A stretch of DNA of 63,442 nt, filler included, from Lenisia limosa (Eukaryota; Protista; Breviatea), in the NCBI GenBank assembly GCA_001655205.1. It is 17 parts of 17 records of this genome, joined end to end, with 100 filler letters (N's around TTAATTAATTAA, not from the genome) between each part and the next. Parts side by side here need not be neighbours in the genome. Positions count along the whole stretch, not along the records: positions 60,550 to 62,274 come from LPNZ01009968.1; 16 more parts are not named here. The stretch is one strand, 5' to 3'. The notes under the pieces were generated by a model, which had not been told where the DNA came from, searched no databases, and saw only the letters and a program-made list of their open reading frames with translations. Position 1 is the stretch's first letter. Every line of letters starts with the position of its first letter. A program made the position numbers and the translations under genes. Below, piece by piece: positions 1 through 63,442 of this stretch.

Positions 1-50
1 CCAAGTAAGACAGGAACAACGCTAAAAGTCTTATTATCGGGGGCAGTGGG

Positions 51-3000
51 TTAGAGAATTGAAGATCTCTTCTAGCAAAGCCAGCAAAGCCAAAAAAGCC
101 AATGTCAGCAAAGCCAAAGCCAGCAAAGCCAGCAATGCCAACAAAGCCAGCCAGCAAGCCAAAGCCAGCAAAGCCAAAGCCAGCTAAGCCAAAGCCAGCA
201 AAGCCCACCTTAGTATCAGGAGTCTCAGTTTTGTCCATGGGCCTCTTTTTGGTGTCACGGGGCTTGCTGGTTTCCTTACTCTTGTCAGTGTCAACAGTTG
301 GGGGCTCGAGGGTCTGAACGAGTTAGCAAATTGGCGATGTGGGGATCTATTCGTAAATGATGCATCCCTATTCCGGCCAATCCCTTACAGCCATCCATGG
401 GTATGTAAACGAATGAAAAACACAAGATACAAAGCCGTCTATACCATCATCCAATCAGATTATGTTATGATACATAAGCACAGGAGTGCTTACCTCTTCC
501 TCTTCTTCCTCCTCTTCTCCTTCCTTCTTTGGCAGCTTGCAGAGCATCTAGGATGTCATTCAACTAGAGAGCAAAATCATTTTGGGCACGGAAAATTATA
601 AAAGAAAAAAGAAACACAAACAAGATGTCAACCCCACCTTGAACTGGCCAGACTTGACCCTAGGAAGATCCTCAACAGCAGGCGAGGAGAGGGGTTGAAC
701 CTCCACCACGCGGCCGGGCCGAGTGATCTTCAGGATTTGTGATGCGGCCAGGGCCTGGGGGAGTGAAACGAAGGGTATGATAAGAGCAAAGATAAATTTC
801 ACATTACTTCAACCCCCCCCCCCCANNNNNNNNNNNNNNNNNNNNNNNNNNNNNNNNNNNNNNNNNNNNNNNNNNNNNNNNNNNNNNNNNNNNNNNNNNN
901 NNNTGTCCATGCGGTCGTCAATGTTCTGCAGAATGTGCGGCTTCGATTTGAGGGCGGGATGCTCGGCAACAAAGTACGAACAGCAGTCACCTGGGAGGGG
1001 GGGGGGGGAGTAAAATTGGAAAATTTATGATACAAAAAGAGCCCAAATCAACTCTGACAACACACGAGGAAATCCTGATAAATAATGGCGTGGGGGAGGG
1101 GTACACTTCAAGGGTAAATGTAACTGTTCTTTCTTTGGGTGCATTATTATGGTAATACCAGATGGGACATTTTACTATGAATCCAACTAAAATTATGTTA
1201 GCCGCCATACCATAGGGCAGACACGACAACTCGAAGGTTCCAATATCACGAGCAATGTCCGTGATCTCTTCCTTGTTCATTCCTAAAGGGTCAGGCTCAG
1301 GAAGGAGTCAACAAGGGGCTGTGATGGTGTCCTTTTGTGTTCTTTTGTACCCTGGGATTTAGTTTATTGTATTTATTTTTTTGTTTGATAAAATGCCCAA
1401 TGATACATTTTTGAAGTCGATACGGTCTATCTCGGAAATATGACTCACCGATGAGGGGCGTGAGGATGTGCTTGGGGGAGTTGTGGTACACTGATTCAAG
1501 GTTGGTGATAGTTTGGCTGGCCACCTGGGGGGGGGGGGGNNNNNNNNNNNNNNNNNNNNNNNNNNNNNNNNNNNNNNNNNNNNNNNNNNNNNNNNNNNNN
1601 NNNNNNNNNNNNNNNNNNNNNNNNNNNNNNNNNNNNAAGAAAATATGTTCGCTGCGGAGGGAAATAAGTCTGAGCTGATCCCTCCCTGCTGCATATTGCA
1701 AAAGCAAAATGAGATCTTTTGGAACACAGTGATGCTCCCCCCTCCCACTTGGTTCATAGCATCGCCAGTAACGAGGAAGGGCGCCCCGTACTTCTCAGCA
1801 ACCATAGACGCAATCTGGGGGGGGGGGGGNNNNNNNNNNNNNNNNNNNNNNNNNNNNNNNNNNNNNNNNNNNNNNNNNNNNNNNNNNNNNNNNNNNNNNN
1901 NNNNNNNNNNNNNNNNNNNNNNNNNNNNNNNNNNNNNNNNNNNNNNNNNNNNNNNNNNNNNNNNNNNNNNNNNTCATAATATGCAGAGATATAACAATAA
2001 TAAGGAACACTGAGCCAATTCAGACCAGATAGAAAATCCCCAGGCGGAAAAGAGAACAAAGCTGCTCCCGACCCACTCTCAACATGCATCTGCGGTAAAC
2101 GAGCATACGCAATTTTGGCGCCACGCGAACGATAAGTTCCTAAATTAAGTCAAATACAGCAATATCCTCGCAAGTGGATATGAGTGCGACCTCTGGAGCC
2201 GATAAAAGGCCAACCCCTTTTCATTGATCAATAACTAAAGATTCCCTCCATAGGACACAAAAAAAAACGGAATAATAATTCTAAGGCACCTTGCAATTAA
2301 ATGCCACAATTATTTTCATTGGCAATTATTTTTTTCTTAAAGCAATTAATTGCTAAATAATTGAAAATAATACATTTAATTAATTACAAGCTTTCATATA
2401 CAATCAAACTATATCATATGTTGCATATAATATGATGAAATAAATATCTGGTTTGAGAGTCGTTTTCGGACAGTTCAAATAATGAAACAAGAAGAAGTTT
2501 GGGCCTATCATGGTCATTATTAAGCATACGGCTAATTAGGTAATAAAAGCCCGCATTTCTCAAAATAAATTTCCTCCTTTTGTCCTCTCTCCCTCAACAC
2601 ACCTGTTGTAACTCCTCAAAGGGAACAACGTAGAGGATGGTCTCAACCTACACCATTAATCAGCTACAGGAAAGAGTATGATACTCTTTTTATGAGAATA
2701 TGACATATGACTGCATTATTTGTGTTTATTTTCTTAATTCTATTTTAATACAGCTTATTTTTGGCCAATCTCAATTTCAAGCTGGAGGCTATTCCCAGAC
2801 TATCAAAACCCAAAAAAGGAAGAAAAGGTGGCCGCAAAGAGAGCGCCCACCTGGTAAATGGAGAGTTGCTCAGCAATCTGTTGGATCTTATCGCGAACTG
2901 CGGCAGAGGACTGCTGGGTAAAATACGGGAGGATGTGGGCTGATAAAATAAAACAAGCATGACATGAATATAACTATGTTAATATCAACACCTATATGGC

Positions 3001-3921
3001 TTGACATTGTGAACATTCCTGTTTATTTTGGGGGGTATATATTGAAAACTCAGTTTTCTACATTCAAAAACAAGACTGTACCTGTGAAGCGTTCTGGAAG
3101 TGGACACAGATAGTACGTGCGCCTCTCTTCATCATCAAATACGACGCAACTGGGCTGTCCATTCCACTACAACGTCAAAACAATGAATGATATGAATGAT
3201 AAACCGAATAATCTGAAAAACAAACAGTATCGTAAAACACAAAGCAACATCTAAAGGCTTCGAACAGGACACGGCAAGAAATTCAGCAATTAGGCCAAAG
3301 ANNNNNNNNNNNNNNNNNNNNNNNNNNNNNNNNNNNNNNNNNNNNNNNNNNNNNNNNNNNNNNNNNNNNNNNNNNNNNNNNNNNNNNNNNNNNNNNNNNN
3401 NNNNNNNNNNNNAAGAAGTAAACGTGTCTATATTCCATTGTGAAATTTTGTCATAAAGTTGCGTAATAAATTTCTACTTCAAATTATCCATTTAAGTCAC
3501 AAATTTGAAAGTAACGGAAATGACTTCAAAGCCAGCCGTCGAAATTTATTCACAAAAGTGGGAGAATATCAATTTATATTCTACAATATCAATATCCAAG
3601 AACATTGCGCCTACAAGCGTAGTCCTTGGAGACGAAAACCTGGAAGTTGGCCTTATCAGCATTGGTCTTGACATGACAGGAAGGCCACAGCTTCTCCTGG
3701 GGGGTGATAAGGTTACATGGAGGGGGCTTGCGTTCTTAAAATTGATGGTAAAATCTTTCAGAAGTCCAAAAACACCCCCCCCCCCACAATAAGCGCGACG
3801 AGAGGATCGCGGATTGGGGTGACCTCACTAATGGTGATGCGGTTGTAGAGCTTGATCTTGACATCGAGGTTCTCAGGCGCGGTGGCGTATTTGTTCTTCA
3901 GGAGGGACTCGGAATGTGACA
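51..3921 (-). CDS. thiI: tRNA 4-thiouridine(8) synthase ThiI (THUMP + PP-loop), multi-exon, 5' truncated
   Basis: Spliced exons read GMDSPVASYLMMKRGARTICVHF (PP-loop, exon 3082-3166), [133 protein letters not shown]. These follow the ThiI motif order. At least a dozen GT-AG introns. Probable stop TAA at 53-51. Confidence 0.93.
73..206. repeat. Degenerate GCAAAGCCA tandem repeat in last ThiI intron
   Basis: More than ten imperfect gcaaagcca/aaagcca units between a GT donor near 207 and an AG acceptor at 73-72 on the minus strand. Confidence 0.8.
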
Positions 3922-4021
3922 NNNNNNNNNNNNNNNNNNNNNNNNNNNNNNNNNNNNNNNNNNNNTTAATTAATTAANNNNNNNNNNNNNNNNNNNNNNN
4001 NNNNNNNNNNNNNNNNNNNNN
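3922..4021. other. Artificial scaffold spacer N44-TTAATTAATTAA-N44 (first of 16)
   Basis: Identical six-frame-stop 12-mers flanked by N runs at 3966, 10001, 15690, 17455, 21357, 26168, 27714, 29831, 31605, 33823, 42083, 43847, 57392, 59049, 60494 and 62319. Confidence 0.97.
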
Positions 4022-7000
4022 ACTACTTCCAGGACAACTGGGTGGGTGGGGGGGTGTTGCTGTCAAGATAACTAGGCTGGACGATCTTTGCGTTTACCAG
4101 TGCTTAGCTTCGGAATAATAAATTGACATATGTCACGGCAGAGAAAAATTCCGTCTTTTTTGAGAGCCGAATTTAGATTTCTATCATGATTTGATATCCT
4201 TTGTCTTATTCAACACCATATTGTTCACCTTGCTTACTCCATAGACTGAACTTGCTATTGGATTCTTCGCCTCTATGTGGGGTGCCTCTCTTTGGCTCTG
4301 TATGCGGGGTTGCTCCTCAACTTTCTTGGCAGTTTTGATATAACTGTAGTACACTTTGCTTGTTGAATACTGCAAAATGAATTCACGGATATATCGATAA
4401 CGCTTGTCCTTCATACTTCCTGAGTCTTCATTGGATCAACACACGTGACCATTCAGTGTGGGCAACAATCAAGGCTCTCCCCGTCTCCACCACGCACTCC
4501 ATTGTGGCCGGTATCTTTGGTTTCGGCATTGTGTCCTCCATCGATGCTGTCAACCAGACCAAGCTCATCACCATCGTTGCTTCATGGGTCGTTTCTCCTG
4601 TTGTTGGCTCTCTCGCAGGTTTTGTTTGGTAGGGGGGTCTGTGGGTCTGTGTGTTCTAACTCTGATTTCGCTAGTTGAGTGTACTTACATAATGTTGAGT
4701 AGCATATTTCTGACCTTCCAGGTACTACATCATTTACAAGACCATCATCTCTGCCAAGAAGCCCATGTCTGCTTCTCTCTACACTGGTGGGGAGGGGTAA
4801 TTTCCTTCTTTCTCTTAGTGTGATGGTAGGATTTGTTGTTTGTTTGTGTTATTTGATACTCATACATATGTTTGGCTTTATTAGGAGTAAGGATTTCTTC
4901 ACACTTCCTCTCGTTGTCAGGCTTCCCTTTATTTATCCATCCCCAGTTCCCCTTCATTACGGAGCCACTGTGCTCGTTATGAGTGTGTTCATTCTTACCA
5001 AGGGTCTAAAGAACCTCGGCCTCGGCATCACTTTCGAGGTTCGTGTTTGTTATTATTATTTTATTATTATTGTTATTGTTATATTTTCAATTTCGGGGAG
5101 ATACCAGTTGCGATTTCAATGCAACAGTTTCAAAGAAGCCCAACCTTACACCGCAGCTTGCCATCATCCTGTCCTTCGCCCTCACCATCCTCACCATCAT
5201 CATCGCCTACCTTATTGTCGTCCCCACCCAGAAGAAGAAGTTCAAGGTATTTTAACAATTAATATACTCTTCATTAAAATAGATCATACAATCTGGTAAT
5301 AAACAAAGGCAAGATACACACAAAAATAATAGCATGGTTCTTTTTTGGCCCCATCAATACCTGTTAACAATTGTAGAAGTTCGAAGAAGAGAAGGTCGAG
5401 CCTCTTGCTCTCCAAATGATGACGGTAAGCTCCATTATTAACGTTTTTGTCTCAGAATGAGTTTTACTTATTCATGATGCAGAATTTCATGATATTTTAT
5501 GTTCCTAGCTGCTAAAAAAGACACATTGCGGAGTAATTGTAATGCAGANNNNNNNNNNNNNNNNNNNNNNNNNNNNNNNNNNNNNNNNNNNNNNNNNNNN
5601 NNNNNNNNNNNNNNNNNNNNNNNNNNNNNNNNNNNNNNNNNNNNNNNNNNNNNNNNNNNNNNNNNNNNNNNNNGAAGAAATGAACGTGGGCGGGTTCTTT
5701 CATTGTCACCGTGTTAAGTATCTGATTAATCGGGCAAGACTTTCTACTGACAATGTCAATATCATTAGATGTTGAAGTATTGCATCACCTCTGACCTCAT
5801 AGAAGACCAACTCTAAAGAAGACCTTGCTCCCGTGCTCCCCGTTTCTGAGGTAAGGCTGCTTTGGATTATTGGACCATTACCTGGAATGATGTTCTCATT
5901 ATTAAGAGTTTATTGGACTTTCATATGCTCCCATATCATAGCGTTCATGATTTCTATCACATGTGTTTATTATCGAATACCAGGACACATTCTCATTGGG
6001 CATGAAATTTCTCCAACAAAGCATAACGGCTAATCCGTCAGATGACCGCTGAGCAACGTGAGGCCAAAATGGAGGAGTTCCGCCGTACTGTCCGCACTGA
6101 CATGGCCGAAACCTTGTTTGTGCCCCTGCTGGTTCTGTCTGCTGTTGTCCTGACCTTCTCACATGGTGCCAACAACGTCTCGTGGGGGGAGGGGTAACTA
6201 GTATACCTTTTTCCTAAACAAATAATCATAATCATTTGTTATCATCCATCGTGACCACATTCCTGACTCTGGCAGAAACGGTGTTGGTCCTCTCGACTCA
6301 ATCTACTCCATCTACAAGAACGGCATGCTTCTCACCGGTGACGACGCCGACCCCATGCCTCGTGAGCATCTTGTCATTTTGCTTGTTTCTTTTTGTCTTT
6401 TTGTCTTATCGTTTTGGGACTTATCGTTGTGTCTTGCCAATTTTGGTACTGTCATATGATATTTTCCTATAGTCCAATATCTACCGTGATAGTGTGTGTG
6501 GACNNNNNNNNNNNNNNNNNNNNNNNNNNNNNNNNNNNNNNNNNNNNNNNNGTTACAAGGTTATGGAAACCATTGGAACTCGCATTGTCAAGGTCACCTA
6601 CACCCGTGGTTACGTTGGCGGGTTTCCTGGTGCTTTTTATTCTGCTTCTTGTTGAGCGCAGTGTTGTCCTAAACTCTTATAAAAATTAGACACTACATTT
6701 ACCGTTTCATTAAGTCATGGGGTTTTAGCCCTCTGTCATTCTGACCAGCGAATAAGTTGAAGAATAGTTGTAATAATATATATTATACATAGGAAAATCA
6801 AATACTGTTTGTTTCTTTGCCTCTGCTCACTGCATCTTCAGACTTCCCTCCCAATTGAAGTACCTCAGATTGCTAGATAAACCTTTTATTCATTGGTCTA
6901 ATAGTTTCTACCCACCCCAGGTTGCCCAAGTTGCTACCTCTTTTGTTGTTCTTCTCTGTACCTATTTCGGTCTCCCCGTTTCCTCCACCCATGTTGTGTT

Positions 7001-7474
7001 GGTAGGCTGGATGGAGTGGTTATGGGTTGTTACACTCTTCGTTCTCTTTTTTTTAACCCAATCACCTCTTACGTTAACACCCATCGAAATTCCCTGAGTT
7101 TTGGTGATGCTTGCAACGTTGTTTTTGCTTCTTTTTTTTAACTTTTCCAAATTACTCCCCCTCCAATAATGATTACTCCAGGGTGCTGTGGTTGGTGTGG
7201 GCCTCGTGACCGACAAGAACGCCTTGAAAATGGATCTTTTGATCAAGATCGGCGCTGGCTGGGTCATTACCATCCCCGCTGGTAAGGGGGCATGTTGTTT
7301 CATACATTGTCATTTTCCATCCCAGCACACATTCGACATTGTCAGCCAAACAGAGTTGATTTTGGGTCTTAAAATTTCCAATTTTACCCCCCCCCCCCAG
7401 GAGCGATCGGATCCATCCTGTGCTTCTATCTGACTAAGGGCGCTGTCCTCGACCACCAGGACTGCTCTAAGTAA
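4022..7474 (+). CDS. PiT/PHO4 (SLC20) family inorganic phosphate or oxyanion transporter, 5' truncated
   Basis: Exons encode WATIKALPVSTTHSIVAGIFGFG..IVASWVVSPVVG, FSHGANNVSNGVGPL, YKVMETIGTRIVKVTYTRGY, VAQVATSFVVLLCTYFGLPVSSTHVVL, GAVVGVGL..IGAGWVITIPAG. Stop TAA at 7472-7474. Confidence 0.93.
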
Positions 7475-8036
7475 TCTGTTCTGATATATATCTGATTTCA
7501 TGTCTTTGAGACGGTCAGATCTGTTCTGCATGGGTAGCAATAAAACAATACAAGGCTTTGTATTGTATATAACCAGTATACAACCAATATACAACAGTGG
7601 ATACAGCAGGTATAAATTTGACAAGTTGTTGTTGACAGATATACGTGAATTCGTACTCGAGAGGCGGCGGCGGGGTTTTTGTGTAAAAAAAAAAAATATC
7701 TGCAAAAAATCACACACACTTCTATCCGTTTAAACTTCTGTTAAAGCGCGTTTTTCTACTGTAGTATTGATTATAGAAGGATAGAACTGCTTAAGAGCGC
7801 TTACTTTTGTGGGCTTTTGTCTTGAAGTGCAGCTATGTGCCAATTGTAGACTACAGAGCCGTCAATCTATTGTATTGAGGTCAATGTAAGGGGGGTGGTC
7901 TTCCAAATCTCATCTTGAAATATCGTGAATCGCTTGTTCACCCTGGTTGATAATTATTGCCCTGTGAGGTGTTCTCAAATAACTTCAAATTAAGTTTCAC
8001 CCCGATTCAGCCCCGTTTACTTTCACATCGCCAACC

Positions 8037-9893
8037 ATGCCCGCCTTTCCTCCTCCTCATCACCTCTGTATTCTTCCTACCTATTAACAATATTATATTT
8101 CACTAAGACCCACTTAAAGGCCAGTAATTAGCGTTTCCTCTCACAGAGCTACAGATGAGCGAGTTTGATCGCGATATGGCCTCTTTCCAAGGCTCTCGCG
8201 CCTCAACCAGAGCCACTATGAAGGACACAACAAAGAGGAAGCCGCGAAGAACGGCCTTGAGAAGCGCAAAGCGGACCACAGCCAATGGGCAAGCGGCTAA
8301 GATCGAGATCGTCGAGACTTCAAGCTCCGACCCCTCTCTTGCCAATTGTGTCGTTGATGAGTCGGAACCCATCTTTCAGGTTTGGGGGTGATTGCATGGA
8401 TTATTTGCATACTGGGTTAACAAGTGTTGATGCGGGTGAATTGATTCTTTTCAAGAGATATTCTCACAAACATGTCTTTGATACAATATAATCACAGATA
8501 CAATATTACAAACTAATATTTTCTTCGATTTTAATATGATTCGTGTTTTAGGAAGCAAAACGGAACTAACCACAAAATATTTGATAAAAATTGGACAATG
8601 TAGTTATCATAATAGTAAAAGGGAGAGTTATCATAATAGTAAAAGGGAGAGCTATCATAATAGTAAAAGGGAGAGCTATCATAATTGTAAAAGGGAGAGC
8701 TATNNNNNNNNNNNNNNNNNNNNNNNNNNNNNNNNNNNNNNNNNNNNNNNNNNNNNNNNNNNNNNNNNNNNNNNNNNNTTTGACTTATTATTAACAGATC
8801 GACAGTTTGTATATTCATATGTTATATCGTATGTTTGATCAATTATTATTGTTATCTTTCTCCTTGCCTTATACAACCTTCCAGTTTTTAGTCTCATCTT
8901 TCAGCCCTTCCCATCCGAGGTCATTTTCGATACATTTGAGCAGTATCACACATCTACAAAGTCCATCTTCTTGAGGAACAACGATTGTGTATGAGGGCAT
9001 TGGAGGAATCACATTGGATAGTGTGCTTGTCTCTTACCCCATTTCCATAACCTCTTTTTCCCCGCCTATGTATTGCACTTTGAGAAGGTTTTCCATTCTA
9101 TAATGGCATTTTATCCCCCAGGTTGGCCGACACATTATGGCGCTGAGGTCTTCGTCACCCTTCTTCGAGATTGAGCAGGTGGGCGAATCCGCAAAAGCAA
9201 CTGGCCTGTTTAGTTTATTGTTTTCAGCCGTCGTGTGTTTCAATTAATTCTTAACGATAGCCCTTTTTTTCTTCGTAAATTTTTCATTTTAGTCTATTGA
9301 TTCAAAAACAGTGTTTCACCTCNNNNNNNNNNNNNNNNNNNNNNNNNNNNNNNNNNNNNNNNNNNNNNNNNNNNNNNNNNNNNNNNNNNNNNNNNNNNNN
9401 NNNNNNNNNNNNNNNNNNNNNNNNNNNNNNNNNNNNNNTCGAGTTCCTTATCACCTTCAAACCTACAGGAATGCAAGACTATTCTGTGGATATTAGTGGG
9501 AGGGGGGGCACGTTTTGGATATTGAGAGGAGTGTTGGTTTGTTTCATAACTACCGTGTACCGGCTGCAGAAGCGATTGGCCTGGGTTTTGTTTGTTTTCT
9601 TGTTATCAACCCTCTTGTGTTGTNNNNNNNNNNTAGTCTTCCAATCCAACAGAGAGAAGTTTATTGTTCCCGTTCGCGCAATTGGTGCTAGAGGTATCCG
9701 GGGGTCTATATTTGATAAAAGAGTTGATCAAATACATGGTTTTTGATTTCATGATCCAGGACTGCTCGACTTCCCGAACAAGATCGGTTTTGGCACTGTG
9801 CCCGTGAACTATACGAGTGAACGGACCTTCAATCTTCGTAACATCGGCAAAGCTACCACTGGCTTCTCTTTCAACAAGCATCCGCTGTTTAGA
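8037..9893 (+). CDS. HYDIN: HYDIN (axonemal central-pair protein), N-terminal part only
   Basis: Exons IFQ-PFPSEVIFDTFE..IFLRNND, SSPFFEIE, EFLITFKPTGMQDY, NREKFIVPVRAIGARG-LLDFPNKIGFGTVPVNY..RNIG match the HYDIN N-terminus (human LFQPFPSEIIF..LRNND..EREKFIVPIKARGARAILDFP). Confidence 0.9.
8603..8703. repeat. 24-bp minisatellite in HYDIN intron
   Basis: Four head-to-tail copies of tatcataatagtaaaagggagag(t/c) running into an N gap, with no spacers. Confidence 0.9.
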
Positions 9894-10056
9894 GTGGGAG
9901 AGGGGGATCATGTTTCATGCTGGAGGGAGATTTAAGGCTTCCCAACGATCAACTAGNNNNNNNNNNNNNNNNNNNNNNNNNNNNNNNNNNNNNNNNNNNN
10001 TTAATTAATTAANNNNNNNNNNNNNNNNNNNNNNNNNNNNNNNNNNNNNNNNNNNN

Positions 10057-12046
10057 ATACGACGGGGGCAGCCGTAACTGTTCATCGACGGGAAGTTGGC
10101 GGCGGTATTGTGCACAACCTGGTTGAAGACAGTCCTAGGTTTATTAAATATGCATTTATTTATATTTACAATATTAACATGAGTGGCTTCACTTCGGTAA
10201 AAAGAATGAATATCTCGATAAATCCTCGAAAACTATTGATATTTTACTAGGTTTTTCCGAACCGAAGTGAAGACCTATTTCCAATATACTCGCATACCCC
10301 TTCTCTCCCAATCCTTAATTTGAAATTCCTAATATACTCCAATAAAATTAGATGGGATGGGCTGCTGCAAAAGCGACTTTGTTTATTAACCCTTGTATGT
10401 TGTCTGTCAGCCAACAGAGTTGATTTGGGTTTTTTTTTGTTTCACAAATTTTCCAATTTTACTCCCTGCCCCCCAACTGGAAAAGCTGATCGACTTGATG
10501 GAGGGTAAGGCAGACCTTGCCGGTGTAGAGCTGAAGGTCAATTCAAAATGTGAATCCAAATAAATACTCAATTCTGTTTAATTCAAATATAATATTCAAT
10601 TCAACTATTAATTCAAATATACTCAATTCAAAATGTCAATCCATATCCTTGGGCTCTGTGCAATGAATTGGTTGAGAGAATTAATTGGCAAAATTAGAAT
10701 TCTCATTCCAATAGGTCCGACTTCAATTTTGGAAATTAATTTTTCAATTAACTGCACGGAGCCCTACCAAATATTCAATCAACTGTTAATCCAACAGTCA
10801 ATCAATTCCGATTGTATGATTTAAAGATATATGATATATTACATGAATATATAAAGACAGATATCAAGATCCCAGCCCACCGCATGGTAGTTCACGCCGA
10901 GGGCTTCAATTTTCTTTTGGGCTCCGGCGGCGTCAAGGTTAAATCCGATTCCGACGGTGCGGTACCCGCGGCTGTCGGTGTAGGCGCACTGTGGGGTTAT
11001 ATATTGATGGGGTATTATTGTATACAGAATATGTAATACAATGTTAATTTCATAAATATGACATACAAATTTGCAAGACACATCCCACCCCTCTGTCCCA
11101 TCAACANNNNNNNNNNNNNNNNNNNNNNNNNNNNNNNNNNNNNNNNNNNNNNNNNNNNNNNNNNNNNNNNNNNNNNNNNNNNNNNNNNNNNNNNNNNNNA
11201 CATACCTTACGGACGCCTTCATTGTGCTGAAATAGTTAATGAGGAAGAAGAATCGCAACACTATCACAGGCAGAATGATATTTTTATAAAAAATAAATTC
11301 TTGGGGAATAATTTCTTCAAAAAATTAATTCAATGTAGTCCTGGTTTTATGAATATAATGAATTTTCAGCTAAAGCTGAAAATAAATGATAAAAAAAAAA
11401 AAAAATTATAACGTATAAACAAACAAAATGTTATACCCCCCACTCCAATGTAGTCTTCAACAAGGGTGTTGTTGCAGGATGCCAGTGATGAGCCAAACTG
11501 CAGCGCCACCAGAATGGCAAGGAAAAGGTAGGTGAAGTTCCTGAGGGGAGTAAAACGAAGGAAATTTCGATTAAGAATATTGGCGTACAGGTATTACTAA
11601 GGGGGGGGGGGGGANNNNNNNNNNNNNNNNNNNNNNNNNNNNNNNNNNNNNNNNNNNNNNNNNNNNNNNNNNNNNNNNNNNNNNNNNNNNNNNNNNNNNN
11701 NNNNNNNNNNAGAATTTATGAAACAAAAAAAACCCAAATCAACTCTGTTGGCTAACATATCTCTCAGATATTAGATTTCTATCAGATTGCTCAGATTTTT
11801 ATCAAAATTCATGGCAAAGGATGGGGGGCGTATACCGACAACAAGACTGAAGGGTTGTTATGAGAATGATCATCCGAGAAAAAAATATCTTCAACTTGTC
11901 AAAATAGCATATATTGATTCTGTTCTGTTTTTAAGTGCTGCTGCTTGTGCTGCTAGTCGAGTTACAAGATCAATCAGCTCGGATGTATATCAATTCTCCT
12001 CCCCCCCACTAAAATACTATTCAAATATAGATACCAATGCTTACAT
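10057..12046 (-). CDS. Secreted phage T4-type (GH24) lysozyme, 3' truncated
   Basis: Spliced product MNFTYLFLAILVALQFGSSLA (signal-peptide-like)..YIG-HNEGVRK-CAYTDSRGYRTVGIGFNLDAAGA..-LYTGKVCLTLHQVDQLFQ-TVFNQVV. The E-x8-D-x5-T spacing matches the T4 lysozyme Glu11/Asp20/Thr26 triad. The exact start is less certain. Confidence 0.85.
10184..10277. mobile_element. MITE family C copy
   Basis: TIRs GGCTTCACTTCGGT..ACCGAAGTGAAGAC-TA with the family core ctcgataaatcctcgaaaactat. Confidence 0.85.
10362..10477 (+). mobile_element. Family A copy, antisense to lysozyme gene, abutting the intron donor
   Basis: cagccaacagagttgatttggg..cacaaattttccaattttactccctgccccccaac. The terminal AC is the GT donor of the minus-strand intron, and exon phases on both sides are consistent. 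Confidence 0.8.
10650..10766. mobile_element. MITE family F copy
   Basis: Ends gggctctgtgcaatgaatt..aattaactgcacggagcccta. Related ends occur at 27357-27509 and 32708-32751. Confidence 0.7.
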
Positions 12047-12426
12047 TTTTGATCAGACTCGGTGCGAAGTAAGCCAACGGTACGTACTATCTAAATCGAT
12101 CATTCACGAAGAAAAGAAAAGTATTTATATGACTTCGTTTACTTATATGTAGGTGTACCACTTCACTAGACTCAGCATACCTCTAAAAACCAATATTTTT
12201 TTAAAAAAACGAAAGTTTTTATAGGGTATATAAATAATACATACTCCATGGAAGTGTTTCTAAACGCAAAATCTGAAATGAGAGCAATTCTTTGACAACT
12301 GACACTGGGAGATGTTGTAGAATAGTATAATAATGCTGTTTAGAGGATGAGTAGCACTATTTGTCTTCATTATATAATTTCAAAAAAGGGAGCCAGCCTT
12401 CTTAGCCTCCGTTTTCCGTTGCTTTT

Positions 12427-15315
12427 ATGAGCGAACCTCAAAATGAAGCCGAAAAGGTTCCATTGCCCATAAATGTGGGGACTTGTGTGTTTTTCTAACA
12501 CTTTACTATCCGAGTTAGGAGCACATGGGTATATAAGAGTATACTACTCATTCAAACACGAGATTTTGCAAAGTTCTCCCACCAAGGCAGCTTTCCTCCA
12601 TGATATTCATGAATCTTCCTTGTTATGCCGGGGAGGCTCATTTAAATCTGTGCGTACATAGTTGTAAGGGGTGAATCAATGTAACAATAACCCAGTATAT
12701 CTTATAACTGAAATGATATTAAGCTTTTGCTTGAACCCACCTTTTTTTTAATATTATTCATCTCTAAGCGTGGTTAACGGCTTTTGCCAGACACAACAGC
12801 GTGATATACTTATCCAGATACATACATACATTGATGAAAAATATATTTCCCAGTAGGGCTTCACTTCAGTTCAAAAAAGACTGAATCTCTGGATAAATCC
12901 TAGAATTATCAATATTTTCAAGAACCGAAGTGAAGCCCTACTTACCACACACAAAAGGCATTAATCTCTCCAGGATCCCCTGATCGTTTGGAACATCCCC
13001 CTCACATTTGAAGTACCAGACTTACGCGCTTTTTTTGGTGCCGGTAGGGGGGGGGGGGNNNNNNNNNNNNNNNNNNNNNNNNNNNNNNNNNNNNNNNNNN
13101 NNNNNNNNNNNNNNNNNNNNNNNNNNNNNNNNNNNNNNNNNNNNNNNNNGAATTTCTCGATAATTCCTTGATAAATATCGATATTTGACCGTCTTTTTCG
13201 AACCGAAGTGAAGCCCTACGTCTACTAGGAATAGATCCCTCTATCAGTCACAATATAAGGTTATTTCTGAGGCCGCCTTACATATTCTTTGCAGGGGTTT
13301 AGCTTAGACCCATTAGTGCTGTTTGACGCTAAAATCAACCGTATATTGACCATAGTTTGTGACAGTTAGCAAAGAATGGCAGGGTACTACAGTTACACAC
13401 TACTATTCTTTTTTCTACATTGCCAAGTAACTCATTCCTATAACCCCCCTCCAACCCCCCCATAACATTGTATCATACACCTCACAAGAAACCTCTGTAG
13501 CATACTCAGATAAAAACTTCCGCATCTCATATTTCAACCGTGTTTTCAGCATCGTATGTCAGCTTTCAACCATCAGCTTTCAACCGTGTTTTCAGCATCT
13601 CATTTTTTTCAGCCACAGAATCTAGGTCTTTCCGCGTCTTCCACTTTCTGGCTCGTCCCATGCCGGGTTGGAGGTGTATAAATAATACAGAGAGAGGGAG
13701 GGCATACGTGGAGGTGGCTAGTTAATTGGGAGTGAAGGAGGCAGGGAAAAACGGGGGGTTAATACGTTGGTTGGGGTGAGGGGTATGTAGGGCTTCCCTG
13801 TGCTCCTAAAAGACCTGTATCAATACTTTTCGAGAGTTTATCGAGAAATCGTGTCTTTTTTCGAACCGTAGTGAATCCCTAGTTTTGATAGTGAGGAACT
13901 GTTTTCACTCAGATTCATTCCAGGTGGACAAAGACCGGTAAAATATCGATATTCATGGAAGAGTTATCGAGAAATTCAGTCTTTTTTGGGACAGCAAGCT
14001 GTAGGGCTGTGAAAGTAATCATTGATACAGCCGTGTTTTTTTTTACCTCATTGCTAAAAACTAACCGTGATTAGATGGGGAGAGGGCACACAGTAAATCA
14101 TCAGGCCCAATGCTCTGCTGCGTACTTCGTTTGAACGATGAGGTGTCGCCAGCTGCCTTCATGGAATACTACAATGGTTGGAAATGGAAAATACTACAAG
14201 GGTTGGAAAATGGGGTTTGTTAATCGAATACTATGGGGTAAAAGAGTNNNNNNNNNNNNNNNNNNNNNNNNNNNNNNNNNNNNNNNNNNNNNNNNNNNNN
14301 NNNNNNNNNNNNNNNNNNNNNNNNNNNNNNNNNNGCTGGGGAGGCACGCAGAAAGCTGTGTGCACAGAGTTGTAAGACAGATGATTGGGTGAATTAGTAT
14401 TATCTCTTATAAGCGTGATGGTGGACTGCTTCGGCCAGATACATCCTTATTTTTTATTTCTCAATGCTATATAGAATATAATTAAACTGTTTATTGAAGA
14501 AAATATTGGGACGCAGTAAACATGGAAACATAAGTTGGATATATAATATGATATGTATATCATCGAAATGCCCTTAGAATTACAAGTTTTCCAAATTTTA
14601 CACCCCCCCCCCCCTCTAGAAAAGGTTTGGTTTNNNNNNNNNNNNNNNNNNNNNNNNNNNNNNNNNNNNNNNNNNNNNNNNNNNNNNNNNNNNNNNNNNN
14701 NNNNNNNNNNNNNNNNNNNNNNNNCCCTTCATGTCGAGTGTCTGTTATTGGTAAAGATGGAGGTGTGTGGGAGTGTTGTTTTTTCGGGGGGATTTCAACT
14801 AGGGTCCAAATAAGACATGTATTTCATGAATTTCTATAAAACCTCGATTTAGAGTCATTTCAACATATTGCAAGGACAGCAATATACCTTTATGAAGTTA
14901 CTGGCTTGGGGTAGATTCTATTGATGTAATGAGGCAGATATTATCTACTAAATGATGTGATGATGTAGATGTCAGCTCATTATTATACTTTAAATTCGGG
15001 TTAATTAATGTTATTCTATAATTCAGTATGCTGGGGAGGCTGCAGAAAGCTGTGTGCACAGAGTTGTCAGGCAAATGATTGGGTGAGCTAATATTATAGA
15101 TTTCTCATCTAACCATCCCCCATAATATTAAACCCAAATGTTTGTTACATGGGGATTTTTTAGCAATGTATCCTTATCTATCATATGGAAGGTTTTGGCC
15201 AGATCCATACCTTCTTTCTAAAAATACAAAGCAGGTAAATGCCGCTTTAACCTTTTAGTGGGAAGCGAAAAGGATCCGAAGGACGAGACTTGGAACATGA
15301 AGAGGAACTTCGTGA
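12427..15315 (+). CDS. Hypothetical multi-exon protein
   Basis: GC-richer open blocks bounded by AG/GT: MSEPQNEAEKVPLPIN, LSSMIFMNLPCYAGEAHLNLC, DPLIVWNIPSHLKYQTYALFLVP, GPMLCCVLRLNDEVSPAAFMEYYN. No family recognised. Confidence 0.45.
12854..12940. mobile_element. MITE family C copy
   Basis: TA-GGGCTTCACTTCAGTTC..GAACCGAAGTGAAGCCC-TA. Confidence 0.9.
14335..14472 (+). mobile_element. Dispersed repeat family D copy
   Basis: gctggggaggcacgcagaaagctgtgtgcacagagttgtaag..ctcttataagcgtgatggtggactgcttcggccagatac..ttctcaatgctata. Homologues at 15023-15212, 52196-52320 and 55245-55378 (reverse), plus fragments. Confidence 0.85.
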
Positions 15316-15981
15316 GTCCTAAAGAGGGTGGGTCCCCGAGGGAAGCGTAAAGTTTGACTATTTATCCAAGGGGGAGGGGGTTAACGAATCCGCTAATTCA
15401 TTCTTTTGAATTATTCAAATGGAGTTGGTATGTTGGGAATTACTCATAAAAAAAGTAAAGTCATATAATACAATTCGTTCGGAAAACAAGGTGTAGAACT
15501 TAGATATATATATGATATATATTACTGAACCAGCCCCTTTTTTTGTTGTGTTGATACATATATATCCCTCTAGTAAGGCCAAAATTCTTCTTCGGAAAAT
15601 CCTTCTTTTGTCCCCCTCACGCTGGAGTGATGGGATGCGGTGCTANNNNNNNNNNNNNNNNNNNNNNNNNNNNNNNNNNNNNNNNNNNNTTAATTAATTA
15701 ANNNNNNNNNNNNNNNNNNNNNNNNNNNNNNNNNNNNNNNNNNNNGGGGAGTGGGGGTATCAAATAGATATGATATGTGTATGTATATGTACATATATAC
15801 TATAGTATTATAATTACTTGGGGGGGTTATACGGGGGGGTTCGTGTGGAAGGGGATACAAAGTGACAAATTCACAGGGATAAATTTTACTCCCCTTTCTC
15901 AGGTTGAGAAACAAATAAAAATATACGAGAAAAAAAATCAGAAAATTTAATGGGATACTTACTCCATTTCTTACCTCTCAG

Positions 15982-17410
15982 GTTGAGAAGGACATAATCA
16001 CCAACTTGGCTCTGCGATCACCCATGATCTACAGAGGCACTTTCGATAGACGTACGGGGGGGGGGGGNNNNNNNNNNNNNNNNNNNNNNNNNNNNNNNNN
16101 NNNNNNNNNNNNNNNNNNNNNNNNNNNNNNNNNNNNNNNNNNNNNNNNNNNNNNNNNNNNNNNNNNNNNNNNNNNNNNNCTTTATTCTCTCCATTTCAGT
16201 TTTCCTTATTCCCTTTCATTAACCCTCACAATTCCCTTACGTTTCCCCTTGGAAATTCCTAAATACTCCAGCCAACCTCCACTTCAGCATTAAACCGCAA
16301 CACAGCCGTCTGATCGATCTTGGACCTTTCCTTGATCCCTCTTCAGTGGGTTTGGATCGCTAATTTGTCAATTTTATCAGTGCTCAGTTTGTCGATATTT
16401 TTCTAAGTTTTATCGTTAAACAGTCTATTTTTTCGAAGATCTTTTGATTCCTTTTTTACATATATTTACATCGAATTAATTATTTATGTCCAATTTTAAC
16501 TAACTCAGCCAATATCCCTCATCTACGTCAGGATATATCGAGAATGTATCGATTTTTTTTTTTTTGAAAATTTTCCTTCGATATTGTTGTACCTCTCCAA
16601 TTGTCACTATCATCTACATAATTACTTGGTTCCAACCAATGCTGAATATATTGACATTTTTCGAGGATTATAAATACAATGACCTGCAAGTCTTGACCTG
16701 TTTTCCTTTGGAAATCACAGAGCAAATCGGTCAAGACTTATCCCAGTTCCTGTAGTTTTTTTCTTTCTTCTCTTTTTTTTTCCTTGTAACTCCTTCAGCC
16801 CATCCCACCCACAATCATCTACGTAATGACTCGAAAGGAAGTTGATGAGCTGGCAGCACATGTACAAGTGGGGTGGAGGGTATTGAATGTTCAAGTAGAG
16901 AAAAGTGGGAGGTTATGCATGTTCAATTGTGTGTGAAAGGGTATAATTGTGAATTCAAGTAGGGGTGTTTTGGGGCTTTTTTTTTGTTTCTTAAATTTCC
17001 TTCGTTTTACTTCCCCAGTCCTACGGCGTTTCAGCGGTTCCGTACCATGCCGGGCTCACACCGAAAGTAGGGGGGGGGGGTAGTCAAGATGATTGGATGG
17101 GGGCATAATATTGGTATGGGCTACTATATCGCTTTTTTACAGTAAAGTCTCTATTAAAACCAGGAGATTACCGGTTTTTGAACAAGAAGCAGTAAAACAG
17201 ACTCCTAAACGCACTGTTTTTTGAAAGTGTTAGAATGTTTATTTATCAAAAGAAGAAGAGTAAATTCAAACAGTATATACCATCTATGATATATGTAATC
17301 ATATCATATATCCCCCCACAGGTACGAACAGCCAATCAAATGTTGTTTATGACGGACCAAGTGCGTGTGGTTGTCGCGACAGTCGCCTTTGGAATGGGCA
17401 TCAACAAACA
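15982..17410 (+). CDS. RecQ-family DNA helicase, internal fragment
   Basis: Exons VEKDIITNLAL..GTFDR, PTIIYVMTRKEVDELA, SAVPYHAGLTPK, RVVVATVAFGMGINK (RecQ motifs IV-V). Confidence 0.92.
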
Positions 17411-17648
17411 NNNNNNNNNNNNNNNNNNNNNNNNNNNNNNNNNNNNNNNNNNNNTTAATTAATTAANNNNNNNNNNNNNNNNNNNNNNNNNNNNNNNNNN
17501 NNNNNNNNNNGTGATGCAAGTAGAATTATAAACATAAACTTGACATTAAAATAGCTTATTACCTCCTCCAGTCATTTCCAGTACGCTTTAGTACATACAC
17601 CAACATTGGTACATGAACAGTAATGTATGCAGGTGGATAGGATATACC

Positions 17649-17744
17649 TAGGGCTTCACTTTAGTTCAAAAAATACCGGCAAAATAGTCATAGCTTTCGA
17701 GGATTTATCGAGAAAGTCTTTTTATGAACCGAAGTGAAGCCCTA
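17649..17744. mobile_element. MITE family C copy (opposite orientation)
   Basis: TA-GGGCTTCACTTTAGTTC..GAACCGAAGTGAAGCCC-TA with the core reversed. Confidence 0.9.
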
Positions 17745-18299
17745 GATAAAACTGACAATTAATATTTATGAGATAGTGAGTAAAACCCTCTAATAGTACA
17801 TTACACTTCAGAATAAGATTTGAAGAGAAGAAATAAAAAGAGGATTACATGGCAGAAGCCATACAACTAAAAAGAGGATCACCTGGCAGAAGCCATACAA
17901 CTACATATGAGACAGCAAGAAATACAATCCATATATCGATATGTAGTAGTATAGCTGTTAGTAAAGCTCTGAAAATAGTAAGCATTAAAACCTATCATAC
18001 TGAATCCCAATGTTATAACACTACTACTATAAGTAAGAAAAGATAAAAAAAAAAATGCTTTCAGTGAACAATTCACAGTACAATCTATATTACAGAATAT
18101 GTTAACCCATAGAGTGATATGATCATATGACCGACTGTTATGAACGAAGATAACACGAGGGTTCATCCCGAGTGTATCAGAGTATCATTGAAACTTGTCG
18201 GTCAATTATTTTACGAGTGGATATGAGGTATCATATCACTGCGTGGAAAATGATAGTTCACACGTGTGAAAATGATCCAAAAAGTGTTATCATAACAGA

Positions 18300-19528
18300 A
18301 TATGCGAATAGCAAGCAGTGAAGCAAACCGCGAGTTTGGGGGCATGGGGGAAGCCGTCAAGGGACTTGAGGATGTTGTTTCGCAAATAGAGGAACTGGGA
18401 GGGTAGGTAAGGAGACATAGCGATGAGGGATAATGTATGTATCTGGCCGAAGCCGTCCCCATATGAAGGTGGGGGGGAGACGAAATCTAAACACCCAAAT
18501 TATCAGCTCCGTACCTGAAGGGCGTTCTGTACGCCACCGAGACAGTCAATGTTTTTGACTTCTTTGTCGTTCAGCGCAATCTTCTGTTAGGGGTTAATAA
18601 CCTTTTTCAATAACTATATGGAGGTGACAGTTTGAGATTTTATTACAATACAAACATTCCCCATGTTTCATGCTGTGATAATCTCACCATCATTATATCT
18701 GATACCAACAAATCTCTCTTGCCACCACCAAAATCCATTTCTATTCCACTGAAAGTACCAAAGCCCCTCAACACTCTTGTGTTGTCAGCCAGCAGAGTTG
18801 ATTTCTTTTTTGGTTCATAAATTTTCCAATTTTACCCCCCCCCCCCTAGCNNNNNNNNNNNNNNNNNNNNNNNNNNNNNNNNNNNNNNNNNNNNNNNNNN
18901 NNNNNNNNNNNNNNNNNNNNNNNNNNNNNTAATCCCTTGAAGATGCTGCGGAGTCTTTGGTTTGACAACTATCTTTTTCTTTGGCTCCTTCAAGACGTGG
19001 GGGCGGTAGCGGCTGGTGGCTGGACGGGTTAGATCAAAGATCACGGGATTTAATAATGATGGAATTCTTGGAGCGAGAAATAACTGCCGTGTATATTTTT
19101 TTGAACAACAAAAGGTATATATATTTAAGAGTTAGAAAAGGGATGCACATTGACCCATGAGGCAAAATGAGAAGAAAAACACATTAAAGGGTAATTGGAT
19201 AAGCAGAAAACAAACAACGTGGGGATATATGAAGCCTTCAATGGTCATACTGGACTGTTTTATTGAGCAAAGATCAATAATTAGAAGAATGGCGGTAAAT
19301 AGAAATTGATCAAGAGAAAAGGCACAATCTGAGAAATTGGGGAAAGTAGATAAAGGCAGAGAACATCAAGGAAAGAAGCAACCACTCTGATTTCGCGTAT
19401 TCACGGCCAATTTGGACCATACCAGTGGAAGGACGTGGGGATAGGACGGAAGAGCTTGCGGAAGGTGAGTTGAGATTGGAGGAAACCCTGGGTCTACGAC
19501 CCCCCGCTGATGAGGGTCGAGGTGGCAT
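18300..19528 (-). CDS. Leucine-rich repeat protein with Ser/Pro/Arg-rich N-terminus, partial
   Basis: MPPRPSSAGGRRPRVSSNLNSPS.., then KIALNDKEVKNIDCLGGVQNALQ-FLYLRNNILKSLDGFPHAPKL (LxxLxLxxNxIxxL repeat). Confidence 0.7.
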
Positions 19529-19791
19529 TTTAATGGATTTAAACACTAATCAACGACTTGCTTTCGCCATACAAGGCAGTAGACGAGATGACTAAACCAA
19601 ACCAGATGTACTCAAACTAGCTAAGTAACCTTTTTGTTAATTTTATGAGCTAAAAAAATGACTTTATCCAGGATTGTCACAAAAAACCAAAATTTCAAAT
19701 ACTGGAACCTCGGTCGCCGTAGTTTGCTTTTATTCCAAACCTTCTCACTTTCTGGGCCTCTTTTGTGTTAGTTTGTTAACTTATCTACACA

Positions 19792-21230
19792 ATGGCGGCA
19801 AAGAGAAAGAGAGGAGGCAAGGCGAAGGCTCCGATGGTTGGTCATCTACTCATGTTTGTGATATTTACCCTTTTAGCCAAAATGTAAGCCCCCAGCTTGT
19901 CATTAAGGGAGTTTATAGTGTTTTATGCGACTCCAAGTGCCATACCTTCTTTTGTTACATTGATCTGTTCTTGCACCCTCACTTCTTAGGTACCGAAAGA
20001 GTTCCTTGGGACATTGTAGGGAGCATTGGTAGGCTTACAGCGTTTTTGGCTTATCGCCTTCCACTCCTCATCATTCATGCGGCTTGAGTTATCATCATAA
20101 TCCAAACATACCACTTGTTGTGTTGTCGTATTGCCTGTTTCTGTTCCTAAGTTCTGTTTCAATGAGGCTTTACCACAGAAAAGACTGACCATCCCAGACG
20201 GCATGATTTTGGAGGAGTGCCCAGGAGACTACTTCGAATTTGTCGATGGAATGATGGTGGGGGGATGGAATCATGACCCATATATACACTAGCGTTCATA
20301 ATTTCGACTTGAAAGTCGGTCATATGATCATATCACTGGTGTATATATGGAATTCTTCTTTGTTTCACCCCTTCCCCCTTGTGTGTTGATTCTGTTTTTT
20401 TTTTATTTTATATATTTATCTATTTTTACCCCCCCCCCCCANNNNNNNNNNNNNNNNNNNNNNNNNNNNNNNNNNNNNNNNNNNNNNNNNNNNNNNNNNN
20501 NNNNNNNNNNNNNNNNNATCTGTGACGCCATGTCCACAGAGGTTTCAGAGAAGGTGCGGTGGCGGAGTGAGGTTGTCGATAAATCATCGAAAAGTATCGA
20601 AATAAAATGATATACAGTGACCAGGATAAGTCTTGACTTATTGTCTTTGGTAAATCGGCCAATTGGCCAAGACTTATCCAGCCACTGTATATTTTATGAT
20701 ATATTCGGCCGCATCATAATGGATAAGAAATGTACAGTAACCGCAATATAATTAAATACTTGCATTTTCAAGTGGCATAGTTTTGCGTGCTTTGTACTGT
20801 TGCAGAGGTTAAGTAGAGCCATTTAGCAGGTTTGCTAAGAGTTTGTGAATTGCTTAGGGTATTGGGGGTTCATTATCTAGGATCCTAATGGAGCAAGTTT
20901 CAAGGCTGATTTTGCATTCTCATCATCAGCTCCTGCCCTCCCCCTCTGATATTTTTCACAGCAAATAACAAACAGAACAAAATAGTAATGGCATCTACAT
21001 ACTGTGACTGGGATAAGTCTTGACCGATTTGCTATGTGATTTCCCAAGGAAAATCGGTCAGACTTATCCCGGACACTGCATACACTACATATGACATATG
21101 ATATATTCCCAATCCATTCCCTCATTTAGGCTTTTGTTTATTGTTTCAGAAATTTTCCGATTTTACTCCCCTCAGGTTCCTGATGAGGATGAAGAAGGCC
21201 GTTCCCAGGGATCTGACAACGACCATGATG
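19792..21230 (+). CDS. Hypothetical protein, 3' truncated
   Basis: Exons MAAKRKRGGKAKAPM, KRLTIPDGMILEECPGDYFEFVDGMM, ICDAMSTEVSEK, VPDEDEEGRSQGSDNDHD with canonical splice sites. Confidence 0.55.
20613..20689. mobile_element. Tc1/mariner-type MITE family E
   Basis: TA-CAGTGaccaggataagtcttgac..ccaagacttatccagcCACTG-TA. Further copies at 21000-21080, 16684-16746 and 34855-34926. Confidence 0.85.
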
Positions 21231-21412
21231 GTAGGTGCTGCAGAAGCGACTGGCCTGGACTTTGTTTGTTTTGTTATTATCAACCCTCGTGTGTCGTCAG
21301 CCAACAAAGTTGNNNNNNNNNNNNNNNNNNNNNNNNNNNNNNNNNNNNNNNNNNNNTTAATTAATTAANNNNNNNNNNNNNNNNNNNNNNNNNNNNNNNN
21401 NNNNNNNNNNNN

Positions 21413-24400
21413 TATGTGTCAACATCGCATGAAGGTAGATCATTGGGCGTCAGGTACACGGTGTTACCTGAAGGGGAGGGTGAAATTGGAGAATTTATGA
21501 AACAGAAAAAAAAGCCCAAAAAACAACCCTGTTGGCTAACAACACATTGGCTTGAAATAAAGCAAAAAAACAAAACAAAAACTAAAGAGAGAGAAGTAAA
21601 ATAGAAATATATAATCATGTACTTTATGATATATGAACAAATGCATTTTCCTCCCTCACCTTTATCCACAAATCCCCTCAGAGTCTTCATGAGGTCCTTG
21701 GTCTGAACCATCTCCATTTGCGTCATACTGTTCATAACAATCCAAACGTTGCTGGAAACTCCACCTACACACGTGACCATGAGATGCATTTGTGTATTTG
21801 TGTGTAACTTTAGTGATTTTGGAATAGAGATTCAATGGTGTAATTGTGGAATATTTGAGATTCAGTTTTATGATTATTCCTGAGGAATTAGTTGAGGTTT
21901 TCTCTTGTGATTCTTCATGATTCATTAATGCTTGCATGTCACATGATTAAAGTATTAACTATTTTTATATTTTTTTTGTTATTATTTCTCTCCCTGGAAG
22001 TATGTTATGTTTTTTCCCAAATAGAGACTGGATTCTCGATAAATCCTGGTATGAAAAACTCCAAGAAAATATTGATAGTTTTCGAGGATTTATCGAGGAG
22101 TTCAGATATTGTCCGGCAGGATCGAAGTGAAGACCAAATCGCCACGTACCAAATTTACGTGCCGCAAGCCAATGCTGGCCTCTGTTGATCACGGCGCCGC
22201 TGATTTGCTCCGGATCTAAATAATGAGAGGGAAAGTTCCCCAGTTGAAGCTGTCTTCAAAAAAGAGAATTCCATCCAGCAATTGGATGGCTACTTGTAAA
22301 AGTCAGAACCAACGACGGATGCTGGGACAGCTTCTGGTTAGGAGTTCGAAAAAAGACTGAATATCTCGATACATCCTCGAAAACTATCTATATTTTCCCA
22401 AGTTTTTTCGAACCGAAGTGAAACCCTAGTTGTGATCCCCACCAATTGACCCTAAACCCTTGGATGACTACTTGTAAAGTTTCACTCGCGAAAACAATTT
22501 GATAATTTAATCCCAAGGTAGAATGTGAAAACGATAAAACGATGATTAAGGCAAGATAACAATGATAAAAGCAAGATAAAACGAAAATAAAGGCAAGATT
22601 AACAGATAATAAAGACAAGATAAAGATGAATGGATTATTGGGTTGAGAAAACAGAGTCAACTATGCTACACCCCATTCTAAATAAAACTATGACAAAGTA
22701 GTTGTAATATAATAATAAAGAAATCAAGTGGCAATTCAACCCCCCTCCCCCTCCTCCCCACATGACTGGAGAATTTGCCCTTCTTCTGAAGCCAAGGGAG
22801 TCATATCGCATCCCATCTACACCAGTAATAAATGCTTCCTCACGATCCTCCTCTGCAATAATATGTTGATATATTTATGGTTTGAGAGTGTTCACATGTC
22901 TGATTTTGATTAGGGTATTTCATATAATATTCTAAAAGTTTTCCCAAAAACTGTAATATTGCCAGATTCCCGAATTGGGTTCATTTTGAAATAGAGAAAA
23001 TACTGTGCATGAACAATTGCGAACAATAAAATCACTTCAGGTTCCAAAAATAACTGAATTAACCAAAATCCTCGATCATACACAATCGATATAATATGTA
23101 TATCAAGGAACAGAAAGTGAAGCTCAAGAAACTGGACAATGACTGGTAACTTCGTTCCATATTTCGACAGTTTATCAGTCTGGTTTGGACTGGAGCGAAG
23201 TCCTAACTGTAAATGATTAACACCCAGGGCTTCACTTAGGTACTAAAACTACGGGTAAACTACCACCGAAATATATCGTCGATTTATCGAGAAATTCACT
23301 CATTTTCCGGATCGGAACGAAGACTTAGTGAGATCAAGTTGGTGTTATTTCTTGATGGAGTATTGTCTGTTTTCTGGCTAGAAAAATATCAACATTAAAA
23401 AATCCTCGAAAACTATCAAATTTTACCAGTCTTTTTCGAAACGAAGAGAAGACCTAATCACCCCACCCCCCACACCTGCCTCAGACTGGCCAAAACGACC
23501 TCCACTGAGAAGAATCCTGTGTCATCCACATTGTGCGACTTTTCCTGGGGAGGGGGGGGGGGGAANNNNNNNNNNNNNNNNNNNNNNNNNNNNNNNNNNN
23601 NNNNNNNNNNNNNNNNNNNNNNNNNNNNNNNNNNNNNNNNNNNNNNNNNNNNNNNNNNNNNNNNNNNNNNNNNNNNNNNNNNNNNNNNNNNNNNNNNNNN
23701 NNNNNNNNNNNNNNNNNNNNNNNNNNNNNNNNNNNNNNNNNNNNNNNNNNNNNNNNNNNNNNNNNNNNNNNNCTTCACTTCGATCCAAAAACGAACTTTC
23801 AGCTTTCAATAGATTTCGAAGATTACGAGAAATTTACTCTTTTTCCGGGCCGAAGTGAATCCCTGTATATGACAAGCCGAAGTCAAGCCCCCAGCTGTAT
23901 ATGTTTCTGACTAGGGCTTATGTTTCTGACTAGGGCTTCACTTCGGTTCAAAAAAAAAGACTGATTTTCTCGATAAATCCTCGAAAACTATCGATATTTC
24001 CCCGGGTTTTTTTCGAACCGAAGTATGACAGACCCAACAACGTCCAATCTCAACCTACTCTTTGNNNNNNNNNNNNNNNNNNNNNNNNNNNNNNNNNNNN
24101 NNNNNNNNNNNNNNNNNNNNNNNNNNNNNNNNNNNNNNNNNNNNNNNNNNNNNNNNNNNNNNNNNNNNNNNNNNNNNNNNNNNNNNNNNNNNNNNNNNNN
24201 NNNNNNNNNNNNNNNNNNNNNNNNNNNNNNNNNNNTTTATGATTTGTGAAACAAAATAAAAATAATAATAAAAAACAACTCTGTAAACGAAAATATTCAT
24301 CAAAAAAGGAAAAAAAAAAAAATCAAATTGCTCTTAGTTTTGATCCACCCGATATTAATCACCACAAAACAGTATTTCTCATTTTGTCCCAACTTATCCA

Positions 24401-25012
24401 CCCACCTGAGCATTCTCTCCTGTCTGTCTAAGCTCTGGGCTACTTCAGCCATGGTACCAGCGTCCGTAAAGGGGCCCTTAAAGTATTTGTGAATTGGAGC
24501 AATTTACTTCAAGGGCAGAAAACGTTTAATATGGAAGGGGAAGAAAACTAGACATATACAAGGACCTGGTAGAGGAGGGTGTGCAGGTGACTACAACGCG
24601 ACGTTTGTAAGAAATGGGAATCCCACTTCTTCATAAGAATTCCAAATAGATGCGCCGTAGTGAAAGAGACGTTGAGATTGATCATTAAGCCCCTTCATGT
24701 CTGCACTATTTGCAAGACAAATTCAAGGAATTGTAAGATTATAAAGAGGTTTTGGAAGTTGCCCCTTCCTAATAGTTCTCTTGTTTCGCCCAAGGGTGGG
24801 TATAGCCCAATTCCACCTTCAAGGGGCCAATACAATGTTGAGATGAGAAATAAAACAAGAAGAAAGAAGTATTTCTAGTATGTGATCAGCTATGCTACTC
24901 TTACCTGAAGAAGATTGTTCACACAATGAACCGCGCATGTTGCTGTTAGCTCTTCCTGGTGCTCAAAGAACAGTTTAGCCTTGACTGTATCTTCTGAGAC
25001 TTGGCCTGACAT
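21413..25012 (-). CDS. ATXN3: Ataxin-3-like Josephin-domain deubiquitinase, 3' truncated
   Basis: LFFEHQEELTATCAVHCVNNLLQ (catalytic Cys)-GPFTDAG..LDRQER, HNVDDTGFFSVEVV, INRGQHWLAARKFGG..WIVMNS (His/Asn), GNTVYLTPNDLPSCDVD (ataxin-3 GYSIFVVKGDLPDCEAD). Confidence 0.9.
23225..24024. mobile_element. Cluster of MITE family C copies in ATXN3 introns
   Basis: Copies at about 23225-23326, 23385-23457, 23773-23865 and 23931-24024. Further copies nearby at 22020-22134 and 22339-22428. Confidence 0.8.
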
Positions 25013-25270
25013 GCTCTGATCTTGGGGTGAACTTATTTAGGTTTCTACCGCTGATGGCGCTATCCTCCTGATCTTCTCAGCCTCAACGCTTCTCAAAACA
25101 ACAAACAAACCTGAAACAAACAAACAACAACACACAACAAGGTCAATCACTTCACCACACCAAACCACGTAGCCCGGTAAACCTGACTTTGGTGAAATCC
25201 CTTTTCTGAGGGATGCAAGTCTAGAAACTTAAAAATTAGAGGATACAAGTACTATAGTTTTATTATCCAG

Positions 25271-26015
25271 GACAGCGAAATCAATTTTTCCGTTCTGGTA
25301 TTACCATGCCATTCCCAAATTTCGAGGATGTTCCCTCAGTCCTTCTCGTTGCTGTTATCCCGCCTACACTGTTTTTGAGGGTGAGAAGTTCGAGATTTCT
25401 AACCGATTCTTTGAAATGACGATCGGATTTTACGACTCTTTCAAGGTTGTAAAGCAGCTTTGGTATGAGTAATTTTAAAAAATTCACCATTTCTACTTAG
25501 CGCTAAACTTTAATTCATATGACATCTGTGTATATCGGATATTGGATTATACATTCATTGGGCCTTTGTTTTTTGACACATCTCATAATCTGAAGATACT
25601 CCTACAGCACTGGTTTTCACTTCACTGCTACGCCCAAGACTTCTGAGATCAAGAACGGCAAGCACCATCGCAGGTATTTTTCAAGATGTTTAATGAAAAT
25701 CCTCTTATGTGTAGCTTCTCCGGTATTGTGTTATACCGTAACAACGAGGTCCAGACTCTCCTCGAGGTTCACGGTGAGGAGAAGGTCAAGAAGTTCACCA
25801 CCCCTGGTGCGTTCATCAACTCTGTCTGCATTGACGGAAGTCAACTATTCAAAGAAAATGTGTTGTTCAATTCCACACAGAAGAAAACGGTTAGTTTGGA
25901 ATACTCCTTTTTATTTATATTTTTATTTTATTTTTTATTTTATTTTTTGTTGTCATTTTATTGGTTAAATTATTTTTAGGTCCCAACTTGTTCTTCTGTT
26001 CTTTCGGTGATGAGT
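25271..26015 (+). CDS. Hypothetical protein, divergent from ATXN3, partial
   Basis: Phase-consistent exons ..CCYPAYTVFEGEKFEISNRFFEMTIGFYDSFKVVKQL-CTGFHFTATPKT..HHR-SFSGIVLYRNNEVQTLLEVHGEEKVKKFTTPGAFINSVCIDG. Family not recognised. Confidence 0.55.
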
Positions 26016-26223
26016 ATGTTCTCAACCGGACAAGAAGAAGAGAAACATCTTCGTATGCCTTGTTTTTTTTTTTGTTATCTTTCACACTGGCATATGTGTG
26101 TATTATGTGTACCAGGCATAATANNNNNNNNNNNNNNNNNNNNNNNNNNNNNNNNNNNNNNNNNNNNTTAATTAATTAANNNNNNNNNNNNNNNNNNNNN
26201 NNNNNNNNNNNNNNNNNNNNNNN

Positions 26224-27297
26224 AGTGTCCCCCAGGCAGTTTAGTTGTCCATCATCTGTCGATCCAAGGATGCCAGTGTAACGTCCCTCTCAAATCCCCT
26301 GTTCACGCCCCCTACCCGATGTGTGACTATTGTGCTGCAGGTGAGATGGGCGGATTCATTGTTTTCTTTACATTGTTTTCGTTACTGGACTTGTTGACAC
26401 TTGCCCCCTCCCTCTTTGGGCTTGTTTTTTTTTTTTTTTAAATAGTATTATTTTTTGTTTATGCAATTAACTCATCTTACCCGAAGATCAAAAAGTATAA
26501 ATATTTTGTTTTTGGTGTAGTTTCTGTTTTTGTTTTTGTTTTTGTTTTACCCCCCAGGAACATTCTACAACTNNNNNNNNNNNNNNNNNNNNNNNNNNNN
26601 NNNNNNNNNNNNNNNNNNNNNNNNNNNNNNNNNNNNNNNNNNNNNNNNNNNNNNNNNNNNNNNNNNNNNNNNNNNNNNNNNNNNNNNNNNNNNNNNNNNN
26701 NNNNNNNNNNNNNNNNNNNCTCGGGATGTGAGAACGTGGGGAGAGGGGGGGGGGGCTGCATCATATACAATATGATATATTTACCCAACTATTCCAAAAA
26801 GTAATTTTTTTTAAAACAATTTAGTGTCCTGCTGGCTTAACAACCTTATATGATATATACACAACTATTCCTAATATAACACATGGGTGTATATGACAAT
26901 TTAGTGTCCTGCTGGCTTTACGACCATCGAAGAAGGCCCGGATTCCGCTGTCAATCATGACTCTATTTTCGACTGGTGGGGGGGGGGCGGATAGAATTGT
27001 GCCAAATGAAGGCCATGTTCTAATTTGGGATCACCATTAGGGCTTCACTTCGGTTCGAAAAAGACTGATATAATATCGATAGTTTTCGAGGATTCAGTCT
27101 TTTTATGAACCGAAGTGAAACCCTAATAACCATTAAGATTTGCGAATTCCAGAAATTACTTCTGATATCGAAATGATGAACTATCTTGAGTGTTTCAGAG
27201 TGTTGTTTGTTTTGTTTTATATTTTTAACGTCTTAGTGTCTGTCCTCTTGGGCAGGAGCTAAGAGTGGCTGGTTGCACACCATGTCCACATGGACTG
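26224..27297 (+). CDS. Cys-rich repeat (GCC2/GCC3, ephrin-receptor-like) surface protein fragment
   Basis: CPPGS.., MCDYCAAG-TFYN, CPAGFTTIEEG..DC, GCTPCPHG. Confidence 0.7.
27038..27125. mobile_element. MITE family C copy
   Basis: TA-GGGCTTCACTTCGGTTCGAAAAAGAC..GTCTTTTTATGAACCGAAGTGAAACCC-TA. Confidence 0.9.
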
Positions 27298-27989
27298 AGT
27301 AAGCTGAAGGGGTTTTGCGGTTTGGTTTTTGTTTTTTGAACAAGAGAAAATAATAAGGACCTGGTGCAATTTAATTGCACAATTTCAAGTGACATGTTGT
27401 AAACTCAATTTCAAGTAACAGATTGTAATGTAAATTCAATTTCAAGTGACACTTTAATTTCAAATTTTGCCAATTCATATCTTCAGAAAAATTAATTGCA
27501 CGGAGCCTAATATAGATAAGAAATCTAGGGAAATACTTAAATAATTAGGTATGGTTTTAATATGGGGTTTGGTTTGTTTTGGCTTCACTTCGGTTTGAAA
27601 TAAGACTGAATTTTTCGAAAGCTACCAATGTTTTAGCGGTTTTTTTTCGAACCGAAATGAAGTCCTAATNNNNNNNNNNNNNNNNNNNNNNNNNNNNNNN
27701 NNNNNNNNNNNNNTTAATTAATTAANNNNNNNNNNNNNNNNNNNNNNNNNNNNNNNNNNNNNNNNNNNNACAAAACAAACAAAACCCAGGCCAGAAATGG
27801 ATAACTACCATGAAACAATAGCCCCCTAAAAAAAATGTCCATTACTCAGGCGGTAAAACACTATTCTTGAAAACAAGTGGGGCGGATTATTAGGGGTCTT
27901 ACTGATTTAACATTAATCAACATTGAAAATAACTTTTTATTGCCCTGATTTCGTCCAGCTCTATGACAAAGGTCTGGATGACTCAAGTA

Positions 27990-29500
27990 TCTCCTACCTT
28001 CTTCCACCATATCTGTGTCCTCGCTCATCTGAATAAATTAACAAAATCACAACAGTTAAGCACAAAGGCCTCACTTCGGTTCAAAATTGAGTGGCCATTT
28101 TTTGCAAATACTGATTTAAAATAAAAATACTCCTTCCTTTTTAAACCGCACCTTCATTGCCATCAAAAGCTCCTCCTTCTCATCGAGAGTCATGCCCTCT
28201 AGGTCTTCCGCAGTCAAACCGAGTGCAATAAACTCCTACATCATCATCATTGATGTTAATTTAAGAAAGATACACACAAAACATACATATATATGATATA
28301 TATACTATATAGCAATGAGAAATAAAAAATAAGGTTGTATCNNNNNNNNNNNNNNNNNNNNNNNNNNNNNNNNNNNNNNNNNNNNNNNNNNNNNNNNNNA
28401 TCAAAAAAGCCAGGGTTGTGAGAGTCGAACTGGCTGCCACCAACCTTCTCCATTGCCTTCTCCTTGTCCTCTGGCGTTTCCTCCTTCGTCTCAACTGGTG
28501 CCTCCTCTTCTACAGACATGGCCAAAGCTGCTGCCAACTCAGGATCGTCAAATTCATCCTCAGCTTCCTGAGGGGAGGGGGTAATAATGAAACATTTGTG
28601 AAACTAAAAAAATTCCAAAATCAATTCTGTTTTGAGAAAGCAAGGATTGAAAACAAATCTAATGGCTAGCATTTGGAAAACACACAAGGATTAAAAACAA
28701 CAAAACAAACAAAACCAAGACCAGTGGCTTCTTTATACTATTGTCCACGCAGAAAGCTGTGTTCACAGAGTTGTAAGGCAAATGNNNNNNNNNNNNNNNN
28801 NNNNNNNNNNNNNNNNNNNNNNNNNNNNNNNNNNNNNNNNNNNNNNNNNNNAAGAAAACAATAACCTTTCAAAAATTGTCTTTTTTTTGCAAGACAGCAA
28901 ACTTTATCGCAAATTATTTTTTTAGCGCCACGCTCGCGCTTTTACGAGTTAAATTGTTGTGAAGTTGACCGTAACATGAAAAAGAGACAGTCACAGAAAA
29001 TTGAATTAACGACAATAATTCGAGTTAACAACATAGTTTAGGACCTCGAGCATATTATACATATAGTATATCATATTTACTCTTTATCCATTATTTGCCG
29101 AACTAGCTGCCCATTACATACCATGCCGCCTTCAACAACAGCGCCGGTTTCTGACGGGGCATCAAAGGCTCCTTCAGGGTAAATAAATGACAGAAATGGG
29201 GCCGGCGAACAATGGTATTTTTCGATTGAGGAAACAAAAAAAAACAAGTATTGCCTCTCCCCCCGGGTCCATCCCAACTAACCCGCTTGGTCCTGAAGAG
29301 ACATTCTGATTGCCTGGAAAATCAAAAGATAACAAAATGTGAAAATTCATCATTAAACCCCCAGAAAAGAAGGTGGAAAGGGAAATGAGACCCCCTCCCA
29401 CCAAGGCCATATCCGGGTCGGCTTGAGGATCGATACCCATGGATGCGAAGGCCTCGAGTTCCATTGGAGTGAAGTCGTTCGCGGCGGCGGCGGAGTGGCC
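27990..29500 (-). CDS. PSMD4: 26S proteasome ubiquitin receptor RPN10/S5a, C-terminal UIM region
   Basis: MGIDPQADPDMAL-AIRMSLQDQ (Rpn10 GVDPxxDPELALALRVSM signature) and DDPELAAALAMSVEE (UIM). Confidence 0.85.
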
Positions 29501-29886
29501 AGCTTAAGCGGTAAATAGTGAGTGTTGTTATCCATAGGTAAGGTAGTGTTATTATAAATAGGTAAGGAGTAAATACTTATCCATAGTTGAGAAGTAGATA
29601 GTGCAATTTCCCATAGTTCAAGGGAAGCTACTGTTATCTTCCAAAGCCCAGGTAAATATACTGCTAATTTCCAAGCTTTAGGGTGAAAAGCTCATAGTGC
29701 GTATATCGTAAAAAATGTATAAAGGTCGTTTTTACAGAATATGCAAAATAATAGTACTTTTAATATGTACCAACACAAAAAAAAAANNNNNNNNNNNNNN
29801 NNNNNNNNNNNNNNNNNNNNNNNNNNNNNNTTAATTAATTAANNNNNNNNNNNNNNNNNNNNNNNNNNNNNNNNNNNNNNNNNNNN

Positions 29887-31502
29887 CCGCCACCGCCACA
29901 GCTGCCGTACCTCTGGTGGTTGGCTATCACTTTTTCGTATTCGGCACGTGACTTCTCCAGCCGCCTCCTTTGATCCTGGAATGTGAGGGTTGATGGAAAA
30001 TTTCAAACAAAAAAATCCCAAAATCAACTCTGTCGGTTGACAACACACGGGGTTGAGACAACATAACAAAAAGTACTATTCGAATAAAGGGCTTCATTTC
30101 GGTTCGAAAAAACATATCGATAGTTTTCGAGGATTTATCGAGAAATTCAGTCTCTTTTTGAACCGAATTGAAACCAGTGATACATCAGATATTGCAATTT
30201 GACTTTACCCCCCAAACTTTGATTGCATTGAACTCGAAATCCGAGAAATGCTCAAGATGCGTAACGGCGTTGTTGCCGATTTCATTGCCCATGGCCTCCA
30301 ACGCGTGACCAAGTTGGAGCTGCTGCACGCCGTACGTTTCGAGAGCGGAGTCTGAGAAGTAAAACAATTATATGATAGTATATATTTTTTTTAAAAAAAA
30401 AAACCAAAATCAACTCTGTTGGCTGAGAACACACCAGAGTTGGTAACAACAAAACAAACAAAACCCAGGCTAGTCGCTATCCCAACCCGCCAACGACTTT
30501 GATGAAATATTGGGGGGNNNNNNNNNNNNNNNNNNNNNNNNNNNNNNNNNNNNNNNNNNNNNNNNNNNNNNNNNNNNNNNNNNNNNNNNNNNNNNNNNNN
30601 NNNNNNNNNNNNNNNNNNNNNNNNNTAATCCATCACTCCCTCACCAAGAGTCTCATTTCCCTCCAAAGTGCAGGTACACAGGGTGCTGATCTCTCTGCTG
30701 TATTCCAGAAGAGTCTTTCCCAAAGCTAAAGGGGGTAAAACGAAAGATTACATTAGAATACGTACAGTTGCCGCGATAAGTCCTGAAACGACTGAATAAA
30801 GACAACACACAATATCCGTGAGAATGAAGATAAAGCTAAATATCCGTGTTAGGACTTATCGCGCTCAGTATATACCTGGGTTTATCACTTTTTTCATTGT
30901 TCTAAATCACATTTATGTACCAAGGTTTTATTTATACATTTGTCTTGTTCTAAAAAGTACATTTCTATTTAATAATTCAAGGGAGGGCGCCGAGGAGCGT
31001 GGGCGCAAAAGCATGGTAATTTGTTTATGGTATCCCTATGTATTTATTTGTTTCCCTAGATTTCTAATGTATATTATTTCTCTTGTTTTAAAAAAATTCT
31101 GAAACGTACATTGTGATTTTTCAGACACCTCGCGAGAAAGCTTGGCGAGATTCTTGACACATGTGCGCATTCGCTCAACGTGCTAGAGAGAGAAATGAAA
31201 AGGTATTTTGAAATTAAAAAGGATGTTTGCGAGTAAAGATATATTAAGGAACCAAAAAAGCCTTGAAAGAAAAAAAAAGATGTTTGGCTGAATTATGTAA
31301 CTGGCCGAAGCCGACCACACCATTATATTGCTATGAGAAATAATGGATTGTAGTAATTAAGTCACCCAATCATTGACCTTTAGCGAGACTTATAGGTATA
31401 TGGCCCTCTCTCACGCCCTCCATCAGTCGGATAGTCTGCCGCACTTGCGGGGTGTCTGGGATACGTGCGGTGTGAACAGCCTGGTTTCCGACTAACACAA
31501 TC
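29887..31502 (-). CDS. BAR-domain (endophilin-like) protein fragment
   Basis: ETLGEGVMD..SALETYGVQQLQLGHALEAMGNEIGNNAVTHLEHFSDFEFNAIK-DQRRRLEKSRAEYEK parallels endophilin BAR helices 2-3. Confidence 0.6.
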
Positions 31503-31774
31503 TATGGGAAGGGGGGAGTGAAATTGGAATTTATGAAACAAAAAAACCCAAATCAACTCTNNNNNNNNNNNNNNNNNNNNNNNNNNNNNNNNNNNNNNNN
31601 NNNNTTAATTAATTAANNNNNNNNNNNNNNNNNNNNNNNNNNNNNNNNNNNNNNNNNNNNATAGTTCAAATAAATTCACAGATAGAGGAAAATTCACAGA
31701 TATATGGACGGTGTGATATACATGTATGTACTTTAAGTGTATGAATAATGCACAAAAGCCGACGGAGACATTGT

Positions 31775-33778
31775 CGAAAGACGGACTAACCTGGATAGCC
31801 TTCTTTTTAGCAGCATCCTTCTTCTGCTCTCTCCGCTCAGCATTGCGGCTGCAGACCTGTCATTGTCAGTACCTTATATCGTTTGTGGAGACACCCATAT
31901 GACATTACACTATTCAGCGGTAAATCATAGGGTGCAGTGTGGAATGAAAAAGGAAACAGGAAACAAATGTTGGGGGTGTGGTTATATCAGTTGTTTTAAG
32001 AACTTCCACAAAAATTGTGTTATTAATGTAGGCGTTTTCAACTCGACTGTCGATTCGATCTTTTTGTTTTTGTGGCAATGATTAATTCTCAAGAATAGCC
32101 CCACCCCTCCCTACCTTGGTGATGGTCTTGATGCTGGAGACAAACTCTTCCGCCGCACCTTCGCGAGATCTTCCCTATAGTTTGTTAGGAGAACCGTCGA
32201 GACGTTGCTTCAATGACGACAATCATCACTGCCATCCCATCATCACGATTGTAAAGGCCAAATAGCCCCCCCCCCCCCAACTNNNNNNNNNNNNNNNNNN
32301 NNNNNNNNNNNNNNNNNNNNNNNNNNNNNNNNNNNNNNNNNNNNNNNNNNNNNNNTGTCCTGGGGGGGGGGGGCGTCAGCTTTACCCGGATAGAAAGCAA
32401 GGAAACACATATGTACATAAACGACGAAACAGAAGGATACATAAAGCGAAGGAGCCCGCAATCCAAGTCGCCCCTAGAATCCAAGAAAGACCGCAGTAGG
32501 AAACCAACCTCCAGGGCTCTTGAGAGGAGGTCAAGCCCAACGTTGGTCAGCTGGTTGTCGTCAATGTGCAGCGTAAGCAGGTGTGTGTTCTCGCGCAGGA
32601 CGATGCAGAGTTGCTGCGAAGGGTGAGGACTAGTTGCGGCGTTGAGAACGAAGCAGCAGCAAAATTCATTATTTGAGGAAATTAATTAGAAAATAAAGTG
32701 TCTGGAATAGGGTTCTCGTTACACTATGTCAATTAATTACACGGAGCCCTAGCTAGAAGCCAACCTTGACAGCCTCGTCACCGAAGGCATGGCCGGAGAA
32801 GTCCACGCGTTTGATCTTCGAATTGCGGTCCAGAATGTTGAAGAGCTGGGGGGGGGGGGGNNNNNNNNNNNNNNNNNNNNNNNNNNNNNNNNNNNNNNNN
32901 NNNNNNNNNNNNNNNNNNNNNNNNNNNNNNNNNNNNNNNNNNNNNNNNNNNNNNNNNNNNNNNNNNNNNNNNNNNNNNNNNNNNNNNNNNNNNNNNNNNN
33001 NNNNNNNNNNNNNNNNNNNNNNNNNNNNNNNNNNNNNNNNNNACTGGCGGGGTAAATGGGGAAGTAATGGGGGTATTGGACAAGGAGGGAAGGTGTCATC
33101 GTAATTATGTAAGCTCGTATCGTATGAAATAAGATATGCTATGTGTTGAGGGTTTATTGAACAATACAATAATATGTAGAAGAAAATAAAATAATGGAGC
33201 TACGCTTAAGCGGTTAATCATATCGCTATTTCTGAATACGCTCCATCACGCCTACGTTGAGGGTTCTGAGGCTCTCGTTGTTACGCAGGAACTCTATGAC
33301 AGCATCCAGAACAGGCTACGGGGTGAGTGGTGAAGTGGGGGGGGGGGNNNNNNNNNNNNNNNNNNNNNNNNNNNNNNNNNNNNNNNNNNNNNNNNNNNNN
33401 NNNNNNNNNNNNNNNNNNNNNNNNNNNNNNNNNNNNNNNNNNNNNNNNNNNNNNNNNNNNNNNNNNNNNNNNNNNNNNNNNNNNNNNNNNNNNNNNNNNN
33501 TGTGTAGCGGCCATGTCCAGCAGTGCCTTGACGGTGAGCGAGGGGGGATGGAAATGGTTTGTTACAAAACCAAAAACGTCGAGAGGCAAAGCCATGAAGA
33601 ACACAAAATGTCAAGTGGTCTTGGACCAAAGGGAGAAGAATGAAGAATGAAGAGTAAGATAAAACGAAGAAAATTTCGATGTAACAAATAACACAAAGAA
33701 GGGATATAACAGTGAAGAGGACGCACCTTGATGCCCGAGAGGCCGAGCTTGTTGTCGCTCAGGTCCAGAGTGTGCAGG
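31775..33778 (-). CDS. RNI-like leucine-rich repeat protein (CARMIL/NLRC3-like) fragment
   Basis: LHTLDLSDNKLGLSGIK, VIEFLRNNESLRTLNVG, ILDRNSKIKRVDFSGHAFGDEA, VLRENTHLLTLHIDDNQLTNVG. Confidence 0.75.
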
Positions 33779-34027
33779 NNNNNNNNNNNNNNNNNNNNNN
33801 NNNNNNNNNNNNNNNNNNNNNNTTAATTAATTAANNNNNNNNNNNNNNNNNNNNNNNNNNNNNNNNNNNNNNNNNNNNACCAATCACGAACCGAGAAATC
33901 TGAAAATTCAAACCAAAAACAAGCAACAGCAAATACCCCACCACCATAACTGTACAAAAGATATAACCTCTCCTTAACTTTAGAGATATGATTAGGGCTT
34001 CACTTCAAGTAACAGCAATTACCCCAC

Positions 34028-37000
34028 CGTTCCATCTCGTCAAGCATGTAGCTGTTGGCACCACGGAGGATGATGGAAGAGGAGGTGTGCTTCTTGGGGC
34101 CCTTCATCTGTAGGGGTTAGAAGAGAAAAAACAAAACAAACAACAAAAATAATAATATAATAATTATGAAAAAAAAAANNNNNNNNNNNNNNNNNNNNNN
34201 NNNNNNNNNNNNNNNNNNNNNNNNNNNNNNNNNNNNNNNNNNNNNNNNNNNNNNNNNNNNNNNNNAACAAAAACAATAATATAATAATTATGAAAAAAAA
34301 AACAACACAAACAATAATATAATAACATTATAAACAAATAAAAAACAACAAAAACAATAATAATATAACAAAATTGGAATTTTCAGGGTCTTTATCACCA
34401 ATGTATAAGCAATATTAATGCCTAAACGTGAATAGTCCTGTCTCCTTGAACCCACGAGGATAAGCTCGTCGTCAGCAATGCGGGTCTGAACGAACTCGGC
34501 GGCCTCACCCAGAACGGCAGGGTCGAATTCCTCTTCTCCCTCGAGGTTGGACATGGAGAGGACAACCTGGGGGTTAAAGATGGAAAGTTTTTGAGAAAAA
34601 AAAGAGAACCAAAATCAACTATAAAACGAAAAAAGCNNNNNNNNNNNNNNNNNNNNNNNNNNNNNNNNNNNNNNNNNNNNNNNNNNNNNNNNNNNNNNNN
34701 NNNNNNNNNNNNNNNNNNNNNNNNNNNNNNNNNNNNNNNNNNNNTGGTAAATTCATCTTTATCTTACACATTCATATTTTCTCAATTCGCACCAACGCCC
34801 TGCCCTGCCCTCACTCCGGCATGAAAAAGACCGGTAAAAGATCGAAATATATACAGAGACCGGGTAAGTCTTGACCGTTTTTCCTTCGGAAATCACTCAG
34901 CAAATCGGTGAAGACTTATCGCGGATATTTATGATTTATCGATAAAATCAGTCTTTTTTCGAAATTGAAGCTCAATCCATACCCCCCCGGACCTTAGCAC
35001 CAGTACTACGGGCAATGCGTTTCATGTCCTCCTTCAACACGCGTCTGCAGGCCATGATGCCGGCCTCAACGAACATCTTCAGGCAAAGGTCATCGATACC
35101 CTAGAATATGGTCAATATATTGAGATGAAAAAAAAAAAAAACAAAAAATAAAAAAAAACTAGGTAGTATTTGGCCGAAGCTGTCCACACCATCACGCTTA
35201 GTAAGTACCAAGAGGAGGTGGGGGGACTGGACAATTTATGAAACAAAAGACCGGAGAGAGACAAAAAGGACAATTATGAAANNNNNNNNNNNNNNNNNNN
35301 NNNNNNNNNNNNNNNNNNNNNNNNNNNNNNNNNNNNNNNNNNNNNNNNNNNNNNNNNNNNNNNNNNNNNNNNNNNNNNNNNNNNNNNNNNNNNNNNNNNN
35401 NNNNNNNNNNNNNNNNNNNNNNNNNNNNNNNNNNNNNNNNNNNNNNNNNNNNNNNNNNNNNNNNNNNGGACGACGTTGGCGCCACTGTCAATGATCTTCT
35501 GCACACGCTCCATGGTGATGGTGGTCTCACTGTGGGGTGTAACGAAGGAAAAGTATGAAAATTAAATAAAATAAAGTTATAAAAAAACGAAGCCCAAAAT
35601 CAACTCTGTTGGCTGACNNNNNNNNNNNNNNNNNNNNNNNNNNNNNNNNNNNNNNNNNNNNNNNNNNNNNNNNNNNNNNNNNNNNNNNNNNNNNNNNNNN
35701 NNNNNNNNNNNNNNNNNNNNNNNNNNNNNNNNNNNNNNNNNNNNNNNNNNNNNNNNNNNNNNNNNNNNNNNNNNNNNNNNNNNNNNNNNNNNNNNNNNNN
35801 NNNNNNNNNNNNNNNNNNNNNNNNNNNNNNNNNNNNNNNNNNNNNNNNNNNNNNNNNNNNNNNNNNNNNNNNNNNNNNNNNNNNNNNNNNNNNNNNNNNN
35901 NNNNNNNNNNNNNNNNNNNNNNNNNNNNNNNNNNNNNNNNNNNNNNNNNNNNNNNNNAAGAAAAAACAACAACAACAACAACAAAAAAAAACCCTGATAT
36001 AACAAAAGTATCAGTCCATAGTAAAGCCCATAGTAGCATACCTTGCAGTTAGTAAGCTTCTTAGGCATCTGGTGGTCAGCAACAGTGCAGTTGAGAGCGT
36101 AACCGTCAACAAGCATCGATTCGACTGCGGACTTGCCGTGAGCCTTAAGGACGCGGACGGCCTTGATAGGGTACTTGGCCTGGGCAGAGTAAACGAAGAA
36201 AATTTCGATGAAGAATATTGACGTAATGGTACTAATCACGAAATGAATAATCTGAAACCCCAAACAAACAAAAAACAAATAATAATAGACACGAGCAACC
36301 AACGCTAAAGCAAGACAAAAAATGGCCTTGGAAACGAAGGAAATTTAGACGAAGAAAATGGGAGAGAGAGAGAGGTAAGTGGAATTACCGATGTGTAATG
36401 ATGATGCCCCCGACCCTCCATGAAAGACAACTCCCCCATACCTTGCCTTGAAGGTCGATAGTCTTAATGGCGAGAACTGCGTCAACAATCATGTGGCTGA
36501 AGAAGTCCATATGTTGTCCGATAATCTTGGAGGACATGGAGGTCTTGGCAGCATTGATGAGGCATTCGCGGCCTGGAGGAGTGAAATTGGAAAACTTATG
36601 AAACGAAAAAGAAGCCCAAAATCAATTCTTTTGGCTGACAATACACGAGGGTGGATAACAACAAAACANNNNNNNNNNNNNNNNNNNNNNNNNNNNNNNN
36701 NNNNNNNNNNNNNNNNNNNNNNNNNNNNNNNNNNNNNNNNNNNNNNNNNNNNNNNNNNNNNNNNNNNNNNNNNNNNNNNNNNNNNNNNNNNNNNNNNNNN
36801 NNNNNNNNNNNNNNNNNNNNNNNNNNNNNGAAAAGAAGGGGGTGCCAAGGCTTCACTTCGGTTTGAACCGAAGTGAAGCCCTAGGGATGACGATGCAAAT
36901 CAAACGCACGATGGAAACTCGTCCCAATGGTATACTATGGTATCTGATAATTACGCGGCTTTGGTTATTTTTGTACAAGTTGAAATAGTGTAAGAAAAGT

Positions 37001-38025
37001 GGCGGAAGCTATTGAACCAAAAGCCCACGGAGAATGGTCACAAAAGCAAAATAAAAGTGCTACTAGGAAGCAAGCAATACTGTGAAAATTGCGACCTATG
37101 AGGCGGAGGGGATAGATTCAATATGAAATTGGCGGTCAAACAACGCCGACAATATGATGATCATGTTGCAAAGAAGCACAGGGAGAAAGCCGCATACCAA
37201 GGTCGTCAACACGCTCGGCAAGGGTCTTTTTGATGAACTTTACACACTGCTTGCAGGCGTCACGATAGCCGGAGATCACGGTGGTGGGGTGCACCTTTTC
37301 TCTGATCAGCTCCATAGCGTTCTGTGGACGGGTTAGCTTCAAATAAAGACGCAAGAAGGCCAGGAGAGAGACGACGGAGGGTGTCTTAAGCAAAAAGGGA
37401 GGGTGAAAGTCGGGATTTGTTCTCAAACCTTAAGAAGCTCGGCAGCAACGACGACAACAGAAGTGGTACCGTCACCAACTTCACTGTCTTGGAGATCAGC
37501 GACCTCAACGAGAACCTTAGCGGCAGGATGCTCAACTAAATACGTTAATGCCACTAAAAATGAGATCATAACACTTGTTTTACAACAAAAACACCCGATT
37601 CAGCCATGAACACTACCACTGCTCAAGAAGATCATTCCTAGAAAACAAAAGAATAGCAATAAGCTCATTTGCGTTGATATTGCTCTCTAACATCAATATT
37701 GGTTCGTAACGAGGCAATTAAGCACAAAACAAAGAGAATGCCTACCATCAAGAAGCTTGAGGATAGTAGCACCGTCATTGGTGATGGTAACCTCACCAAG
37801 TTCATCAACCATCATTTTATCAAGTCCCTCAGGGCCAAGAGAAGTCTTAACAATGTTTGCGATGGCAGTAACGGCTTGAACTAAAAACTAATTAGGACAG
37901 CCATGGGATTGCTTGCTGTCATTTGAACGTAGTAGAGTGAGAAGTTGTAAACCCCGCCAACCGTTCTGAGTACGAACGTCCATACCCTTCTGGCGTTCAC
38001 CAGCAATTGAAAGAAGCTTCTCCAT
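34028..38025 (-). CDS. TCP1: T-complex protein 1 subunit alpha (CCT1), 3' truncated
   Basis: [133 protein letters not shown]. Confidence 0.97.
36849..36883. mobile_element. Fully collapsed MITE C (TIRs only)
   Basis: GGCTTCACTTCGGTT-TG-AACCGAAGTGAAGCC-CTA, a 15-bp perfect stem with a 2-nt loop. Confidence 0.9.
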
Positions 38026-38289
38026 GATTACGTACAAACTACACAAGAAATGCACAGAAGAGGTCATTTTTCAAAACTTATTTTAGTTTTATACTTGTAC
38101 CAGTGATATATCTTTGAAAGTGACAAATTTCAGGGACTGTCCCTTTCGGCCCCATCTTAGGTCACCCATCTATATTTGACGGCTCTATTAAGAGAGGAAC
38201 GGTGTAGTGCGGAAAACACACGTGAGTAGGTTTGTTTGCAAGAAATCATCAACGATCTCTTCACCACATCCCGTTTCAATCCACTTAAA

Positions 38290-39375
38290 CCGCTTACAAC
38301 GACAGGATCATTGAGTAGAAGCTGGTGAGCAACCGCCTGACTTCGCACCATGGAACCTCAGGGTGATGAGAGTAGGAAGGGGTTGTTCTGACTAAGCAAG
38401 CGTAATTAGTTCTGATGCTTGTTTTATGTCACTTATTAATTGCTTCTTGTTTCAAGACGTAGTTGTTGTATTGCTTATAATCTTTGTGGTAGTAGAGAGT
38501 TCTTGTTTGTTCCATTAGTTTCTTTTCCAATTATTTTAAGTACCTCTAGTATTACTGGGCTTCTATTGAGCGTTATTGTAGGACTATCGATACCATTTGA
38601 ACGGTCAATCCTCTTTTCAACGTAATATTTTATCTTCGAGCACTTCTCAGAATACTACGAAAACGGGATACTACTGCAGATGATGAGGCGGGTTGATTTC
38701 AATGATCAAATTAATCATTTTTTTTCACGGATGACGGGGGCAACATCGGCAATTTCGAATCCTTTTGCTTTTACTGCATGTGCTGCTGTAACACCGAAAC
38801 ACTAAGCTTAAAAATGACGTGGTGTTCATGTAGTTTTTTTTAAGATTGAACATGTTTTGATCACTCACTTAACATTCGTTCCCAGAAATCAACAGATGAG
38901 CTTAAATGGTAAAAAATGCATTATTTAGTAATATAATAACTTGCTGATCCCCTATTACAGAGACCAGAGTTTTCCCCAGATATGACATAACTCCGTACCT
39001 GGGGTGTCTGGTACGCGAGTGGCCGGAAGCGATTGTTGAAATTACAACTTTCCAAAATGATGCGTGATTTTTATTTTGAGTCACTTTTTCAAAAAAATAA
39101 TATCATTTTTCGGATCCTAAATAGCTGATATTTACCCCCCCTGTACTCTTAGCTAGCAGGACGGAATGCCGTTTATATCTTTTTGATTTACGGTGTTGAA
39201 GACTGGGAGCCTTTTTGGCTCAAGGATTCATCATATGATCTAGTTCAATGATGTCAATATCTCGTTCCGTTTACTCGTTCACTTTTTCATTTTTTGTTTC
39301 TGGAACTAGTTGTTTGGCCTGTTAGTTTTGATACCGCTTCTTCCACATCAGTGGATTCTGTTCACCTTGCTGCAT
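38290..39375 (-). CDS. Hypothetical multi-exon protein upstream of TCP1
   Basis: Phase-consistent first exons MQQGEQNPLMWKKR-SYDESLSQKGSQSSTP-CNFNNRFRPLAYQTPQ. The 3' exons are uncertain. Confidence 0.4.
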
Positions 39376-39435
39376 TTTTCATATTAACAAATGATAGTGT
39401 GCGTTTTTAATTGCATTTCACTCTTATTGTTCATG

Positions 39436-39782
39436 ATATGCTGCAGCACCAAAACCGTGTCATTAATTCAAAAACCGTGTCATTAATTATTTGTGTGAAT
39501 TTTGCTTTCGTAGAACCCAACAGTTGGTTTAAAATGACAAAAAAATTGCAAACTTAGATAGAGGGGGTGAAAAGGAAAAAAATCTGGCGAAAAGGGAATG
39601 AACTGAACTGTGAACTGAACTTTTCACTTCAAAATTTTTTTTTCTAAGAGTTTTATGGAGAGTTGTAAGGATATTTTTGGATATAGAGATATAATTGAGG
39701 TGCAGGGGTTTGTATTCTGAATTAATGACACGGTTTTTGAATTAATAATACGGGGTTTGACGGTTTTGGTGCTGCAACATAT
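39436..39782. mobile_element. About 350-bp TIR element (family G) with subterminal repeats
   Basis: Left end atatgctgcagcaccaaaaccg, right end cggttttggtgctgcaacatat. aaaaccgtgtcattaatt is repeated at the left end and inverted at the right end. Confidence 0.75.
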
Positions 39783-40545
39783 CTTATATATTACCCCCGC
39801 TGTTAATTGTGCTGCTCNNNNNNNNNNAAAAAAATTTCTTAAAAGAGTTTTATGGAGGGCTGTAAGGCTATTTTTGGATATAGCGATAAAATTGAGGTGC
39901 AGGGGTTGGTTTTCTGAATTAATGACACGGTTTTTGAATTAATAACACGGTTTTGGTGCTGCAACATATATACATGTATATACAAGATATTGCTGAAACT
40001 GCTAAACAATATTCAGTAACGGCGCAAGCAATTGAAGTTGTTCCTATTCCTTTTGGATCTAGTGAAGACTTAACTGGTTGGGTTGATGCTGCAACTTATA
40101 TAAATGAAGATAAAATGTTTATTAACAAGGCAGGTGTGTATTTAATAAATTATAATAGACATTTCAAATGTTTCCAATTTTCTCAACAATAAAATGCACA
40201 AAACCCCACAAAACCGTTTTCAATATAAAATTCTTCCCTTTATTTGCAATTTTACCCCTCTCCCTCCAGAACTAAAAAGTAAGCATACTATATAATATGA
40301 TAATTGAACATAGAGATGGGAAATAAAGCATGGTGGCATCCGGCGGAAGCTGTCCACACCATCACGCTGATAAGAGATATTAGAGTCTGGGGTATAGTAC
40401 TAACTCAACCAATTCAACTGTTGGCATTCACTACAATGATGACCATGAACCATTAACAGTGAACTAAAGAGTCTACTTAAGTAAGGGTTTGGTTCACATT
40501 TTTGAAATAATTAAACAAGCCAAGAAGATGAGGTCACCTTCTTCA

Positions 40546-41705
40546 GACAGCCGCGAAGATAATTGAGTTTTTGCGCTGAAAAGAGAGTAGTGAATTCACG
40601 TAAACTGAAATTAAACTAATCAAGTGTCTTGTTATCATAACCGCCAACTTTTACGGCGGCCTGCTTGGATGGCGATCAGGCATTGGGAGGTAGATGTGGG
40701 CGATAATATGGTCGGCTGGGCCCATGGGGAGCTGAGCCTTCCTTGTGATCTTCTTCTATTCCATGAACGCTCGCTGCGGGCACACTTCCTCTTCCTCTTC
40801 CACAAGCAATAGAAACTCGACAGACTGGCCTAAAGGGTGAAATCAGCATATCCACCAGGACCAAATATTGACAACAATATTCTTACCAATTCGAAACTTG
40901 TTCTTTGATGACTTCAGGATACCAACCATCACGCTGGGCTTCTCCTCCGGCCAAATAAAGCAACTATATTCTAAGTCATTCCCAAGGCGAAAACCCCAGA
41001 AGAACATGATCGATACAATAAACGTGTAGAGATTAAGAATTGTATTCTGATACAATTTAAGCTGAGTGTCTTGATGATATATCACAAAATTTTTTTTGAA
41101 AATCACCCCTTACTGCAAGCATTGATTTATTCCCTCATCGTTTTTCAGGAACCAGTGTGCAGTCACCAAGTCCTTGAACTCAAAAATATTGTAAATGAGT
41201 TTTTCAAATGATTCTTCGGACTATAATAAATAAGATCATTGACCAACCCCGTGAAATTTTACAGAAACATACAAATTTCAACATACGAAACACTGAAATG
41301 CCTTTGGAAAATAAATTCATCGAAAGGCCATTGGCTGACTTCCTTGCCAGGATCCTCAGAACAAGAGCATCCACTGCATCCTGATCCAAAAAGATTGAAT
41401 CGCGGTCCAAGTCTAAACAGTTACATGATAAAAGAAACTCTCACCCCCTTTTAACAATTCATCCTGGGCTGACTCAACCTGCCAAGCTAACTCCAGCGTC
41501 TTGGCTGCAGACGCCCTACGCTTCTTACGGCGGATGATTTAACCAACGTACGTTAGTGATGGTGTTTTTGAGACAAAAACTGGCTTGTAAAGTTTTGACA
41601 CNNNNNNNNNNNNNNNNNNNNNNNNNNNNNNNNNNNNNNNNNNNNNNNNNNNNNNNNNNNNNNNNNNNNNNNNGCGTAGGGTCTTCAATGACTGGGGGCA
41701 TTGCA
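40546..41705 (-). CDS. Hypothetical multi-exon protein
   Basis: Candidate exons IIRRKKRRASAAKTLELAWQ, DAVDALVLRILARKSANG, LAGGEAQRDGWYPEVIKEQVSNW. Frame joining not resolved. Confidence 0.35.
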
Positions 41706-42752
41706 GCAATATGCTACAAACTGTTACAGTAGACCGCATTCAAAAAAAACTTGATCTTAACATTCAGTCAATTTGCAGCATCAAACAAAATATCTAATCA
41801 ACCCACTCTGTTGGCGTAGTTCTCGTCAATCATACTCTAAAAAGGTGAAAAGGTGGCTTTGACCGATAAAATCATTAAACTTACATTGTCGTCAGTGTTG
41901 GCGCCATCTATAACCATTAATATTATGTACAATACTCTAAATTCTGGTTTCATTACCCCCCCCCTACCCCTCATACCAGCAACTGCCAGAACCAGAGAAT
42001 TATATCTTACAAAATACCAGCAGCAACACCCCCCCCCCNNNNNNNNNNNNNNNNNNNNNNNNNNNNNNNNNNNNNNNNNNNNTTAATTAATTAANNNNNN
42101 NNNNNNNNNNNNNNNNNNNNNNNNNNNNNNNNNNNNNNTTTGAACGTCCAGATGCAACCGGACTTTGTTGTTGCTTTGAACGTCCAGATGCAACCGGATT
42201 TGAGATGCTAGTAACGAGAATTCGCGGACGTTCTCAGAGAATCGTTATATCTTGTAATTAAATCCATCTGACAGTGCACATGTAAAGTTTACCATTTGCC
42301 CAACCCCAACCCCAACCCCATTATTTTGGTATGTCACTTTCAGTATCACGGTCAGAAATCTATGGTGGCTCCGAGGTCAGAGCTTCACTTTCGGTTTCGA
42401 AAGACTTGTAAAACATCGATATAGAGGATCTATCGATAATTCAGTCTTTTTTTGGAACCGAAGAGAATTATTTTGTTTTAGTTTTGTTATTTTTTTTTAC
42501 CTTACCTAGGAAGAGTTGGGTGCTGACAATATATATGTTTCTGAACATGGAATGTCAGCAGGAAGTAAAAAAAAAAACACTGGATTTGTCGCTTTCTCAC
42601 AATTGTGCAATTCGTTTTTTTTTTTCAGAATTGCGGAGGGNNNNNNNNNNNNNNNNNNNNNNNNNNNNNNNNNNNNNNNNNNNNNNNNNNNNNNNNNNNN
42701 NNNNNNNNNNNNNNNNNNNNNNNNNNNNNNNNNNNNNNNNNNNNNNAGACAC

Positions 42753-42868
42753 CAATAAAAATATATGCGAAATAGTCAACAATTGCAATAAAAATATAAG
42801 CGAAATAGTCAACAATTGCAATAAAAATATATGCGAAATAGTCAATACCAAAAAAATATATGCGAAAT
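42753..42868. repeat. 33-bp AT-rich minisatellite
   Basis: About 3.5 copies of caataaaaatatatgcgaaatagtcaacaattg. Confidence 0.9.
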
Positions 42869-42924
42869 AAAACAAGGTTGCATCTGGTCAAAGCCAACTG
42901 ATTTGTCGAAATAAGAAGACTACC

Positions 42925-43789
42925 CAATTTTTGCTTACGATTGGGGTCGTAGAACGTACTCAGCTTTTGAATAGCTTCACTAGCGGGTCAAATAAGGTTG
43001 AAGAATATGGTCAAATTGGAAGGTGGGAGGTATGAAGAATATGGTCTGACCCTAAAACAGAGGATTTTCACTTTGGTCAAATAAATGGTTTGGCAACTTT
43101 TGCTTGTCCAAGCAGGAGGGTCTATTTTTTATTGAGATAAATAATAAAAAATGCAACATAATTAATAGAGTTTAATACTCAATCAAAAAGAACACCCTTC
43201 CTACTCGAGTAAAATTGAGGACTCTCGACCTCCGAGAGGGGCCAAAATAGCCTTGAAGTACTGCAGCCCCACTTCCAGCTGAAATGGAATAATATAAGAA
43301 AATAAAAAAAAGATAATGTTTTATGAAATCAAAACAATGGAAGTGTTTGGGAGATTAAAAGTGGAATATAATAAGAAATCAGAAAAAACGGAAATGGAGG
43401 TGTTTATAAAAAAAAAAAACGGTTCGGAAAAGACCGATAAAATTTCGATATTTCGAGGATTTATCGAGAATTTCAGTCTTTAGTCCAACCAAAGTGAAGT
43501 CTTAGCTGTATTATATCATTGAAAATGGGGGGTTGTGAGCAAATAAAATGGGAATATTTTAAGAGAGCAACAGAAAAAAGAGGGTGTTTACGAGATCAAC
43601 TAAATATGTAAATTATCTGTAATCATAGAAAATGTGGGTTTTGATGTGATCAATTAAAATGAATGATATTTATGGGATCAACCGATTGGCATTATTTAAC
43701 CCTCCAAACCTGAAAGGCGGCCTGAGGGGACATGGAATTGAAGATCATGATACACTCGCGCAGTCGATGGGCAATGGCAAAAGTAACTC
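42925..43789 (-). CDS. Hypothetical protein fragment
   Basis: Exons VTFAIAHRLRECIMIFNSMSPQAAFQ-LEVGLQYFKAILAPLGGRESSILLE and EAIQKLSTFYDPNRKQKL with canonical splice sites. Confidence 0.45.
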
Positions 43790-43902
43790 TGGGGGGGGGG
43801 GGNNNNNNNNNNNNNNNNNNNNNNNNNNNNNNNNNNNNNNNNNNNNTTAATTAATTAANNNNNNNNNNNNNNNNNNNNNNNNNNNNNNNNNNNNNNNNNN
43901 NN

Positions 43903-46900
43903 CAGCCATGTTCCGCTGTATCCTCAATGACCCTTTGGTCATCCCAAACCCCCCAGACTATACGCCATCGATGTCCACGGCCACGTCTGTCAGTGATAAA
44001 CTGGGTGACCTCCCCTCGAAGTGGGCTGTTTTACTGTTTTACTGTTGCTATTCCCATCTGTTCGAATAACAGGTGGTCTAATCCAATGTCTCTTAACGTG
44101 ATGGTGTGGACTGCTTCAGCCCAGATATAACCTTGTTTTTTTCTCATCGCTATATCTGGGATTATGAACTAGGTACCCACGCATATATAATATATATTGT
44201 ATACTATCTTTCCTTATGAAACAGGACGTCACCGTCACATCGCCGAACCCCTTTAGACTCACAACTGACCCTCATTGACTCGTCATCCCTTTCCTCTTCC
44301 TCTTCTTTCGATCAAGGTCACGTGATGAATGTTGGCTGGATNNNNNNNNNNNNNNNNNNNNNNNNNNNNNNNNNNNNNNNNNNNNNNNNNNNNNNNNNNN
44401 NNNNNNNNNNNNNNNNNNNNNNNNNNNNNNNNNNNNNNNNNNNNNNNNNNNNNNATAGCTACGGTCCGAAAAAGACCGTCAAAATATTGATATTCATCGA
44501 GAATTTATCGAGAAATTCAGTCTTTTTGGGACCGTAGAAGTCTTAGCTACATATAACCGGAGAAATAAGGTTGTCTGTCAAGCATCGATAAAATCACGTA
44601 ATAATGCAACACCAGTGTTAACTGCATTAACGAAGCAGTCCCAATCCAGTGTGGTTCGGATGGACAGCTTATCCCCGGGCCAATCTCCTGCATTCCCCAC
44701 AAAATCGCCGCATTCGCCGCAACTCATGAGCGAAGCGTGTTACACCCCGATCATGCAGGCGCCGGCGTCCTTCCGGTCTGCTGGTTGCCGATATTTATAT
44801 TATATGCGGCCGTTCAAAATTCTGGTTTTTTTTGCTAATTCTGGTTTTTTTCAGGGACTCAAATAATTTAGAGCTCTATCTATCCCAAATTTTTTACTTT
44901 GATTAGAATTTAAAACTGACTTTTGAAATGAAGCGGAAAACAAATCACCCCGCATTATACTATTATTTTCTGCCCCTTTGGCTTTCTCTGTTCTTCCAAT
45001 GAGGGATGGGGGCGTTCTGCCTTCTATTTTGTTAACATCGGCAGGTCTCTTCCAGCCCAGCCCGGGGATAATCCATTCCCGCGCGGGGACAGCTACACGA
45101 CTATCGAGGAGGAGTCTATCGTGTCCCCCACCAACAACCAGTTGTCACCCCGTGCCACGAAGGGTGCCAATGACATTGATAGCCTCACTGACTTCCTCTC
45201 GCGTCTCCTGGATAAGGTGCGGCTTATTTCGCTTTCTCAACTCGTGTTGGGTTTTTGTTGTTTGGTTTTGTTTTATTTTGCCTTATAGTAGATGTCCCTG
45301 TTTTCTCAACTTTTATTATCTTTGTTTTTTTCCTGTTTCCTCTTTCAAAAACCGTATATCACACCACACCCCCTCTCCGAAGCGACTGGCCTGGGCTTNN
45401 NNNNNNNNNNNNNNNNNNNNNNNNNNNNNNNNNNNNNNNNNNNNNNNNNNNNNNNNNNNNNNNNNNNNNNNNNNNNNNNNNNNNNNNNNTAGAGTTGATT
45501 TTGGTCCTTTTTTGTTACAAAAATTTCAACCCCTGTCATCTAGATTTCCTTCGTTTTACCCCCCCCCCCTCCCACCTAGAATCCTGAAACCCGCATCACG
45601 ATGCCCGAAATAGTTGAGCACCCATGGGTGACTGCCCAAGGTCTTTATCGCGTAGGGGGCGTTTTTCTGGCCTTGACCTTTTCAATTCACCTGGGCTGGG
45701 CCTTGTTTGTTTTGCAACCGCATGAGTTTCTCAAGTGTTTAGTCAACTGTGTTCATTTTGGCGTTTCTTTCGAAAATTTTCCATTTTTTCTATCTGGCAG
45801 CAACAGAGTTGATTTCGGGCTTTTTTTTCGTAAATTTCCCCATTTTACCCCCCTCCCCCCAGGTACCAATCACACCAACCAAGCGGCAGAGCCCGAGTAT
45901 TATCGATATTTCTGCGGCGGTGTCGATGGGNNNNNNNNNNNNNNNNNNNNNNNNNNNNNNNNNNNNNNNNNNNNNNNNNNNNNNNNNNNNNNNNNNNNNN
46001 NNNNNNACGGACCGGGCGCAGAGTGGGGGGGGGGCTGAATTATCCGAACTCCAATAAGCAAGAAATGCGAGGGGTTATTGATGAGATTCATCACTTCGGT
46101 CCAATAGGTTCGTGAAGTGCTCCTGTTTCTGTCGTTTTCTGTAGTGTTTTGTGGACAATTCAACTGCCAGATCTTTTTGATCCGAGTTTCAATACTGCAA
46201 AAAGGCCATTCTGACAATATAGGCCTCCATTATTTCACATACCGGAGGGATGTTGGTCACCCCACAAAGCTCCTTGACATCTCTCGATGTAAGCTCATGA
46301 CTTGTCCTCAAAAAAAACCTTACCTACTTACCATATTAGGCAAGTAGCCACATGAAGGCCCAGCCCCCCCGTAACCGGCGTGTTTCAATGGAAATGGTTC
46401 GAAGTCAGTCTGGTACGTCTTTTCACGTCGTGGCCGGCGCTGGTGGAGCTAGTGGTAGGGGCGGGGGGTTGTTATATGGTGTAGGGCTTCACTTTGGTTC
46501 GAAAAAAGACTGAATTTCTCGATAAATCCTTGAAATTTATCGACATTTTTGGTATTTTTCGAACCGAAGTGAAGCCCTAGTTGTAGGGGATGTGGTCTTC
46601 GGCCAGATGTCATCTAGTTTTTGTTTTCATTACCACACATACACTTGTCCTTGAAAATTCGCTTTGTCTTACACACGTTGTGCTTCAGCCTTTTGTACAT
46701 GACTGCTGTTCCTTAGGCTTCACTTCGGTTCGGGAAAATAGCGATAGTTTTCGTGGATTTATCGAGAAATTAAATCTTTTTTCGGATCGAAGTGAAGCCC
46801 TATCTGTTCCTTTCCTTCCTTTCAGCTACCCTTACTACTTACAGAAGACAACCACAGGGTACTGGTCAAAACCAAGAGCGGCTTCCATGAATTACCCAAA

Positions 46901-47550
46901 CGGTAAGCGGGGGAGGGGTGGGGGTAAGATTGGAAAATTTATGAAACAAAAAAGCCCAAATCGACTCTGTTCGGGGGTCACTTTGATATTGGGGGGGCAA
47001 GATAACAGATCTTTAGATCACCATTTGCCCAGTCAATAACAGATCTAGAACACCATTTGCCCGAAGAAAGTCGATTGCGTCTTCTCCTTCCGCTCGCTTC
47101 AGTACTATCAAGGAATCGGCAGAAGAGCTACAGTAGGCATGGTGTAAACAAGGCTTCCTTATGGTCCCCTAGCCCTCCTTGGGGAGTAGGAGGGAGGATC
47201 AATTGCCCATCAGGTTGAGATGCTTGCTACATTGAAATAACAACACCATCTACAGTATCCCGCGTTGCATACCATCGCTATTCTTGCCATATGCCAACAA
47301 CCCACGTGGAGCTTCAAATGCTCATGTTGCTATGGCCAGATACAACCTTGTTTTATTGCTTCTCTCCCTATACCCTCTAAGCAGCAATACAATGTTTTCC
47401 GTTTCTCTGTTGTTATTCCCCCCCCCCCCCNNNNNNNNNNNNNNNNNNNNNNNNNNNNNNNNNNNNNNNNNNNNNNNNNNNNNNNNNNNNNNNNNNNNNN
47501 NNNNNNNNNNNNAAACGGTGTCATCCTTTGCGATTGTGGAGGAGGAGTAG
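43903..47550 (+). CDS. CaMKK-like Ser/Thr kinase, C-terminal part, with long insert
   Basis: AMFRCILNDPLVIP (subdomain X) and [29 protein letters not shown] (subdomain XI; CaMKK [9 protein letters not shown]..HPWVT), followed by a Ser/Pro-rich tail. The 3' end is uncertain. Confidence 0.75.
46482..46802. mobile_element. Two MITE family C copies (46482-46579, 46714-46802) around a family D fragment
   Basis: Both have TA-(G)GGCTTCACTT..AAGTGAAGCCC-TA ends. ggtcttcggccagat lies between them. Confidence 0.88.
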
Positions 47551-48096
47551 AGCGGCCCGGAGGGCTTAGGTTGTGTATTAGTAGTCCATGTTTCGGTTTC
47601 TTTCAGTTTGCTTTTTTGGTGTACTTTGTTTAGTTGGTGGGTGTGTCACCGGGATGTATTATTGTGAAATACATTTGTTGATTTCTGTTCATCTGTTCAT
47701 TTCCCATTGTCTGGAAACTAATGGCTTTTGTGCTGTTGAAAGTTGGATGAAAGCGATGAAAGGTATGAAAAAGCCAATTTTGCTGAATTATTAACATTGA
47801 GCACAAAATGACAGAATGACAAACAAGCCAATAAAGCCGCCATATGGAACTGCAAGATTTCAGTCTGTTTTGTGTTACGAATTTACTGACTTCAACTTTT
47901 TGGCGCGCCCATCGACCTTACGCCAAATGTGTATCGGAACCCCAGGTTCTTGGGAATATTAATTTTTAGTTTCAAGTTCAACTATTCAGCCAGCATATTC
48001 TCAGCATATTAAACAAATTATTGAATTATTGAGCCTACTATTGATAATTTAAGGAGATTACGCAGATAACAGCGATGAGATAAGTTGACCGCCAAA

Positions 48097-50169
48097 ATGA
48101 TGTCCTATAAGTACTGGTCTATTCCCGACATCCTTGCTTCTCAAACGGTTGGTTTCGGCATTGGAAGCGAATGGCGGTCTTACAGCTTGTAGTGCGTCTT
48201 CACTACCTTTCAAACGGCTTGCCCCTCAACTGGACAGATCACCAAGTCGCGGAATGGGCCGCAGGAGGTGGGCTTGCGTAATCATGATATTGGTTTACCT
48301 TATTGCTTCGGGTCCTCCAATCATGATATGTTGATGATGGTGGTCGGTGATGTTATTTGATATTCACCACTGCTGTTGGAGTGGTGGGCGACACAAAGCT
48401 TGTTGTTTCTCAAATATTTAGCCAACAGAGTTAATTCCAGCTTATTTTATTTTTTTGCGTGAGCTTTTCCTTTTCACACTGTAGGTGAAGGAAGGCCAAG
48501 CTCTGGCACTCCCCATTTGGCTTGCTCGTCCCCTCAAACAAAATGGTTTGCTAAAATGGCGGATGGAGGGAGGGNNNNNNNNNNNNNNNNNNNNNNNNNN
48601 NNNNNNNNNNNNNNNNNNNNNNNNNNNNNNNNNNNNNNNNNNNNNNNNNNNNNNNNNNNNNNNNNNNNNNNNNNNNNNNNNNNNNNNNNNNNNNNNNNNN
48701 NNNNNNNNNNNNNNNNNNNNNNNNNNNNNNNNNNNNNNNNNNNNNNNNNNCCATGCTGTCCCAGCTTTATATTAATGGAATATTATATTACTTTTACTGG
48801 GAGGAATAATAATTCAACTTTTAACCCAAAGGATACACATCATTATCCTTTGTCACGCCTTCTTATTACTCTCTCTCCAATATTCTTTGTCGAAATGTCT
48901 TTGTTTAGCTGGGGTTTTTGACTTGTCTGGTTCTTGTTTGTTTTCAACCCTCATATTTTGGGCTTTTTTGTTTCACATTTACNNNNNNNNNNNNNNNNNN
49001 NNNNNNNNNNNNNNNNNNNNNNNNNNNNNNNNNNNNNNNNNNNNNNNNNNNNNNNNNNNNNNNNNNNNNNNNNNNNNNNNNNNNNNNNNNNNNNNNNNNN
49101 NNNNNNNNNNNNNNNNNNNNNNGTCAATCTTGGCGCCCGCGTGGAATACTATCACACCGCCGCGAAGGAAATCTCAGAATTGTGGGTGTTTTGAAGTTGT
49201 CTGATTTTGGTGTGTTTTGGGCTTTCTGACTACTCTATTTCTGTTAATTTGCTTGTGTTAACAGGAAAGAGAAAGATCTGGGTTGCCTATATTCATTTGT
49301 TCATTTAATAAAACAAATGGTTGTTCTACCATTTATCTTCGTTCGTCTTTATTCTTGGCAGATCACACGATGTGAAGCCTTTGTTGAGATGAGTCAGTGT
49401 CAGTTTTAGTTTCTAATGAGTCTTTTACTACCTAAAATCTGACATTTTAGAACCGGAGATGAAGACCTAATGAGCATTCTGGAAGAGGTAGGGAGACTAA
49501 TGCCATATCTTGTTCACACCATCGATCTTTGTGCTCTACCACCCCCCCTTCCCCTCCCATTCACAGCTTCTTTTTTAAAATATTATAAACTTTCTTATCC
49601 CGGACGATATCTTAATTGACCGTTGTAGTTCTTAATTGATCATTGTAGGCCTCAGAAACTAGGCGCAAGCGAATTAGGGAGGAAGTCAAAGCCCCCATCC
49701 CGTCCAAATCCTTCTTCAACTTCCTGAGCGCAGAAGAAAAAACACGTGGGGGTCCCAGATTATAACCCAGAGGGGGGGGGGCAGATTATACTCTATTTCT
49801 TCTCCTGAAACGCCCCTTTCTACTTCCTTCTAATCCTTTTCCTCCTCTTTCGTCTGCGGGTAACTCTTATTTCTAATCTGTTTCAATTTTCTATTTATCA
49901 AAAATTGTTTCTTTCGCTGGAGTGATGGGATGCGGTGCTGCAGAAACGACTGGCCTGGGCTTTGTGTGCTTTGTGTTATCAACTCTCGTCTATTATCAGC
50001 CAATAGAGTTGAATTGGGCTTTGTTTTGTTTCATAAATTTTTCAACTTTACCCCCCTCCCCTCAGTCTACAGTGGAGCGCGAAAAGAGGAGCTCACAAGA
50101 CGAGAAAAGAAGGTAGATAAGATGGACCGCATCCACTCATCAAAACTCCTAAGGGAATATGGGTCTTGA
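48097..50169 (+). CDS. GINS3: GINS complex subunit Psf3
   Basis: MMSYKYWSIPDILASQ (Psf3 Y.sidDILA), VKEGQALALPIWLARPL (G.KLELPLWLA), VNLGARVEYY, FFNFLSAEEKTLYSG. Stop at 50167-50169. Confidence 0.8.
49915..50065 (+). mobile_element. Full-length family A copy forming the 3' end of the last GINS3 intron
   Basis: cgctggagtgatgggatgcggtgctgcagaaacgactggcctgggc..cagccaatagagttgaattgggc..cataaatttttcaactttacccccctcccctcAG followed by the exon. About 27 copies or fragments counted by eye in the window. Confidence 0.9.
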
Positions 50170-50726
50170 GACTTCGTATCGGCTTTGGATGTCGTAGAAG
50201 CGACGGTTGTAATGACCACCCAGGATTCTTTATGTATTTTTATCATGTACAACAATTGGAGGAAGGATGAAATACCAACTGAGTCAAAATCATGAGGGTT
50301 CCATCAACATTGTGGGCAATGATTTATGCTTGAAACTCCTAATAATTGCGTTCTTGTCTATGGGTTTCAGATTATTGTTCTTATGTTTTTTTCATCGAAA
50401 TTTCCTTCGTTTTGCTTCCCTTGTATCTATACTCCTACTGACCCCGCCCGCCCCTCTGTAACCTCTATCATTAGTGCAATTAAATTATTGGAAAATTGGG
50501 GGGTTTTCCACCGATATTTGAATTTTACCCCGATAATTGGGTTTTTTTTTTAAAAAAAAATAAATTGAAAATCGGGTTTGGGGGTCTTCGCACTTGCAAG
50601 GCTCAAAAGAGTACAGTTGTATCTTTCAACTTTTCATTAGACCTTACTACTGAATGAAATTCCAGAAACTAAAAATACATCAAGAGGAAACTCATCATTA
50701 AATATACCTGCTAATACATGGGCCAT

Positions 50727-53700
50727 CTACCTGGGGTGTAAGGTTTGATGCTTCACGTCCTCTGTACGCCTTGGGCGGACTAAATGAGCATGCGCGCGGA
50801 AGTGGAGGCAACATCTACGTCAAGAACCAAGTCAACACACCAGCCCGGCTCGCCCTGTTGCACCATGTGAGAAGAGTTGTGTGGACAGAGAAGGGTCATG
50901 AGGATCAGACTTTTTATTGGAATACGATTAATTCGATATGCGTGGTTTTATTGCGACAAAAGTAGCCCCAGACTCTTGTATCTGGCCGAAGCCGTCAACG
51001 CTATCATTAATGAGGGATATGGGGTTATCTGCGTGGGCAAACCGGAATTTTCGATAAAGAGAACAGCTTTTTCACCCCGATAATTGAGGCAAAAGCTTCT
51101 TCTGCAGCCTTCATGGTCAAAAAAGAATATAATCATCAGATCGCATATCGGAATCACTTGTTCGAATTTTTATTATGAGTATATTTTAGATGAAAGTCCT
51201 TACATGATATATATTTTACATCATGATATGAACTTATGTACACTTTTTCTCAATCTCAAGCAAACTGTTGAAAAGAAGAGGAGAATCAACAGAAAAATAT
51301 AAACTGTCCTAAAACTTCACCCCAATTCTCCTTTCGTATGAGTCATGGTTGGGAATGTCAGTATGATATTACTTATCAAGAAGAATGCGAGAGTAAAAGT
51401 TGCATTCCTTTTTACCCAACCTGGAGGGGTGTGGAGTACCTTGAAATTCGGTAGGGGGTCAAGGTTACCAGATCCTAAAAAATCAAATAATTCAAGAAAA
51501 CTGACCATTTCAACGAAATTTCTGCTTCAACAAAATCAACATTTCAACACAATAACTACTTCAACAAAACAAAATGAACCTTTTCAACAAATGAACCTTT
51601 TCAATTTCAAAACACATACTGTTAGCTTCCCACTTCATATCAGAGTTAGTATTACCCCCAAACAAGCACTTTCTCTCTCCTCACCCTCCTCATATTAAAA
51701 GAAAAACGAAAGAAAGGGACCACCCCCCACCAAAGCAGCTGATATTCGCAAGGTTGCTGGGAGTACCGCTGTCCCATCATCAAGGGCGATGCTGCCGACA
51801 ACAACGATGGCCTGTTGGGGGGAGGGGGTGAAACGGAGGAGCCAGTCGGCTTCTGCAGCACCGGGGTGAGGAGTTCAATTAAAAAATTTATGAAACAAAA
51901 AAGTCCAAAATCAACCCTGTTGGCTAAATATTTGTGAAAGAAGTAGTGGGGGTGAGTAGGAAGAGGTGCGGAGAGAAAGGAATAAGACAGTCGGAGGAAG
52001 TACATTGTGAGAACAAATATATGACATTAGTAGGGCTTCCCTACGGTCCGTCAAAATATTGATATTTATCGAGGATTTATCGAGAAATTAAGTCTTTTTT
52101 GAGACGTAGAGAAGCCCTAGACATTAAATACCAACCCTCTTAAAAAGTCTCTGACAGAAGCCTTCTAGCCCATTTTAATGTTATTGTCTAACACTTACAG
52201 AGTTGTCAGGCAAATGATCGAATTAATAGTACTATACTATCATTCAATAACTCTTATAAGCGTGATAGTGTGGACGGCTGCCAGATACAACTTTGTTTTT
52301 ATTTATTTCTCATTGCTATATACGATGAGGGCTCAGTTCGCTCACCTGCTCATTTAGCGGTACTTCACAATGGCAAAACTTGCAGTACTTTGCAAGGTGA
52401 AACTCCGCATCTGTGTTCTCCTGATGGTCAAAAAGGCCACGATATATGTACACACAGATAAGCTCATATAGTAACATAAGGCTCATTTTTTTGAGCTCAT
52501 TATGTATCACCCCAGAAACTGTATCACCGTTTGAAACCCAATAAAGCCCATTCTATTTGATTCTTTAGTGGAATAGATCTTCTTTTGTTTGCTTGGCACA
52601 ACATCAAGCATACCTCAGGGTCTGATAGCTCCTTGAGACATCGGTGATCTAAAAGATCAGAAATCAGAGCACTAGGCTTTCACGGGATACTAGTAGTCAA
52701 ATATTGAGATACATAAGGGCTACGTTCAAATGATTAAGAATTAAAGAAATTTGAAGTGGGAAAAATTGCAACAAGCGCTACATTTCTGACTTTAAGGGGA
52801 ATACTGCACATACGCTATTTGGGGTCGGTAGGGGAGGGATGAGGACAATGTAGTAATATATGATATAAAGTATACAAGGAAGGGGTGGGGGGACAGGGTA
52901 CAAGAACAATGTATGTATATATGACATGCTATATGATACATTATATGCATATGCGCTTTCACATATTCAGCCAAAATGACTTGAAGAGGCTCTTTTACCT
53001 TGCACTTTGCACTTTTTTCAATGTACAAATGTAATTTATTGAAAATTGGGTTATTCAAAAAAAAAAAAAAAACAATCGTTGAGGCATATGATCTAGAATA
53101 GATCCGAACNNNNNNNNNNNNNNNNNNNNNNNNNNNNNNNNNNNNNCATATAGTATATGTACATGTAGGATTCCTCATATTTATCGAGCATCCTCCGATC
53201 ACTAGATCACGGCCTACGGATATAGATGAGAAGTAGGGATCAACTTTTCCAAAAAAAAGAGGTAAAATATCGATTGTGTTCGAGGATTTATCGAGAAATT
53301 CAAGCCCTAGAAGGCTCACGGATATGGATAATAGAAGGTCCGGCGGCAACGTGAGTGATAGTCGCAACTGAAGCTCCATAGTGAAGGGGTTCCTGGGGGG
53401 GGGGGGGANNNNNNNNNNNNNNNNNNNNNNNNNNNNNNNNNNNNNNNNNNNNNNNNNNNNNNNNNNNNNNNNNNNNNNNNNNNNNNNNNNNNNNNNNNNN
53501 NNNNNNNNNNNNNNNNNNNNNNNNNNNNNNNNNNNNNNNNNNNNNNNNNNNNNNNNNNNNNNNNNNNNNNNNNNNNNNNNNNNNNNNNNNNNNNNNNNGG
53601 GAGCTTCGCCAAAGGGGAACGCGGGGAAAGTTCAGGCGTTCGCAAAGCTCCTCGGAGGAGAGAAACTGGATGTAAGAGAACAAGGGGGTGCAGCAAGTTG

Positions 53701-56700
53701 TCCTCAACTCAAATTTCAATTCGATATCAATCCACATCCTCCATGCTCACTATTAACGGCGGAGGCCGCCTTCTGGTCGTCAACAATTAGGGTAGGGGCT
53801 GGGTTGTTTGCCTCTTGACTCATCTGAACGTGAGCGAGGAAGGAAACGCAATCAATTCATTGAACTGGTATGTTAGTTTTCTGTGTTAGAGTTGATCTCC
53901 TATGTTTTCTTGTGATGCTATGTCATAGTTTCTTAAAACAGCTAAAATATGTCCCATTATAAGATTGATCCAACAATTTTCGATATTTTCTTGTAAAATT
54001 TTAAATAAACTCAAACCAACGCCACCACCCCACAGAAACCAACGCCACCACCCCACAGAAAAAAAGAACCAAAACTGCCCGTTTACCTGGGCATTTATGA
54101 CGACAATACGATGCCCGGGTTCCAGGCCAGGGGCGATACTATCCCACGCCGCCGCGCTGAGAACCGCAAAACTCGTGCTTTCGCCTTCGCTCAACTGAAT
54201 CCATCCGCCGTCCTGGGGGTNNNNNNNNNNNNNNNNNNNNNNNNNNNNNNNNNNNNNNNNNNNNNNNNNNNNNNNNNNNNNNNNNNNNNNNNNNNNNNNN
54301 NNNNNNNNNNNNNNNNNNNNNNNNNNNNNNNNNNNNNNNNNGTTTCACTTCGGTTCGAAAAAAGACTGAATTTCTCGATAAATCCTCGAGAACTATCGAT
54401 ATATTACCGGTCTTTTTTGAACCAAAGCGAAGCCCTAGATGTAATTGCCCAATTACACACTCCTACATCCACCCCACATTTCCCCCGGGTGCTGTGGGGT
54501 ACCTCTCCAGCTGGGTGGCGACAGCGATGACAGAAACGCCCAGGCCGGCCTCGGGAAGGGACAGCACCCGACGGGGGTCGGCTNNNNNNNNNNNNNNNNN
54601 NNNNNNNNNNNNNNNNNNNNNNNNNNNNNNNNNNNNNNNNNNNNNNNNNNNNNNNNNNNNNNNNNNNNNNNNNNNNNNNNNNNNNNNNNNNNNNNNNNNN
54701 NNNNNNNNNNNNNNNNNNNNNNNNNNNNNNNNNNNNNNNAATTTAAGGGGTGACAAGGTTATTAAGCAAACAAAAAAAAAACAGACTCAACTCTAATGAG
54801 CAACACACACGGGTTAAAACATCAAAACAAAGCACAAGCATGTCGCTTCTGTGCACAGTATCCCATCACTCCAGCGAGGGGGAGGAGAGGTGAAGGGGAC
54901 ACTTTATGGCAGAGAGAGTGAAAAAGAGTAAAATGAAATAACAAAATAAACTCCGTTGCTCAACATTTGAAATTGATTTCAAGTGTGACCCTCATTATTG
55001 GGGTAAAGGTAGTAGAACTGAATCACCTCAAAAACTCTGGCAAAAAAATAACAATAAGGAGAAGGCAACATGAACTGAACTGAACTGAACCCCATACCAA
55101 TGCACTAGGCTTTCTAGAGAGCAGAAAAAGGGTCCCGGGAGTAGTGTGGAGGAACAATCTTCCCGAGGGCTGAAGGTAGGCTACAGGGAATAGAACCGCC
55201 AAAACATCATTCTGGGGGGGGGGCAGTAAAAATAGACTAAATAAGGTTGTATTGGCCGAAGCCGTACACACCATCATGCTTATAAGAGATATTGGATTAC
55301 AGTGTAATACTAATTCACCCAATCATTTGCCTTACAACTCTATGACACAGCTTTCTGCTTGCCTCCCCTGCATACTGCAGATATACATGAACATGATATC
55401 TAGGGCTTCACTTCAGTTCGAAAAAAGATTCGATTTCTCGATAAATCCTCGAAAACTATCGATTTATTTCTACGGTTTTTTTTTCGAAAACTGAAAGCTC
55501 TAATGATATATTATATATATTATATGATATCTATATGATATCTAATTATATAATATATTATTATACATGAATATTCAGTGACAAATCCAGTTATTTTGTC
55601 CCGAAATGAAGCCCGGACCAACATAGGATATGAGGGCAGCCAGCGGTGCGAGATTTCTGTCAATTACCAGGATAACCTCCCGAGTGCCTTTGGGGGCGGC
55701 GTCAGACCTGGATCATTACACTAGATCATAGATCAAATTACTTTGGATCATTACATTGGGATCATTACACTAGATCATAGATCAAATTACATTGGGATCA
55801 TTACACTAGCAGACAATATATTGTCCCCTCCACTAGAGACAGCGGAATTAGGGCTTCACTTTCGTTTCAAAATAGACTTCATTTTCGATCCTTGATAAAT
55901 CCTCCATAAATCCTCTCAATAAACTCGATAAATCCTCGACAAATATCGATATTCTATCAGTGTTTTTGCAACAGAAAGTGAAGCTCTAAACAGAATACCA
56001 CCTGCCCCCCTCCCACGTCCACTGGAGACAGCAGAAAGCTACCTGGCCCGGGCTCAAAACAAGGCCGATATCGTCTTTTGAGATCTGGAGCGCGTCTGAT
56101 TCGAGCTACAGGGGTCACGGCTTGGGTTTGGGCGTTTAAAGTATGGTCTCAGATCAGAAATTTGGCTCATTCGGGTGCCAAAATCTACCTCACAGTTCTT
56201 TCATAAGAAGAAATATGTTAATTGTTTTATTTCATATGATATCCATTCACCTTAAAATAAATTTCGAAAGTGGTAAAAATAGATTTTGTTTGCGTGTATC
56301 ACTTTTAATTTCGAGAATTTTTTAAACAGCATCTGTTACAATTCTCTGATTTGAAAACCTGCTTTAATATAAGTTCCCATGCATCTGAGTGGGGTATCAT
56401 AGCCAGAAAATAATGTGGTATTATTGTGGAATTTTGAAATTTTAAGTAAATATATCAGATCATATTGTAACGAGAATGGCATTTCAGATACTAAAACACT
56501 GAAAATCAACAATCGAATTTTGAAAATAAAAAATTCCAAATATTGTGGTATCAATGCTACAGCCCGCAAACACAAAGAGTGAAGAAGTTGTTGTAGGACT
56601 TAGCGTCGCTTGTCTGAATCTGGTTGACATCTGAATAAATGAGGTTTCTATCCATAATTATCAAGAGGAGAAATGCTCAATGGTGACTGAAGTGCCCTAA

Positions 56701-56876
56701 GGCGGAAGAAATTGAAGTGAACAGGAAAAAAAAAGAAAAATGAGTAAAAAGCGAAGAACGAAAAACAATAGATACAATAAGATCAAGAAGATACAATAAG
56801 ATCAATACAGAACACGCCTACCCATCCTAGGTATCGGAAGTTCCACGAGACCCGTGTTCTTAGCCAATGACTCCAT
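50727..56876 (-). CDS. Multi-OB-fold ssDNA-binding protein, CTC1-like
   Basis: OB-like exons VSVIAVATQLERY..GGWIQLSEGESTSFAVLSAAAWDSIAPGLEPGHRIVVINAQ. C-terminal YCKFCHCEVPLNEQ-AIVVVGSIALDDGTAVLPATL resembles the CxxC..(E/D)DGT C-terminal OB fold of CTC1/RPA1-type proteins. The 3' end is uncertain. Confidence 0.5.
52031..52119. mobile_element. MITE family C copy
   Basis: TA-GGGCTTCCCTACGGTCC..GAGACGTAGAGAAGCCC-TA with the family core. Further copies at 13788-13881, 27580-27668, 30088-30176, 42381-42465, 43420-43505, 44455-44546, 54342-54437, 55401-55502 and 55849-55988. Confidence 0.85.
55708..55809. repeat. Compound tandem repeat in intron
   Basis: ggatcattacactagatcatagatcaaattac occurs twice, interleaved with ggatcattacatt units. 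Confidence 0.8.
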
Positions 56877-57496
56877 CTGCCAATCGTTAGGATGTCGATA
56901 AAGCTGGCTTTAGTGGTAAGATAATTGATAGTTTAGGGTTGTTAAAAAGGTAAATGCTAGTGGTGAATTAGGGTGGTCATCCAATATAATATAGCTAATA
57001 GTATGTTATACATATACTACTACATATATATATTACTATCATATAGACTATGTAAGTATATAGAATTAGGTTTTCCCATGGGGGTGGGTGGTCGCTACAG
57101 CGACCGAAAAAAAATATATACACAATATATAATTACACCCATGGCATTGCGTCAGTGGGGTCAGTAGTATATATATTTAAGATGTTAATTTTGATGTAAA
57201 TGAGAGTTCACCGATTGAAGTTTTTAAACTGTCAGAAATTCGTGATATGACCGATTTCCCATTGGTTTTGGACAACTATCGAAAATACTACGAAACAAGT
57301 TTGAATATATATTATTTAAAAATTGCATGGAAAAACAAAGATGTGTANNNNNNNNNNNNNNNNNNNNNNNNNNNNNNNNNNNNNNNNNNNNTTAATTAAT
57401 TAANNNNNNNNNNNNNNNNNNNNNNNNNNNNNNNNNNNNNNNNNNNNAAGTAGTTGTATATAAAAGTATATATAAATAGTTAAAATTAACAGATAC

Positions 57497-58130
57497 GAAC
57501 CTTGTTTGGTTGAACTTGTCAATTGCTCAACCCAAGATGCGCTTTTCCGCAGGTGTATCACAGTTGACAAAGGTAAAAACAAATCGTGGCCAGATTGGCT
57601 CATGCACATCTGCAGAATATATTAAAGGACAGTAGGTGGAGGTTTCAAGTTTGTTTTACCACTTCCTCCCCTTTCTTTCTTCACAAATCAGAGCAAGTAT
57701 CTTTTCCGACAGCAATTTGATTACCAGTGTTACTGCTACAGGGTTGAAATTTTATGTAAGTTGAGGTTAATTACTTCCCTCTTTTGTATGCAAAGCAGAT
57801 CNNNNNNNNNNNNNNNNNNNNNNNNNNNNNNNNNNNNNNNNNNNNNNNNNNNNNNNNNNNNNNNNNNNNNNNNNNNNNNNNNNNNNNNNNNNNNNNNNNN
57901 NNNNNNNNNNNNNNNNNNNNNCTGCCACTTCTGAGACCGCTACCCTTTATTGCACATAGCAATCTAAAGAGGAAAAGTATCCGGTTTTGGAGTCCAAATA
58001 GTATCATTTTTCTAAAGAGCTGTATACTAGTACAAATTAGTGTTGAGGTACCGAATGCACTTACACATTCAGATGGAGAGAAGTTCAACTCAGCAGCATG
58101 GTCACCTTCTATGATAGACCTGAATGGACA
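57497..58130 (-). CDS. Possible hypothetical protein exons
   Basis: Short AG/GT-bounded blocks SIIEGDHAAELNFSPSEC and SNTGNQIAVGKDTCSD. Joining not resolved. Confidence 0.3.
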
Positions 58131-59272
58131 GTGGGGTGGGGTGGAGTATTATGTTTGAGTTTGGGGTAACANNNNNNNNNNNNNNNNNNNNNNNNNNNNN
58201 NNNNNNNNNNNNNNNNNNNNNNNNNNNNNNNNNNNNNNNNNNNNNNNNNNNNNNNNNNNNNNNNNNNNNNNNNNNNNNNNNNNNNNNNNNNNNNGAAGGA
58301 AACCCGCAATACAAATATGTGGGCAGAAAACATTTAAAGACCTTCACTTACAGAATTTGTAATACAGCGGTCTATTTCATAGAATTCTCTTCTGGTTTAA
58401 ATATTGCTCACCCATACTTTCCCCTTTTTATTCCCCCAAGCTTGGCTTATGGAAGAATGAGGAGGCAGTTTCAAGTGAGAGGTGTCTGTTTTAATGTAAT
58501 GTAAAAATAAAAAACCAAAATATTTACTGTTTTTTAGCGTGTCTATGGTCCCCCCTTATCCTCACCCCACAACCAATAAGGTTTGTGAATCAGATCACAT
58601 ATCAAAAATACTACTTGTTTTTTGAGCAATATACTACATTATAAATCTAGGGAAACAAATACATATTATATATCGATATATATACACATATCATATGTGA
58701 TATATTGCTCTAGTATAATTATATTGCAATGTACAAGAGGCAGTTTTTCACAGTTTAGTGTTTTTGCTGTGGTAAAGGCTGAGGTGATTACGCTCTACGC
58801 CATAAGGTTGGATCTTTGGTCACTTCTCTTTCTCTCTTTTCTTTTTTCTTAATCGTATCGAACGAAGATTATTATTTTGATAGATTATTGGGAAAAGTTA
58901 AACCCCACCCAATTATTTATTAAGGTCCGGAGTTGATTCCACGAAGTGTGGCCTCTATCCTGACTTTTCGAGGCCCGGTGAAACAGAAGAGAGTGAGCTG
59001 GGGGNNNNNNNNNNNNNNNNNNNNNNNNNNNNNNNNNNNNNNNNNNNNTTAATTAATTAANNNNNNNNNNNNNNNNNNNNNNNNNNNNNNNNNNNNNNNN
59101 NNNNCAACAAAACAAACATTCCATCACTCCCGCGTAAATATACAGGTAATTAGGCATGTAAAAGGAACAGACAGCTGTTTTAACTGGTGAAAAAAGAAAG
59201 CAATAAGACAGGAAGGAAGAGGAAACAAAGAAGGCTATGCTAAAGACCCCACCGTGAAGGTCAGGGTAGCCA

Positions 59273-60449
59273 CCTGCAGGATAGAGGCAGACTGTCGTAA
59301 CGGCTTGCCAATAAGGGCTCTGGGCGGTAAGGGGGGGGGGTTAGAATCAAATCAATAACAGAGGAGGGACCACCCGTTACCTGAGCCCGTCGCAGTAGTC
59401 CACAAAGTCGTCGACAACCGGGATGATGACGCCTTGGAACAAACTCTCAATAATAGGGCTGGAAACAGTGAGAGAACAACGCCAATGTTCATTTGTTCCT
59501 TCATAGTCCCAAGGCAAACTTCCTCCATCATGAGGACTTAATAATTCACTCTCCCCCAGCCCACTCGTTTTCCGCAGGTTTCGCACGTTTTGATACGAGT
59601 GCCACACAAGTTGCCTTGTCAAATGTCGCTTTTTTCAACTAAACGGTCACGCAAAAACTGCTTGGGTGATTTATGAAACAATACAACTGGCTAGCTTCTA
59701 AAAAAACGTCATTCTTGGAGAAGTGACCCCTCGATAAACAGCAGGGAAACCTGTGAACGCCCCTCCCATACATTAGCCACTCCAGGGCACTGGGACCCTG
59801 CTGAGAGGTCCACCAGAGTATGTGTTCGCACAGAGTAGGGCAGAATCTCCTCCTCGTCAGCTGGAGGGTGAGATGGGAATGCAGTGCGAAACAAAAACAA
59901 CAAAAACAACTTTGGACAATCAAAAAAAGAATACATTTGAAGGGTCCCGACAATTCCCACCACGTTTTGACTCCCCTCCCCCCGCACCAGGGTTATAGAG
60001 GCCGTAACGCAGTTCGGTTCCTCCCTCCGAGAGTTTTACCTTGATTTTGGAACTGTGTCCCTTCCCGCTCGCAATGGTGTGTACAATGACTGCAGGGTAA
60101 GTGGTTGGTTTTACAGGAAAGCCTGGAGAGCAAATATAAATACAGCCTAATGTATTAAACTAGAGGTCCACGCATATACAATATTATCAACCCTTAAAAT
60201 CTTCAAAACATGATGGCTTCAATGAGGCATAATATGATATTTAATTATTTCCCATTCCTACATGATTTGCATATAATTCCCCCCCTCACTTCCGCTTTTC
60301 AGTGACGTTATTTTTTGCTGACGAACAATCTCAAATACCTGAACAAGACCGTCAGATCAACACAAACAAGTATCAGCACAAAACAAAATTTCGTCCCCCC
60401 CCCTCCCCCGGGATGCGTACCTCCGGCTTCAGTTTATCGGTGACCTGGC
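59273..60449 (-). CDS. Hypothetical protein fragment
   Basis: Exons PIIESLFQGVIIPVVDDFVDYCDGLR-ALIGKPLRQSASILQ with canonical splice sites. Upstream exon frames are ambiguous. Confidence 0.4.
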
Positions 60450-60725
60450 NNNNNNNNNNNNNNNNNNNNNNNNNNNNNNNNNNNNNNNNNNNNTTAATTA
60501 ATTAANNNNNNNNNNNNNNNNNNNNNNNNNNNNNNNNNNNNNNNNNNNNGCCCTTGATGCTTATGCGTTGGGGGGAGGGGGGTCAGAATGGGTGGAGTTA
60601 AAATTGTTTTTTTTCCCACCCATTTAAAATATTATATTGTTTTTCGAAAACACTTCCATATCAATCTCGATTTTGTTTTAAGATAGTGTTTTACTCTTCA
60701 ATTTTCCGTTTTTACCCCCACCCCA

Positions 60726-62200
60726 GACGTTCAGTAATACCCGTGTCTGCTGTCAACGGATTTGTTGACCAGTTCTACAAGATCATGACTTACGAAATCT
60801 TCTCTGGTGCTTGTGCTAATGTGCGGGGGGGGGGGGGNNNNNNNNNNNNNNNNNNNNNNNNNNNNNNNNNNNNNNNNNNNNNNNNNNNNNNNNNNNNNNN
60901 NNNNNNNNNNNNNNNNNNNNNNNNNNNNNNNNNNNNNNNNNNNNNNNNNNNNNNNNNNNNNNNNNNNNNNNNNNNNNNNNNNNNNNNNNNNNNNNNNNNN
61001 NNNNNNNNNNNNNTTTCCGTTCGGACTCGGACTGCGGCTCCTGCGGTAACGCGTGCGAAACGGGTGGGTCGAAGTTAGGTCTCATAATTCAGGGTTTTTC
61101 TGACAAAATGAGTTTTAATACCTGCAATACCTGTTTTCCCAATTCCCAATGCAAGAGATCAGGAGTCCCAAATGCAATTTCCAATATTTTCCCTTATGAA
61201 TGCAGAGGACATTTGTCTGGATAGCGTCTGCAAGAACATTTACTGTGACCTTCTGGACCAGTGTGGAGCCGAGTGTGTCAACAAAACCACGTCAGCTGAC
61301 CATTGCGGCACGTGCTTTAACGCGTATGTTCAAGGGTATCTTTCATGTCGTTACCTCCAAACCACGTATTATTTTCCTGATGCAGTACTCATCATAAATC
61401 GATGGTGTTACGTACATATCTATACACATATGACACCGCCCTAGATGTGATGGCATGAGCTCGTGTGAAGATGGCGTCTGTATCACGGCCGAATGTGGCG
61501 CCACGTGCAGTACTTGCGCCGACCCCATTTCCACCCCGGATGTTTGTACCGACTGTATCGTAGGGGGTGCAGGGTGGGGGGTTGGTGTTGTGTCTTGGAG
61601 GAGGGGTATTGACATGCAGAGGTGAGAATTTGTGGTGTCAAATCTAGTGCTGTGCTTCATAAGTGAGCGATTGATTAAATAAAATTTTAACAATTTTTAG
61701 CTTATTTTATCTACCTCCTCCTGAGTAGGTATAAAATTAAATTTTTATTTAAACTAAAAAAATAAAAATCAATCGCGACCTTACCATAGTGTATTGTAAA
61801 CACGCCATTGATTTCTGCTTTATATTCCCCAGGACGGGCAGTTGATTTTGGGCTTTTTTTTGTTCATAAATGTTCCCATTTTACTCCCCAGGACGGGCGT
61901 ATGNNNNNNNNNNNNNNNNNNNNNNNNNNNNNNNNNNNNNNNNNNNNNNNNNNNNNNNNNNNNNNNNNNNNNNNNNNNNNNNNNNNNNNNNNNNNNNNNN
62001 NNNNNNNNNNNNNNNNNNNNNNNNNNNNNNNNNNNNNNNNNNNNNNNNNNNNNNNNNNNNNNNNNNNNNNNNNNNNNNNNNNNNNNNNNNNNNNNNNNNN
62101 NNNNNNNNNNNNNNNNNNNNNNNNNNNNNNCCTGTGATGAAACCTGCGACACCTGTGCGGACTCCTTTGACGCTCCCACCGTCTGCTCCACCTGCAAGGT
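60726..62200 (+). CDS. Cys-rich surface protein with Stig1-like and furin/VSP-like repeats, fragment
   Basis: DCGSCGNACET, CGAECVNKTTSADHCGTCFNA, CGATCSTCADPISTPDVCTDC, CDETCDTCADSFDAPTVCSTCK. Confidence 0.7.
61826..61898 (+). mobile_element. 5'-truncated family A copy flanked by 14-bp direct repeats
   Basis: tccccaggacgggc (61826-61839), then a 45-bp A 3' end (61840-61884), then tccccaggacgggc (61885-61898). Confidence 0.9.
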
Positions 62201-62436
62201 GGGACTTGTAAAAACATGGGGATGGAAGGATATGTTTTTCCAATCTAAGTGGTTTCTCTTCTCGCAAGCCCCCANNNNNNNNNNNNNNNNNNNNNNNNNN
62301 NNNNNNNNNNNNNNNNNNTTAATTAATTAANNNNNNNNNNNNNNNNNNNNNNNNNNNNNNNNNNNNNNNNNNNNGATGATGATGATGATGGTGATGATGA
62401 TGACGGTGATGATGGTGACGATGATATTGTTGTGAA

Positions 62437-63390
62437 TACTGACCCCCCACTCATGGACTCTCCAACAGCGAAAAAGAAGTTGCCGAGAGACTCGAGGGCG
62501 GTGAACTTGGACACGCCGTTGACTCGAGCCATTGTGTGTGACGGTTGCAGCATGTTGGTTTCGGCACTGGGGGGTGGAGTAAAACGAAGAAAATTTCAAT
62601 GAAGAATATTGGCGTAAAGGAGTTGTCACACTCGCCAAACAAGAGAATTCAGTAAAATTGGAAAATAAAAAAAAAGCCCAAAATCAACTCTGATGACTGA
62701 AAACACACGAGGATTGATAACATCAAAAGAAACAAAACCCAGGTAAGTCGCTTCTGCAGCACTGCATCCCATCACTCCATCCAGCGTACCAAGTTTATGG
62801 ATCATTAACACCCCAGAACACACAAAGCCCAGGAGCCTCCTCCCCCTCACTCGATCATATAGGACGCGATGACGGGTTCGCCGTTAACGACATTAGAACT
62901 TAATAGAACGTGGGGGGCCAGGAAGGTGATGTCCAGAGTCAGGTCACAGGTCTGCTTGATGCTGTGTTTGAGCTGAGGGGGGTTATACAAAAAAAAGTTG
63001 AATAATACAATACATTCCCCACTTCTCACCTCGCCAAAATAAAGGTTCAAATCGCCCTTCTTGGTAGCAGTCACAAGGTACATAGACTCGTCATTGCCAG
63101 CAATGCAGTGGATGTCGTCGTTAACTGTTTTTCGAGTTAGTTCACTGGGGAAATCCTGATTCAATTGGGTTTAATCTTGCCTACCAGAAGTGAATTGTGA
63201 GATGAGATGAAAAAATAATTACAATACCAAATAATCACATTTATAAAATAGTGTCTGATAGTTGATGGCATCCCCATATATTCTTTTGTCCGAATTTTCT
63301 CTATCAAAACCCAGGCCTACTAGCAGGGGGCTCAAGGGTGCTGATTTGGTTGAGGCTAGTGTTCTCAATGAAGTTTGCGCGGAGGCTGAG
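62437..63390 (-). CDS. Beta-propeller (WD40-like) protein fragment
   Basis: DFPSELTRKTVNDDIHCIAGNDESMYLVTATKKGDLNLYFGE-LKHSIKQTCDLTLDITFLAPHVLLSS..-AETNMLQPSHTMARVNGVSKFTALESLGNFFFAVGES. Phase-consistent exons. Confidence 0.55.
62567..62850 (-). mobile_element. Intron composed largely of a full family A copy (62651-62786) followed by a family B cassette (62567-62615)
   Basis: Minus strand: GTgagg..cgctggatggagtgatgggatgcagtgctgcagaagcg..attttccaattttact..acgccaatattcttcattgaaattttcttcgttttactccaccccccAG. Confidence 0.85.
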
Positions 63391-63442
63391 GTGTAAATAA
63401 AAAAATAAAAAAACCCAGAGGGGTGGGGACATGAATGTTGAG

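Follow-up and report, generated by a model that had tools for sequence, protein, structure and literature searches.

An intron-rich nuclear gene of the breviate Lenisia limosa encodes a predicted fusion of an archaeal-type ThiI and a cysteine desulfurase

4-Thiouridine at tRNA position 8 (s4U8) counts as a tRNA modification of bacteria and archaea, serving as a near-UV sensor and as a signal of tRNA stability. According to reviews, s4U has not been found in eukaryotes (PMC7694415), and homologues of ThiI, the tRNA uracil-4-sulfurtransferase, have already been stated to occur in some of them, with reference to Kotera 2010 (PMC9825150, PMC7694415). What, then, is a ThiI-like gene doing in the genome of the breviate Lenisia limosa? 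The window that we analysed is a stretch of 63,442 nucleotides, filler included, and the gene in question occupies its first piece, positions 1–3921. An initial annotation had read this piece as a prokaryote-type ThiI split by at least a dozen GT-AG introns and acquired by an old lateral transfer. We consider it probable that the piece covers the central part of a transcribed nuclear fusion gene with many introns, whose ThiI–desulfurase product makes s4U8 and belongs to an archaeal-type clade of old prokaryotic acquisition.

Exon open reading frames (ORFs) and L088, a contig of 9.7 kb that covers this locus without gaps, place the gene on the minus strand and the piece in its mid-part. All five assembled blocks are 100% identical to L088, the two independent assemblies being in accord. 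The piece contains 13 exons in assembled letters and one more in the gap at 3302–3412 (Table 1). L088 supplies the true lengths of all four gaps, and the DNA run X2 separately gives the same length for the three others, in the case of 826–903 through a bridging contig; these three are intronic or lie at an intron edge, and the reading frame is intact through all four. Exon 3, missing from the assembled letters, turns up in RNA as well, where it forms the loose end of a contig behind 3167. Each of the 14 introns touching the piece is GT-AG and the gene model has no in-frame stop, in agreement with the dozen or more introns annotated before. On L088, the whole model comprises 27 exons with 26 of 26 introns of GT-AG type, a terminal stop codon, and a coding sequence of 2.4 kb that is free of internal stops and frameshifts. 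L088 ends before the 5′ end of the gene, and the 795 residues encoded are a lower bound. Exon 1, which starts 33 nt outside the piece (L088 position 55), aligns with residues 264–305 of P0001, the orthologue of Pygsuia biforma.

Table 1. Gene features and ThiI family matches along the piece (positions count along the window)
Feature	Positions	Strand	Remarks
Exon 1 (part)	3788..3921	-	THUMP-region residues ..SHSESLLKNKYATAPENLDVKIKLYNR..PLVALI; donor GTGGGGGG
Exon 2	3615..3696	-	EKLWPSCHVKTNADKANFQVFVSKDYA; acceptor C-run plus AG, donor GTAGGC
Assembly gap hiding exon 3	3302..3412		true length 97 nt; exon of 79 nt, L088 600–678; encodes ..VKGVGGLPTSDSTTVVSLLSG, first half of PP-loop motif
PF02568 match	3174..3067	-	profile 12–40, E 7.7e-9
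Exon 4	3082..3166	-	(G)GMDSPVASYLMMKRGARTICVHFQNASQ, PP-loop ATP-pyrophosphatase motif; Pfam ThiI E 7.7e-9; PDB 2C5S (ThiI); RNA joint 3082/2910
Exon 5	2851..2910	-	RNA joint with exon 4; gene model
Exon 6	2603..2647	-	15 residues; gene model
Exon 7	2077..2139	-	gene model
Assembly gap	1830..1973		true length 48 nt; within intron 2076–1815
PF02568 match	1829..1638	-	profile 98–133
Exon 8	1749..1814	-	22 residues; Pfam ThiI profile 98–133
Assembly gap	1540..1636		true length 47 nt; within intron 1748–1525
PF02568 match	1539..1300	-	profile 120–147
Exon 9	1449..1524	-	26 residues; completes GxxxxQVASQT motif; Pfam ThiI profile 120–147; RNA joint 1449/1282
PF02568 match	1307..990	-	profile 145–171
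Exon 10	1211..1282	-	23 residues; Pfam ThiI profile 145–171; RNA joints at both ends
Intron 1210–991, 3′ end	991..1056	-	high-copy module ..CATAAATTTTCCAATTTTAC, C-run and AG; 'family A' of the initial annotation
PF02568 match	1024..905	-	profile 168–194
Exon 11 (87 of 113 nt)	904..990	-	catalytic cysteine motif; Pfam ThiI profile 168–194; RNA joint 1211/990; other 26 nt in gap 826–903
Assembly gap	826..903		true length 27 nt; end of exon 11 (..SVVSDLEVN), in frame, and G of GT donor
Exon 12	638..754	-	ALAASQILKITRPG..DLPRVKSGQFK; end of ThiI core, start of linker; aligned with Pygsuia and Nonionella
Exon 13	494..547	-	MLCKLPKKEGEEEEEEEE, acidic linker; resembles Pygsuia linker QLCKIPPKENEE
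Exon 14	209..313	-	TLEPP..KKRPMDKTETPDTK, basic linker; donor GTGGGC
Intron 14/15, 5′ part	1..208	-	9/15-nt tandem repeat (AGCAAAGCC)n at 74–205

Removal of introns is directly visible in RNA. Contigs of the polyA run X1 join 3082 to 2910, 1449 to 1282 and 1211 to 990 exactly at GT-AG sites, so that the splicing proposed by the initial annotation is borne out for 3 of the 26 introns; the desulfurase exons were placed by homology and splice-site logic. Its claim of a host repeat inside an intron also proved real: at about 994–1056, the 3′ end of intron 1210–991, word depth in X2 rises to ~86,000 as compared to ~21 in the flanks, a roughly 4000-fold excess. L088 has thirteen related copies of this 3′ module, each at the 3′ end of an intron. 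Most introns of the gene have in common a GTGGG... start, an end formed by a C-run and AG, and the high-copy 3′ module, giving them an introner-like appearance, and the family may be of value for the study of intron spread.

Turning to the encoded protein, five exon ORFs match Pfam ThiI (PF02568) in collinear order, and the only other family found on exon ORFs was tRNA_Me_trans at E 0.03. Exon searches gave no matches to the Ctu1/Ncs6/TtcA/TtuA families. The orthologue P0001 scores 228.7 bits with Pfam ThiI as compared to 27.5 with QueC, and its ThiI half reaches 298.8 bits with NCBIfam TIGR00342 (cutoff 264.5), TtuA and MnmA scoring 19. TIGR00342, an equivalog-domain model for tRNA uracil 4-sulfurtransferase, covers P0001 at profile positions 1–365 and accordingly includes the RNA-binding part. 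The Pfam THUMP model matches neither the exons nor P0001, whereas TIGR00342 does span the region in P0001. Exons 1–3 align with the THUMP part of a close-ThiI profile (positions 102–165 of an HMM built on A2, an alignment of 12 sequences of the closest prokaryotic ThiI) and with the THUMP regions of Pygsuia and Bacillus. The Pygsuia orthologue carries an N-terminal ferredoxin-like domain (PF22025, E 8e-9), the corresponding part of our gene lying upstream of both the piece and L088. The SGGxDS signature occurs as LLSGGMDSPVA across the exon 3/4 junction, in L088 and in a spliced RNA contig. Both the QVASQT motif and the catalytic cysteine motif PYGDCCSYF, the equivalent of E. coli Cys344, are present at positions invariant in A2, and wherever the gene covers them all residues invariant in this alignment are kept. 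A GLPV at 3686–3675, considered as a GGLPVG motif, turned out to be a chance match; the real motif, GVGGLPT, is encoded by the exon within the gap at 3302–3412. Pfam finds no rhodanese domain in the gene model, which runs from ThiI core through linker to Aminotran_5, and the translated ThiI half has no CXXC, its cysteines occurring only in TICVHF, RRCMLR, LSCLPY and GDCC. A search of the ESM Atlas returned generic prokaryotic ThiI clusters and nothing else. The N-terminal half is predicted to be a ThiI tRNA uracil-4-sulfurtransferase with a THUMP region and a PP-loop ATP-pyrophosphatase domain. The PF02568 exon matches and the archaeal ThiI tree described below uphold the earlier identification as a genuine prokaryote-type ThiI rather than a Ctu1/Ncs6/TtcA protein or a THUMPD methyltransferase; the 'full ThiI motif series' was slightly overstated.

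What the ThiI reading had missed is that the gene does not end with this enzyme. On L088, a complete cysteine desulfurase of NifS/IscS type follows beyond position 1, giving 27 exons and at least 795 residues. The two halves are separated by about 85 residues of linker, partly acidic and partly basic. Exon 15 (..KTAYLDNAATT..), which starts the desulfurase, lies 47 nt past position 1 at L088 3845, all desulfurase features being located outside the piece on L088. Exons 19–22 match Pfam Aminotran_5 (PF00266) collinearly at profile positions 115–156, 158–185, 192–227 and 246–268 (best E 9e-7). The PLP lysine is found in SHKVHGP at model residue 618 and the catalytic cysteine loop as GSACAS at residue 742. 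The C-terminal half of P0001 scores 314.4 with NF002806, a model of the IscS subfamily, and so exceeds its cutoff of 304. We predict from these motifs and matches a class-V cysteine desulfurase (NifS/IscS-type, group I). Intact catalytic motifs in both halves give no sign of the repurposed sulfurtransferase that the initial annotation had entertained. Regarding the linker, the frame chosen for exon 13 is the only one running on into the next exon; another frame (LNDILDALQAAKEGRRRGG.., stop at ~290) was rejected, the chosen one fitting the Pygsuia linker and reaching the desulfurase. Likewise, reading 1–208 as coding (GFAGFG.. repeats, ORF product P0251) was rejected as artefactual. We prefer an intron here, placed by splice sites and linker length, because of the gene-typical GTGGGC donor, the C-run-AG acceptor and the Pygsuia-like length of the linker after its removal.

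The gene is no isolated case. Pygsuia biforma and Nonionella stella have orthologues of the same architecture, as kinetoplastids probably do; found in a few other protists, the gene is not unique. Its closest relative is the fusion of the breviate Pygsuia (EukProt EP00033_P000651, 1028 aa), with 48.5% identity over 785 columns (P0001 residues 252–1021), followed by that of the foraminifer Nonionella (EP01083_P075211, P0011, 1030 aa) with 40.9% over 721 columns. A kinetoplastid candidate from Leptomonas seymouri (KPI89524.1) is annotated as 'thiamine biosynthesis-like protein', and kinetoplastid ThiI may fall in the same clade, which is made up of ThiI-then-desulfurase fusions from Pygsuia, Nonionella, environmental sequences and possibly kinetoplastids. 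The ThiI half is 40–47% identical to archaeal and bacterial proteins. In an IQ-TREE analysis, unrooted in the relevant sense and without specific sampling of Asgard archaeal ThiI, the gene groups with Pygsuia (support 100/99) inside a 6-row clade including eukaryotes (100/99); this eukaryote-containing clade is sister to a DPANN-dominated group (98/94), and both lie within a mainly archaeal clade of 42 rows (98/99). Rhodelphis marinus, Diplonema ambulator and Entosiphon sulcatum carry fusions of reverse order, with the desulfurase first. AU tests did not reject monophyly of the breviate/foraminiferal and kinetoplastid sequences (p-AU 0.30), whereas a single clade of all eukaryotic fusions was rejected (p-AU 0.0005); judged by these sequences, the reverse-order fusions arose separately, and such separately derived fusions point to repeated gain of such genes in eukaryotes. 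Among the nearest prokaryotic loci, a desulfurase stands beside thiI only in Nealsonbacteria, Magasanikbacteria, one gammaproteobacterial MAG and Bacillus; none lies within 3 kb of the tree-nearest DPANN thiI loci. Exact sequence look-ups matched neither P0001 nor two ORFs of the piece, and scanning JGI metagenomes for exact 30-mers gave no match.

The gene is prokaryote-type, truly eukaryotic and old. Most likely, it is an old acquisition from a prokaryote that later gained many host-type introns, direction and timing of this transfer being inferred. As for function, enzymatic activity, tRNA substrate and cell compartment are inferred too, and the protein would probably carry out self-sufficient s4U8 synthesis after the model of Bacillus NifZ–ThiI. 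In this scheme, the desulfurase half would draw sulfur from cysteine as a persulfide and pass it on to the ThiI cysteine within one polypeptide, while the THUMP region would hold the tRNA and the PP-loop domain would adenylate U8, allowing sulfur to replace the 4-oxygen and to yield s4U8. Being fused to its own sulfur donor, such a ThiI would be independent of the host sulfur-relay network.

Several other readings have to be weighed against this one. The identity to prokaryotic proteins, the mixed-culture source and the metatranscriptomic label of the RNA library might suggest prokaryotic contamination or an assembly chimera posing as a eukaryotic gene. However, such an origin, which the initial annotation had also discounted, was already refuted by the spliced polyA contigs, and it deserves practically no weight in view of 26 frame-preserving GT-AG introns, an intron repeat whose depth in X2 is ~4000 times that of the flanks, the full identity of two independent assemblies and an even depth of ~21 across the coding regions. 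Spliceosomal introns, their removal in polyA RNA and the high-copy host repeat that they contain show the gene to be a nuclear eukaryotic one. Transcription that is correctly spliced likewise makes a decaying pseudogene from an old transfer very improbable, as do the 2.4 kb of coding sequence in 27 exons without a stop or frameshift and the catalytic motifs intact in both halves, even though the very low RNA coverage (word depth 2–6 in a small library) would fit decay. A functional enzyme might still relay sulfur to something other than U8, be it another RNA position, the thiamine thiazole or another thio-cofactor, which would make the name ThiI misleading. In line with this, reports of s4U in eukaryotes are absent (PMC7694415), the THUMP region has diverged beyond the reach of its Pfam model and the database name of the kinetoplastid member refers to thiamine. 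We nevertheless regard this as distinctly improbable: the rhodanese domain, which the thiamine role of ThiI requires (Martinez-Gomez 2011, according to the passage citing it in PMC9825150), is missing, so no role in thiamine synthesis is expected, P0001 passes the tRNA uracil 4-sulfurtransferase model with its RNA-binding part included, and the invariant residues of the closest prokaryotic ThiI are all kept where covered.

The strongest competitor concerns origin rather than function. An archaeal-type ThiI, possibly already fused, might have been inherited from the archaeal host by the last eukaryotic common ancestor (LECA) and lost in most lineages, which would suit a clade within archaeal ThiI that unites supergroups as distant as Breviatea (Obazoa), Foraminifera (Rhizaria) and possibly Kinetoplastea (Discoba), the unrejected monophyly with kinetoplastids and a fully 'domesticated' gene of 26 host-type introns. 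We hold this to be unlikely, if less so than the preceding alternatives, as the distribution is very patchy (2 of 60 eukaryotes have ThiI according to Kotera 2010, cited in PMC9825150), DPANN archaea and a few bacterial MAGs come nearest among prokaryotes with Asgard archaea absent from the best 80 genome matches, and the fusions of Rhodelphis, Diplonema and Entosiphon were derived separately. The patchy clade could also reflect eukaryote-to-eukaryote spread. The old lateral transfer proposed at the outset fits the tree and appears likely as compared to ancient inheritance with losses, but falls short of proof, since inheritance and spread between eukaryotes fit as well.

With old acquisition from a prokaryote as the preferred reading, the locus provides genomic proof that one eukaryotic ThiI homologue is a bona fide, intron-laden and expressed nuclear gene, and that its family is ThiI welded to its own sulfur donor. 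It also offers a clean case in which to study how genes move from archaea to eukaryotes and how domains become fused more than once. More tentatively, and with nearly balanced expectations, we suggest that breviates, foraminifera and perhaps kinetoplastids may carry tRNA s4U made by a single-chain, DPANN-like ThiI–desulfurase, and, independently of this, that the introns may represent an introner-like family that is active and is marked by its termini, GTGGG(G)n ... (C)nAG, and by a common 3′ module. If the former holds, entire protist lineages would contradict the view that s4U is missing from eukaryotes. The limited literature that we searched describes no eukaryotic ThiI–desulfurase fusion and no s4U in kinetoplastids or breviates, an absence that is not proof. 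The textbook claim is now directly testable in named organisms, namely Pygsuia, Leptomonas and other trypanosomatids, and the source protist itself.

How does the predicted enzyme compare to known systems? With E. coli ThiI, it would share PP-loop adenylation chemistry, the Cys344-equivalent cysteine and a putative THUMP-type RNA-binding region. The E. coli protein, in contrast, consists of THUMP, PP-loop and C-terminal rhodanese domains and relies on the shared housekeeping IscS as sulfur donor, whereas the breviate protein lacks the rhodanese and has its donor fused. In Methanococcus and Pyrococcus TtuI, a CXXC+C motif binds a [4Fe-4S] cluster (PMC9825150). Like TtuI, the Lenisia ThiI half shows archaeal affinity and lacks a rhodanese, but a desulfurase domain is present here in place of the CXXC pair, the absence of which makes an Fe–S mechanism unlikely. 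The fusions of Rhodelphis, Diplonema and Entosiphon also combine both domains in one eukaryotic protein; they differ in having the opposite domain order and ThiI halves near Bacillus-type sequences. The Pygsuia and Nonionella fusions agree with that of Lenisia in domain order, linker and motifs. They are transcriptome predictions, whereas genomic introns and host repeats are seen in Lenisia; both also have an N-terminal part absent from L088, in Pygsuia of ~250 residues with an additional stretch ahead of the ferredoxin-like domain. The closest functional model is the documented Bacillus NifZ–ThiI pairing (PMC7694415, PMC13066941), visible as adjacent nifZ and thiI genes in B. mycoides. Both systems have, by prediction in our case, the two activities, a ThiI devoid of rhodanese and CXXC+C with the conserved cysteine in DCC, and a NifS/IscS-type desulfurase with the SHK lysine and the GSAC cysteine loop. 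Whereas Bacillus employs two adjacent genes, Lenisia joins both parts through a linker of ~85 residues in a single polypeptide, encoded by a nuclear gene with 26 introns and an archaeal-type ThiI half that is distant from Bacillus in the tree.

The ThiI gene is encoded on the minus strand. Ten stop-free translated pieces of this strand were scanned against Pfam, and five of them matched ThiI (PF02568) in collinear order, from 3174..3067 (profile 12-40, E 7.7e-9) to 1024..905 (profile 168-194). The sole other family on these pieces was the related tRNA_Me_trans HUP domain (E 0.03). The exon harboring the PP-loop also matched the solved structure of Bacillus anthracis ThiI (2C5S), and a search of the ThiI piece for tRNA genes found none. 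We set exon borders at canonical AG/GT sites using two bacterial ThiI proteins as guides, and a single reading frame was kept across all placed borders. A linker about 85 residues long, first acidic and then basic, follows the PP-loop domain. The sequence is contained in two runs of one study, a polyA 'metatranscriptomic' RNA library (X1) and a DNA library (X2). Two X1 RNA contigs were spliced, and each stretch skipped in them reads CT..AC on the plus strand, that is GT..AG on the minus strand. RNA contig 2 extends upstream with letters encoding ..STTVVSLLSG that do not occur in the assembled window; an exon is therefore missing from the assembly.

Searching with the window's terminal ORF returned its own database entry, P0251, which led to L088, a contig of 9,721 nt without gaps (ENA assembly ERZ3820729, NODE_1754). 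All five assembled window blocks match L088 at 100% identity. Three gaps are spanned by X2 contigs, with 27, 47 and 48 letters instead of 78, 97 and 144 N, while the fourth measures 97 nt by L088 and contains the missing exon, 79 nt long and encoding ..VKGVGGLPTSDSTTVVSLLSG. The N count exceeds the true length in all four. At each gap, intron ends made of G or C homopolymers adjoin the missing letters and are the likely cause of the assembly break.

The gene model on L088 comprises 27 exons and 26 introns, all GT-AG, has no internal stops and ends at a stop codon at 7307-7309; its 5' end is missing because L088 breaks off in the intron upstream of exon 1. The part of the gene past window position 1 reveals that the ThiI protein is fused to a cysteine desulfurase, which goes beyond what the initial annotation could know. 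The desulfurase half begins with AYLDNAATT and carries SHKVHGP, with the PLP lysine, and STGSACAS, with the catalytic cysteine; Pfam Aminotran_5 matches four of its exons, again collinearly. The product of the gene model has no rhodanese domain, and its ThiI half lacks the CXXC+C motif that marks the Fe-S class of ThiI (PMC9825150). A tandem repeat at window 74-205, (AGCAAAGCC)n with periods of 9 and 15 nt, can be read without stops in several frames of either strand, giving KPKPAKP.. on plus and GFAGFG.. on minus. It falls within an intron of the gene model and gives rise to a spurious ORF product in the protein database, P0251 (180 aa, from linker exon 14 to the first desulfurase exon).

Exons, assembly gaps, spliced RNA joins and homopolymer intron ends of the ThiI-desulfurase gene (window positions unless stated)
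Feature	Position	Strand	Content or source
Exons 1-14	within window	minus	second half of THUMP region, whole PP-loop domain, linker
Exons 15-27	past window position 1	minus	complete class-V cysteine desulfurase
Gap, true 27 nt	826-903		final 26 nt of exon 11 plus the donor, in frame
Gap, true 47 nt	1540-1636		intronic
Gap, true 48 nt	1830-1973		intronic
Gap, true 97 nt	3302-3412		conceals exon 3
RNA contig 1 joins	1483-1448, 1281-1209, 988-937	minus	X1
RNA contig 2 joins	3167-3082, 2910-2871	minus	X1
G-run/C-run intron ends	991-1056, 792-825, 1525-1539, 1815-1829, 3697-3708, 3776-3787; L088 throughout

Most introns of the gene resemble each other at their ends. Donors read GTGGG in 18 of the 26, often followed by a G-run of up to about 12, and 13 of the 26 acceptors have a C-run directly before the AG. 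A shared module some 40 nt long (..TTTTTGTTTCATAAATTTTCCAGTTTTAC, then C-run and AG; also written ..CATAAATTTTCCA[AG]TTTTAC, C-run, AG) is present at 13 intron 3' ends within the 9.7 kb of L088, and a second variant contributes 5-6 copies. The DNA run covers the copy at window 994-1056 at about 4000-fold excess depth, and this copy is found in RNA contigs too; the next intron begins with the same module, inverted, at its 5' end (window 792-823). Judged by these sequences, the introns sharing the module look like introner-type elements, a mobile intron family with ends that could pair together. More G-runs and C-run+AG motifs of this kind lie 3' of the gene's stop, at L088 7700-8240, and are probably introns of a neighbouring gene; the ORFs called there have no Pfam matches on record.

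As the initial annotation had claimed, a prokaryote-type ThiI resides in a eukaryotic genome. Spliced polyA RNA, 26 introns that preserve the frame and a host repeat within introns rule out contamination, against which the initial annotation had argued.

An exhaustive representative search with a 36-residue PP-loop ORF returned ten matches, headed by P0001, a fusion protein of 1028 aa from Pygsuia biforma (EukProt EP00033) with the domains ThiI_fer, ThiI and Aminotran_5. Its two halves exceed the NCBIfam cutoffs of TIGR00342 (ThiI) and NF002806 (IscS subfamily), and our gene model is 48.5% identical to its residues 252-1021, linker included. Further eukaryotic fusions were found using P0001 as query. 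The Nonionella stella protein (P0011) has the domain order of the Lenisia limosa gene; the P0001 search also returned Leptomonas seymouri KPI89524.1, annotated in the database as 'thiamine biosynthesis-like protein', and the desulfurase comes first in Rhodelphis marinus, Diplonema ambulator and Entosiphon sulcatum. An environmental relative, P0005, lies on a eukaryote-like Logan contig, where a ThiI ORF is followed by an Aminotran_5 ORF on the same strand. Protist ThiI homologues are already on record and orthologues occur in other supergroups, neither of which the initial annotation could know. The gene described here adds a new member, verified at the genome level, to an uncharacterised eukaryotic family of ThiI-cysteine desulfurase fusions. 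Two environmental contigs, L087 and L085, each encode a ThiI-desulfurase protein about 1650 aa long and free of introns (P0012 and P0013, respectively), and both branch within the breviate/foraminifer clade; the adjoining genes on these contigs have almost no Pfam matches.

The nearest stand-alone proteins show 40-47% identity and mostly carry the labels Woesearchaeota, Diapherotrites, Nanoarchaeota or Micrarchaeota, plus a few Verrucomicrobia. A scan of prokaryotes, with a single genome for each species, agreed with this and supplied organism names. In many Vicinamibacterales (Acidobacteriota) proteins, ThiI is combined with a class-II fructose-bisphosphate aldolase domain (PF01116/PF08013; among P0034-P0090, at loci such as L050, L056 and L068).

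We placed the gene with a FastTree of 324 rows and a careful IQ-TREE analysis (LG+C20+F+G4 PMSF, 72 rows, 383 columns), which omitted most of the 250 near-redundant stand-alone matches as well as flagged long-branched rows. In both trees, Lenisia limosa and Pygsuia are sisters (IQ-TREE support 100/99) and form one clade with P0005, Nonionella and P0012/P0013 (100/99). The sister of this clade is a 13-row group of DPANN archaea and three bacterial MAG sequences (98/94), and the two together are nested in a 42-row, mainly archaeal clade (98/99). Because this patchy eukaryotic clade sits inside archaeal ThiI, the simplest reading of the tree would be lateral acquisition from an archaeon, or via a bacterial intermediate, and a long residence since then. 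Under present sampling, ancient inheritance with loss, or spread from eukaryote to eukaryote, may also account for the pattern. The intron-split ThiI of the initial annotation is confirmed as an observation, and the interpretation given there is supported in part.

The kinetoplastid group has a very long stem and falls in a polytomy adjoining the breviate/foraminifer clade. Constraining it with the Lenisia limosa clade cost 2.6 log-likelihood units (p-AU 0.30); a single eukaryotic ThiI-then-desulfurase clade is therefore permitted, though not demonstrated. Fusions with the desulfurase first lie far from the Lenisia limosa clade in the tree, and a constraint uniting all fusion groups was rejected (p-AU 0.0005), which implies at least two fusion events. 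Across eukaryotes, both domain orders occur, with at least two separate origins (P0017, P0030 and P0047 versus P0001 and P0011). Within Euglenozoa, Leptomonas is ThiI-first and on the archaeal side, whereas Diplonema and Entosiphon are desulfurase-first and branch elsewhere.

The fusion to a desulfurase suggests a mechanism, by way of the Bacillus NifZ-ThiI system. In Bacillus, a ThiI without a rhodanese domain and a dedicated desulfurase, NifZ, suffice for s4U8 (PMC7694415, PMC13066941). The genes for NifZ and ThiI adjoin there. By analogy, the single-chain ThiI-desulfurase may work like this pair in making s4U8. The main import is that the question of whether any eukaryotes make s4U becomes a simple experiment. 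The ThiI-desulfurase fusion family represents a variation on the NifZ-ThiI system already known: the pair is the same as in Bacillus, but in the Lenisia limosa fusion it forms one chain.

Follow-up and report, generated by a model that had tools for sequence, protein, structure and literature searches.

Structure of the locus

The window analysed here is a 63,442 nt stretch of the Lenisia limosa genome (assembly GCA_001655205.1), and all positions given below refer to it. The piece of interest (nt 60550–62274, from LPNZ01009968.1) is made up of three contigs, separated by N gaps at nt 60839–61013 and 61904–62130, and carries exons and introns of a gene for a cysteine-rich protein. The features relevant to the present description are as follows.

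nt 60567–60726, plus strand: sibling intron, 160 nt, starting with GTT + G6AG6 and ending with TTTTTAC + C5AC4 + AG (ends from RNA splicing)
nt 61445–61559, plus strand: upstream exon, a Cys-rich module ending ...CTDCI (from RNA joints and translation)
nt 61560–61891, plus strand: intron as spliced today, 332 nt, GT..AG (from the RNA contig of run X2)
nt 61660–61783, no strand assigned: palindromic repeat of MITE-like type, nested in that intron, with arms at nt 61660–61690 and 61737–61783 (fold z -2.8)
nt 61730–61831, plus strand: resident intron sequence at the 3' side, homologous to the corresponding part of intron 60567–60726
nt 61826–61839, plus strand: upstream copy of the 14-nt repeat, comprising the last 7 nt of the resident intron (TCCCCAG) and 7 former exon bases (GACGGGC)
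nt 61840–61884, plus strand: insert of 45 nt, corresponding to the 3' part of a very high-copy repeat
nt 61885–61898, plus strand: downstream copy of the 14-nt repeat, containing the acceptor in use (AG, nt 61890–61891; RNA loose end ACGGGCGTATGAC...), with the exon running from nt 61892
nt 61892–61903, plus strand: start of the downstream exon (GACGGGCGTATG), extended by the RNA contig into the N gap with ACAAACATGGCCGGAGCGT

The 14-mer TCCCCAGGACGGGC occurs twice, at nt 61826–61839 and 61885–61898, with 45 bases in between, and no third site was found in nt 60550–62274 even when up to 2 mismatches were allowed. By chance, exact 14-nt direct repeats lying no more than 100 nt apart would be expected about 0.0005 times in the 1,323 real bases of this piece. 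The initial annotation had reported an exact 14-bp direct repeat flanking an insert of 45 nt, and its coordinates, the exactness of the repeat and the length of the insert (nt 61840–61884, unique inside nt 60550–62274) are all correct, but the letters it quoted for the insert include one T too many (46 letters, with 9 T instead of 8).

The total gain is 59 bases, consisting of the tail end of an abundant intron repeat together with a copy of the target site, and it sits exactly on a splice acceptor. This insertion on the acceptor is real, and it is recent. The GACGGGC of the upstream repeat copy was once exonic and is now intronic, and the AG that precedes it (nt 61831–61832) is bypassed, as the RNA contig does not use it. 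The TCCCC that opens the downstream copy (nt 61885–61889) is matched by other copies of the family too, and may be the element's own sequence.

Splicing across the insertion

A 500 nt poly-A RNA contig from run X2 covers nt 60727–60821, 43 nt lying in the first gap, and nt 61014–61063, 61206–61323 and 61445–61559. Its joints are 60821/61014, 61063/61206, 61323/61445 and 61559/GACGGGCGTATGAC, and beyond nt 61559 it reads ACGGGCGTATGACAAACATGG. Since GTATG follows only the downstream copy of the repeat, this mRNA is the one expected from the AG at nt 61890–61891. The question of which AG is used, and the view that splicing is preserved through the downstream one, can therefore be answered in favour of the latter: the mRNA matches splicing at the downstream acceptor copy, so that the insertion is removed with the intron and the coding sequence is unchanged. 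Minus the 59-nt insertion the intron would measure 273 nt, and it has thus grown from 273 to 332 nt. An insertion-free allele would give the same mRNA, so the RNA contig falls short of strict proof that the inserted allele is spliced at its downstream AG, and a minor isoform would escape contigs of this kind; the RNA run derives from sample S2 and the DNA run from sample S1.

After splicing, the reading frame is open and codes for Cys-rich modules (...CGATCSTCADPISTPDVCTDCI before the joint, DGRM... after it). With the upstream AG (nt 61831–61832), the mRNA would be 59 nt longer and frameshifted, and would reach a TGA two codons into the exon, a prediction for which the first gap base was taken from the RNA contig. 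The insert contains two candidate branch points, TTCAT (A at nt 61866) and TTTAC (A at nt 61883), as well as a pyrimidine tract, and these yUnAy motifs lie 25 and 8 nt from the downstream AG. Judged from these motifs, the insert may bring its own 3' splice signals. It created no new intron, as it lies inside a pre-existing one and has only moved the acceptor 59 nt downstream.

Support for the assembled sequence

The second copy of the repeat lies only 5 nt from a scaffold N gap, and the insert is high-copy, both of which would suit an assembly artefact in which two haplotypes or repeat copies had been chained together beside the gap. Two public runs, both from one study, contain the stretch: X1, whose kind is unrecorded, includes 100% of the sampled words, and X2, which is poly-A RNA, includes the exon share. 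A Logan contig of run X1 (1,263 nt) reproduces nt 61014–61903 (890 nt) with 0 differences, extends about 190 nt further at both ends, and continues through the stretch where the scaffold has Ns. The duplication is therefore not an artefact of a contig end or of gap closing. X1 is probably the sample from which the genome was assembled, so the comparison amounts to a second assembler working on the same reads, and not to an independent sample or individual; this probable sharing of reads also counts on the side of an artefact. Against it stand the identical sequence produced by a different assembler well past the gap edge, the junction words (GACGGGC then AGTTGATT), which are unique to the locus and must exist in the reads, and the length of the repeat, which at 14 nt is shorter than the assembler word and should make a false loop unlikely. 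An artefact of this type is scarcely credible. As regards an empty allele, no contig has a joint that skips the 59 bases, among contigs that drop rare variants.

The repeat family and its ends

The summed contig depth is about 10,150 over nt 61826–61883, relative to about 24 on either side. Although summed depth is not the same as copy number (a warning given by the tool itself), we read the family as having hundreds of copies. In all, 134 short contigs are 90–95% alike over the insert. Six contigs extend upstream of nt 61840, where their sequence is partly common (agreement 0.67), and as these other copies are longer at the 5' side, the insert appears to be 5'-truncated at nt 61840. Three more match from nt 61856 only and have unrelated flanks before that point; these may represent further truncation points. 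The comparison of 5' ends was based on 30-nt consensus snippets only. The insert had been described as a 5'-truncated member of a repeat family, and the abundance data and the longer copies both agree with this.

On the 3' side, contigs leave the shared sequence at nt 61871, 61887 and 61889, and the 3' ends cluster at nt 61884–61889. In at least 8 other contigs the match extends through TCC or TCCCC (nt 61885–61889), after which come C-runs (13 C, at least 15 C) or TCTCCAG. The family had initially been taken to end at TTTTAC(T), which is not so, because other copies continue into a C-tract of variable length: the run is 4 C in the insert copy (the 4 C it has in common with the target), and 13 and at least 15 elsewhere. 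One loose end (TTTTACTCC then TCTCCAG, followed by exon-like sequence) is found in 2 contigs, and another group of loose ends enters AT-rich sequence that has no AG.

The insert has no poly-A tail, and no reverse transcriptase or endonuclease (RT/EN) partner of the family was seen in the 1.3 kb of genome covered. Scans of the piece for tRNAs and Rfam families gave no match for this copy, which lacks its 5' part. Searches for further family copies returned two matches in a metagenome scan, both to a 20-nt pattern only (L001, a bacterial contig, and L002, which is unrelated), and 0 matches in both the viral and the prokaryote genome scans.

Sibling introns and a nested repeat

The last ~55 nt of intron 60567–60726 align with the whole of the insert plus CCCCA (shuffle p 0.0025). 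Placement is of the Introner type, in that the insert copy and this related 3' end both lie at RNA-confirmed acceptors. In addition, intron 60567–60726 and the pre-insertion intron (nt 61560–61832) have about 100 nt of 3' sequence in common (nt 60625–60720 and 61730–61831; 66/91 identical, a score reached by 5 of 3000 shuffles). As the resident intron end is homologous to the sibling, the acceptor that was struck was the end of an older intron repeat. On the strength of this alignment, the two sibling introns appear to be members of one intron-repeat family.

In three introns of the gene (beginning at nt 60567, 60822 and 61560), the initial GT is followed after one or two bases by a G-run: G6AG6 in the first (nt 60567–60582), at least 13 G in the second (nt 60822–60838), and a degenerate G-rich stretch of about 45 nt in the third (nt 61560–61606). 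Two introns of the gene end in a C-run and AG. The 5' end of intron 60567–60726 also resembles the reverse complement of the insert end (GGGGGGTCAGAATGGG vs GGGGAGTAAAATGGG, p ~0.05), but the inverted similarity in this sibling is weak beyond the G/C runs (p 0.03–0.11), consisting mostly of G-run against C-run. The insert copy itself shows one end only, and so no terminal inverted repeats. Inspection of the older introns (nt 60567–60726, 61064–61205, 61324–61444 and the pre-insertion 61560–61832) by reading revealed no target duplications of more than 1 nt.

Part of the palindromic MITE-like repeat (nt 61660–61729) is matched by three other X1 contigs, with 4–5 differences. Its right arm is loosely similar to the reverse complement of the insert (p 0.006).

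Size of the target duplication

Since the family's own end (TCCCC) overlaps the repeat, the true duplication is 9–14 nt long, and 14 nt is an upper bound. If the element brings the AG as well (CCCCAG), the duplication would be 7 nt (GACGGGC), and the insertion would have occurred 7 nt behind the acceptor, in the exon; Introners often bring a splice site. All three readings (14, 9 and 7 nt) give an identical sequence. An insertion with a target duplication that spans the acceptor, as first described, is thus upheld, while its size of 14 bp is to be taken only as a maximum. The repeat, at 14 nt with a core of 9 or 7 nt, fits the range of target-site duplications (TSDs) of non-LTR elements (typically 7–20 nt), as judged from one copy. 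DNA transposons, among them hAT, P and Mutator, likewise produce TSDs of 7–9 nt, and for this reason the size of the duplication alone is no proof of reverse transcription.

Origin of the insertion

The best reading of the locus is that the insert copy was made via RNA, by target-primed reverse transcription (TPRT), although we hold it tentatively, at somewhat below even chances, and one locus cannot tell RNA from DNA movement of a repeat. A nick in the bottom strand at the 5' edge of the repeat would leave ...CTGGGGA-3', which could pair with the C-rich 3' end of the element RNA (...UUUUAC UCCCC) and prime cDNA. Synthesis that stopped early would yield the 5' truncation at nt 61840, and a second nick, in the top strand 9–14 nt away, would give rise to the duplication. 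The branch-point candidates and pyrimidine tract of the insert would then explain use of the downstream AG. In favour of TPRT are the exact 14-nt repeat around the insert, reproduced by the second assembler, and the 3' ends that cluster at nt 61884–61889 and are followed by C-runs of differing length. A homopolymer tail that varies in length among copies is retroposon-like. A truncated copy with its break against an intact target duplication is a product of TPRT, as seen with non-LTR elements, and is hard to obtain by cut-and-paste; in L1 elements, the A-rich start of the duplication pairs with the poly-A tail in a similar manner. C-tailed retroposon families, however, are not known to us. Introners derived from non-LTR elements have been described from other protists (PMC12130899).

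Evidence against TPRT is that a single locus is involved, that there is no poly-A and no RT/EN partner was seen, and that the TSD is perhaps only 7–9 nt. The G-run and C-run ends of the sibling introns and the palindromic MITE-like repeat of the same intron suggest DNA transposons, and provide the main argument against the mechanism proposed in the initial annotation, which had favoured a TPRT retroposon over a cut-and-paste Introner. The truncation and the flanking duplication fit that proposal; the size of the TSD, the tail and the TIR-like siblings keep a DNA Introner in play.

The element may, then, have moved at the DNA level, as a MITE-like Introner of the TIR type, the insert being an aberrant product (of one-ended or abortive transposition, or a fragment captured at a staggered break). 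The true duplication would be 7–9 nt (GACGGGC or AGGACGGGC), and the identity over TCCCC(AG) would reflect the C-run and AG with which both the incoming element and the resident intron end, the latter being an older member of a related family. The element end does overlap the repeat, as the match of other copies extends through TCCCC before they enter C-runs, and the resident intron end and intron 60567–60726 are homologous, both ending CCCCAG. The G-run starts of the introns at nt 60567, 60822 and 61560 mirror the C-run ends, one of them is like the reverse complement of the insert end (see above), the palindromic repeat is nearby, and TIR DNA transposons account for about 82% of classified Introner families (PMC12130899). 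Cut-and-paste, however, gives whole elements, and gap repair retains both termini; for a break to lie directly against an intact upstream duplication, a further event at precisely that position would be needed. Outside the G/C runs, the inverted similarity is weak, and a C-run that differs in length among copies is unusual for a terminus bound by a transposase. Nor is identity at all 7 intronic bases guaranteed by homology, as the sibling intron ends in ACCCCAG and not TCCCCAG. A DNA-level origin of this kind is a serious rival to TPRT, if somewhat less probable. Considerably less probable is a local tandem duplication of the intron 3' end and 7 exon bases (by slippage or unequal exchange), with nothing inserted from elsewhere, with later divergence of the upstream copy and a loss of about 24 nt from it. 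Just ahead of that copy, 20 nt (TTGATTTCTGCTTTATATT) are loosely like the start of the insert (TTGATTTTGGGCTTTTTTTT), and both units end in CCCCAGGACGGGC, but this similarity is not above chance (shuffle p 0.24; p 0.09 with a longer consensus), and the history would call for a divergence of about 25% in one part alongside 0/14 in the other. Depth argues in the same direction: nt 61768–61825 are single-copy (25.6) and the insert is about 400-fold deeper, which means that the insert, unlike the upstream stretch, closely matches a dispersed family. We also considered, and rejected, a longer and diverged duplication upstream of the 14-mer, as its similarity is no higher than expected by chance.

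Comparison with known systems

In animals, Alu and L1 insertions near 3' splice sites include 5'-truncated retroposons with a TSD near the acceptor and pyrimidine-rich sequence that affects the choice of AG. Such insertions usually disturb splicing or create new exons, unlike the present case, where the duplicated acceptor restores the original mRNA. By analogy, the locus would work like a retroposon insertion beside a splice site, within a population of Introner-like repeats.

About 72% of Introner families are unclassified or have no known transposition mechanism; among those classified, the TIR majority noted above compares with about 5% that are non-LTR-derived, such as those of Amoebophrya sp. 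A120 (PMC12130899). With the latter, which are copied through RNA, the Lenisia family shares its nature as an abundant, intron-resident repeat (PMC12130899), and the insert copy resembles non-LTR elements in its apparent 5' truncation, its common 3' end and a duplication within the non-LTR size range. It differs from non-LTR-derived Introners in that no RT/EN partner, homology to a known element or poly-A was seen in 1.3 kb, in having a C-run as its tail, and in that it lengthened an existing intron at the acceptor and created none.

Classic Introners have TIRs and duplications of 3–8 nt, with a splice site supplied by the element or by the duplication (PMC11282704, PMC9860276, PMC7789003). 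The TIR/MITE Introners of Micromonas, Aureococcus, Polarella and Amoebophrya (PMC9860276, PMC11282704, PMC7789003) are likewise short, non-coding and very numerous intron-forming repeats. As in these, either the element or the duplication provides one splice site, and the G-run and C-run ends of the sibling introns resemble short inverted termini. In contrast to their fixed TSDs of 3–8 nt and two termini, the insert copy has the 3' end only and a repeat of up to 14 nt.

Possible acceptor targeting

The initial annotation inferred that the family inserts at existing acceptors. A donor-less, truncated copy could be found at an acceptor through selection alone, as elsewhere in an exon it would be disruptive. 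It is tolerable on the acceptor because the duplication rebuilds the acceptor downstream, leaving the mRNA unchanged. Among the other copies, the loose end that runs into TCTCCAG fits acceptor targeting, and the AT-rich group of loose ends is without AG. A more specific scheme, which we consider unlikely, is that of a non-autonomous retroposon whose 3' tail is C-rich (poly-C) and whose cDNA would be primed by the G-run opposite the C-run tract of an acceptor. Such an element would home to the 3' splice sites of introns left by earlier members, duplicating the acceptor each time, and its own branch point and tract would make it harmless to the host. If true, an acceptor-homing Introner retroposon of this kind would explain the G-run and C-run intron ends in this genome.

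Young copies whose target duplication is still intact can serve as molecular fossils that reveal the mechanism. Scattered 5' truncations, long and variable duplications and C tails across the family would point to an Introner of retroposon type, unusual in its tail and inserting preferentially at acceptors, while TIRs and a fixed short TSD across the family would make this locus an aberrant by-product of an ordinary MITE-like Introner. Retroposon-derived Introners have already been published, but a C-tailed, acceptor-homing one would be new if borne out family-wide.

The host gene

The host gene, or gene family, consists of tandem Cys-rich modules. Pfam returned no family for four exons of the gene, and an exact protein look-up of five ORFs of the piece found none in the collection. 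A word search with a 90-aa ORF, which covers proteins of 50–157 aa only, was blank. When the exon at nt 61446–61559 was compared with 1.8 billion proteins by HMMER, 3 weak, repeat-level matches were obtained (best E 2e-9), all on unrelated contigs: Bacteroidota-like PKD and CHU_C (bacterial surface) proteins, and one unassigned contig.

Both scaffold gaps adjoin homopolymer runs or repeats, the probable cause of the breaks in the assembly. The first (nt 60839–61013) contains the 43 nt of exon seen in the RNA contig, and the intron that begins at nt 60822 (GTGCG13...) is unassembled there as well. Within the intron that received the insertion, nt 61613–61641 (AG followed by GTGAGAATTTGTGGTG) align with the start of the body of intron 60567–60726 (TCAGAATGGGTGGAG); the same site resembles a strong but unused donor, 62 nt downstream of the used one, and the frame is open up to that point. 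Beyond the second gap, the exon at nt 62131–62203 recurs in both DNA and RNA contigs, in which joints that go back to it are separated by 243–355 nt, and its variants carry C, T or G at nt 62165.
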